Translations under genes and position numbers: made by a program
Source: the human T2T-CHM13v2.0 reference genome, Homo sapiens
Assembly (NCBI RefSeq): GCF_009914755.1
Contig: NC_060937.1
Reading direction: 5' to 3' (one strand)
Length of the DNA: 64,000 nucleotides
Notes under the pieces: model-generated
The model's database searches: none
What the model was told of the DNA's origin: nothing
What the model saw: the letters and a program-made list of their open reading frames with translations, nothing else
In this document: positions 1 through 64,000 of the stretch, piece after piece
How the letters are laid out: every line of letters begins with the position of its first letter
Numbering within the stretch: position 1 is the first letter of the stretch

Positions 1-1174
1 AATATACCCATACCTGGCTGCAAAACGAACACAAATAACTGGAGTATATCATCTGTATTCTAGCTAGGTGTGAGCCCAGTATAAATTCACACTATGAAAA
101 TGGCGAAAAAAAGAAATTGGCATGTACAACTTTCAGAATTTGCAATTTGGGAGGTACGAGATTAACTAAAAATGTCAAAATTAGCAAGTCAAAGTCAGAT
201 CTTAAATATATGTAGGTACTATTTTGTATGCTTATTTACATTTTTATTTCTAAAGGGGCAGTATACTTCACTAAAAACTTTCCAAACATAAATACCAAAC
301 ATTAAGAAGTAGAAATGCTTTCATTTCACTGAAAAATTTCTCATGTAGATACGTTTTATTTTCTGTAACTGCAGGTATAATTTTAAATGATAATATAAGT
401 CCTCTAATGCTTGCCAGAAAAAAAATTTTAATAGGACTTCTATATTTATATTAAAGGATTGTACAAATGGTAATAAAGACTTAAAATTTGATAAATGAAT
501 GGTTTTGACATAGAATGTCACACAAGAAGATTAAATAATATTATTGCTTTTTTCATTGAATAAATGGTTGTAAAAAAGTATTTGTACTCAAGTGTTTTCT
601 ACCCAATAAACTATAATATCTCCTGGAAAAATATTCAGTGCCTTGCCACTATTAAACATCAATCAATTTCTTTTAATATGGCTGGTATATTGGAACATAT
701 TAGTAGACAGGCAAATAATTGTTGCTTTCATAAAGACTGTATTCTGTTGGGAGACACTTGAATCTAATTATGCACAAATCATAATAAATGCATGATTACC
801 AACTGAGATTTTTGACTATTAAAGAAACCATTCATGTAAATGAAAATAAATAAATCTTAATTAGGATAGGGATTGGGGTAGGGCTTTAGCGGCTATTCTG
901 TAGAAATAACTGTTTATTTTAGATTTGAAAGGTAAGTAATTTTAAAGAGGCTCGAGAAGAATACAATGAAAAGAAGAAACAGCATGGACTCTTCTACAAG
1001 GAGGGAAGGAACATGAGAGATTTGTGAAACTGAGAAACCAACCAGCATTTAGAAATTAATGGAAGGTGCAGTGTGAGATGAATATGAAGTTGTTGGCAGA
1101 GACAAGATCACTCTAGGTCATAAAACCCACCATGTCAGCTATTTTTATATTAATCCTAAGAGAAATGTGATTTA

Positions 1175-1410
1175 ATCACAGAGGCAGCACATACAGGGGT
1201 TAAAATCATAGATTCTGAAATCCCAGCTCTGCTATTTACTAGCTGTGTGACCTTCATAACTTCCTCCTGACAGTTTTTTTTCTCTGAAATGAGAATAACA
1301 TATTATCTGCTTCTTAGAGTTCTTATGGGTATAATTGAATTTATAATCTTAAAGTATTTAAAACACTGCCAAGATCATAATAAATGCCAGGTAAGAATTT
1401 GATAAATGTG
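1175..1410 (+). mobile_element. MIR SINE remnant
   Basis: MIR core 'aatcccagctctgctatttactagctgtgtgacctt' and downstream 'aaatgagaataa...gtatttaaaacactgcc'. Confidence 0.75.
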
Positions 1411-4400
1411 CATTTGAAAATGTAAAACACGAGAGGCTAAAATGAAAACCTAGTATTTAAGAAGTTAATTTTGCAGCCTAGTTTAGAGAAGCTGATAACC
1501 AAGGACTCCTAGTTTTCTGACTTTCAGAGACTCTGTTCTTGTTTCTAAATGCTAAGATTACCTGAGAGAAGCCACTTTGCAATGTGTATGCTTCCCATTG
1601 ACGTTTGTCACCATGCTTCACCTCCAAATTGGGACCATGAGTCCAGCCTTTGCTCTTCTCCACGAACTGAATTATGCATAGGGCTTCCATTCTACTCATC
1701 CCAGGAAGAAACAGTCCCCATAGGATGTCTTCCCTGTGGAACTAATTATGGTTATTAATTGTATGCAAAATTAAACTGTAAAGTGGAGTAAAAGCTTTGT
1801 GCAGAAGCATAATATTTAATTGAGTGCTAATTCTATTGTGATTATTTTAAATAATAGGAGCGTGGTAGTTAAAAAAAATGTATAGCAATGGTTTGCTGGA
1901 CAGCTAAAAAAAACCCTGTAAAAAAAAAACCTGTCCAGGTTTTTTACCTGGACAGGTAAAAAACCCTGCATATGATCACAAATGCCAAGGTATTCAAAAG
2001 ATGGTTTATTTTATTTGTCAGTCAAAATGTATTGCTCAATTTGATTTGCTCTAACATTCTCTCACACTTGATCCTCATGTTGTGTAGGAAATATTTTCAG
2101 ATTACATGCAGAAAACTACCTATGAAGACATCAATCAGGGCAGCAAAACTAGTACTGGATTTTCTAAATGTATCCTAAAGGATAGACCTGAAATTGATGA
2201 GGGAGAATGAAGATGTGGCTTTTTTTGTGTTATATTCATTGTCCTAATATATCTTATAGTGCTTGCAAATTTGATTTTCTTAAACCATACATGGAATACA
2301 GTTGTTTGTCAAGGGTTAAAAAGCATTGCAAGTTCTGAAGTAAACATGTACAAAGGTCATACATAGTATCCATACTGATTCAGGGAGGCTTTGTTGTGAA
2401 AAAGACACTTATATTTTCCTTCAGAGTTGAAACTATTTCTTACAAAATTGAAAGTAGATAATAGATTATAAATCAGTAAATCAGCAAAATGTTACCTTAT
2501 CCAGGGGATGTCTAACATGAGGTCAGTTAAAATGAATAATTACTTTAAAGCTGAGGTGTGGATCATCTTGGTATCCTTCCAAATCCCAGATGTCCTACCT
2601 GAAATCAAGTCCAACCTCTTTAACAACCTCTCCAAAACAATCTTGATTGCTTCGTGTTCATACATCATAAATTGGTTTAAAATAGAGAGGCACAATATCC
2701 AAGATAGTATAGAATCATAAGAAAACTTTTAAAAACTCTTATAAAAATATAAATGCATTAATTTTAGCAATATTTGGAGCAAAATTATGTGTAGTTTTAT
2801 GAATGCATATTTTATTAATACGTGGATTTTTCTATGAAATTATCAGGCTTAGTATGCTTTATTTCAAGCATAAGATAGACAGTAACGAAATGGGTTTACT
2901 TTATTTTTCATTGCAAATATGCCAACAGCTAATCACCTATTTTATTTTTTAAATTGTTTATGTCTTGAGAAAACAAAACTATCTAAAGTTAAGCCTCGCT
3001 GAAAGAGTAAGCATTGTTTATTTGTGTTAACATATACATTATCGAGCATCTATTTGGCATAGAGAATCTTGTCTAATCATTTTGATTTGGTAGTATCTGA
3101 AGTCATTCCCTTTTTTCATATTTATTTGCAATATGAAAATGTTTCCAATTTGAAGATAAGTTAATTTTTTCATTTTTCTGAGAAAATAGAGACAAAAAGA
3201 TGTTTTAATAACTAGCTTATATTGAAAAATTGAGTTTTAGCACGTAACCTTTTCAAGCTAGTTATATTTGAGATAATTAGTAAGGATAAGCAATGTCTAG
3301 AAGCTGAGTAAGTCATAATTAATTTCAGCTATCTCTGGTAAAAAATATTCATGGATGAAAGAAATTTCAGAAAGAATTTTATTTGACTAAAATTAGCAAG
3401 AAAATAATTAATCCAGGAAAATTTTCTTGATAAACCATAGGTAGGTTGATATTCATTAATTTTCTCAAAGATAACAAGGTCACCTTTTCAGCTCTAATAC
3501 CAGCACTCTCTTAGCAATACCTGATCTGCATAGATATTGATTTCTCCTTCAGTTCTCAAATTGGGTTCACTGGTCGAGTTGTAAGGAGCTCCCTCTGCAC
3601 TACTTGTTGCTGATCAAGGTCTGTTTATTAAGAGTGAAGCTGCTTAGCTTTTCCAAGATTCCACCAAGATAATCAGAATCTGGAATATTCAAAACAGTTT
3701 TTTTAAAAATACACACACGTGGAGAAAAAGGCAATTAGAAGAAATCAAAATGCAGTTTGAAATAATCTATAGCAAAAGGAAATAGAATCTTATAGAATAA
3801 TATATTTTTAAAACCTATGTAAACACACAATTATTTGGAAATCTAAGTTATTATTATTATATAACCTTCTTGATAGATGGGAAATAAACTAAATATTATG
3901 GTTAAAGTAACCATAATTTATACATAAAACAAAGAAAATAATTTTTAAGAAACATTCTGCAAAGATATACACACGTGTAAAACTGATGCAAAGCAAGAGA
4001 ATATTATTATATAAAACATTACATCATCAAGATTTATTTGTGCATTTCTACTGCATGCTACTAAACTAATATTTTTCCATCCTAAAAATCCAAATTCTTA
4101 ACTCCTAAGAAATAATATCTCTATATTTCTGTGGCCTTTTTTGCTAGGCCTGAGTTTAAATTTGCCCAAGTGCCACACATGAGCTCAGGTGCTATTTAAT
4201 TCATTCCCCTGCAGGTGAATAGGGTATATATATGTGGACCTTTATAACTTCTACTACTTTGCTGTAGTGCTGAGGGCTGTTTGTGGTGGCTTACAGAATG
4301 AGAAATCAATTAAAATATCTCAACGGGCAGTACAGTGTATTGCGCTGTAATCATGTTATATATATTCATAGACATAGATAAAGTTTTCTCTACTGTTATT

Positions 4401-4784
4401 TTACGTATGTTACTCTAGGAAGTTAGAACTCTCACTCAACGAAGTAGAATAAAAACTCAATCATATAATAACAGAAAAAATTTTTCAATATACAATAGAA
4501 TTTTTTTCCACAAAGCACTGAAGCAACAATAATTAAACGTGTTAATGGTTAACACAGTCGGAGGATCAACATAACAGTATCAACTGTGTTGGATATAGGC
4601 AAAGTTGGGCAAACCAAAATCAATATCACCACTAGAACAAACAAAAAATTAAAATAAAATTCAAGCACAATTTATGGATTTCAACAAGTGTGTTTGATTA
4701 CTAATACCTAGATTAAAACAAAATGAAAGAAATTACAGTGAGATAAAAAGTATTTGTTTCTCATAACAATATCCATAGTAAATA

Positions 4785-4862
4785 GCAAAGTTTCTTAGGC
4801 CTGCAATACACGCTAAAAACAATTGAGTGCATGCATGAATGAATGAATGAAAGAATGAATAC
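4785..4862 (+). mobile_element. L2 3' end fragment with (GAAT)n tail
   Basis: 'ggcctgcaatacacgctaaaaac...gaatgaatgaatgaa' resembles the L2 terminus. Confidence 0.4.
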
Positions 4863-5314
4863 ATCCTTATTCTTTGCTTTGTCTTAAATTACATTTGGTG
4901 CAATTGTAGAAAATACAGTAATTTCTTAATGGAAGAACATGCAGCAGTTTGGTGATTCAACTAACTACAATGGGATAAGGTTATTGTGGTCCTCTGTAAT
5001 TTAGATTTAAAAGGAATAGTTTTCTGAGAGATGTCAGATGAAAAGGCTATCCCCAAAAAAGAAACCATTGTTTCTTTGGCATTTTCTGCTCTCCCACTGC
5101 AAAGCCTCTCTTCTGCAAATGTGGAAAATATATAAAAATGATTGTCTAACAGGGAGGCTATGATTACTTTGCTTAAAATCATATTTTGTTGGATACATCT
5201 GTGTAAGAATTTTCCAGTTAAAAATGAAGTTATATTGAATGTGGATTTAATGTTAACGACCCTTAGATTTTCCTATTTATATGTTTCAAACTAATAAGAG
5301 CTAACCCAAAAATA

Positions 5315-5840
5315 GTGTGATAGGAAAAATAATGGCCTCCCAAAAATATCTATGTCCTAATCTCCAGAATTTGTGACTACATTCTGTTACATGACAAGGG
5401 GCGATTAAGGTTACAGCTGGAATTAAGTTTGCTAATTTGATTACTTTCAAATCAGAAGATTATCCTTGGCTAACCCCAGTGCAACCAATGTAATCATAGG
5501 ATCCTTACATGGGGAAGAAGGGGTAGAATTGTCAGAATCAGAGAGATGGGAGAGAAGGAGGCTCAGAGAAAATGACAACTTAATCTTGCTGGTGTTGAAG
5601 ATAAAGGAATGTGGCCACAAGATAAGGACTAGGGGTGGCCTGTAGAAGCTGAAAAGGCAAGTAAATGAATTCTACCCTAAAGCCTCTAGAAAGTAATGCA
5701 GCCGTACAGGTATGGTGAGTTTAGGCAGTAAGTCCTAGTTCAGACTCCTGACATAGCAAACTGAAAGATAACAAATTTGGGTTATTTTAAGCCACTATGT
5801 TTATAGTAATTTGTTACAGCAGCAATAGAAAACTAATAAC
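5315..5840 (+). mobile_element. MLT1 (MLT1D-like) MaLR solo LTR
   Basis: Start 'tgtgataggaaaaataatggcctcccaaaa', end 'gtaatttgttacagcagcaatagaaaactaata' typical of MLT1. Confidence 0.8.
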
Positions 5841-6599
5841 CTGGGTAGTTTATTTAATCTTAATAGTAACTATAAATGGTGAATGCAGTTAACAAATGTC
5901 ACATTGTGATGGGAACATATTGATGCAACTGAATTTTATTTTAATATTCTGAATGAAAAATTATGAATTTCCAACCATCAATAAAATGTATGTACATACC
6001 TCCAAAGTGATCAGTAAATTCCCGCTCTGACAATAATCCCCTATGTCTCAACATATAATGTTTACTTAAATGCAATGAAGAAAAATACCTAAGACAGCTG
6101 AGCTACAGAAAGAAAAATAGAACTGTGTATGACAGAAAAATTCCTACAAGAACTGGAGATAAGATTTTAAGGTCACAGATCTCTGAGCTATAATTGTGCA
6201 GTGGTTGTGCTGGTTTGCTTCCCATGGCCAGAAACAGGATTAAAGTTAGGCTCACTGCATGAAGCCTGGATCCGATGGAGACCCACAGAAACCCTCCCTC
6301 ATGAAAAGAGACTGAGAAAACTCCTGACACATACCACTTTTTTCAAATGCCAACATGTGCTTTGGTCGACTATATGCTAGTGACAAAGAAAGACACAGAC
6401 ACAAAACGTTTAAATCTAAACCATTCAGTTTCTCTGAGGATGGATCTCCATTTCCCAATTCATCTTTGCATAGTGAACCTTAACATTAATTATGAGGCAT
6501 CTTTCTGAGTCTGAGTCCTGAAGTGCTAAGTGAAGGCAAAAATACAGCATCAACAACAACTATTAAAAAGCCTTGACAGTATTAGTAAAGGAATGCTTT

Positions 6600-8720
6600 A
6601 TTTATTGTATTGAAAGCATGGATACATGTATAGCAATCCCAGGGCCTTTTGAGTGTTTCAGAGTTGTGGCATTAATAATAATCTCAACCCTATCTGACCT
6701 CTGAAGTTAGTTAATATAAGGTCAGTGGCAAGTAAGGAGTGGGGCCTTGATACATGGAAGGGGGACATTTGTAAAGAATCAGATAAGATTAAAAACCGTA
6801 AGACCCCCGGACACTTGAAACTCCTTCCTCAGCCAAATAGTCTTTGCATCACTATTGGAGGGAACTTGCCATCCCTGCATAACAACTTCCAAGGACTTCA
6901 CCAGCTGCAGTTGCCACACAACCAAAACTCTTCAGGATCCCAACCCACAAGCCCTAATTACCTCCAGCCTAGAGTGCAATGTAGATCTCAAAATATCCCA
7001 GTCACAGAAATACAAAACATAGTATGGAAGAAGATAGGCTATAAAAATAAATTTTTTAAAAAGTTGTTTGCCCTCACCTATTTATATAGGCAAAGGTAAA
7101 TTTCTCAGAAGGAAACAGATGACAAACTGAAAAGGAGTAATTTGGAGTGAATATTTCCAAAGGCATTTGAGCATCCTTGAAAAGATGTACAGTCACCTGA
7201 GCTTACTGACTTCTGTAGGTCATAGGGGATATTGGACGATGTTGCAATGAATTGAGTTTCCAGCTATCAATGGGAATAATGGGATCCTAGCACAATAGAG
7301 GCCAAATGGTACTGTTAACCATCAAAGGCAAGGATAAATGCAAGCCATCAGGCATCTGAGTATATGGCTAATTGGTTATAGTGTCAAGAAATACCTAAGA
7401 AATAGAAAAACTTTAAATTATGGCTTCCCATAAAATTTTGCAAATAATAAAAATGATGCTTATTATAAGTTTAATAGGAAGACAAAGAAGTTGAACCAAT
7501 AGGGTGGAGATTCATGGCTTCTTACCCATTCACTTAAACAGATCACAGACCAACAGACCTTCGATAAAGGGGAATCCAGAAACTCTGAAGGTACTCTGTA
7601 ACATACCTCATGCACACCGTAAATTTGTCCTATCCACAATACATTAGAGACATGAAATGCTCAGAGCTGTTAGGGGTTGATATGGTTCTGATCTGTGTCC
7701 CCACCCACATCTCATGTTCAATTGCACTCCCCAGTATTAGGGTAGGGCCCTGGTAGGAGGTGATTAGATCATTGGGACGGATTTACCCTATGCTGTTCTC
7801 GTGATAGTCAGTGAGTTCTTACAAGATCTGGTTGTTTAAAAGTGTGTAGCATTTCCCCCTTCACTCTTTCTCTCTCCTGCCACTATGTGAAGACTGAGCC
7901 TGCTTCCCCTTCGCCCTTTTGCCATTATTGTAAGTTTCCTGAGGTCTCCCAGCCATGCTTCCGGTACAGTCTGCAGAACTGTGAGTCAATTAAACCTGTT
8001 TTCTTCATAAATTACCCAGTCTCAGATAGTTCTTTATAGCAATGTGAAAATGGATTAATACAGGGATTATTAGATGCTGGCTCTAAATTGACACTGATCT
8101 TCAATGATCTAAAATCCAACATAGGCCATGAATCAGAGAGACAACTTGTGCAGGTTAGATGATAGTTGAAGCTAATTCTGGCTTGAGTCTGACTCACAGT
8201 GGTTCCATTGGCACTACATATCTCCTGTGGTTAATTAACCAGTCTCAAAATATACAGTGTAATAAGATATATTTCATAGGTGGAATATTTCAGTATTGGC
8301 TCCTGACCTGGGAAGATATGTTATGGTATATGATAATCAGGTAATAAATGAAATGTCACCCTTGGCCCAGATCACAGTGGGTAAACCGGGTCTATCTACA
8401 GAACTACAGGGTAGTCATTTATTTACCCAGTCCCCAAACGCATTAGAATAAACATACTTGTTAAATCATACAATCCCACCATTTTGGTTCTTTGTGCCAC
8501 AGATTATGAGCTAATATAAACAGAACGGCTAGATTGAAGCCTCTGAAATGGGTATTAAATTAAAATAATAACAATCCCATAGAAACTGCCAGGAAACAAT
8601 GTCATCCTTAAATATTAAAGGATGCAAAAGTACTAGTAACTGATATTTCTAATTAATTTGCCAGATTTGCCCCTGCAAAAATCAAACATCCTGAAGGATA
8701 AGGTGATTGCCATATGTTCA
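6600..8720 (+). mobile_element. Degenerate ERVL internal region (gag-protease remnants), interrupted by an MST LTR
   Basis: ORF 6725 begins SKEWGLDTWKGDI (ERVL gag KEWDP.TW.GD-like); 8064-8100 reads GLLDAGSKLTLI (cf. protease LLDTGSELTLI). Confidence 0.65.
7678..8062 (+). mobile_element. MST (MSTA-like) MaLR solo LTR
   Basis: 'tgatatggtt...ggattaataca' termini; near-perfect 5-bp TSD ggggt (7673-7677) / gggat (8063-8067). Confidence 0.85.
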
Positions 8721-8728
8721 ACCAAGTA

Positions 8729-9676
<948 letters not shown>

Positions 9677-9751
9677 GAGTTTCAACAAGAGTTTGCTTTA
9701 TGTCAAATGTTACATGATCAAGGTAAATTAAGTATCATACTTACCACATAG

Positions 9752-10147
<396 letters not shown>

Positions 10148-10181
10148 AATTATAAGTAGTTTTAACCCCTTTTGGATTATG

Positions 10182-10184
<3 letters not shown>

Positions 10185-10212
<28 letters not shown>
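10185..10212. repeat. (TG)14 microsatellite
   Basis: Directly visible. Confidence 0.95.
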
Positions 10213-10215
<3 letters not shown>

Positions 10216-10804
10216 TATAATTTTGGTCTCTGTGCTTTCAGAAATCACCCTACTTATTTCTCTGTTCCAGAATTCTGGATTCAATTTTAAGCATGATAGA
10301 TTTAAATATATGAGAACATTTATGTTGCTTTTGGAGTTAGATTATAGTTATAAAATGAAACTAAGAATCTAAGGTGCTGATTTCACAGAGTTAATGGATA
10401 GGCAGGTAAAATATATGTTGAATGCCATTCATGTAAGTCTGTTCATAATGTATTTTATAACATTTCTGTATACAAGAGCAAAAACAAAATGGCCATGGCA
10501 CAAATAATAATTCATATTAAGTCAATAAAAATAGAAAACAAGCGATAATGTTATATATATTGTATATACATGCTAGCAATGAAAAAATTATTTACTCATT
10601 TCATGCAAATTATTTTTATCTAACTCAAGCATTCATTTGAAAGTAGGTGTGAACATTATTTTCTGTAGCTGTAAGCTGTATTAGGATGGTAATATGAAGA
10701 CACTTCATTTCCAATATATAGTTGTCGAATCTCAAAGCATTGTCTGGAACCAATTATCCATGCTGCTCTAGCCTTAAATATCAGATATCATGATTCTGAT
10801 ACCC

Positions 10805-11938
10805 TTGATGTGGAAAAATCTTTTGACAAAATGCAACATCTTTTCATGATAAAAACCCTCAACAGACTAAGCATTTAAGGGACATGGCTGAAAATAATAA
10901 CAGCCATCTATGACAAACCCACAGCCAACATCATACTGAATGGGCAAAAGTTAGAAGCAGTCACCTTCCGAGAATTAGAACAAGACAAGAATGACCATTT
11001 TCACCACTCTATTCAACATAGTACTGGAAGTGCTAGCCAGTGCAACCAGGAAAGAGAAAGAAATAAAAGACATCTAAATAGGAAAAGAAGACAAACTACT
11101 TCTCCTCACAGACAATATAGTTCTGTACCTAGAAAACCCTAAAGACAAGGCCAAATGGCTCCTGGAATGAAGAAGTAACTTCAGTGAAGTTTCAGGATAC
11201 AAACTCTATGTACAAACCACTAGCATTTCTGTACATCAATAATATTCAAGCTAAGAATACAATCAAGAATGCAATCCATTTAGAATAGCCACCAAAAAAA
11301 CCACCTAGAAATACATCTAACCAAGGAGTTGAAAGGTCTCTATAAGGAGGAATACAAAACACAGCTGAAAGAAATCACAGATGATACAAACAAATAGAAA
11401 AACATTTCATGCTAGTGCTAGATATATATTCAAAAGAAAGTAAATCATTCTACCAAAAAGACACATGAACTCACATATTCATTGCAACACTATTCACAAT
11501 AGCAAAGACGTGGGATCAACCTAGGTGCCCATCGATGGCAGATTGGATAAAGACAATATGGTACATATACTCCATGGTATAACAATGAATGAAATCATGT
11601 CCTTTGCAGCAACATGGATGTAGCTGGAGGCCATTATCCTAAGTGAATGAATGCAGTAACAGAAAATAAAATACCACAGATTCTCATACGTGGGAGCTAA
11701 ACTTTGGGTACTCATGCACACAGAAATGGCAACAAAAAAACTGGGGACTATGGAGGGAGGTAGGGAAGGGGACAAATTGAAAAAGTACCTGTTGGGTACT
11801 ATGTATGCTCAGTGCCTGGGTGACAGGATCAGTCTTACCCTAAACCTCAGCACCATGCAATATACCCAGGTACCAAACCTGCATATGTAACCCCTGAATC
11901 TAAAATAAAAGTTGAAATTATTTTTTAAAAAAGAAAAA
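10805..11938 (+). mobile_element. Old primate L1 (L1PB / late L1PA-type), 5'-truncated, with ~1.1 kb internal deletion near 11412
   Basis: ORF2 RT-region homology from 10805; jumps from 'aacatttcatgct' to ORF2 C-terminus; 3' end 'cccctgaatctaaaataaaagttgaa' and A tail. Confidence 0.85.
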
Positions 11939-12852
11939 ACCGTTTCCTTGTTTCAATTGCTTCATTCATCAATGTCCTGCCTCTTGGAATATTAGATAAA
12001 TGTAGTTGACAAAAATTTAAAAACAAAGCATTTTTACTTGTGCAGTTGAAAAAAACAAGTCTGAAGGGATCAGGGATATTTCATTGCTTCTACTTACTCT
12101 GAGTCTCCAACTATAAAGCATGTCATTCACAGAAATGACATAGATCATAAATCCTTTTTTACAACTTATATGTTTTGGCTTCATTTTTATTAGGTCACAG
12201 GTGACCTAATAATACATATATGTATTGTGATATACCTAGGTTCTTTGGAGGGAGCTACTCAAATCTAAAAACCATAATTTCAACAGCAATTATTCTAAAG
12301 GATTTGCCCAACTGAGGAACAATAATAATGGGAGAGACTCTTTGTTTGGGTCCTTACTATTACACTAATAAAATACTGCTGTACATGATGAAACATACAA
12401 CGAAATAAAAACACCATACGGGCATACCTCAGAGATATTGCAGGTTCAGTTCAGATCACCACAATAAAGCCAATGTCAAAATAAAAAGAGTCATACAAAT
12501 TTTTTGGTTCCTGAACGCATACAAAAATGATATTTACCCTATACTGTGGTACATTAAATGTACTATGGCATAATCTAGAAAACAATATTCATATCTTAAT
12601 TTTAAAATATTTTATTGTAAAAAGTGCTGACAATCAACTGAACTTCCAGCAATAATAATCTTTTCTTTTGTGGATGATTTCACCTTGATGCTATTGGCTG
12701 CTGACTGATTAGGGTAGTGGTGGCTAAAGCTTAGAGTGGCTGTGGCAACTTCCAGAATAAGACAATAATGATGTTTGCCACATTGATGGACTCTTCATGA
12801 AAGATTTCTCTGTAGCATGTAATGCTGATTGATAATATTTTACCTAAAGTAG

Positions 12853-13641
<789 letters not shown>

Positions 13642-15603
13642 TAAGTTTATGTACTAATCAAAAATTTTTATTGACATTTCAACAATGTTCACAGTATCTT
13701 CACCAGGAGTAGTTTCCATCTCAAGAAATCACTTTCTTAGATCATTCATGAGAAGCAGCTTCTAATCCATTAATATTTGATGATGAAATTCAGTAATATA
13801 TTCAGGTTCCACTTTGAATTCTAGATATTTTGCCATTTTTACCACATCTGCAGTTACTTCGTCCACAAAAATCTTGAACCTCTCTCAAAGTCAACCATGA
13901 AGGTTGGAATCAGCTTCTTCCAATCTACTGTTAATGTTGATATTTTGACCTCTTCCCACAAATCATGAATGTTCTTAATGGCATCTAGAATGGTGACTCT
14001 TTTTCAGAAGGTTTTCAATTTACTTTGACCAGACCCATCAAATCCATCATGATCTATGGCAGCTATAGCCTTAGAAAATTTATTTCTTAGGTAATAAAAC
14101 TTGAAAGTAAAATTACTTCTTGATCCATGGGCTGCAAAATGGATGTTGTGTTTGCAGGCATAGAAACAACATTAATCTATTTGTACATCTCCATCAGAGC
14201 TCTTAGGTGACTAGGTGTATTGTCAGTGGGTGGTAATATTTTGAAAGCAATCTTTTTATTATTTTTTTTCCTGAGTAGTAGATCTCACTAGTTGGCTTAA
14301 AATATTCAGTAAATCAAGCTGTAAACAAATGTGCTGTCGTGTGGATTTTCGTTGTTATATTTTAGAGTGAATTTTGCAGAATTCTTAAAGGCCCTTAGAT
14401 TTTCAGCATGGAAAACGAGCACTGGTTTTAAATTAAAGTCACCAGCTGCATTAGCCCAAGGGTTAACCTATCCTTCAAGACTTTGAAGCCAGACATTGAC
14501 TTCTCTTTTGCTATGGAAGTCTTAGATTGCATCTTCTTCCAGTATAAGGCTGTTTCATCTATATTAAAAATCTGTTGTTTAGTGCATCTGTCTTGATCAA
14601 TTATATTAGCTAGGTATTCTGGATAACTTGCTGTAGCTTCTACATTAGCACTTGCTGCTTCACCTTGCACTCTTATGTTAGCAGAGGCAGTTTTTTGTTT
14701 TTCCCCCTAAAGCTTCATGAACCAACTTCCACTAGCTTTAAATTTTCCTCTGCAGCTTCCTCACCTCTCTCAGCCTTCAGAGAATGGCAGAGAGTTAGGG
14801 TCTTTTTCTGTATTAGTCTTTAGCTAAAGATAGTGCTGGGGCTGATTTAATCTATCCAGACCACTAAAACTTTCTCTATACAGTAATAAGGCCATTTCAC
14901 TTTCTTATCACTCTTGGGTTCACTGAAGTAGCACTTATACTTTCCTTCAAGAACTTTTCCTTTGCATTGAAGACTTGGCTCACTTTTTGTCACAAGAGGT
15001 CTAGCTCGTGGCCTATCTTGGCGTTCTACATGTCTTTCTGACTAATCTTAATTATTTCTAATTTTTTATTTAGAGTTAGAGATATGCAACTCTTTCTGTC
15101 CCTTGAGCATTTAGAGGCCATTGTAGGGTTATTAACTGTCCTCATTCCAATACTGCTGTGTCTTTAGGAATAAAATAGGTGGCCTGTGAAGAAGTAGAGA
15201 GGGAAGTAGAGAGGTGGGGCAATGATCATTCTCTGAAGCAGTCAGAACACATACAGCAGTTATCAATTAAGCTTGTCATCCTATATGGGCATGGATATGG
15301 CATGCAGAACAACTGCAATAGTAATGTCAAAGAGCACTAATTACAAATCAGTATAGCAGATGTAATAATAACAAAAACGTTGGAAATATTGCTCAGATTA
15401 CCAAAATGTGTAATAGAAACACAAAGTAAACATATTAACACAAAGTAAACACGTTAGAAAAATGGCACTGATAGACTTGCTGGAAGCAGGGTTGCCACAG
15501 ATCTTCAACCGGTAAATAATTCAAAATATGTGAAGTGCAATAAAGCAAAGTGAAATGAAAGGAGGTATGCCTGTACATTTTGCTACACACATTTAAAACA
15601 AAC

Positions 15604-15918
<315 letters not shown>

Positions 15919-16054
15919 TAAGGAATTCGAAGATATTTATTTGGATATAATTCATTGAAAGAGTCTTTCTTTAGAATGAAGTGTGAATCTTACATTGTCC
16001 AGGTTCTTCAATACTCATCTTTGGAAACCTCGCTGTGCTTTTGTTAGGTCAGTC

Positions 16055-16190
16055 TGTGTCATCGTCTGAATCTTTGTGCTTCCCCCAAATTTATATGTTT
16101 AAACCTAATTCCCAATATGATGGTGTTAGGAGGTTGGGCCTTTAGAGGTATTTAGGTTAGGAGGCAGAGCTCTCCTGATAAGAACTATCC
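16055..16190 (+). mobile_element. MLT1-type LTR 5' fragment
   Basis: 'tctgaatctttgtgcttcccccaaatttatatgtttaaacctaattcccaatatgatggtgttaggagg'. Confidence 0.65.
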
Positions 16191-18242
16191 TTCTATTTAA
16201 ACATATATATGCTTACAGATACATGTATATGTATACATGTGTGTATATATATATATACACACACACAATATTTTTCTCATTTAATTTTTACAAAAGTTAA
16301 TGAGGTTGGTTTTATTACTTGCATTTTACAATAAGATTAATTGTACTAAATATCATTTGTTTTGCTGATTACGTTAACACTAACCTTGGTCAGAGGGGGA
16401 TTCACTTCTGTCCCTTAAGTGAAGGTGTCCTGGACATTGGATTCAGCAGTGTGTGGTGCTGTGGCTGTTCATCCCGGGAAGAATGAAAGAGATTTAGTTG
16501 TTCCCTTTGGAATTTTTGAGTTTAGCTCTTAATTTCCTGTTTCAGGCAGCTTCAAACTCTGGCAAGTGCCTGGACAGGAAGACTAGCCATGTGCTTGTGG
16601 CAGAATCCCTCCCTCTGTGGGGCCTTTGCTTGCCAAGCACTATGAGACTGCAGAAAACTTCATCTTTTAGCTTCTAACCAAACACTTCACCCACAGCCTA
16701 AAATAAGGGTTGTGTTTTGGGCAAAGGAAAATATGATTATGAGTTTGGCCTCGTGGTTTCCATGTTCAAATGGCAGCTAGCTCCGAGTGATTACCACAAG
16801 CTCTACTGGTTTCTCTCCCTTTCAAGTGGAGTCTGTCTGGGCGCACCAGATCAGCTCATGACTAGATTCTGCAGTACTCCTAGGAACAAAATACCTGGTG
16901 ATTGCCAGCTCACCTAGAAAGAAACCTTCCTTCTCTGGAATTCTTGCTCATCTTGTCTTTATTGTTTCCTTGACTCTTACATGTTTTTACACATCTGATT
17001 TTTAAAATTTAGTTTTTACGGTTGCTGAAACAGAGTGTTGCTCAACATTTAAACCAAATATTTTGATCTGTGATTATTTCCTTTTTTTTATAAGCTCCAC
17101 GACATATTAATTTACCCAGCGTCTGGAAGGCCATAAAATTCCTTTCTGCTGCATACTTATTTTTCTATATTTATGGATGAAAGCATCCCACTTTTAAATT
17201 CTGTCTTTCCTTCATTCTCCCAATCCTATAATCTTCTTTTTTTCATTTTCTCCTTTTTCTGGCCTTGACTACATTTATATCACATCAACTGTTCTCCAGA
17301 CTATACTCCAAAGAGAAAAATTGTGTTGTGCTCCTTCACCTATAAACTGTATCAATGTTCCTAAATCTAGGTCCTCGAAACACTTTGAAAAATCAAAAGC
17401 AACGTTTCGTTTTGTGGGTTTGTGAAGCTTCAAGTGCATCTTATCCCATGACTTCTCGTTTCATTTTAATTGCCAGTTTTCTTGTTTCTTCCTACCTTTT
17501 TCCTGTCTACCAACAATAAAATTTCACTTTTCCTCAGATATCTATCCTAACTATGTAACTGCTATTTGCAGAGAATATTGTTTTCAAGTATCCTCTCAAG
17601 TTTTTGTATGCACATGTAACCACTTACATTTTTCTTCTGTTTCTCACCTTTCAGTAAAATAATATCCTCTTTCTATCTAAGCCTAGTCTTTTCCTTTATT
17701 TCATGAATCAGAATTTCACCTGTTCCCTCAGAGACCTAACTGCATGTATTTTATTGCTTCTACCAAGAGTAATTTTCATTTCTGGATCTTTATTTTCAGT
17801 TTATAAGCATTCACAGCTCCTTGCAGTGAAAAAAAAATTATCACCTCAGCATATGTGGGTGTATATGCACTCTGTTAATTTTTTTCTAAGTGAATAATGG
17901 GGAAAATAGGCTAATAGGTTTGATATATAAATAATTATTATCACAAAAACACAGGAAGGAGAAATTAAAAAATATATATATTTTGTAAGTCTAACAAAAT
18001 AAAAGTATGTTGAAATGATAATGTATTAGTATCTACTGGCCCTCATAGCTTGTCAGAAGTATCTGTTTTCAGAGCAGTATATGTAATAGGATTCCATAAA
18101 TGAGAATGTATTTCAGGAAAGATATATACAAATTGTTAGCAGTGTTTAAGTTTGAGAATAGAATTCATAATAATTTCTAATTTGTATTTTCTATATGTCT
18201 AAAGCAAACATTAATTTTTTTAATTTTTGTAAGTAATAAAAA

Positions 18243-18300
18243 ATGTATCATAACATCATGTTGTATACCTTAAATATACACAATAAAACTTATTTTAAAA
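18243..18300 (+). mobile_element. Short L1M 3' terminal fragment
   Basis: 'aacatcatgttgtataccttaaatatacacaataaaa' L1MA-type 3' end. Confidence 0.5.
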
Positions 18301-18714
18301 TATATACACCCCAAAAAGAAAAAAATACAAGGAATCTTTACTGAAATCCATGTCCTTCTTAAATATAATTTGATTTTTATCTTTTTATTCTTAAATTGCT
18401 TATTCAACATTTATACCTCAAATCAAAACCTATTTCCACATCTACCACTTCTAATAAAATTATTTCTACTCATGTTGAACATTATCTTTCAGGACATTCC
18501 TGTACTAAATGACCCTCTTTTTTAAAAAAAAACTTTGGTACATCATTCTATCCTTTTCATACCATTGATCCTTCTATCCCTGTTTTGTTTGTTTTTCTGT
18601 AATCATTTTTCCTTCCCTTTGCTTTTTTTGAATATCTTCCAGTTGTCTCCCTTAACCCTCCCATGTGCGAGGAATCCTCCCCCTGCCCCACCCAACATTA
18701 TCTTTCTTTTCCCA

Positions 18715-19600
18715 TGATATATGCTCTTAGAGAGGCGGTTGCTGGCTGCACACTATGTTCTCCTGGAAAAAGAAGCTCTCACAGTCCCTGAACTTGTGAG
18801 TCTCCCTACCCTGCTGTTCTGTGTGCCTCGGGTCATGGAAGCAATGACTCACACATTCTGCATGGCCGCCAAGGCCTCCTTGATACCAGATGGACCAAAC
18901 CTGTACCTTCCGGTATATCCCTTTTATGGGAAGTGGTTGGCCTCCCCTCAGTTTAGTATTTTGTCAGATTCCATGGTGTTGAAGGAGTAAGCTTTTGCCA
19001 CACCTCATGGCTACCTGGGGAGTTTCTTGAGATTACTTGAATGAGTTCTTACACTTTGTGGATCGTATTGAACCCATGAATGTGATAGAACTCAGTGCAG
19101 AGTGGCTGCTTTTCATTCCTTCTGCTTTTCATCCCATAAATGAGAATTTTCTGATCAAAGACCAGACCCAAATGACACAATTGGCCAAACCTCAGGCAGC
19201 TGTCAGCGCTAGACGCCCTGGCTAACAATTAGCCCCACCTGAACATTTTTACAGATTCTCGAGCCACTGAATAAAAGTTACCTCCATTAAGGAGAAGAAT
19301 TCTGGCAATCTCCTGCCTTATAGAAACCCAAAATATAAATCAATATAACAAACATCTCTACATAGGCTACATATACTAAAGCCAAAATACGAGATCTCAC
19401 CAAAACACATTTGTCTATTTCAGAGTTCTAAATATTATTGATGTGACCAAGGCACTCATTTCACTTATCGAAAGACACAATGCTGAGATCTTAATCAGGC
19501 ATTCAGTGGGAACTTTCACCTTCCTTACTCGCCTCAGGATGCAGGCATCATAGAGCATCGTATTGGCTGATTTAAACATATCCAAATTCAATTAAATGCA
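18715..19600 (+). mobile_element. Degenerate ERVL-class pol fragments (RT-RNase H connection and integrase)
   Basis: LERRLLAAHYVLLEKEALT (cf. ERVL FEKQLLACYWALVETE.LT); ~19500-19575 reads approximately IQW.FHLPYSPQDAGIIEHRIG (integrase core motif). Confidence 0.65.
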
Positions 19601-19649
19601 ACATGGCATGTTACAGTCAGCAGTCAAAAAGCAAGGATGAAGCATAATA

Positions 19650-20000
19650 AAGAATCTGTAACCATGTTTTCATAGTTGACTGCTATCAGTTTTTAATTTT
19701 GCACCACCTTCTTTTCCTTGTTCCCCACACATGCACAAGCTGATGAGAAAGTCTAGGTTCTCCGTCCTTTGCTGCTGATGAAAGAATCACATCATCTAAG
19801 CCCCTGCCCATGCAGAGGAGCTCTTACCCCCAGTCGCACCCCTATTCATAAAATAATCTTAAGCCATTCTTCCTTCTTTGCAGTTTCAAGACATTTTGAG
19901 AGACCTTCGTGTTCCTTCAGACTCAATTATATTTGCAGAAAACCTTTTCCTATCCTCCTGGTGTGAGCATGTAGCAACATCAGTCACAACATCTGAACTG
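19650..20000 (+). mobile_element. ERVL-class LTR (MER54/MER74-like), tentative
   Basis: 'ttttccttgttcccc...aagctgatgagaaag...aagcccctgcccatg...aagccattctcc' resembles the MER54/74 group; directly follows integrase remnant. Confidence 0.4.
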
Positions 20001-20084
20001 AATTTTCGATGTAGGAGTATCCATCCTGCCTTTTCAGGCTGGGCAGAACAGAATATTAACAGAATGCTGTGTATATTAGATAAG

Positions 20085-20160
20085 TAAAATATGTGAAGCA
20101 CTTAGGACAATGTCTGGCCTACAGTGAATGTTCACCCTACCATGTAAGTTATTTTATTAG
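20085..20160 (+). mobile_element. MIR 3' fragment
   Basis: 'atgtgaagcacttaggacaatgtctggcctacagtgaatgttca'. Confidence 0.55.
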
Positions 20161-20699
20161 TAAATGCCATGCACCACTCCTCTCCCTCCCAGTGTTTTGA
20201 CATCTGAAACATTATATTAAGGTAAATATGGTTTCTGTCAAGAGGTATAAGCATTTAAAAAATGATTTCCCAACTTTGGAAGCAGTAAATCACTCCTGGG
20301 AGAATATTAAGATATAAGATTGGAGCTACAGTAGCAGCAGTAAAACACAGTCACGTATCTTTTATATAGTATCCTAACACCATTTGAAAAGCATTAACGT
20401 AAATTATGTACATATGCAGCTTTGTGGCCCAGTATGTACAGCTCAGCCTTTTAATTCCAGTTTTTCAGCTTCTGCCATTCCAAATTTCTGACCTAAGTCC
20501 TGACCATCAGATACATGATAGGAACTGGTACAGATATTGACCTCAGAGCAATTATTCTTTTAGGCATAAAGCAAATAAGGTAGAGAATTTCTAGTTCTAC
20601 TTACTGTGAGAATTTCCCTGCTCTAGTATTCTTTAGTGCCAGTGCTTGGTAAGGCTGTAATGACAGAGAAGCTTACTTTGACACCGTGCTGACATATCC

Positions 20700-23600
20700 A
20701 GCTGAATTACCTGTAAACTGACTCAATATGCTTTTTTCTCTCTTTTTTTTTTCTGAAGCGATCAGATGAAGCAGATAATTTAGATTGGTTTGCTCAAGAT
20801 TCCCTCTAACTGTCTTCCAGTATACTAGGATTCTAGATATGATTTATATTCTGTTAAGCAGTTTCACTGGTACATGACTTGAATTTGCAATTGAGTCATG
20901 GAGACAATGAGGAAGGCAAAATGCATCAGTTTTGCTGATATGAATCAGGTCATGGTGGATGTGACTCTGGGACCAGAAGCAGTGATGACATCTTCTTATC
21001 TCAACAGGCAGCTTTTATATTTCACAGTTTCTTACACAAAGTAGGCTCCTCTATTTGATAGCTTCATTCTGTAGTGTGGCAATGGAAGAGTTTCCTGAAT
21101 ATTTAATTTAGTATGTATTCCTGTCTCCCAGATCTCCTAATATTAGATTAATAACTTAATTTATAATAGCAATTATGTCTCCTTAAAATTAGCTAGAGTG
21201 AATTGTCTTTTCAGTACTGACAGATCTGCCTGACGGAGTCATTGTACAGTGCTGTTGCAAGCTACAGATACACAAGAAATAAAAAATCTGGGTTTTTTAT
21301 TTCAGAGATGGATGATTTTGAAAACAGCCAGAATTTTGTTAACACTGGTATATGGCTACTGGTAGTCATTACCATGTGTTGATGTCTTAGGCACTTGGGT
21401 ACTTACATTATCACTGTGGTTGCCTGAAATAAAGGGTATTAAAAAGGCATACTTTAGTAAAGTGTGTGGCCTCTGTAATAAGCCATTTCGTTAACAAAAG
21501 AAAAAATATGGAGGTCTGTGGAGTGAACTGGTGATTAGTAACACACACAATTTAAGGAAAGAAAATTACAAACGCATGATTTTAAATTTTCAGTTTAAAA
21601 ATTTTCACTTGACCAAGAAGCTTCTGTAATTTCCTTCGATCATTTAACCATAAGTCTCATATTGCAAAAAAATCAGATGCAGAATCTGTCCCTTCAAATT
21701 GCCGTTTAAAGCCTAGATTAATTTTGCAGCTTCACAATAAATACTATGTGACCATCAAGGTATTAATTGGAACAACATTGAACACGGAGAATTGGAATTG
21801 CATTTTCAGTGAAAATTGGGAACACTATGAATAAAGCAAACTAAAGAATCCTTCTGAACCTTTTGTTGACAACAAAAACGGATCTGTTCCCCTTGTCTTA
21901 TGCACCCATTATAATTTTATTTGAAACAACACATATCTTTATCCAAATCCAAGAGTATTACCTTGCAGTAGGAATTCTACACCCTCTGTCATGGTTGCAT
22001 TGAGACAAATGTCCTGACCTATTAAAAGAGTTAGATAAGAGTATGTCCCAGGGGAACAGAACAAAGTCTGGCACCAAAGTAGAAGAAAGAGGCTCAGGCT
22101 AAGGAGGAAATAAGTCAAACTTAGATGGAACTATTTTTTTATATGGAAGTACTTAAAATTACTCTTTAAACACATAAATTCAAGAGTGGGAATGGTGCAA
22201 ATTGTTTGCTAAAGTGAATGATTAGAGTGTGTATTTCATACCTATGCTAAATGAAGTTGAGATGCCAGATATTATTTGTTGAAAATTAGAAGGAGTCTAA
22301 GACTTAAGAAGATAGAAGTAGTGAAGGACTTTTACCAAATACAAATCAACAACTTACCTCAAAATATCTGTGAAGGTGTCAGATGACACCCCGTTTCACT
22401 ATGTAATGACAAATGTATTGGTGTGAAGAAAACTAGTGTCTATGAAGAGTTCTCTAGTAATTTCTTCTTTAAGTCATGGATGAAAATGGAGGATTCTGCC
22501 ATTAAAATTGTTTTAAAAATTCCAGAAATAATAATGGAAACACATTGTGGCAAAGGACAAATGACAGCAGTTAATTATAAGTGGCAAGGTAGCCTATGTG
22601 GTTAGGCTTTGTTTCCCTACCGAGATCTCATCTTGTATTGTAATGCCTTAATCCCCATAATCCCCATTTGTCAAGGGAAAACCCAGGTGGAGGTAACTGA
22701 ATCATGAGGGCAGTTTCCCCCATGGTGTTTTCATAATACTGAGTGAGTTCTCATTAGATCTGATGGTTTTATAAGGGGCTGTTTCTTTTTCATCTGGCAC
22801 TCTTCCTGCCACCTTCTGAAGAAGGTACCTTGCTTCCCCTTCATCTTCTGCCATGATTGTCAGTTTCCTGAGGCCTCCCCAGCCATGCTGAACTGTGAGT
22901 CAATTAAACTTCTTTCCTTTATACATTACCCAGTTTCAGGCAGCTGTTCATAGCAGTATGAAAGCAAACTAATACAGTAAATTGGTACCGCAGAGAGTAG
23001 GGTGCTGCTATAAAGATACCTAGAAAGGTCACAGCGACTTTGGAACTGGGTAACAGGCAGAGGTTGAGAACAGTTTGGAGGGCTCAGAAGACAGGAAAAT
23101 GTAGAAAAGTTTGGAACTTCCTAGAGACTTGTTGAATGGCTTTGACCAAAATGCTGATGGTGATATGGAAAATGAATCCAGGTTGAGGTGTTCTCAAATG
23201 GAGATGATGAACTTGTCAGGAACTGGAACAAAGGTGACTCTTGCTATGCTTTAGCAAAAAGACAGGTGGCATTTTGCCCCTGCCCTGGAGATCTGTGGAC
23301 ATTTGAACTTGAGAGAGATGATTTACGGTATCTGGTGGAAGAACTTTCTAAGAAGCAAAGCATCCAAGAAGTGTCTTGGGTGCTCTTAAAAGCATTCAGT
23401 TTTATGCATTCACAAAGAGATGGTTTGGAATTGGAATGTATGTTTAAAAGGAAGCAGAGCATAAAGTTTGGAAAATTTTCAGTCTGACAATGAAATAGAA
23501 AAGAAAACCCCATTTTCTGAGGAGAAATTCAAGCAGGCTACAGAAATCTGCAAAAGTAACAAGGAGCCAAAACCTCTTTCCTTTATAAATTATCCAGTCT

Positions 23601-23800
23601 CAGTCAGTTCTTTATAGCATAAAATCAATCAATCAATCAATCAATCCAAACTAAAACAGTGGTCCTAGACCACTTAATAGAAAGAAGAACTAGAGTGGTA
23701 ATCAGAATGTTTTAACTAAATGGCTTCTTTTTGGTAATGAACTGATAATAGAGACCCTGGAAATGAAATACATAATATATTTTATTGACACCATAGAAAA
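20700..23800 (+). mobile_element. Highly decayed ERVL-like LTR plus gag region, interrupted by THE1
   Basis: LTR-like end near 21180-21235; gag-like motifs at 21400-21830 and 22100-22590, resuming after 23660; boundaries uncertain. Confidence 0.4.
22594..23658 (+). mobile_element. THE1 (THE1D-like) element: 5' LTR, ~600 bp internal, deletion, 3' LTR tail
   Basis: LTR 22594-22976 ending 'aactaataca'; internal start 'gtaaattggtacc'; LTR tail 'aacctctttcctttataaatta' resumes at 23571. Confidence 0.88.
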
Positions 23801-24400
23801 TAATATTGAGTTGTAAAAAAAAGTCCTCACTTGAGTCTACATGGAAATATTAACACTTAAGATAACTAATTCTATAGATGCTTATATCTCCTTTATAATC
23901 CCAAATAAAATAATGAAAATTAAATTAAAAATAATAACCCAGAAGAATAATGAAGAACAAGAGATATGATAATAGCAACAAAATTTGAAAGTTGGTTAGT
24001 AGATGATTAAGACAGTGTTATCATAGTAGTGGATAAAGCTGCAAGCCCAATTTACAATAAAGTATCCTCAGAAGGCTCCAGAAACAACACAGACAGTTAT
24101 CTCTGCCATTGGTCTGAGGGAACTGTGTTAAGTAAGGAGACTTGAGTGATTTTTGATTAAAAAGAAGTTAGATTCATGTGTTCCCTTTCCAGTTTATGAC
24201 ACTGGATGACTATATCCCACTACAGTATTCTGGAAAGTTACTTTCTAAATTATGATTCATCACATAAAAGGGAACTTCCATAAGATTATCAGTAAACTTA
24301 TCAGCAAACACATTGTAGGCCAGAAGGGAGTGAAATAATATATTCAAAAAGCTGTTAGAAAAAAAATAAACCTGTCAAAACATAATATTGTATCTGACAA

Positions 24401-24713
<313 letters not shown>

Positions 24714-25744
24714 CTACATAATCAAGCCAAAAGTGTTTGTTATCATGTTACCTTCTCTAAAAGAAATGTTAAAGGGAGTCTTTCAAGTTGCAATGAAAGT
24801 GCAGTGGAGAGCAACATAAAGTCATATGAAATATAAGATTCTCTGGGAAAATTAAACAAATGGAGAAATACAGTAACCTATACTACAGTAATTTTGGTGT
24901 ATATAATATAAATAGCAAAGCATTAAAAATGAGAAATGTATGAAAGTGAGTACATAAGATATAAAGATGTAATTTTGACATGAATAACATAATATGTGGG
25001 GGTACAGCTGTTAAAGGGAAGAGTTTTTGAATGTTGTTTTCAGTTTAAAATATATTGGTATAACTTTAAGATATTTTATGTAATTGCTATGGTAACCACA
25101 AAGAAAATGTCTTTGAACATACAGAAGAGGACATGAAAAGGATATCAAAGTACGGCGCTACAAAAAAATCAATGAATCATAAAGGATGACGGTAAGAGAT
25201 AAAAGGAGATACAAAAAGCTTATAAGATCTACAGAAAACAATTTACAAAATGGCAAGGGTAAGTCTTTCTCTAATAGTAATTAATTTAAATTTAAGTGGA
25301 TTAGGCTTCCCAAACAAAAATTGTGGATTGGCTGAGTGGATTTCAAAAAATGAAAACAAAAACAGTATCCAAGTATATGTTGTCTACAAGAGACTCATTT
25401 TAGATCTAAGGACACACATAGCTTGAAAGCAAAAAGTTGGGAAAAATCGATCTATTTGTATGATAGCCAAAAGATACCAGGAGAAGCTACATCAGACAAA
25501 AATAGATTTAAATCAAACATTTTTATAACAGACAAAATGATATTATATAACAATAAAAGAGTTACTTCACCAAGAAGATGCAACAATTATGAATATTTAT
25601 ATACTAGACCTAAACATATGAAACTATTTTGACAGAACTGAAGTTGGAGATACACAGCAGCATACTAATGGTAGGAGATTTTAATACTACACTTTCAATA
25701 GCAGATAAATAAAACAGAAGATAAAGAAAAAAATAGGGGAATTT

Positions 25745-26070
<326 letters not shown>

Positions 26071-29000
26071 GAAAAAGAAAAAAATAGGGAAATTGAACAA
26101 TACTACAGTCAAATTGGATGTAACACAGATACACACAACACTCCTCTAAACACCACCAAAATAGACATTCTTCTCAAGTGCCTATGGAACAATCTTCAGG
26201 AGAGAGCACATGTTAGGCTACAACACAAGTCTTCACAAATTCAAAAGAAATTGAAATCATATAAAGTATTTTTGACAATAACTATAAAATAAAACTAAAA
26301 GTCAATATTATAAAGAAAATGGGAAAATCCACAAATACGTAGAAATTAAACAACATACTCTTCAATGACCAAAAAGTCAAGGAAAAAGACACAAGGAAAG
26401 TTGTAAAATACATCGATTATTCTATCTTCTTGGTGAATTAGCCAAATGAGAAGGAAAATGCAACATAGCAAATTATGGAATGAAGTAAAAATAGTACTAA
26501 GAGGAAAGTTTATAACTGTGAATGTATACAAAAAGGGAGCTAATATCAATAACCTAAATTTACTCCTTAAGAAACTAGAAAAAGAGGAATAAACTGAACC
26601 CAAAACTTCCAAAAATCAGAAGGAAGGGAACAATAAAGAACAGAGATTAACAAAATTGAGAGTAGAAAAACAATTAAAAATTCAATGACACTAAGAGTTT
26701 TTAAAAATATAAACATAATTGACAAACCCTTAATTATATTAACTAAGAAAAAAAGAGAGAAGACTCAAAAAAAAAAAAAACCTCAGAAATGAAAGAGGAG
26801 ATAATATAACAGATGCCACCAAAATAAAATGGACAATCGGAGAATGTCATAAACAATTGTATGCCAATAATTTGAATAGCCTAAAAGAAATGAGTATATT
26901 CCTAGAAACAGTCAACCTACCAAGACTGCATCAAGAAGAAATAAAAAATCTGGACAGACTAATAATGTGTAAGGAGATTGAATCAATGGCCAAAGATCTC
27001 CCTACAAAGAAAAGCTAGGACCAGATGGCTCTACTGAATAATTTTATCAAACATTTAAGGAAGAATTAACACCAATTCTCCTCAAACTCTTTAACAAGTT
27101 TAAACAGAAACACTAGCAAGTTTGTTATATAAGGTCAGAATTACCTTGATACCAAAGCCCAAGATGCTGCAAGCAAAGAAATCTAGAGACCAATATTCCT
27201 TAGAAATACTGATGCAAAAATCCTCAATAAAATGTTAGCAAGCCCAATTTAGCAGCATATTACATGGATTATACACCATGACCAAGTGGGATTTATTCCT
27301 GGAATGCACAGGTGTTTCAAGATACAAAAATCAATCACTGTAATACACACAAACATAATGAAGAAAAAGAATCCGCATCATAATGTCAATTAATGCAGAA
27401 AAAGCATTTGACAAAATTCAACACCCTTTCATGATAAAAACCAACTACAGATAACTGGAAACAATTTCAACAGGATGAAGGCCATTTATGAAAAACCCAC
27501 AACCGTCATACTCAATGGGAAAGACTGAAGGATTTTCCTCCAACATTAGGTACAAGGCAAGAATTCCCACTCCGCCACTTCTATTCACCATACTATGGGA
27601 AATTCTAACCATAACAATTAGACAAGAAAAAGAAATAAAAGACATCTAAACTGGAAAGGAAGAAGTAAAATTATCTCTGTTCATAGATAGCACAATCTTA
27701 TAAGTAGGAAATTAGAAAGAAACACTCCTCCCCAACAATAATGACAACAACAACAACGACAACAACAAAACCTGTTAGAACTAATAAACAAATACAGCAA
27801 CATTGCCAGGTGCAAAATCAACATGAAGAAATCAGTTGCATTTCTGTACATGAATAGTCATCAATCAGTAAAGGAAATTAACAAAACTATTTTATTGTAA
27901 TAGAGCAACAGAGAAAAAAAATACTTACATGTAAATCTAACCAAGAAGGTGAAAGACTTGTGTGCTGAAATCTACAAAATATTTTTAAAAGAAATTACAG
28001 AAGCCACAAATATATAGAAAGATATACCAGGTTCATGGCTTGGAACACTAACATAGTTAAGATGTCCATAGTATCCAAAGCAATCTACAGAGTCAATACA
28101 ACCTCAATCAATTTCTCAACAGCAATTTTTTGCAAAAAAGGAAAAAGTTAACCAAATATTTATTTGGAATTTTGTGGGGCCCAAATTAGCCAAAACAAGA
28201 AAAAGAGTAACTAAGCTGGAGTGCTCATATTTCCTGATTTCAAAACATATTATGAAGCTGCAGTAATCAAAAAGGTATTGTACTGACATAAAGACAAATA
28301 GACCAATAGAATAAAACAGAAAGCCCAGAAATAAAGCTACTCGTATGTGGTAAAATGATTTGACAAAGATACCAAGACCATTCAATAGGGAAAGGAAAAT
28401 CTATTGATGAATTAGTGTTGGAAAAACTGTATACTACATGTAAAAGAATGAAGTTGGACTCTTCCTTCACATCATATACCAAATTTAATTCAAAATAAAT
28501 TAAAACCCTAAACATAAAAATTAAAACTATGAAATTTCTAGGGGAAAAGCTCCTTAACATTAGACTTGGCAGTGAATATATATAGCACCAAAACCTCCGG
28601 CAATAAAAATAAAAATAGACAAATGGACCTCCATTAAACTTTTGTGTATCAAATGATAGAATTAACAGAATAAAAGATAATCTATGGAATGAGAGAAAGT
28701 ATTTACAAATAATATATCTGCTCAGGGACTAATATTCAGAATTTGTTAGAAACAACATCTCAACAATAAAAGACTCAAGTAACCCAATTTAAAAAATGGT
28801 GGTTCAAAAACTTGAATAGGCATTTCTCTGAAGATAATATGCAAATGATCAACAAGTATATGAGAAAATGTTCAACATCATTACTCATCAGAGGAATGCA
28901 AACCAAAATCACAATGAGATAGCACTTCATATCCATTAGGATATCTACTATAAGAATAAAAAACAAAAACCAAACAAAACAAAAGAAAAATCCAGAAAAA

Positions 29001-29742
29001 AATCGGCAAGAATGTGGAGCAATTAGTACACTTGTGTACTCTTGGTGAATTGCAAAATGGTGCAACTGCTGTGAAAAACAACATGGAGTTTTCTCAAAAT
29101 ATTTAAAATAGAACTACTATATGAAACAGCAATCTTACTTCTGGGCATATATCCAAAACATTTTTGAAAGCATGGTCTCAAAGTATATTTGCACACCCAT
29201 ATTAATGATAACACTAGTAACAATAGCCAAGTGATAGAAGTAACTCAAATGTTGATTAGCAGATGACTGGATAAACAAAATGTGGTATATGCATGTAACA
29301 GAATATTATCAAGCCTTAGAAACAAAGGAAATCTTGTGAGATGCTACAACATGGATGAACCTTAAAAACATTATGCTAAGTGAAGTAAGTAGAACACAAA
29401 AAGATAAATACTGTACAATTCCACATATATGAGATATCTAAAGTAGTCAAATATATAGAGACAGAAAGTAGAATGGTGCTTACCAGTGACTGGGGAAAGA
29501 GGGGAAAGATGAGTTGTTTATTCTTAACGGGTATAAAGTTTCAGATTTTCAAGCTAAAATAATTGCAGACAACTATTTCACAGTAATTTGCATATACTTA
29601 ACATTACTGAACTGTGCACTTCAAAAAAGTCAAGATGATACGTATTATGTTATGTATTTTTTAAGCAAATAAAAATTTCTGAAGTGAAATTCTTTACAAT
29701 TTATTATTTTAAACTCATCTGTACTATCAATTAATCAGCTGA

Positions 29743-30068
<326 letters not shown>

Positions 30069-33000
30069 GAATAAAGGCTTTTTATACATGATCACACACA
30101 AATTAATTCAAACAGATCCTTTCAGAGCAAACTCTTGGAAGATTTATTTTCCAAGACAGGCATGAAACAGAATACACAACACCCCAAAATGGAACCTGTA
30201 ATACAGGAGTTAGAAAATAGGAATCCTCAGACTGATAGAGAAGGTAATATGTCTTTAGGATAGCTATGTACTAAGATTAAAGAGGTCCAAAACTTTGTAA
30301 TCAAAACCAGAGCATGGCTCACAAGATGTTTCTAGTTCCTCCAACAATGGGCTATGATGAAGAGTTCTAAGATGGGGATTTGAAGTGGTCCAGATTTCTG
30401 TGAACATCTAAAATGACAAAGAAAAACTAAGAAATAAAAGTGAGCAATTTTATTTTGAAGGAAAATGAGCTTGACAAAGACAATAAATCTGCATTCACCT
30501 TCCCCACAATAAAATCCTTTTAAGAGTGGTAGGAGGAACTTGAATATGAATTCACATGATCAATTTACATACTTACTGCATTAAAAGAAATTAAACTTTG
30601 TGACAGCACTTTTGTATAACTAGAATAAAGACAGTAAGAAGAGAAGCAGGCACTCCAAATCAAACACTATATAATTCAACAGAATTATCTGGGCTTTGGC
30701 CAAGTAGAACATGAACACAGTATGTTGATCATTTTGTTAGCTTGATTTTGAAAATGTTTCTTTCATCACACTAAGGACCAGCCTGCCTACTAACTTCACA
30801 AACATCAGCAGGTACTAACGGTGCTAATGTTTGGCTATTTTTTTTTAATATGCAACCTACAGAGGTTTGCTGTTTTTGTTATTTTCAAGAATGCGTTCTA
30901 AAAATATATATTTATCCTATATCCAAAAGTGAAGTAAAGGTGATGGTGAGATGAGATTTGTAAAGAACAAAAGGAGCAAACATCCTGATGTGCATTAAAA
31001 CCAGTGATTCAGAGTCATTATTTTGTTTGATATTTGCTATAAGAATACAGTAGCTAATACTAAATTCAACTGATTGTGACAGATCCCTTTAGATTAGTTG
31101 CATACAGGTTATTTTGAGAGTCATCTCCCTTAAATTTTTTCCTTTAACAACTTTCTTTTTGCCCTTATTTTAACAAGATGGATGGCATATTATGATCTCT
31201 TTCCAGTTCCTAAGCTCCAGCAGGAAGCTTGCTTGCAGCTGGAATTAGTAATGTGCTGATGCATCCCAGGACTTTCTTCAGTTACATGTGGCACTTCAAA
31301 GGATGTTCAAAAAGACCAATAGAAAGGATCCTGGGACAGCATCAGAATGGCAAAGAGATCAACAAGTGAGGTGCTGTCTTTGAAGAAACACATGTAGCAG
31401 TAGACGTCAGAGCTTTGGTACATGTGGTATATTTTACTTGAAAAGTCAACTTAATGTACAAAGAGGAATCTGGGAAGAATTAGAGTCCCAAAGAGCCTGC
31501 TTCATTTAGATGGAAAATAATTTTCTTTGTTATTTAAGTGTATACAGCAGAACCCATTATGATATTTACATTTAGGAAGTATAGCACAAAAAAAGAAAGA
31601 CAAAAAGAGAATAAAGAGAAAGTGATTCTGGAAAAATGGCTGAGAGCATATACTCTTCACTTTTAAATAAATAGGCTCTTTTCATTCCAAAATACAGAAG
31701 TGCCAATAATACCAAAAATAGCTTTATTATTTACTTGAAAATAAAGCATTGTATCATAGTCTGTATTCTCTATAATGTCTATCTTATCTTCTGGTAATTA
31801 TTTAATGGGGAAAAGGTGGATTAATCTTCCTGGGCCACTAACCAGAATTTCACCCACTATAACTAAATTTTTACACGTCTGCACCTCGTTCCTGACTTAG
31901 TAATCATACCATGTCGGTAGAAGACCATAACACCAAATCTGCTCAAAAAGAGATGTGTTCAAACCAGTTACCTGGCTTTGGACAATTAAGCAAGTCATTG
32001 CTTTTTATCAGTAGATTTGTTTAGATCAAATAGTGTAAACAGTGCCTTTGGAGAAATATTAGCTCAATCTGCGTGAGAGTTCATAAACTGAAAAGTTGTA
32101 GTGAAGCATGGACTATGGTACAAAGGATGAACTATGGACTGAAAACTATGTTTTCAGTTTTTTAAAAGATGAAGTACATGACATAGACATATTGATAAAG
32201 ACAGCACATTAATTTACATTTATTAATAAAACATATATTTATTTTCCCACTATCTACCTTAAAATATAATACATCCTTGTAATCACTCAAGCTGTGCCTG
32301 AGTTACTCATCTGTATCTCATCTTCCCTTCCCTCTAAGAAGTAACTATTACTCTCAATTGGTGTTCTTGTGTAACTTTGGTATGCTTTGTAGGCTTGTTA
32401 TAAATGCATTTATCCCTAAGCAATGCAATGCTACTTTTAAGTTTGCTACAAATATCATATGTCTTCTGATGACTCCATTTCTTCTATTCTGATTCGAAAC
32501 ACTTCCTCAGAAAAAGTCTCACATGTTGTTATATACACACGTGTGTATGTGCATGCATGTGTGTGTGTATTCCTTTTTCAGATCTTAATCTTGTGGCACA
32601 TTGTTTCTTTCTAAGTTATGAATAGCCTTCCTATTTTCTAGCCTATAATATTTCAACATCTCTAGAATTAAGCCAATTACTACTACTCCAAACACTCACA
32701 TATTTGGAGTCACATTGTTTTGAGAGCATACTTTGTATGACAAGTGAGAACATTGAGGTAGAGTTGTAATAAATGGTTTGTAAAAACGACACAGACACAG
32801 AGTTCTAGTGTTTTGGATACATTGATTCAGCTCACTTTATGACCACCATCACTTCTGTATTATCATCAGCTTTATTTACTATTCTTTCCACTATGAGATT
32901 AAGATTTGGGAATATAAGACACAAAGACAAATGTCAAGACAATAATATTTCTCTATGAAATTAAAACCTATTCTATGCTTCTCCCCTGCTTTATATAATA

Positions 33001-33173
33001 TGTTCATGGGGAATCTGGAGTGAATTTGCATATAATATATAATACTTATTTGAGAAATTAATGCCCTCAGAAAAGGAGCCCTCTCATTTTAACCAAATTA
33101 AATCATCGATCTTACTGGAGTCTACATCTAAACTTCCTCTCTACAGATACAGTGGAAGAATTATCTTTACTTC

Positions 33174-34221
33174 TGACACAAGATTTTTTGGTGCCCCTTC
33201 GCCAGCCAGAGACTTCAGTGGCTGGCAATGACCCTGCCTGGGCCTCAGTCAGCCCTGGGCTTGCCACAGGAAGCACCATGCCCAGTTGGCCCAAAGCACT
33301 GCACCTGGCTTACACTTCTGCCCAGATCCCATGCTTACCACAGAATCTGCACTCAGCCAGCAGCTGGGCCAGGCATGCCCCGACCTGCCTCCGCCCTGTG
33401 CACCAGCATCTAGATGAGGGAATCACATGGTGGCTGAACAGGTATGCCAGCACTCCAAAGCTCCAAAGGAGATGTTACAGCATGTTAATAGCCCTTTCAG
33501 TCCCACCATTTGCAGCCTGGCTAATGGGAGTGTGCTAATAGCTCTTTCAGTCCTGTGGCCCCCACTCCAGCCTGCAGCTCTGGGGCTGGCCCAGCCTCAC
33601 TGCAGCTTCCCATTGCATGGGGTGGCTGCCAAGCACCAATGGAGGACAGAGGACTACAGTGTTACTGCCTTTTTCATACCTACATTCTATGGGTCCTGAG
33701 TTCTTGTCTGTCATCCAAGAAGAATGAGGTTATGCTGATAGCTGAAGGGTGAACAGGGGAGAGAGTTTTACTGAGCAACAACTCTCAGCAGAGAGGGGAT
33801 ATGGAGAGGGCAATCTCCTACTCCACCTTAAGTCAGGAAGCTGCCCCTGTTGCCTGAAGGCAGGCAATCCCAAAGTGTGGCTGAGTCCAGGGCTTTTATA
33901 GGCTCAGAATGGGAGAGTGCATGCTGATTGATAGGTTTGTGAGTATGCAAAAAAGGCTAAAACAAAGGCACCACTCAGAGGTGGGCATGACAGTGTAAAA
34001 AAAAACAAAGAAGGGTATGTGCAGGTAAAATTGGTGAAAGGTGGGGATCAATCAGAGGAAAGTGCACCAAATGGGAAGAGAGGTTGTCAATCTGGTCTGT
34101 GGATTTATCTGAGATTTGTAGCTTGGCGTTCAGGCTTTAAACTGTCTTTGGGTTGTAGGTGGAGTTTCACAGGGGGCCCATCCCTATCTGCCTAGGGTTT
34201 GTCTGCCTTCTGCTGCTATCA
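33174..34221 (-). mobile_element. MER52-family ERV1 solo LTR
   Basis: Reverse-strand start 'tgatagcagcagaaggcagacaaaccctaggcagatagg'; TG..CA ends; 4-bp TSD-like cttc/gttc. Confidence 0.75.
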
Positions 34222-35536
34222 GTTCTAAGATCAGTCCCCCACTATAGGCAAAAGTATTTTTTGCTCACATAACATCTTAATTTAGAAAATCCCACTTAGA
34301 TATTTTAAGTTGATATCTTAAGTGTTTCACTATGGGTTTAAATAGTTGAGAAAGTGATATTTATGAGATATTAACAATATTGATATATTTTTTAAAACTA
34401 AATATCTTTTAAAAATGTACAGTGAAATTTCAGTGATATAATTTTATACTAATTATTATGTATTTGAAAACTGTATGAGGCATTTTCTTTAACATTCCTA
34501 TATTTTGCACCATTTTTCTCATAAAACTTGTATATATACATTTCACTTTCACTTTCTCAATGGAATTCTATACTTTTTCAACAAATTAATTTGTATATGT
34601 GTATTTACAAGGAATATGGTATGTGAATATAAAATATTTTCCCATGTAACATATAAGTTGAATGAATATAAGTTGAAAATTTGTGAATTGATTTGTCTTT
34701 TTTACCTCAAGATTGAGGTAAAAAGATGTATTGATTTATTCTTATTAACTCACAATTTATCAAAACAGCATAGCTAAATTGCAATTTAGTAAACAGTTGT
34801 TAAACATAATATTTTATTGGAAATTCACATTGTAAAAAGATGAATGTGGTTATTATTTTCCAAGTGGTTCATGTTTCATGCATCCTTGAAATAATGTGAC
34901 ACTGCCATTGATAAAACTGTTACAATTTATGATCTGTTTTTCAATATCTATAAATGTTAACAAACTCTATACATGTCACAAACATATTTCTATACACATA
35001 TACATAATTAAACAAGGGGCTATGTATTATATGAATGTTAGTCAATAATTTAAATACACTTTTTAGTTATACAATAAAATTCACATGGTGATCTATCATC
35101 AAATGTTATTTCTCATGTTCTATCAGCTTATGACATAATTAGGTCCTTAATTTTTTTGAATGCAAATAATTGGACACCATTTCACCTCAAAGACTTTTTT
35201 TTTTTTTAATGATTAGAATTATCCTCTTTTAGGAATTCTGGAAAATTTCCCAAACTGATTTACTGAGACTTTCAAAATGTTTTTTACATAGCTCTGTCAC
35301 TCAAAGGTGCATGTTGAAACCAATCAACAATAAATTTTAGTTCAACCGAAATATTTTGTACTACATTATATACTATTAAAATCTTTTTATTAAATATTAT
35401 TGTATTTTGTGTGCTATAAATATACTTTTATCAAACCTGGAATTTTCTATTTAACCCATTCAACATATGGGCCATAGCTACCAAACCTCAAACACTTCAT
35501 CTAAAACAAAGCTGCTTTCTAACACAAAATGACTAA

Positions 35537-35850
35537 ATTGATTGATTGATTGATTGATTGATTGGTATATGGTCTTGCTGTTTTGCCCAGGCAAGAGTGT
35601 AGTGGTACAATCACAGCTCACTTCAGCCTCAACCTCCTGGACTCAAGTGATACCCCCGTCTCAGCCTCTTGAGTAGCTGGGACAACAGGCACGCACACAC
35701 CACCATGATCAGCTAATTTTTTTTTCTTTTGTAGAGATGGGGTTCTACCATGTTTCTTAGGTTGGTCTGGAATTCCTGGGCTCAAATTATCCATCTGTCA
35801 TGCCGTCCCAAAGTGCTGGGATTACAGGAGTCAGCCATCATGCCCAGCCC
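35537..35850 (-). mobile_element. AluJ with (GATT)n tail
   Basis: J diagnostics 'cagcctcaacctcctggactcaagtga'. Confidence 0.88.
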
Positions 35851-35881
35851 AATTAATTTATTTTAATATACTTGTTATATT

Positions 35882-36106
35882 GTGGAGAGGGCAACCCCTA
35901 CTTTACCCAAAGTCGGGTAGCTGCCCCCGTTGCCCAAAGGCAGGCAATCCCAAAGTGCGACTGAGTCCAGGGCTTTTATAGGCTCGGAATGGGAAAGTGT
36001 ATGCTGATTGATTGGTTTGTGAGTATGCAAAAAAGGCTAAAACAAAGGCACCACTGAAAGGTGGGCATGACAGTGAAAAAAAAAAAACAATTAAGGAAGG
36101 GTAGGC
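35882..36106 (-). mobile_element. Isolated internal fragment of MER52 LTR, similar to 33802-34018
   Basis: Direct colinear match to the nearby LTR segment, no LTR termini. Confidence 0.8.
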
Positions 36107-37177
36107 CCATTTTAAAAGGAGCTTATTAAAAACAAGAAATGAATTCTAGAGCAAAAATTATATGATGAATAATTAAAATCTAGCAATATTGAAACCACTT
36201 AGATATAATATAAATAATAATTCTAGTAATGTTTTACATAAACCTGAGAAATATTGTTTGACATTATTAAAACAAATAATTTTGCATGATGTGTGCCTAA
36301 AATGAGAAAAGAAAGATAGGATTAAAGTCATTGATTGTTTTTCTATATGTATATATTTGTGCACACATCATTACTTGAGCATATATTTAATTTGTTTCTA
36401 ATTTTGGAAGTAATTGAATAGTAGGCAAAAAATCATATTTTTCTATAGATAAAATTAGACTTATAATAAACTTTTCCTGTAGATGTATTGAATGAGAAAG
36501 ATATATTTAGTTAGGAAACAAATCAATATACTGTTAATCTATAAATGCTTGTGATATTTGTTTCTTAATGAGGTAGAATTTAATAAATATTTTTCCAAGA
36601 AAAATAAATTCACTGAAAATAAAATAGACATTTTATTGTTTTGTATAGTATAAAATGCTTTAAATCCCTTAGTGAAAAATATTCAGTGACATCTAAACTT
36701 ACTACAGTCTTCCCCTCACACACCATACATTGGTAATTGTCCCATGTAGCTTGAAATTTTGGTAGTCTTGAAAACCTTTAGTTATTTCTAAAAAATCAGC
36801 ATAACTTTTAGATCTTTGGGAGAGTTTTTCTTTCAAGTTAATAACACATTCTAGGGCTGAAAATTGAGAATACATAAAAAGAGTAGGTTTTGCTCGAGCA
36901 CAGGAATAAAACCATTTTTAACATTCATTGTCCCTTACAGATATTTTTTGTTGCACTAGTCAAACTCTCAAGGAAATATTTCTCAAACATGATTCATATC
37001 ACACTATCTGACATTTTTCTTCTTAAATTGAAATAGTTGTAAAGGAATCAATAGTAGGAGAATATAAAATATATTTAAGGAAAGTGTTTTCCATTTTATT
37101 CCTACCTATATCTTAACTCACAACACCTCAACATGGATGAATACGCCACTTTTCTAAATGCCAGGCTTCACTTTACT

Positions 37178-37235
37178 AGAGATAGATCAGATAGATGATA
37201 GATAGAAAGGTAGATAGATTGGTAGATAGATAGAT

Positions 37236-37279
<44 letters not shown>

Positions 37280-37306
37280 CAGACAGAGAAAGAGAGAGAG
37301 AGAGAA
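37178..37306. repeat. Compound GATA tetranucleotide STR, core (TAGA)11(CAGA)2 followed by (GA)n
   Basis: Uninterrupted TAGA run 37236-37279. Confidence 0.95.
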
Positions 37307-38170
37307 ATGTAGATGGAACATGAAGAATGAGAAACTTTAGACTGAAATATTGAATTATCGTTAGATAGCCTTGCTATTTGTTACTCCAGAAGTAATCCAC
37401 CACAGGATAATGCACTACATTAAGATTTTGAATGATGCCATTCTTTTGGGAACAAAAAAGTGTATCCTGAGTATAGATAAATTTTTCAGCGACATCGCTT
37501 TAGAAAAGTTCACATGAAAATTGAGTTGCTGAAAATTGATTCCTTTAAAACTGTCGATGCTAAAATTCTCCTTGGCAATCTTTTAACCACCCAGAGGAAA
37601 ATGAGTTCCCTAATGTACAAAAGCATACTGAAACCCATCTTTTTGCCACTGTAAGAATTTTCACTTTATCAGATCTCTATGTGTCTTCTGCATCATCCAT
37701 CCCTTTTCTCTTCTGGCTCATATTAATCAGCATAAATAGATCTTCTAATATAGGAATATAACACGTCTTCCTCAACTTCCAAAACAGAAAAACTGATAAG
37801 ATCTAAAAAGGAAAAAAAAAAAGCTTTCAAACCAGATCTGAATTAATGCAAAGTCACTTACATTCTTTATCTTACTTAGAATGAATATCTTTACATTTTG
37901 TTGCTGAAATATTAATACATTTTATTAGAGTGTTACTTTAGACTCATTAAAGGTGTTTCATGATACACAGCTTATAAAGCGTATTATTAACTTGACACCT
38001 GACCAATTCAAGTTTCTGAATTATATCTGTCCCAAAGATTTCAGAAAAGTGTTGTGAAACTGCATTCCATAAAAACTAAGCATACAAACTAAAATACATC
38101 TTTTGAGTCCTTATAACACTCTGAATTGAATTATGTTCTCTGTTATTCAAATATTATCTTTTATTTTTTT

Positions 38171-38250
38171 CCTGCATCCTTCTCTACTTCTACATCCTTC
38201 TCTACTTCTCTACTTCTACATCCTTTCCTGCATCCTTTCTCTACTTCTTA
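38171..38250. repeat. Pyrimidine-rich shuffled tandem repeat (catccttctctacttct units)
   Basis: Directly visible. Confidence 0.8.
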
Positions 38251-38329
38251 ATTTTATTTAACTATGCAAGTGTCCAAATTTTGGGTTCTTTTCCCTCAGG
38301 TCTTTTTGGGCACAAGTTGTTGTTTGTTT

Positions 38330-38460
38330 TACATATGTGTGTATATTACACACATTACATATATACACACACAGATGTGTGTACGTACATCTGTGTGTGT
38401 ATATTACACACATAAATATATGTATGCATATGTATGTATGTACATATGTGTGTATATGCC
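38330..38460. repeat. (TA/TG/CA)n low-complexity tract
   Basis: Directly visible. Confidence 0.8.
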
Positions 38461-38669
38461 ACAATTTTTCTAATTATTCTTGCCATAATTATTCTAATAC
38501 ATTTTTACATTTTGAATGCAATCAACATGCTCAAAGGTCTCGCCTGACAGTTCAAACTTCTGCTTCGGACTTCCAATATAGTTTTCAAATTTAACAATTC
38601 CAAACTGACCCTTTGCATGGCTCTGTTATTCTCTTCACACATTTCATGGTTGGATGTTTGGTTGACCCC

Positions 38670-39325
38670 ATTTTTCAACTTGTGTCTCATTTTCTCAGAA
38701 AGGCATTCCCAGACCACCCTAAAAACCCTCTGTCATATTCAAATAGAGCATTCTAAAAACAATCCATTATAGCATTATACTATTTGCATTTATGTTATTT
38801 ATTTTGATCATGCCTTTATTCCCATGAGTTCAGGAAACATGTCTGTTCTGTTTAATATTACATCTCCTTGATACATTACTAGAAGATAAGGAGGTGTTCT
38901 ATAAATGTTTCTTAAAGGCTGGGCACAGTGGCTCACACTTGTAATCAATCACAGCACTTTGTGAGGCCGAGGTAGGAGGATCACTTGCTCCCAGGGGTTT
39001 GAGACCAGTCTGGGCAAAATGGCAAGACTCTATCTCCACCAAAAAAAAAAAAAAAAAAGAAGAAGAAGAAGAAAGAAATATATAAAAGAAAAGAAAATTA
39101 GCCAGGCATGGTGGCAGCAGGTGCCTGTAGTCCCAGCTACTCAGGAGGCTGAAGTCAGAGGATAACTTGAGCCCAGAAGGTCAAAGCTGCAGTGATCCAT
39201 GATCATGCCACTGCACTCCAACCTGGGCAAGAGAGTAAGATTCTGTCTCAAAAAATAAATGAATCTAAAAATAAATAAATGTTGGTTAAATGCTAAATAG
39301 TTGTTGAAGAAATGGAAGAAATGTA
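38670..39325 (+). mobile_element. L2 3' region interrupted by AluJ
   Basis: 'ctcagaaaggcattcccagaccaccctaaa', 'ccatgagttcaggaaacatgtctgttctgtt', 'ataaatgtt' terminus. Confidence 0.55.
38917..39272 (+). mobile_element. AluJ with expanded middle A-rich linker
   Basis: J diagnostics; TSD-like ataaatgtt(tc/gg)ttaaa on both sides. Confidence 0.9.
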
Positions 39326-40550
39326 TCAATATAAACAGGACTATCTGGTACCTTTATACTTAAGGAAATATTTCAAAAATAATCATTTTTATAAAACTTA
39401 GGATCTTTTACCCTTAAAAAATTCACTTTGCTCATTTTTTTGAATACATTGAATATTCGTAAGACTTTAAAAAATTGTGGGCCTCTAAAAATAATTTTTC
39501 TTAGGTGATAACCTCACTAATGCTCTAAAATTTAAGTAAATGTAGAAGACTAATTTTATATTTTGTTATGTAAAATTGACCTTTTATGGCTAATTTCTTC
39601 ACTTGCTACTTTAAAATCACATAATTAATTTTATTTAATTATAGCAGTTAAATTTAATAGCTAATTATAACATCATATCTTTTCACATTTTTCTACTTAA
39701 TTGGAAGTAACAACCTTCTTAAGCCTTTGGAGTGGAAACACACACACATTCAAGCAGAAATACACACTTGACTGATGTACTTCTGAAAGCTATTTCTAAC
39801 AATAAAATAGCACTAAATCTGATAATTTTTTACTTCTGCATGTCATGTCATAGATGTTGAAGATGACTCAGGAAATTGAAATTGCAATTTGACTGAAATG
39901 TCCAATTAGATGCAATTAAATCAGAGTGTTTACATCAAAAGACATGAAAAGAGTAGATTCTTTCCTACCTACTCTGCATTCCAGAGAGGATAAGGATATA
40001 TCAAAACCACTGGTGTATTACAGAGATCTATACATTCTGTATCTTCTCCACAAATTCTTCCTAACATTGTTTTCCATGGAAGACTTTGGCTAAAGAACTC
40101 CCCAAAGATGGAATAGCCTTTAAAAAAAGGCAGAGGGTCTGTAAAAATTATTTTTAAAACAGGAAAAATACAAAAATACTAATGAATAATTATTCAGAAG
40201 CAATAAGTAATAGACATTTGGAAATTGGAGTTAATAGGTATTTCTGCAAACTCTACATTAAGAGAAATATATTGTTCATGAGTTTTTCTTTTTCATACAT
40301 TTAGAGTAGTATTTTCTTGTTACATCTTTAATATTAGTATTTTCTGTGCAAACAAATGCTCTTTGAAATGATGGATTTATTTCCTTATGCACTGTACATA
40401 GAAATATGCAGAATTTTTATATAGAATATATATTTTAGAAAAATAAAAGTACAGAATGAATATTAAAGTTAATTAGGAAATAAGCTATTTTTTAAAAAGT
40501 TTTACTTCTTAATAGGAAAGTAGCTATATTCTAGATTTATTTATATAGTA

Positions 40551-40630
40551 TTAAGTTGATGCAAAAGTAATTGCAGTTTTTGCCATTACTGTCAATGGCA
40601 AAAACTGAAATTACTTTTACATAAACATAA
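40551..40630. mobile_element. MADE1 (80-bp Hsmar1 MITE)
   Basis: 80-bp imperfect palindrome 'ttaagttgatgcaaaagtaattgcagtttttgccatt...aatggcaaaaactgaaattactttt', preceded by TA. Confidence 0.88.
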
Positions 40631-41250
40631 AACTTGTCAGCATAGGCTCTATGAACAGTATTATCAGATTAAATGAAATTCTTCATGTATAAGCACAGTG
40701 TATGTGTGCGATTTGTTTTTCATTTCTAGCCCAAAGGTTTTTAAATTTTTTTTTTGTAAATAAAAATACCCTGGTTAGATTCATGCTGCAAACCATCCAC
40801 TGACAAACTACACTTCCCTGGGGCCATAGTCTGAAATATTTAAACTCAATACTTGTATATAAACCAACCACGCTGCCTAGGCCTGTATTCAATAAGTGGT
40901 CCATTTTGCTGGTTATATTGCTTGCAATATGCTTTCTTAAATTGGCCATTCCTCTATAGAGCTCCTCAAACATGTTCCAGGAATGCACCCTCAGCAGTAA
41001 GGAGGGGGAATGGAAAGCTAGCACAGCACAATATGGTCTACCTCACCTGCTTAGAGTGCAAAGTCAAAACATACTTAGATCTTCATAATTCATTCTTAAC
41101 ATTTATGCACATGTACTCTCTATGTCCTACTTTGTTTTAATGTTCAGTGTTTCTCCCAAAAATCTTTGAGTAAACTTGATGTTCTGAACAGTTATGTCAC
41201 AGTAAGTTTAATACAATCCCAGTTATTACTATCAGCAACATTTAAAAATG

Positions 41251-41413
41251 GTTGTGGGGTGGGGGGAGGGGGGAGGGATAGCATTAGGAGATATACCTAA
41301 TGTTAAATGACCAGTTAATGGGTGCAGGACACCAACATGGCGCATGTATACATATGTAACTAACCTGCAAGTTGTGCACATGTACCCTAAAACTTAAAGT
41401 ATAATAAAAAAAA
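41251..41413 (+). mobile_element. Severely 5'-truncated L1PA (PA4-like) 3' UTR
   Basis: G-rich tract through 'ccctaaaacttaaagtataataaaa'; possible short TSD aaaaat. Confidence 0.88.
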
Positions 41414-42280
41414 TCCAGTAAAAGATACTTTAATGAAAATACGAACTACTGATAGATTTTTGTAATTGTTGTTTAAAATAGATGATTGCTTGCCCTAGAT
41501 ATTAAAGTAAAAAATACCCCAATATTAGTATTAGCAATTCCTTGAATCTCTTTGCAAAAATAAATAAATAAATAAAGCACTATTTTTAACTGCTAGCTTA
41601 GAGCAGGGAGCTACTTCTATGTGATAATTAATTCTGACATTAAATTATTTAGTATAAGTTAGAAAAATTTTGAGACAGCTTAAAATAGTATGTATAGTTG
41701 ATGTGTCCAGAACTTCTATTCATCAGCCTTAGTTTAATATACAACATTTATATGCACTCTACGTACCAAGCAGTGTTGTTTATGTGAACATAGAGAAGAG
41801 AAGAGCACGAGGGAGAACTGGTCATAGAAAAGCGCTGAAATGGGTGGAGACCAACACTCTCTATGCAGCTATTACATGAACTTCTTTCAATAAATTGGAT
41901 CTTTTACACTGTCAAATTTGCTTGGCAAGGAAAACATTCTTCTTATCAAAAAATAGCACAAAATAAATCACTGGAAATTTACTCAATTAAAGAAAAAAAT
42001 CCGATATACCTTTTTGTCAATCTCCATTTTCATTCAGCCACAATTATTTAGGATGTAAATTGCTTCTCAATGTATTTTGTCATTGCAAAGACACACTTCT
42101 AAGCCTTCCAGCGGTAATATTAAAAATGCTGGTATTACGACCTGAAAATGTTCAGAATGATGCAAAATTAACACATTCCCAAATACCCTAGCATAAAGGA
42201 AAAGAAAGCCATCTGCAGAAAAGCAGAAAATGATGCAGGAATAGGGATGATGGCATTCATTGCACCCCAGTTTTTTCTTC

Positions 42281-42282
<2 letters not shown>

Positions 42283-42330
<48 letters not shown>
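42283..42330. repeat. (AC)24 microsatellite
   Basis: Directly visible. Confidence 0.97.
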
Positions 42331-42332
<2 letters not shown>

Positions 42333-42989
42333 CCTAGTAATGGTTCATGCTGACAGTAAGGACATAAATATAAATTTATTAAAAGATTAATAAATTTATG
42401 CTCTTACATACTAGTGTACCAGACACAAGTAGAAACAAAGGTAACACAGTGCAATTGAGGAGCTGGAGAATATTTTTTTCTACCAGAAATTGTTTTTAAA
42501 AATTTATTTTATTAAAAAATTATCCTACTCTTTTGATACAGTGTCTGCCTATACTTGAAAAACAGAATTGAGTCAAGATATGCTAAATGCCATGGCATAT
42601 AAACCATTGGCACACTTGATCTTAGCTGTAATAGCAGTCCAAACATTAATGGTGATGGATGTGGGTAGGTAGAAATTTCCATCATTTATCACTGGAGTCT
42701 CTTAGTGTGTGTAATGTTCAGGAAAAAAATATTTAAACTGATAGTTTGGGGATAGTGTAACTTTGAAAACAGATCAGGCATGTTTATGAGAGCGAAGAGG
42801 TCCTTAAAGGCAATGGAGAAGCCACATCATATTATTTGGAATTAATTATGTGTGTATACATATATACCCACAACATATATACACATATAATTAATTCCCA
42901 GTAACACTACTTATGGTGCTATATATATTATGGTATAATATATAATGATTATTTAGTTATATATAATACCTATATGGTACATTGCAATA

Positions 42990-43190
42990 ATTGTGCAATA
43001 GGTATGCTTATTGCTGTTAGGCCCTCTCAGATGACAGAGCTACAATATATATGTATATAACCCTTGTATATACATGCATGTATAAATATTTCTATATGTA
43101 CTTATCTGTATCTATATTAAGCTCAGAATGAGTTTAATTGCTTCCAATTCTAACCCTCTACCACACAGATCATTCAAAACTTCTCTCATT
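42990..43190 (-). mobile_element. L1MC/MD 3' UTR segment (inverted part)
   Basis: Reverse strand 'tagctctgtcatctgagagggcctaacagcaat' matches remembered L1MC/MD 3' UTR. Confidence 0.6.
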
Positions 43191-43213
43191 TCAAAGCTAT
43201 AGCTATAGCTTTG

Positions 43214-43620
43214 GAAAAAGGGATTCTTGGAGAAATGGCTTAATCTAGGATGGGGCAAGACTGTACAAGATGAGCATTTTATAGTGACATAAAGTAAGAC
43301 TTACTCAAGATAAAATGGATAAAGTTATATCAACAGGACACAGAAACCAACTGACAGAGCCCCCAGTGTCCAAAATTGGAACAATTCAAGCATGAAAATA
43401 AATAAAATTCAATAATACCTCAAGTCATATAAATAAATATCCATGAGTTAGTAGTAATATGAATACATATTTTAAATAAATAAATAAGGAAGAATGGACA
43501 ACTCTCTATTGCAGAAATCAGAAACATTCCAAATAATATATTCATATACTCTGCCCAAAATAAGTGAACAAATAACTCTACACTCTTAATTGTTGGTTGT
43601 TCATAGTGACTTTTTTACAG
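43214..43620 (+). mobile_element. L1MC/MD 3' UTR segment (forward part)
   Basis: 'cttggagaaatggct...ggggcaag...tgtacaagatgagc', 'ggacacagaaaccaactga'. Confidence 0.65.
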
Positions 43621-43969
43621 AGTGAAATCAAAAGGGATAACCAGAAAGAGAACCTGCTTCACACATCAGTTATCCACCTTTCTCAGAGAATGCAGCCAAC
43701 AACTCACTGTCACTGGGTCAGATGACTGTCAATGAATGCATAAAGGATAGAAAAATGGACAAATTCTGGGTGTACTTCATGCACATGCACTAGAGCTGCC
43801 CATGGGTGGATTCAGGCAAGTAAGACCTCATTCTTGCTTAGATATATGCATCTTTTCTATCCTACTACTTCTACTCCTTGTGTCCAGACAGCACTTAAAA
43901 AATATCTTGCACAAGGATACTCATTTCTGGCCATGGTTCTAAAAATCCAAACTAAAACATAAGAAAAAA

Positions 43970-45143
43970 CTCTGGCCCATTCTTAAAAGCAGAAGTTAAT
44001 GAAGTTTAAAATTCAGAGCCCCTCACTTGTACATGTCCCTTCAGTCCTATGAGAGGGACACTAGTAATGTGTTAAAGTGATTGTATGGTTATATAAAAAT
44101 CTATAATAAAAGTACAATAATTATACAATATTGGGTAAAACTGCAGTGTCTTTTCACTCTAACTTCATTGACAGTATCCTCTCACCCCATAAGGGAACCT
44201 ACTGCATTTTTGAGAACCAAGGTATTACTACTATTACCACACATTGCACCAACTCACTTAGCATTGCATTGTGTAACTAAGGGGTATAGGTTGGAGGGTG
44301 ACATAAATGGGTTCTTTTGCACTGGGGTTGCAAGTGGAAATATGTCAGTATAAAAGGAAAACAGTGTTTAAAATGTATAAAACCAGCATTAACATGTGGA
44401 GAATTCTTCTAACTATAAAACTGCAAGAATTTGGAACTTTGTCAAAGGCTAGTGATTTAAAAAAGCTCCATTCTCAGCCTAGATAATATAGCAAGACTCC
44501 ATCTCTACATTTTTTTAATTACTCAGGCATGGTGGCATGAGCCACCAGCTGGGCATGTAGTCCCAGCTACTCAGGAGGCTGAGGCAGGAAGATTGAGCCC
44601 AGGAGGTTGAGGCTGCAGTAAGACAACCTGCCACTACTGCACCCCAGCCTGAGCAACACAACAAAGCCTAGTCTCTAAAAACAAAAAACCCCTCTATTCT
44701 GTCGGGTCAATGTTCAATAATAATGGTGCATTATTATATAATGCCATTATAACACCATATATGCGTGTGTGTGTGTGTATGTGTGTGTGTATACATATTT
44801 ACTTTCTTTTTTTTTGATGGAATCTCATTACAATGATTAGAATTTTGTATACATGCAGTGCAAACCTGCTCCATTCCTAAAAACTGGAAGGACGTCAGTA
44901 AGTCACACACTTCGCCTATCCCAACTATTTAGAATAAAAACAAATTTCAATCAACCGTGCTAAAGGAAATACTAAGTTACTTTTCTTCTACAGATCATAA
45001 TATTAAAAATAAACGAACTGAAAATGAGATTGAAGAGTATTCAGGAATACAACATTAGAAAAAGAGTACTGTAGAATCATGTTAGGCATATTATTTAAAG
45101 CTTATTTTCCTAGATTTTGTGATTTTGTAGCACTAGTGGAATT
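43970..45143. mobile_element. Old hAT-Tip100 DNA transposon fragment (Zaphod-like), tentative
   Basis: 'ttcagagcccctcacttgtacatgtccctt...ctagtaatgtgtt' resembles remembered Zaphod terminus. Confidence 0.4.
44475..44688 (+). mobile_element. 5'-truncated AluJ
   Basis: Partial left arm and right arm 'gagcccaggaggttgaggctgcagt'. Confidence 0.8.
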
Positions 45144-45862
45144 AAAAATTTATAATGGGCTGAGGAGTGCTTTACTTCCAACTATGTGGTCAATTTTGGA
45201 ATAAGTGCGATGTGGTGCTGAGAAGAACACTCCTCAGCAAATGTAAAAGAACATAAATTGTAACAAACTGTCTCTCAGACCACAGGGCAATCAAACTAGA
45301 ACTCCGGATTAAGTAACTCACTCGAAACCACTCAACTACATGGAAACTGCACAATCTGCTCCTGAATGAATTACTGGGTACATAACGAAATGAAGGCAGA
45401 AATAAAGATGTTCTTTGAAACCCATAAGAACAAAGACACAACATACCAGAATCTCTGGGACACATTCAAAGCAGTGTATAGAGGGAAAATTATAACACTA
45501 AATGCCAACAAGAGAAAGCAGGACAGATCTAAAATTGACACCCTAACATCACAATTAAAAGAACTAGAGAAGCAAGAGCAAACACATTCAAAAGCTAGCA
45601 GAAAGCAAGAAATAACTAAGATCAGAGCAGAACTGAAGGAGATAGAGACACAAAAAGCCATTCAAAAAAATCAATGAATCTGGGAGCTGGTTTTTTGAAA
45701 AGATCAACAAAATTGATAGACTAGCAAAACTAATAAAGAAGAAAAGAGAGAAGAATCAAATAGACGCAATAAAAAATGATAAAGGGGATATCACCACCGA
45801 TCCCACAGAAATACAAACTACCATCGGAGAATACTATAAACACCTCTAGGCAAATAAACTAG

Positions 45863-46141
<279 letters not shown>

Positions 46142-46155
46142 TAGATGCAGAATAG

Positions 46156-46557
<402 letters not shown>

Positions 46558-46583
46558 TGACAAGCAGTCTTATACATCAATAA

Positions 46584-46757
<174 letters not shown>

Positions 46758-46760
46758 TAG

Positions 46761-47381
<621 letters not shown>

Positions 47382-48025
47382 TAATTAAACTAAAGAGCTT
47401 CTGCACAGCAAAAGAAACTACCATTAGAGTGAACAGGCAACCTATAGAATGGGAGAAATTTTTGCAATCTGCTAATCTGACAAAGGGCTAATATCCAGAA
47501 TCTACAAAGAACTCAAACAAATTTACAAGAAAAAAACAAACAACCCCATCAAAAAGTGGGCAAAGAATATGAACAGACACTTCTCAAAAGAAGACATTGA
47601 TGCTGCCAACAGACACATGAAAACATGCTCATCATCACTGGCCATCAGAGAAATGCAAATCAAAACCACAGTGAGATACCATCTCACACCAGTTAGAATG
47701 GTGGTCATTAAAAAGTCAGGAAACAACAAGTGCTGGAGAGGATGTGGAGAAATAGGAACGCTTTTACATTGTTGGTGGGACTGTAAACTAGTTCAACCAT
47801 TGTGGAGGACAGTGTGGCGATTCCTCAAGGATCTAGAACTAGAAATACCATTTGACCCAGCCATCCCATTACTGGGTATATATCCAAAGGATTATAAATC
47901 ATGCTGCTATAAAGACACATGCAAATGTATGTTTACTGTGGCACTATTCACAATAGCAAAGACTTGGAACCAACCCAAATGTCCATCAATGATAGACTGG
48001 ATTAAGAAAATGTGGATTTTGGTCA

Positions 48026-48919
48026 CAAGATGGCCGAATAGGAACAGCTCCGGTCTACAGCTCCCAGCGTGAGCTACGCAGAAGACGGGTGATTTCTGCA
48101 TTTCCATCTGAGGTACCGGGTTCATCTCACTAGGGAGTGCCAGACAGTGGGCGCAGGCCAGTGGGTGCACGCACCGTGCGCGAGCCGAAGCAGGGCGAGG
48201 CATTGCCTCACCTGGGAAGCGCAAGGGGTCAGGGAGTTCCCTTTCTGAGTCAAAGAAAGGGGTGAGGGACACACCTGGAAAATCGGGTCACTCCCACCCG
48301 AATATTGCGTTTTTCAAACGGGCTTAAAAACGGCGCACCACGAGACTATATCCCACACCTGGCTCGGAGGGTCCTACGCCCATGGAATCTCGCTGATTGC
48401 TAGCACAGCAGTCTGAGATCAAACTGCAAGGCGGCAGCTAGGCTGGGGGAGGGGCGCCCGCCATTGCCCAGGCTTGCTTAGGTAAACAAAGCAGCAGGGA
48501 AGCTCGATCTGGGTGGAGCCCACCACAGTTCAAGGAGGCCTGCCTGACACTGTAGGCTCCATCTCTGGGGGCAGGGCACAGACAAACAAAAAGACAGCAG
48601 TAACCTCTGCAGACTTAAATGTCCCTGTCTGACAGCTTTGAAGAGAGCAGTGGTTCTCCCAGCGCGCAGCTGGAGATCTGAGAACCGGCAGACTGCCTCC
48701 TCAAGTGAGTCCCTGACTCCTGACCCCCGAGCAGCCTAACTGGGAGGCACCCCGCAGCAGGGGCACACTGACACCTCACAAGGCAGGGTATTCCAACAGA
48801 CCTGCAGCTGAGGGTCCTGTCTGTTAGAAGGAAAACTAACAAACAGAAAGGACATCCACACCGAAAACCCATCTGTACATCACCATCATCAAAGACCAAA
48901 AGTAGATAAAACCACAAAG
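48026..48919 (+). promoter_or_regulatory. L1 5' UTR internal promoter (CpG-rich, YY1 motif caagatggcc; antisense promoter region)
   Basis: Longest CpG-dense stretch in the window; length matches the short form lacking the 129-bp ZNF93-bound segment. Confidence 0.85.
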
Positions 48920-49936
48920 ATGGGGAAAAAACAGAACAGAAAAACTGGAAACTCTAAAACGCAGAGTGCCTCTCCTCCTCCAAAGGAACGCAGTTCCTCA
49001 CCAGCAACGGAACAAAGCTGGACAGAGAACGACTTTGACGAGCTGAGAGAAGAAGGCTTCAGATGATCAAATTACTCTGAGCTACGAGAGGACATTCAAA
49101 CCAAAGGCAAAGAAGTTGAAAACTTTGAAAAAAATTTAGAAGAATGTATAACTAGAATAACCAATACACAGAAGTGCTTAAAGGAGCTGATGGAGCTGAA
49201 AACCAAGGCTCGAGAACTACGTGAAGAATGCAGAAGCCTCAGGAGCCGATGCGATCAACTGGAAGAAAGGGTATCAGCAATGGAAGATGAAATGAATGAA
49301 ATGAAGCGAGAAGGGAAGTTTAGAGAAAAAAGAATAAAAAGAAATGAGCAAAGCCTCCAAGAAATATGGGACTATGTGAAAAGACCAAATCTACGTCTGA
49401 TTGGTGTACCTGAAAGTGATGGGGAGAATGGAACCAAGTTGGAAAACACTCTGCAGGATATTATCCAGGAGAACTTCCCCAATCTAGCAAGGCAGGCCAA
49501 CGTTCAGATTCAGGAAATACAGAGAACGCCACAAAGATACTCCTCAAGAAGAGCAACTCCAAGACACATAATTGTCAGATTCACCAAAGTTGAAATGAAG
49601 GAAAAAATGTTAAGGGCAGCCAGAGAGAAAGGTCGGGTTACCCTCAAAGGGAAGCCCATCAGACTAACAGCGGATCTCTCAGCAGAAACCCTACAAGCCA
49701 GAAGAGAGTGGGGGCCAATATTCAACATTCTTAAAGAAAAGAATTTTCAACCCAGAATTTCATATCCAGCCAAACTAAGCTTCATAAGTGAAGGAGAAAT
49801 AAAATACTTTACAGACAAGCAAATGCTGACCGATTTTGTCACCACCAGGCCTGCCCTAAAAGAGCTCCTGAAGGAAGCGCTAAACATGGAAAGGAACAAC
49901 CGGTACCAGCTGCTGCAAAATCATGCCAAAATGTAA
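48920..49936 (+). pseudogene. L1 ORF1p, inactivated by R49* (CGA>TGA at 49064-49066)
   Basis: ATG 48920 (MGKKQ), TAA 49934-49936, 1017 nt with one in-frame stop; 248-aa downstream ORF in track. Confidence 0.93.
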
Positions 49937-49999
49937 AGACCATCGAGACTAGGAAGAAACTGCGTCAACTAACGAGCAAAATCACCAGCTAACATCATA

Positions 50000-53824
<3,825 letters not shown>

Positions 53825-54072
53825 ACAATGAGATCACATGGACACAGGAAGGGGAATATCACACTCTGGGGACTGTTGTGGGGTGGGGGGAGGGGGGAGG
53901 GATAGCATTGGGAGATATACCTAATGCTAGATGACGAGTTAGTGGGTGCAGCGCACCAGCACGGCACATGTATACATATGTAACTAACCTGCACAATGTG
54001 CACATGTACCCTAAAACTTAAAGTATAATAAAAAAAAAAAAAAGAAAAGCAAAAGTTAAAAAAAAAAAAAAA

Positions 54073-54466
54073 GAAAAAGTATACATTTTGAAGAACTGAA
54101 AAACCATTGTAACCACACTGTGATGGTAAAGTCCTGTAAAATCGGAATTATTTATACTACAGACTATGCTGCCTATTGTATTGACAGCTGTGCATTATCC
54201 TAGAGTCTCTTTGTGTGAATATGGTTAACTTTACACATCTAAAAGATAATATATTTTTTAAAGAATATATAAAAAAAAGAGAAAAGTGTCATTGCCAACC
54301 TTCAATAATTATTGTAACTATATATTCCTACTAAGAAATTTTTCACTAAAACTTGAATTGTTTCATATTTATGAGCTTATTGATCCAGCCACCTGGAGTT
54401 CTATTACTACTTATAATAATGATTTATTATATTTTTAAGAAAAATAAATAGAGCCACTAAGACCGC
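54073..54466 (+). other. L1 3'-transduced unique sequence
   Basis: Non-L1 DNA between L1 poly(A) and a second poly(A) (from 54467), AATAAA at 54443-54448, inside the TSDs. Confidence 0.92.
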
Positions 54467-54872
54467 AAAAAAAAAAAAAAAAAGAAAATGTGGCACATAT
54501 ACACCATGGAATACTATGCAGCCATAAAAAATGAGTTCATGTCCTTTGTAGTGACATGGATGAAGCTGGAAACCATCATTCTCAGCAAACTATTGCAAGG
54601 ACAAAAAACAAAACACCGCATGTTCTCACTCATAGGTGGGAATTGAACAATGAGAACACTTGGACACAGGAAGGGGAACGTAACACACTGGGGCCTGTCG
54701 TGGGTTGGGGGGAGGGGAGAGGGATAGCATTAGGAGATATACCTAATGTAAATGATGAGTTAATGGGTGCAGCACACCAGCATGGCACATGTGTACATAT
54801 GTAACAAACCTGCATGTTGTGCACATGTACCCTAGAACTTAAAGTATAATAATAATAAAAAATTTATAATGG

Positions 54873-55177
<305 letters not shown>

Positions 55178-55294
55178 TTAAAAATTTAAAATAGAAAATT
55201 TAACAAAGAACAGTAGAGGTAAATAGAAAACAAATAGTGAAATGGTAGATGAAAATGAAAACATATTCATAATTGCATAAAACTTCAAAGGCCT

Positions 55295-55495
55295 CCTGTT
55301 TTGTCCAACATGGTAGCCATTAGCCTTATGTCGCTATTTCAATTTAAAATAATTGAAATTTTAAAATCATTAAAAATTCAAGTCTTCATCAATATTAGCG
55401 ACATTTGAAGTTTTCAATAGTGACCTGTGGCCAGTGGCTATCATGTAGTAACAGTGCAGAATAGAACATTTCCATCAACCCAGAAAGTACTGTTA
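55295..55495. mobile_element. MER3-type hAT MITE inside an old L1M fragment (~55200-55620)
   Basis: 'tgtccaacatggtagccattagcc...tgtggccagtggctatcatgt...agaacatttccatca'. Confidence 0.65.
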
Positions 55496-55639
55496 AACCA
55501 TATTTTCTAAATACCCCAATTAAAAGGCAGAGATTATCAGATTGGGTAAGAGAGCAGTATTAAACTATATGTAAGAAGCCCTCTTTAAATATAAAGGCAC
55601 AAACAAGTTAAAATTAAAATATAGACACAAACATCCACA

Positions 55640-55970
55640 GACTTAATCCCTTGCCCCTTCAATCAAATTCCATCTCATTGAGGTCTATCTTAACAAATAC
55701 ATATAAAATTGCATTCTTTCACTCCCATAGTCTGATCTGTACCAATGCCTGTATCCTTTTATCTTTCATCTTGTTGATTTTATTTCTATAGTACTTTCAA
55801 CAGCACTTCAAAATTACATGTATATAAAATTTTCTGTCTCTCCTCTCTAACAGGTAAATTCTATTAGAGTAGGTATCTTTACCCTTTTGTTTCAATCGCA
55901 TATACTAAGGGGCCAGAACAGAGGCTAGAGAATAGTAGACACTCAATAAATATCTGTTACATCAACTAAT
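55640..55970 (+). mobile_element. L2 3' region
   Basis: 'agaacagaggctagagaatagtagacactcaataaatatctgtt'. Confidence 0.55.
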
Positions 55971-57420
55971 TAATTTTCACACCTGAAGTTCAGCATATCA
56001 TGTTGTTGGAGAAAAATATAGCTGTAATTCGAAGTATACATGAAGAATGCAATGAGAAATATGGCTGAATTAAGGCCTAATATGTCATGCAAATATATAT
56101 TTTCTCTGTAGTAAAAATTTCATTTTCCTAGAAAGTTATACATTAAATATATTTATTAGAAAAAATACTTACCTGAATTTTTGTAAAGATGCATTAAAAA
56201 AACAAGATATAAGTAAAGGTTTAGTAGATTTTCAATGGGAATTTAGGGACCCAGGGGTAAAAAGAAGAGTGGAAATAGCAGTGAGGCATGAGTGTATGAC
56301 CATCTGCTTGCCTTTAGAATTCTTGAGACTCCTTAGAGATGGAGCTATTGGCAAGGGCTGAAAATAAAAATATATTGTATTTTTCTAAATAAATTATCAA
56401 ATCAGAATTGGAGATCCTCAGTACAAATAACATAAACGGGTGGTAACCTGGAGGGAATACCTCAAATCCTATTTTGAATCCACTGGAAGTCATCCAGTAA
56501 GCCATTGAGTCAGGGAGGATTGTGGGTACTGCTTGCTGTCTCAAGTGTCAGCGTCTATTCACGGTGAGAAGGCAGTTTAAGGGCTTAATTATGATGGAAA
56601 GTTTACCTGACAGAGATATATTTTCTTTCTTTTTGCCCATCAACAAATAAAAATAGAGGGGGAGATTAGAAGATCTATGAGTTTGTGGCTTTTTTTGCCT
56701 TTTTCATCTGATGAAATTTGTTTCTTTCCTATTGAACAAATAAACTGTCCCTGAAAAACCATTTGTCATCCATGAAAAAGAATAATGATAATGTCTTTGA
56801 AAAATTCTAATGAAATGATTAGCAAATACAACAGGAGAATTAACAGAGACGGCAGCATCAGAAATGTGGAGGAGGAACTGTAAAAAAGCTCAAGCACTCT
56901 TCACTATTGCTCCTCTACCAGTGGGGATGATGACGACTGTTACTTGCCCAGAAAGTTATTTGCCTCAGTGCACAGGCCCTCTCTTGACCCTGTGGTGGTA
57001 GGAGGCTTAAGGTTCGATTTGCTTTATACTCAGAGCAATACTCAGACTCATTTATTTTTACTCATTGGCAGACAAGTGTCTTTAGCCTGAGTGTGTGTGC
57101 TTTATCTTGACCACTGTTTATGGGCTGAAAGAATTCTGTAGAAGCAGCCTTCTATACCAAGAGAAAGTACTGCACCTTCACTTGTTTACTTCTTCTTTTT
57201 ATGGGTGGAATGAAAAGTGTCAGCACCTCTGAATTATTAAGCTATTAATAAAGCATCATAGTGTTCAGAATATTTTGTTATATGCCATGATGTTTGGAGA
57301 TAGATGGAATGCTTTAATTTAGATTATAATCTTGATACCCACGCTTGATCAAGATATTTGCCTCAATTATAGAGCTTTATTGGTCCATTCTCACACTTCT
57401 ATAAAGACGTACTTGAGACT

Positions 57421-58391
57421 TGAAGGGTCCAGCCCTATGGGGCTTAGCAGGTGTTCTCCCCATGTGCGGAGACGAGAGATGGTAAGAAATAAAGACACAA
57501 GACAAAGAGATAAAGAGAAAACAGCTGGGCCCGGGGGACCACTACCACCAAGATGCGGAGACTGGTAGTGGCCCCGAATGGCTGGGTGCGCTGATATTTA
57601 TTACATACAAGACAAGGGGGCAGGGTAAGGAGGCTGAGTCATCTAAGTGATTGATAAGGTCAAGAAAGTCATGTGATCATGGGACAAGGGACCCTTCCCT
57701 TTTAGGTAGCTGAAGCAGAGAGGGAAGGCAACATATGTGAGCATTTTCTTCTATGCACTTATCGGAAAGATCAAAGACTTTAAGACTTTTACTATTTATT
57801 CTACCCCTATCTTCTAAGAACTTTCAAGAGGAACCAGGAGTATGGGAGGAACATGAAAGTGGACAAGGAGCATGACCATTGAAGCACTGCACCACAGAGA
57901 GGGGTTTAGGCCTCTGGATGACTGCGGGCAGGCCTGGATAATATCCAGCCTCCCACAAGAAGCTGCTGGAGCAAAGTGTTCTCTGACTCCAAGGGAGACT
58001 CCCTTTTGCTCCCTTTTAACCTGTCTGTTAAGTAACAGGTGCCTTCCCAGGCACTGGCGTTACCGCTTGACCAAGGAGCCCTCAAGTGGCCCTTATGCGG
58101 GCATGACAGAGGGCCCACCTCTTGCCTTTTTGGTCACTCTTCACAATGTCCCTTTAGCTCCTCACCCTATACTCGCCGGTTATTCCTTGGTAATATGAGT
58201 AATACAACAAAGAGTAATATTAAAGGCTAATGATTAATAATGTTTATACTAATGATTGATAATGTCCATGATCATCTCTATATCTAATTTGTATTATAAC
58301 TATTCTTCATTCTAACTATTTTCTTTGTTATACTGAAATAGTTTATGCCTTCAGTCTCTTGCCTCGGCACCTGGGTAATCCTTTGCCCACA
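57421..58391 (-). mobile_element. LTR13A-like solo LTR (HERV-K HML-4 group)
   Basis: Reverse start 'tgtgggcaaaggattacccaggtgccgaggcaagagactgaaggc'; 971 bp; 6-bp TSD gagact/gacact. Confidence 0.8.
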
Positions 58392-58575
58392 GACACTGGG
58401 TAATTTATAAAGAAAAGAGGTTTAATTGGTTCCTGGTTCTGCAGGTGATATGGGCTTCTGCTTCTGGGAAGGCCTCAGGAAACTGACAATCATAGTGGCA
58501 GGTGAGTAGGAAATGGACACGTCTTCACATGGCCAGCAGGAGACAAAGAGGGCGAGGAGGGAGGTGCTACGCACT

Positions 58576-58889
58576 TGTTTTTATTTATTTATTTATTTGT
58601 TTATTGAGACAGGGTCTCGCTCTGTCACCAAGGCTGGAGTGCAGTGGTGCGAACACAGCCTATTGAAGCCTCAAACTTTTGTGCTCAAGTGATCAATCCT
58701 CCCACTTCAGCTTCCTGACTAGCTGGGACCACAGGTGCATGCCACTGTACCTGGCTAATTTTTTGTATTGGTAGAGAAGAGGTTTTGCCATGTTGCCCAG
58801 GCTGGTCTTGAACTCCTGGGCTCAAGCAATTCACCCAATTCAGCCTCCCAAAATGCTGGGATTACACACATGCACCACTGCACCCAGCC
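58576..58889 (-). mobile_element. AluJ
   Basis: J diagnostics 'aactcctgggctcaagcaat'. Confidence 0.88.
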
Positions 58890-59127
58890 ACTGCACACTT
58901 TCAAACAACCATATCTTGTCAGAACTCACTCACAAAAGAGCAGCAAGAGGGAAGTCGGCCCCCATGGTCCAATCACCTCCCACCAGGCCCTTTCTCCAAC
59001 ACTGGCGATTACAATTTGACATAAGATTTGGGTGGGGGTACAGAGCCAAACCATATCAAGAGCCTAGCAGAATGGAGATCCTTTTCTTTCTTGTTAAACA
59101 TTCTTAACTTCTAAAGTCATAAGGTAT

Positions 59128-59900
59128 TGTATTAGTTTCCTAAGTGTGCTCTAACAAATTACCACAAATTTGGTCATTAAAACAACAGAAATGTATTGTC
59201 TTACAGTTCTGGAGGCCATGAAATCCAGCATGCCCAGGTCCTCTCTAGCGGATCCAGGGAAGAATCTGATTTTTTGTTTGTTTGTTTTTTATTTATTTTT
59301 TGCTCCTTTTAGATTCTAGTGGTTGCCCTGGCATTCTTGGGCTTGTAGCCTCATCGCTCCAATCTCTGACACCATCTTCACATTGCCTTCTCTGTGTGTG
59401 TCTGCATGAAATCACCCTTCACCTTATAAACACACTTGTGATGCCATTTAGGATCTACCTCGATAATCCAGGATACTCCAGGATCTAGCTCTTTCTGTTT
59501 AGTTTATTTATTTTTCATTTTTTTTAATTTCTTTTATGAGATGGAATCTTGCTCTGTCACCCAGCCGGAAGTGCAATGGCACAATCTTGGCTCATTGCAA
59601 CCTCCACCTCCCAGGGTGAAGTGATCCTCCCACCTCAGCCTCCTGAGTAGTTGGGTCTACAGGTGCCAGCTGTCATGTCCAGCTAACTTCTGTAATTTTT
59701 GTAGAGATGGGGTTTCACCATATTTCTCAGGCTGATCTCACATCCCTGGACTGAAGTGATCTGCCCACTTCGGCCTCCCAAAATAGCTCTCTCCTCAGAC
59801 TTTTAACCTAATCACACCTTTCATCTTACAAGACACATTCACAGGTTTTATGAATTTGATGTGGATATCTGGGGTAGGGGCCATTTTTCTTTCTGACACA
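59128..59900 (-). mobile_element. MLT1 LTR interrupted by Alu
   Basis: 'tgtattagtttcct...taacaaattaccacaaattt...aaaacaacagaaatgtatt'; 'cacattcacagg' near far end. Confidence 0.8.
59497..59783 (-). mobile_element. AluJ, missing ~35 nt at 5' end
   Basis: Alu body; TSD-like tagctct on both sides. Confidence 0.85.
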
Positions 59901-60414
59901 GGTAGGATAAAAACAAAATCCACTTACTGGAAGAAACTTAGATGTTACTATTTTGACAAGAGAAAAAGGAATTATCTTGATAATTTTAGTTGATCAAAAC
60001 TCACTACAGTTCAAAATTACTCCCTGTATCTTCCCTCATCCCAGTTTCCCTGTGGCATAGTGGTGAAGCAAAGGCTATAGAAGACATTGGGGAGTTTTTC
60101 AGCAGACAAACTACCAGTGTTCCCTTTGCCATTTGTAGTCAGACTTTCAGGATCTTATCTTTACTAGCTTTTGGAATTAAATATATTTACATCTTTCCAT
60201 AAACCATTAGGAATGCTGAAAATAACATATTCTTGACCTGTGATGTCAAATCATAAAACAGCTAGGTGTATACATGAGATAGGAAAAAAATTACATTGCT
60301 TTCTTCATTATGTCTTATTTAAATATTTATATTTGATAAAACTAAGCCCCATGTAATTATGTTCCATTATATCATTTTAGCAAAAATATGCTAATATATT
60401 TTGAAAGATATTAT

Positions 60415-60535
60415 GTGCAAGACGCTATTCTTAGAATCTTCCTGTATTAAGCCACGAAATACACTCAGCAACTCAATGAGGAAGGATGTTATTATCCTCA
60501 TTTTTCACATGAGGATCCTAACATGGAGAGATGCT
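60415..60535 (-). mobile_element. MIR fragment
   Basis: 'ttattatcctcatttttcacatgagga'. Confidence 0.55.
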
Positions 60536-61169
60536 GGGGGTGGGGAGTAATGGTACATTCAAGTCAATCTGCACAAAGTCCTACAAGATTTTCTAAAACT
60601 CAGGCTTCTGGGTCTGCCCTCTTGATTACTGCACTAGACTAAGGGTGAAGTTACTGAGACCAGTAAAATGAGACATATTTCTTTAATAGAAACATTTCAA
60701 CTTATTTATTTGGAAAGAAATGGATGTAGCAACAGCATTATGCTGATTTGTCAGTCAAAGACCCCTTGCCTCCCCAATCCTAAACAGTGAATAAGTCTAG
60801 TCATTCTGTTTTCTTCAATTTTACTGTTAACTCTATATAAAAATTAGATTGAAATGTTAATTGTCATAATTTTACACTTAGTATTTATTACATTTTTTAC
60901 TTAAGTAATTTGCAGGACCTATCAACATCATAAAAGAACTTTAAAATTTTAGAATGCAATGTATTCATTTTAAAAACTGATTTGTTTTAATATTACATAT
61001 TGCTTCTATCTTATAATGATGTAAAATGTATTCACATGCAAAACAGTGATTGTGAACAATATGATATATGAAATTAAATAAGGAAGAAAAGTAATTGTTA
61101 CTGGGTTCCTATTATATGTCAGGCACTTTTCACTGTAAGGTAGAGTGGATGAAGTAGTCATTTTATAAT

Positions 61170-61995
61170 CTAATACACACACATATGCATATATATTAAA
61201 AGGGAGTATATATAATAAAAAAAGCATATATATACACATACATATATATAACACATACACACACACCCATACATATGTGTGTACATAAATGTTTTTAGAC
61301 ATATAAATACACATATACACATATATAGACATATATATACATACATATACATATATATACACATATCTATGTCTAAACCTGTAGAAAAAACATATATATG
61401 GGTGTTTTATATACACCATATATATATATATGTTTTTTCTACTGGTTTGCTTTATCTGGAGATCCCTGACTGATATAATAATTTAGCTTGCTATGTAAAT
61501 CATATACAAAAATACATATGTGTGGATATATACATATACATATGTGTGGATATGCAAAATATCTTATGTGGGTCAGCATAAGAATCTCTCTCTATATATA
61601 TAAAATACACATGTGTATTTATATAAACACATATGTATAGGTGTGTGTATATGTCATATATGTATGTGTGTGTGTGTGTGTGTGTATACTTACATATATA
61701 TAGAGAGAGTGACTGATTTTGTTTATCTAGTGAAGGGTGGCAAGTTCAAAATCTGTAGATCACTCCAGCAGTCTGGACGCTCTAAGTCAGCTGATATTGC
61801 AGAAATTCTTATTTCTCAGGGAGCCTAAATTTTGTTTTCTAGACCTTTAACTAATTGGATGAGACCCACACACATTATGCAGACAATCCCCTTTATTTAA
61901 GTCAATTGATTGTGGAAGTTAATCATATCTACAAAATACCTCAATGCAAGACCAAATGAGTGTTTGAATGAATAAATGGGCACTATAACTTACCA
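61170..61995. mobile_element. MLT2-type ERVL LTR pieces in opposite orientations with long TA/CA low-complexity tracts
   Basis: + strand terminus 'tctggagatccctgactgata' (~61455-61476); - strand body 'ggcaagttcaaaatctgtag...tggatgagacccacacacattat' (61700-61995). Confidence 0.6.
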
Positions 61996-63344
61996 TCTTC
62001 ATAGATTCAAGTAATGACCACACCCATTTTTCTTTATATGGAGGAATACATTTATTTATTTAAAACTATGTGCTCTCGTCTACCGTTATATTTCCATCAC
62101 ACCTTTGCTACACACTAAAAAGAAAACAAACTGGTGAAATACTTTTACAAATTAGTATCAGTTTTCCTTTTCTACTTCATATTCTTCTTTTATAATTTTC
62201 TAATGTGATTTTTTCTCTTCCTTAAGAGCAATAGCTTGCAAATCAAAGCTTGCAATCAAAGCTTCTGTTAAAAGAACTAAGCCACAGCAATTCTTTTGTA
62301 ATTCTAAGGAAAAAAAAATGACAAGGATTTTGACAGTTTTACAAAAAGGCACATTACACCTTGTTCAGGCATCCTAATTTTTTCTTCTTAGATTAAACAT
62401 AATTGGGACATTATTGCTTTAAACCATGCTTTTCTTGTCATATAACATTTAGGACTAGCCTGCTGTCTTTGTTCAGCAAGCTTTAAACATACAAAGATAA
62501 GATGTGATCTGCTCCATAATGACTAATTTTAACAATGAACTGTAGGAGGGTTAAATATAGGCATCAGCATGCCATTATATATAATCAGTAACAGTGGGTA
62601 CAGTAAGAACATGGAAAATAGCTGGAGGATAGGTTTATTATAAGCATCGTGGCTTGAACAAAGTGGAAAGAATGTAATGTTTTGACTGATGGAGTCTCTC
62701 TATAAAGTGCCTATGGAGATAAAAAAGCTCAATTAGCTTCAATCTTGTCTACATCTTTAGTAGACATGCACACGGCTTTAGGGTTTGCCACAATAGAAAA
62801 CAAAAGAAGAAACAACCTTCTAAATGTTATGAATAAAGTTGTTTTTTTGTAAGACAAATAAGTATGCTATTCATGTCAGAACATGATGTCTTTGAAGCAG
62901 CAATATTTGATAATATTCACAACCAAGTGAGGGTCATTCCCAGATTATGTTCATTTAAGTTTGAATTGTCTTTTCATTTGACATATAAGAATTGGATTCT
63001 CTTTAAATCTTTTTTGCAAAAATAATTGGCCGGCAATTCTAAAAGTTTTAAGCATTTCTAGTAATTTTGCTAATGCTTTCTTCCCTTAAAAAAATAATAA
63101 AACTAAGATAACTTTCAAAGAAACATATATTTTTGAAGAAAACCGAAATGAACAAACAAAAAACAGCAACATTCTGTATTTTTGTCACCTTAGCACCACT
63201 AGGCCTGCAGATAGTTCTGATGCTTAACACACGTTCTTTCTTCTGCATATCCTTGTGAAAGTCAATGATAGAGAAAGCTGCCTGATCTCTAATTCAACCC
63301 CCATGTCTATTGAATGATAGTCTTCCCTTTGAGTTGGTTTTGTA

Positions 63345-63520
63345 ACTAACATTATGCTTTTAGAAATTCAGACTGTCTGACTTGGTACCCTCGCTTCAAC
63401 ATTTCCTAGCCAGGTGACCTTAGGAAGATTATTTAAGCACACTCTGCCTTAGTGTCATAATTTATAGAATAGAGAAATTTATAAACTCTAGCCACATAGA
63501 GTTTTTTGGAGTATTATTTT
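63345..63520 (+). mobile_element. MIR fragment
   Basis: 'gtgaccttaggaagattatttaagcacactctgccttagt'. Confidence 0.6.
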
Positions 63521-63769
63521 CTTCTTACCTTGAATTTATTCCACTTTAAGTTCCTTTAAGGTATTAAATATTTTGCTCTTTTAAGCAGTCCTAAATCCTT
63601 AGGAAAGTAGGTGCATCATAAATCATGGATGGCCTATTTCAGACTAGCTCTCTCCAAATCTGTGGATTAAGGCTATTCTTAGTTAGAGTCCTATCAGATG
63701 TTTTTTTCTGCTTTCTTGAAGTAGCTTCTTCTTCACTATTTTATGTCAATATTGTTAAACAATAGCTGA

Positions 63770-64000
63770 TACATTCTAACAGTTATTATGTGATGGGCAT
63801 CATTCTAAGAACTTTTTCCCATCTTATAATAAACATATGAGTAAATACCTTTTTATCAGTTTTTTAAAGATGAAGCAACTAATGCTTATATGCTAATACC
63901 ACTTGCCTAAAGACACATGGTTAATAAATTGAAGAAAGAAAATGTTATTCAAGCCAATCAGGCTCTGCAACTTCCTGTCTTTAAAAGATTCTGTAGCAAA
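63770..64000 (-). mobile_element. MIR fragment
   Basis: 'tttttaaagatgaagcaact...acttgcctaaagacacatggttaataa'. Confidence 0.6.

What the first reader, a model, noticed from the sequence alone, without database searches (positions are those of the whole stretch)
48016..48036. Non-L1 5' leader may preserve the source element's TSD
Seen: the usual G-rich first ~11 nt of L1 are replaced by 'attttggtca' before the YY1 motif caagatggcc. The hexamer attttg also ends the first stretch of transduced flank (aaaaagtatacattttg, 54074-54090), which is where the source element's 3' TSD should lie. Known: YY1 positions L1 initiation a fixed short distance upstream. Inference: the parent lacked its first bases, so transcription began inside its 5' TSD. 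This copy would then carry both 5' and 3' flank of its parent, predicting the parent junction ...aagtatacattttg-gtca-caagatggcc. A 6-bp match could be chance.
Basis: inference. Interest (0 to 1): 0.7.

Follow-up and report, generated by a model that had tools for sequence, protein, structure and literature searches.

The report
L1 copy recording two lost ancestors
This dead human LINE-1 copy carries, behind its tail, DNA from two other chromosomes (11 and 18) at spots where no LINE-1 sits in this genome, and its odd first ten bases are likely a leftover of the chromosome 11 ancestor's insertion site, a tidy but ordinary product of known LINE-1 behaviour.

Summary
Observation confirmed. A full-length, broken L1PA2 has 10 non-L1 bases (48016-48025) between its 12-bp TSD and the YY1 motif. 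The 3' trailer is composite: chr11 DNA (197 bp), an A tract, then chr18 DNA (189 bp). Neither source site holds an L1 in CHM13. The likely history is chr11 to chr18 to chr13, so the ATTTTG site is the grandparent, not the parent, and its junction cannot be read here. ATTTTG matches bases 13-18 of the chr11 site (chance 0.011-0.06; 0.20 under the loosest parse). An inverted match to the element's own TSD is about as likely by chance (0.024), and the last four bases, GTCA, stay unexplained. Controls favour inheritance. The 10-nt length is the mode of ordinary leaders, 5 of 24 selected copies are cut right at the YY1 motif, and a chr4 copy has an 8-nt leader/trailer match whose source site is also empty. 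Short 5' plus 3' transductions and concatenated transductions with lost sources are published. Verdict: reader partly right, about 0.6 for the chr11 origin; new member of a known kind.

The parts
48004..48015 (+). 5' copy of this insertion's 12-bp target site duplication, inside an older L1
   Evidence: longest shared suffix 12 bp; host L1 resumes in register
48016..48025 (+). 10-nt non-L1 leader; 48016-48021 equals bases 13-18 of the chr11 source site; 48022-48025 (GTCA) unexplained
48026..48036 (+). YY1-binding motif of the L1 5' UTR
   Evidence: motif and role as stated in PMC2912911 section 7
48026..54029 (+). Full-length L1PA2 body lacking the G-rich first bases; ORF1 (from 48920) has a stop at codon 49; ORF2 (from 50000) has a stop at codon 103 and further frame breaks
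   Evidence: GAG triplet in 3' UTR; listed as full-length L1PA2 in PMC10879037 file 6 row 4162 (matched by gene, strand and length, not by liftover)
54030..54043 (+). A tract 1 (14 A)
54044..54057 (+). 14-nt spacer between A tracts; likely the start of a still earlier ancestor's TSD (inferred; too short to map)
   Evidence: found behind an L1 3' end only here
54058..54072 (+). A tract 2 (15 A)
54073..54269 (+). 3' transduction 1, from chr11:27,228,340 onward (empty site in an intron of the GBBH/TauD-domain gene, BBOX1 by recall); 3 differences in 196 compared bases
54270..54278 (+). T plus 8 A: shrunken A tract between the two transductions
54279..54467 (+). 3' transduction 2, from chr18:65,495,654 onward (empty site); 3 differences in 189 bases; AATAAA at 54443-54448 and end at a CA about 19 nt later
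54468..54481 (+). final A tract
54482..54493 (+). 3' copy of this insertion's TSD
45159..48015 (+). 5' part of the older host L1 (91-94% to the inner copy; short inverted piece 45159-45227; about 245 bp internal gap)
54482..54851 (+). 3' end of the older host L1

Best explanation
This is a broken full-length L1PA2 whose tail carries chr11 and then chr18 DNA from two sites that hold no L1 in this genome, likely because it descends from an L1 at chr11 through one at chr18, and whose 10-base leader is likely the end of the chr11 ancestor's target site duplication copied when transcription began just upstream of the YY1 motif. Shown: the TSD, the leader, the two mapped segments and their order, A tracts between them, empty source sites, broken ORFs. 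Inferred: (1) an L1 with only about 4 bases before its YY1 motif sat at chr11:27,228,340 with an 18-bp TSD ending in ATTTTG; (2) YY1 placed the start 10 nt upstream, on the A of a CA inside that TSD, and read-through added 197 bp of flank; (3) this RNA inserted at chr18:65,495,654, which read through again (189 bp, AATAAA) and gave the chr13 copy; the first three bases ATT could equally come from the chr18 TSD; (4) both ancestors were polymorphic and are absent from this genome, probably lost from the human lineage, roughly 6-10 Myr ago at assumed rates. The serial-transduction part deserves about 0.9; the chr11 origin of the leader about 0.6.
For: A 393-bp trailer search gave exactly 3 places: self, chr11 (query 1-196, 98%) and chr18 (186-393, 96%). 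Both segments start right after an A tract at a G-A5/6 motif preceded by T in the source. This resembles an L1 endonuclease site (consensus recalled) and the TSD starts seen. There is no L1 3' end in the 1.5 kb before either site, and each 12-mer start occurs once in the ~20 kb fetched. The leader length of 10 equals the median and mode of 35 resolved leaders out of 40 young L1s (5 dropped as unresolved or mis-assigned). Among the 24 copies with a non-C base before the motif, 5 have the TSD abutting the motif, 4 including this one have wholly foreign 9-13 nt leaders, 12 are single substitutions and 3 are unresolved. So both the postulated ancestor type and the predicted product exist. Control copy chr4:84,017,717: 8 nt of its leader recur at the end of the TSD-like start of its 3' transduction (chance 0.0009), and that source site on chr7 is also empty. 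Published: a 10-nt 5' transduction matching the donor's upstream bases (PMC6425141, passages), and 5' extranucleotides of full-length L1 ascribed to upstream initiation (PMC2912911 section 7).
Against: The match is only 6 nt: p 0.011-0.061, and 0.20 with a two-part parse. The same ATTTT is the reverse complement of AAAAT in the element's own TSD (p 0.024). GTCA is not explained by chr11. It does match the chr18 site, but in the wrong order for nested inheritance. No donor, no sibling and no parent-daughter pair with an intact junction was found. None of the other foreign leaders matched the TSD of a copy cut at the motif. The chr11 segment ends without a canonical AATAAA. The chr4 control was picked after looking at about 64 elements.
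Confidence: 0.6

Rival explanations
1. The leader was inherited whole from an earlier ancestor that cannot be mapped (the one behind the 14-nt spacer or older), and the chr11 match is chance.
For: Foreign 9-13 nt leaders occur without any matching trailer (L161, L169, L197). The chance of a 6-mer match is 0.02-0.06. This reading also explains GTCA without extra steps.
Against: A longer-lived leader should have left relatives, but none was found. Of 32 near matches to the GTCA-YY1 pattern, the 30 inspected gave only this copy with this leader. The spacer ancestor's TSD would need about 24 bp to hold it.
Confidence: 0.2
2. The leader was made at this insertion's own 5' junction: the copy was cut at the YY1 motif and joined with fold-back-templated (ATTTT) and untemplated bases.
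For: AAAAT in the TSD and ATTTT in the leader form a 5-bp inverted repeat around a 4-nt loop (chance 0.024). Cuts right at the motif are real (5 of 24).
Against: It needs a rare cut and a 10-nt addition in the same event, and lands on the modal leader length by luck. The 5 copies cut at the motif carry 0-1 extra bases. I saw no such inverted match in the printed junctions of the other foreign leaders (by eye).
Confidence: 0.14
3. The trailer is not serial transduction but template switching between L1 RNA and two unrelated polyadenylated RNAs, so there never were donors at chr11 and chr18.
For: Both sites are empty. The chr11 piece is sense to its host gene and lacks a canonical poly(A) signal.
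Against: Both pieces start at an endonuclease-type G-A-run with the G kept, and each is preceded by an A tract. Empty source sites are common for transductions (PMC4862182 and PMC12593883 passages; chr7 control).
Confidence: 0.06

Closest known systems
L1 transduction family with short 5' plus 3' transductions (Salvador-Palomeque et al. 2019, PMC6425141; passages read)
   Same: Full-length L1 carrying 3' flank and a 10-18 nt 5' piece matching the bases directly upstream of a source; multi-generation family traced by tags.
   Different: There the elements are L1Hs-Ta with donors present and the 5' piece is added to the L1 start. Here it is L1PA2, the G-rich start is replaced, the match is to the grandparent and only 6 nt, and both donors are absent.
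5' extranucleotides of full-length L1 and YY1-directed heterogeneous initiation (Kojima 2010, PMC2912911 section 7 read, citing Athanikar 2004 and Lavie 2004, which were not held and are known only from that citation and recall)
   Same: Foreign bases between TSD and an intact YY1 motif, ascribed to initiation upstream of L1.
   Different: Here a candidate source of the bases can be named through the 3' tag.
Concatenated or nested transductions with unrecovered sources (SVA: PMC12593883 passages; bioRxiv 2020.12.16.423102 passages; L1 source loci without donor: PMC4862182 passages)
   Same: Several source loci in series on one element, separated by A tracts; short tags that are the source's TSD; sources lost or rare.
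   Different: The concatenated cases in the passages I read are SVAs polymorphic today. This is an older L1PA2, seen in 12 of 12 cell lines.

Membership tests
L1PA2 | GAG at the 3' UTR diagnostic triplet (ACA = Ta, ACG = pre-Ta, GAG = L1PA2 and older) | tested here: met
   Window 3' UTR shows GAG; key from PMC4866827 passage
L1PA2 | Short (about 900 bp) 5' UTR colinear with the youngest copies | tested here: met
   ORF1 ATG at 48920; 96-97% unbroken alignment with the youngest loci, while older copies break at position 767
L1PA2 | Repeat-library assignment | tested here: inconclusive
   No library here; PMC10879037 file 6 lists hg38 chr13:85123204-85129221:+ L1PA2 full-length near LINC00375; matched by gene, strand and length only
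L1 3' transduction (serial) | Non-L1 DNA between L1 tail and 3' TSD, followed by poly(A) | tested here: met
L1 3' transduction (serial) | Each segment maps to a unique other locus, separated by an A tract | tested here: met
   chr11 and chr18
L1 3' transduction (serial) | Source L1 directly upstream of each mapped locus | tested here: not met
   Both empty in CHM13; absence in one genome is tolerated in the literature but leaves the pedigree inferred
L1 3' transduction (serial) | Source L1 present in other human or ape genomes | not testable with these tools
   No relatives held (header); no rows for these CHM13 position prefixes in 3 supplement files of PMC12350158; no non-reference row labelled BBOX1 in PMC10879037 file 6, which was cut when stored
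Short L1 5' transduction | Extra bases lie between own 5' TSD and an intact YY1 motif | tested here: met
Short L1 5' transduction | Extra bases equal the sequence directly upstream of the source element | tested here: inconclusive
   6 of 10 match the chr11 site's TSD zone (p 0.011-0.06), 4 unexplained, donor absent

The most novel reading that the evidence does not exclude
The ten-base leader is a mirror image of the trailer: a nested record of three vanished ancestors (chr18, chr11 and the spacer site) from an L1PA2 lineage that had lost its G-rich start yet jumped at least twice more, and one of these donors survives in a chimpanzee, bonobo or gorilla genome. With 3 of 3 traced source sites empty, reading leaders and trailers together genome-wide would rebuild the pedigree of extinct, never-fixed L1 source elements of the hominine ancestor.
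Probability: 0.15. Interest if true: 0.55.

Novelty: new member of a known kind. Interest (0 to 1): 0.3.

Why it matters
It pins two extinct, once-active L1PA2 source elements to single bases (chr11:27,228,340 and chr18:65,495,654 in CHM13) and gives a base-level prediction for their junctions that ape assemblies can test at once. If the leader reading holds, it is genomic evidence that the G-rich first bases of L1 are dispensable for repeated germline retrotransposition and that the start site is set by distance from YY1. The mechanisms themselves are published, and the element is broken with no shown function.

Tried and rejected
Siblings: none found. The exact leader 21-mer has 1 hit. The GTCA-YY1 pattern with 1 mismatch has 32 hits, 30 inspected. 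The only other exact one (chr10) is an older L1, 88-94% identical, whose GTCA lies in flanking antisense L1 sequence. The spacer behind an L1 end has 1 hit. The chr11 18-mer has 4 hits; the chr4 and chr15 ones are unrelated contexts. ATTTTG within 16 nt of the motif has 79 hits, so the hexamer alone means little. Leader as decayed TSD extension: rejected, the host L1 continues with unrelated bases. Leader as direct-parent (chr18) flank: only a 3-nt prefix match. GTCA as tail of the spacer ancestor: 3 of 4 bases, needs a substitution; kept only as a weak lead. The whole 10-mer also occurs on the minus strand at window 23152 and about 6.4 kb upstream of the chr18 site; treated as chance. The hg38 row chr11:27219703 L1PA2 is not the donor: CHM13 27.21-27.23 Mb holds no full-length L1. 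Literature for this locus: a full-text search for three junction strings gave one paper on an unrelated subject, seen as a listing only. Searches showed no description of it in their listings. Szak 2003, Lavie 2004 and Athanikar 2004 were not held, and bioRxiv supplements are closed, so prior description is not excluded. The only supplement listed for Tang 2018 is a PDF that I did not read, so human-specific status is open.

Full report
1. Observation. The window reads a 12-bp TSD at 48004-48015, ten non-L1 bases (ATTTTGGTCA) at 48016-48025 and the YY1 motif from 48026. The TSD recurs at 54482-54493 and the older host L1 resumes in register, so the ten bases belong to the insertion. The element is an L1PA2. 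It has the GAG triplet (key from PMC4866827 passages) and a short 5' UTR colinear with the youngest copies. A supplement row lists a full-length L1PA2 at hg38 chr13:85,123,204-85,129,221 near LINC00375, seen in 12 of 12 cell lines (PMC10879037 file 6; matched by gene, strand and length). Both ORFs are broken.

2. The trailer. A DNA search with 54074-54466 returned three places: itself, chr11:27,228,341-27,228,536 for query 1-196 (98%) and chr18:65,495,634-65,495,841 for query 186-393 (96%). Alignment sets the anatomy: 14 A, a 14-nt spacer, 15 A, chr11 segment 54073-54269, T plus 8 A, chr18 segment 54279-54467 with AATAAA at 54443, A tract, TSD. Each segment begins at a G followed by an A run, preceded by T in the source, as many TSDs do and as the recalled endonuclease consensus predicts. 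Neither source has an L1 upstream. No L1 3' end aligns in the preceding 1.5 kb, the nearest L1 pieces on chr11 are older and kilobases away, and each site's first 12 bases occur once in the ~20 kb fetched. The chr11 site lies between two same-strand exons matching GBBH-like_N and TauD (gene name BBOX1 recalled). Since read-through DNA is added at the 3' end, the order implies chr11, then chr18, then chr13 (inference). The segments differ from their sources at 3 of 196 and 3 of 189 bases, 1.6% pooled (95% CI 0.6-3.4%), or 6.5-9.7 Myr at assumed rates of 1.2-0.8e-9 per site per year, with limits of 2.4-21 Myr.

3. The leader. ATTTTG equals bases 13-18 of the chr11 site, which would make an 18-bp TSD. 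The first base is the A of a CA in that site, 10 nt before the YY1 motif (CA as a favoured start is recalled). The chr18 site also contains CATT, so ATT may come from either site. Chance, from random 10-mers of the window: 0.011 for chr11 alone, 0.018 for either site, 0.061 at any offset, 0.20 if a chr18-plus-chr11 parse is allowed. Against: ATTTT is also the reverse complement of AAAAT in the own TSD (0.024). GTCA is unexplained. It occurs in the chr18 site, but nested inheritance would put chr18 bases first. It matches the spacer's end at 3 of 4 bases.

4. Controls in the same genome. One search found 1673 young L1 5' ends and listed 100; I read both ends of the first 40. 39 keep a GGAGC-like end, 1 has its TSD against the motif, and none has a wholly foreign leader. 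For the 35 with a usable TSD (3 unresolved and 2 mis-assigned dropped) the TSD-to-motif distance has median and mode 10. All 24 copies with a non-C base before an exact 33-nt core were then examined: 12 single substitutions, 5 cut at the motif with 0-1 extra bases, 4 with foreign leaders of 9-13 nt (including this one), and 3 unresolved. Thus the postulated ancestor type exists, and foreign leaders keep about the normal length whatever their sequence. One copy, chr4:84,017,717, repeats 8 leader bases at the end of the TSD-like start of its own 3' transduction (chance 0.0009; found after viewing about 64 elements). Its source on chr7:84,838,721 is again empty. No foreign leader matched the TSD of any cut copy, so no parent-daughter pair proves the step here.

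5. Siblings. None found. ATTTTG within 16 nt of the motif occurs 79 times genome-wide, so the hexamer carries weight only because it sits in the mapped ancestor's TSD zone.

6. Mechanism. Best reading (0.6): an L1 with about 4 bases left before its YY1 motif inserted at chr11. YY1-positioned initiation inside its TSD made a 10-nt foreign leader, and read-through added the chr11 tag. The daughter at chr18 read through again and produced the chr13 copy. Both ancestors never fixed, or are absent from this genome. Rivals: leader from an earlier unmappable ancestor (0.2), junction-made bases (0.14), template switching instead of serial transduction (0.06). The serial-transduction part alone deserves about 0.9.

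7. Known kinds. Short 5' transductions together with 3' tags are described for an L1Hs family, including a 10-nt case matching the donor's upstream bases (PMC6425141, passages). 5' extranucleotides before an intact YY1 motif are called frequent and ascribed to upstream initiation (PMC2912911, passages and section 7). Concatenated transductions, tags that are just the source's TSD, and lost sources are described for SVA (PMC12593883 passages; bioRxiv 2020.12.16.423102 passages), and donor-less source loci for primate L1 (PMC4862182 passages). PMC12350158 (passages; 3 supplement files searched) had no rows for these CHM13 position prefixes. I found no description of this locus in searches, but Szak 2003, Lavie 2004 and Athanikar 2004 were not held and bioRxiv supplements are closed.

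8. Verdict. Observation confirmed. New member of a known kind; interest 0.3.

Noticed in passing
L159/L179 (chr4:84,017,717 +) and L200:1501-1630 (chr7:84,838,721): Young full-length L1 with about 130 bp of 3' transduction from chr7; 8 nt of its extra 5' bases match the end of the source's likely TSD; the chr7 site is empty. A cleaner case of the same mechanism.
   Followed up: yes
L127, L162, L164, L165, L166: Five young L1s whose TSD abuts the YY1 motif (0-1 extra bases): the ancestor type that the leader model needs.
   Followed up: partly
L161, L169, L197, probably L167: Other copies with wholly foreign 9-13 nt leaders; L169 (chr13:47,685,841) has a Ta-type tail and its leader contains an endonuclease-like TT/AAG motif. 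L163 and L130 carry what look like whole parental TSDs before a normal start.
   Followed up: partly
L086/L106 and L119/L139: Both carry the AAGAATTGTA tag of the lineage progenitor in PMC6425141 Table 3; L086 has it on both sides and is probably that paper's Ref_Chr1_p31.1_a (not lifted over).
   Followed up: partly
window 48004-48015; L124, L076: The same target motif near the end of L1 ORF2 was used by this insertion and by L124, and a similar one by L076: a possible recurrent insertion site inside older L1s.
   Followed up: no
window 48016-48025 versus L002 and L003 sites: The leader is made of a chr11-matching 6-mer and a chr18-matching 4-mer in the reverse of the order that nested 5' transduction predicts; probably chance, unexplained.
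   Followed up: partly
window 45159-48015 and 54482-54851: Host L1 is 5'-truncated with a short inverted piece (45159-45227) and an internal gap of about 245 bp relative to the inner copy; an Alu-like stretch follows from about 54876.
   Followed up: no
L160, L173: Full-length young L1s inserted in or directly behind another L1 3' end.
   Followed up: no

What the first reader, a model, noticed from the sequence alone, without database searches (positions are those of the whole stretch)
54030..54493. ~390-bp L1 3' transduction enclosed by the TSDs
Seen: after the inner L1 3' UTR and poly(A) come ~390 bp of non-L1 DNA (54073-54466), AATAAA at 54443-54448, a second poly(A), and only then the 3' TSD aagaaaatgtgg, after which the outer L1 resumes exactly where it stopped at 48015. 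Known: L1 reads through its weak poly(A) signal and carries flanking DNA to new sites. Inference: this DNA came from another locus and identifies the source L1PA2 element and any sibling insertions.
Basis: partly seen in the sequence, partly recalled or inferred. Interest (0 to 1): 0.8.

Follow-up and report, generated by a model that had tools for sequence, protein, structure and literature searches.

The report
Two-step L1 3' transduction, donors lost
A dead full-length L1 nested in an older L1 carries two stacked pieces of foreign DNA, from chr11 and chr18, which record two earlier stops of its lineage; this is a known kind of event and has no evident function.

Summary
A full-length L1 (48027-54032) sits inside an older L1 between perfect 12-bp duplications (48004-48015 and 54482-54493). 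About 390 bp of non-L1 DNA and a second poly(A) lie inside the duplications.

The "one other locus" reading is only half right. The tail has two parts:
- 54073-54269 matches chr11:27228340-27228536 (194/197).
- 54279-54467 matches chr18:65495654-65495842 (186/189).

Each part follows an A-run and starts at a donor sequence that looks like an L1 endonuclease site. Each ends 16-19 nt after a poly(A) hexamer. This is the signature of a serial 3' transduction, chr11 to chr18 to chr13, a kind already in print (PMC4859970).

Both donor sites are empty in CHM13, with no L1 adjoining within 10 kb upstream. Each segment has exactly two copies in the genome, so there are no siblings and no surviving source element.

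The element is L1PA2 or older, has broken ORFs, and its tags differ from their donors by about 1.6%.

Verdict: an ordinary new instance of a known kind. Interest is low.

The parts
45230..48015 (+). Outer, older, 5'-truncated L1, left part
   Evidence: aligns to inner-L1 positions 2619-5653 at 92-94% identity, with a ~245-bp gap relative to the inner copy.
48004..48015 (+). 5' target-site duplication aagaaaatgtgg
   Evidence: The preceding bases are tt, giving TT|AAGA, which is L1-endonuclease-like.
48016..48026 (+). 11-nt leader attttggtcac between the TSD and the L1, in place of roughly the first 13 nt of a full-length L1
   Evidence: Leader plus L1 start is unique in the genome at <=1 mismatch. 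No template was found in the window or at the donor loci.
48027..54032 (+). Inner full-length L1 (L1PA2 or older) with both ORFs broken
   Evidence: ORF1 has an in-frame stop at 49064-49066, and ORF2 is in three frame pieces (49973-50305, 50409-53606, 53510-53821); the ORF1 piece matches human L1 ORF1p 2YKO at E=7e-141. GAG is at 53936-53938.
54030..54072 (+). L1's own tail: A14 (54030-54043), 14-nt gaaaagcaaaagtt (54044-54057), A15 (54058-54072)
   Evidence: The 14-mer occurs 160 times in the genome, so its origin cannot be placed.
54073..54269 (+). Transduced segment A, copied from chr11 (G000:C11:27228340-27228536, +)
   Evidence: 194/197 identical. The donor continues as unique DNA on both sides. 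There are 2 copies in the genome. AATATA at 54248-54253 lies 16 nt before the segment end.
54270..54278 (+). Internal tail t+A8, the remnant poly(A) of the intermediate insertion
   Evidence: this stretch is absent from both the chr11 and the chr18 sequence.
54279..54467 (+). Transduced segment B, copied from chr18 (G000:C18:65495654-65495842, +); the start is good to about 3 nt
   Evidence: 186/189 identical. The donor continues past gaccgca with no A-run. There are 2 copies in the genome. AATAAA at 54443-54448 lies 19 nt before the end.
54467..54481 (+). Terminal poly(A) of the chr13 insertion
54482..54493 (+). 3' target-site duplication aagaaaatgtgg
54494..54862 (+). Outer L1, right part, through to its 3' end
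   Evidence: window 54482-54862 aligns to inner-L1 positions 5642-6026 at 90% identity.

Best explanation
This is one retrotransposition event. It inserted a full-length L1 RNA whose 3' end already carried two stacked read-through tags, that is, a serial 3' transduction.

Step 1 (inferred). A full-length L1 sat at chr11:27228340, inserted at ggtt|gaaaaag. The site lies in sense orientation between two exons of a GBBH-like_N/TauD gene. Transcription ran past the L1 poly(A) signal and was cleaved 197 nt downstream, after a weak AATATA.

Step 2 (inferred). That RNA inserted at chr18:65495654 (tcat|gaaaaaag). The new copy was again read through, and its RNA was cleaved 189 nt downstream at a canonical AATAAA with a CA cleavage site.

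Step 3 (shown). This RNA was inserted by target-primed reverse transcription at TT|AAGA inside an older L1 on chr13, making a 12-bp TSD.

Both intermediate L1s are absent from CHM13. They presumably never fixed. The chr13 copy has since decayed: it has stops and frameshifts, and its tags differ from their donors by about 1.6%. No function is implied. It lies in introns of two minus-strand lncRNA genes.
For: (1) A single TSD pair encloses everything, and the outer L1 is exactly continuous across it.

(2) The genome search gave 3 of 3 scored candidates: self, chr11 for query 1-197 and chr18 for query 187-394. On re-alignment the matches are 194/197 and 186/189.

(3) Both donors are unique DNA that continues on both sides. 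The chr13 copies are bounded by A-runs, so the direction is donor to chr13.

(4) Each segment starts at its donor with a purine run, GAAAAAG or GAAAAAAG, preceded by T, as expected if it begins with the donor's 3' TSD at an L1 endonuclease site. Such a start (T followed by 7 purines with at least 5 A) occurs at 0.22% of window positions, so about 5e-6 for both.

(5) Each segment ends 16-19 nt after a poly(A) hexamer (AATATA for A, AATAAA for B). T/GT-rich sequence follows the cleavage point at the donor.

(6) The order, with the chr11 tag inner and the chr18 tag outer, and the equal divergence (1.5% and 1.6%) fit two steps close together in time.

(7) The anatomy matches the published description: two A stretches, the donor 3' TSD inside the transduced sequence, and serial 3' transductions reported (PMC4859970, passages).
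Against: Neither predicted progenitor was seen. The chr11 and chr18 sites are empty in CHM13, and only old L1 fragments lie at least 5.8 kb and at least 2.7 kb upstream. The predicted intermediate, an L1 plus segment A at chr18, is absent, because segment A has only 2 copies. Steps 1 and 2 therefore rest on junction anatomy alone.

Segment A has only a variant hexamer. The chr18 site AT|GAAA departs from TT|AAAA at two positions. Segment A lies inside a gene in sense orientation, so a host-gene transcript covering it exists independently of any L1. No ape or other human genome could be examined.
Confidence: 0.85

Rival explanations
1. A chimera made in one TPRT event by template jumping or RNA ligation. 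Under this reading ORF2p began on a polyadenylated chr18 transcript, jumped to the poly(A) end of a chr11 transcript (or an L1-chr11 read-through RNA), and then onto the L1 RNA. No L1 would ever have sat at chr18, or perhaps at chr11.
For: Both donor sites are empty, and no intermediate element exists in CHM13. Segment A lies in sense orientation inside a gene, so it is transcribed without an L1. L1 chimeras with cellular RNAs are documented (PMC11838501 and PMC2104539; passages for the first, listing and abstract only for the second). A T-rich cDNA end made at an A-rich stretch could reanneal on another poly(A) tail.
Against: Described L1 chimeras carry the foreign part 5' of a usually truncated L1 3' end. 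Here a full-length L1 is 5' and the foreign parts are 3'. Both segment starts include a G after the A-run, so the junction is not inside the A stretch as microhomology-driven jumping would predict. This reading needs two independent cryptic polyadenylated transcripts, one of them intronic with only AATATA, plus two jumps. EN-like starts at both donors have a chance probability of about 5e-6.
Confidence: 0.08
2. Separate successive insertions at the same chr13 spot: a retrocopy of the chr18 piece first, then the L1 with its chr11 tag just upstream.
For: Nested insertions are common here, and this very L1 is nested in another L1.
Against: There is only one TSD pair, which encloses everything. 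No second duplication flanks segment B or the L1+A part. The bases at 54279-54290 are the chr18 sequence with 1 mismatch, not a copy of the chr13 target. The outer L1 is continuous, with exactly one 12-nt overlap.
Confidence: 0.03
3. A single transduction from one donor locus where the chr11-like and chr18-like sequences lay side by side. Such a locus would be missing from CHM13 or rearranged since.
For: The search heuristics give lower bounds only (note).
Against: The t+A8 tract between the two segments is in neither donor. Exact-pattern scans at <=3 mismatches find only donor plus chr13 for each segment. Each donor's sequence diverges from the chr13 copy exactly at the junction.
Confidence: 0.02

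Closest known systems
L1 3' transduction (read-through of the weak L1 poly(A) signal), as summarised in Hancks & Kazazian 2016, PMC4859970
   Same: L1 3' end, internal A-run, unique DNA beginning with the donor's 3' TSD, a downstream poly(A) signal, a terminal poly(A) and one TSD pair.
   Different: There are two tags from two chromosomes rather than one. No L1 is present at either donor in this genome.
Serial 3' transductions and L1 transduction families (PMC4859970 passage; PMC6425141)
   Same: Stacked tags record the successive genomic stops of one L1 lineage, with the inner tag the older.
   Different: Published families are mostly young L1-Ta elements whose progenitors and siblings are still present or polymorphic. 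Here the element is L1PA2 or older and dead, and it is the only carrier of either tag in CHM13.
L1 chimeric retrocopies (U6/L1, Alu/L1, mRNA/L1; PMC11838501)
   Same: Several unrelated sequences are joined inside a single TSD pair.
   Different: In those chimeras the foreign part lies 5' of a truncated L1 3' end and is joined without a donor TSD. Here the foreign parts lie 3' of a full-length L1, and each follows an A-run.

Membership tests
L1 3' transduction | L1 3' end and own A-run, then non-L1 DNA, then a second poly(A), all inside one TSD pair | tested here: met
   (exact 12-nt overlap of the outer L1 halves).
L1 3' transduction | The non-L1 DNA has a parental copy elsewhere that continues past the cleavage point without an A tail | tested here: met
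   chr11 at 194/197 and chr18 at 186/189, both continuing as unique DNA.
L1 3' transduction | A poly(A) signal 10-30 nt before the end of the transduced DNA | tested here: met
   AATAAA at 54443-54448 for segment B. Segment A has only the variant AATATA at 54248-54253; its status as a usable variant signal is recalled, not tested.
L1 3' transduction | The transduced DNA begins with the donor's 3' TSD at an endonuclease-like site | tested here: met
   ggtt|gaaaaag and tcat|gaaaaaag; such starts occur at 0.22% of positions. TSD lengths are unknowable without a filled allele.
L1 3' transduction | A source L1 directly upstream of the parental copy | tested here: not met
   both sites are empty in CHM13. 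This is expected if the progenitors never fixed. Other genomes were not testable.
Serial 3' transduction | Two or more tags from different loci in tandem, each preceded by an A-run | tested here: met
   A15 + chr11 tag, then t+A8 + chr18 tag.
Serial 3' transduction | An intermediate element (L1 + first tag) at the second donor locus | tested here: not met
   segment A occurs only at chr11 and chr13 in CHM13. Apes and other human genomes are not available in these tools.
L1 chimeric retrocopy (U6/L1 type) | The foreign RNA copy lies 5' of an L1 3' segment | tested here: not met
   against the passages: the foreign DNA is 3' of a full-length L1.
L1PA2 subfamily | GAG rather than ACA/ACG at the diagnostic 3' UTR trinucleotide | tested here: met
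   53936-53938 GAG; PMC7026601: GAG indicates L1PA2 or older.
L1PA2 subfamily | Characters that separate L1PA2 from L1PA3 and older subfamilies | not tested
   No subfamily reference sequences are held. The only indirect support is an ORF1p piece that is a near-identical match to human L1 ORF1p and the 1.55% tag divergence.

The most novel reading that the evidence does not exclude
The three-part tail was not built by two rounds of read-through. Instead ORF2p jumped between, or a ligase joined, three separate polyadenylated RNAs in one event. That would give a chimera with a full-length L1 at the 5' end, the reverse of the U6/L1 arrangement, and neither chr11 nor chr18 would ever have hosted an L1.
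Probability: 0.07. Interest if true: 0.5.

Novelty: new member of a known kind. Interest (0 to 1): 0.2.

Why it matters
The two tags act as a barcode for an extinct L1 lineage. They show that a full-length, competent element hopped chr11 to chr18 to chr13 within a short time, and that both active intermediates were lost while a dead descendant fixed. This fits the accepted picture of short-lived L1 source elements and adds one more example. The first ghost progenitor would have sat in sense orientation inside a gene, a position recalled to be selected against. The tags also give exact sites to check in ape and pangenome assemblies. Nothing here suggests a cellular function.

Tried and rejected
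- **Siblings or progenitors found through the tags.** There are none. Each tag has 2 copies in CHM13.
- **Relatives found through the odd 5' leader.** The 24-nt leader plus L1 start is unique at <=1 mismatch. In the window the leader has only 1-mismatch chance hits: 6 matches against 2.3 expected, and 3 of 100 shuffles reach 6. At the donor loci the best match is a 10-mer on the opposite strand several kb from the chr18 site (about 3.6 kb by my conversion of the reverse-strand coordinate), which I judge to be chance. A 5' transduction from chr18 or chr11 is therefore not supported.
- **The 14-nt stretch in the first A-run as a third, older micro-transduction.** The 20-mer with flanking A's hits chr5 and chr6, neither next to an L1. 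The bare 14-mer occurs 160 times against 32 for the reversed control. The origin cannot be placed, and this may be simple tail decay.
- **An L1 near the donors that could feed a spliced read-through.** Only old fragments lie at least 2.7 kb away, and neither segment start follows an AG acceptor.
- **Structured RNA in 53900-54600.** There were 0 Rfam matches at E<=1.
- **Szak et al. 2003.** The paper could not be fetched.
- **Literature searches.** Searches returned nothing useful. No search was made for this particular locus, so I cannot say whether it is already catalogued.

Full report
**1. Observation**

In window order it is:

- The outer L1 runs to ...gattaagaaaatgtgg at 48015.
- 11 nt follow (attttggtcac, 48016-48026).
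- An L1 5' end follows from 48027 (aagatggccgaatagg...).
- The inner L1 ends with AATAAA at 54027-54032.
- Then come A14 (54030-54043), gaaaagcaaaagtt (54044-54057) and A15 (54058-54072).
- Non-L1 DNA spans 54073-54467 and carries AATAAA at 54443-54448.
- A poly(A) runs to 54481.
- aagaaaatgtgg is repeated at 54482-54493, and the outer L1 goes on after it.

I aligned the two outer halves separately to the inner L1. The left half ends at inner position 5653 and the right half starts at 5642. That is a 12-nt overlap equal to the TSD, so the host L1 is exactly continuous. Outer and inner copies are 90-94% identical, so the host is clearly the older element.

**2. What the ~390 bp is**

A search of the window's own assembly with 54073-54466 scored 3 of 3 candidates:

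- the window itself;
- C11:27228340-27228536 for query 1-197 (98% identity);
- C18:65495634-65495841 for query 187-394 (96% identity).

The tail is therefore composite. On re-alignment, segment A (54073-54269) matches chr11 at 194/197. The chr18 BLAST match is 200/209, but its first 20 columns are a 14/20 AT-rich over-extension. The real homology is 54279-54467 at 186/189.

Between the two segments lie t+A8 (54270-54278), which are in neither donor. Exact-pattern scans with up to 3 mismatches find each segment exactly twice in the genome, once at the donor and once at chr13. The reversed controls give 0.

**3. Donor anatomy**

At chr11 the sequence reads ...gagctatggtt|gaaaaagtatacatttt... It continues past the segment end as ...aaagaatata|aatctttctgtattttt....

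At chr18 it reads ...aaaatcat|gaaaaaagtgtcattgcc... It continues past ...gaccgca|tccttggttc....

Both donors are therefore ordinary unique DNA. Only the chr13 copies are bounded by A-runs, which fixes the direction as donor to chr13.

Both segments start at T|G-A(5-6)-G. This is what is expected if each begins with the 3' TSD of an L1 inserted at an endonuclease-type site. That TT|GAAA and TT|AAGA are accepted variants of TT|AAAA is recalled from Jurka 1997, which I did not see. A start defined as T followed by 7 purines with at least 5 A occurs at 0.22% of positions in the window on both strands, so about 5e-6 for two independent starts.

Segment A ends 16 nt after AATATA (54248-54253). Segment B ends 19 nt after AATAAA, at a CA dinucleotide. 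That AATATA is a weak but usable variant signal is recalled, not tested.

**4. Mechanism**

The anatomy matches the published description of 3' transductions. [quoted passage not shown]

The inner tag is the older, so the lineage went chr11, then chr18, then chr13. The last step is shown by the TSDs. The two earlier steps are inferred from the junctions.

**5. The donors are empty**

Neither donor site has an L1 beside it. The 10 kb upstream of each hold only old L1 fragments:

- chr11: pieces at 84-89% identity, the nearest ending about 5.8 kb away and lying in antisense orientation.
- chr18: one piece at 73% identity, about 2.7 kb away.

The predicted intermediate, an L1 plus segment A at chr18, does not exist in CHM13.

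The tags therefore point to two "ghost" progenitors, not to a surviving source, and there are no siblings.

It is also the main weakness of my reading. It leaves room for a one-event chimera made by template jumps or RNA ligation. I rate that at about 8% for four reasons:

- Described L1 chimeras carry the foreign part 5' of a truncated L1 (PMC11838501, passages).
- Both junctions keep a G after the A-run.
- Two independent cryptic polyadenylated transcripts would be needed.
- EN-like starts at both donors would have to be coincidence.

**6. Context of donor A**

Exons matching GBBH-like_N (C11:27195964-27196122, +) and TauD (C11:27260141-27260335, +) bracket donor A on the same strand. The first ghost L1 would therefore have been intronic and in sense orientation in that gene. 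The gene is BBOX1 by recall; no tool named it.

Sense-oriented full-length intronic L1s are recalled to be disfavoured, which would fit its loss. The same fact gives the chimera rival a ready transcript.

**7. The element itself**

- **Subfamily.** The 3' UTR trinucleotide is GAG (53936-53938), "indicative of L1PA2 or older" (PMC7026601, passage).
- **ORF1.** It has an in-frame stop at 49064-49066. The remaining 248-aa piece matches human L1 ORF1p 2YKO at E=7e-141, with a handful of differences over the 230 aligned columns, the last few of which are the crystal construct's His tag.
- **ORF2.** It lies in three frame pieces.
- **Status.** The copy is dead.
- **Age.** Tag-to-donor divergence is 6/386 = 1.55% (Poisson 95% interval 0.57-3.4%), equal for both tags. 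This is of the order of the human-African-ape divergences (recalled values). The interval is too wide to say whether the insert is human-specific.

**8. Loose ends**

- **The 11-nt leader (48016-48026).** It replaces roughly the first 13 nt of the L1. Together with the L1 start it is unique in the genome, and it has no template nearby. Short 10-18-nt 5' transductions from initiation upstream of +1 are documented (PMC6425141, passages). It could be such a relic or untemplated filler, and this is undecided.
- **The 14-nt stretch in the first A-run.** It might be an even older micro-transduction, but it has 160 genomic copies and cannot be traced.
- **Structured RNA.** No Rfam family matches 53900-54600.

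**9. Verdict**

The feature is a two-step L1 3' transduction, a known kind, whose donors are both empty in this genome. It is a new instance and is useful as a lineage barcode with precise sites to check in apes. It is not surprising to a specialist and carries no sign of function.

Noticed in passing
window 48016-48026: An 11-nt leader attttggtcac sits between the 5' TSD and the L1, which starts at aagatggcc. It replaces roughly the first 13 nt of a full-length L1. It may be untemplated filler or a short 5' transduction.
   Followed up: partly
window 54044-54057: A 14-nt stretch gaaaagcaaaagtt splits the L1's own A-run into A14 and A15. It could be a very short older transduction or tail decay. 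With 160 genomic copies it cannot be traced.
   Followed up: yes
L002 / G000:C11:27228340-27228536: Donor A lies on the + strand between a GBBH-like_N exon (27195964-27196122) and a TauD exon (27260141-27260335). It is probably in an intron of BBOX1 (gene name recalled), in sense orientation.
   Followed up: partly
window ~46137: The outer L1 lacks about 245 bp relative to the inner L1 (inner positions 3528-3773), which is an internal deletion in the host element.
   Followed up: no
window 54084-54085 (tcgg) vs L002 1572-1573 (tcat): Two of the three segment A mismatches are adjacent and involve a CpG in the chr13 copy. This may be one event or CpG decay at the donor.
   Followed up: no
window ~54868-55211: An Alu-like sequence (ggccagacatgttggctcac...) follows directly after the outer L1's short A-rich 3' end. 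It was recognised by eye and recall only, and the hub masks 54913-55211.
   Followed up: no
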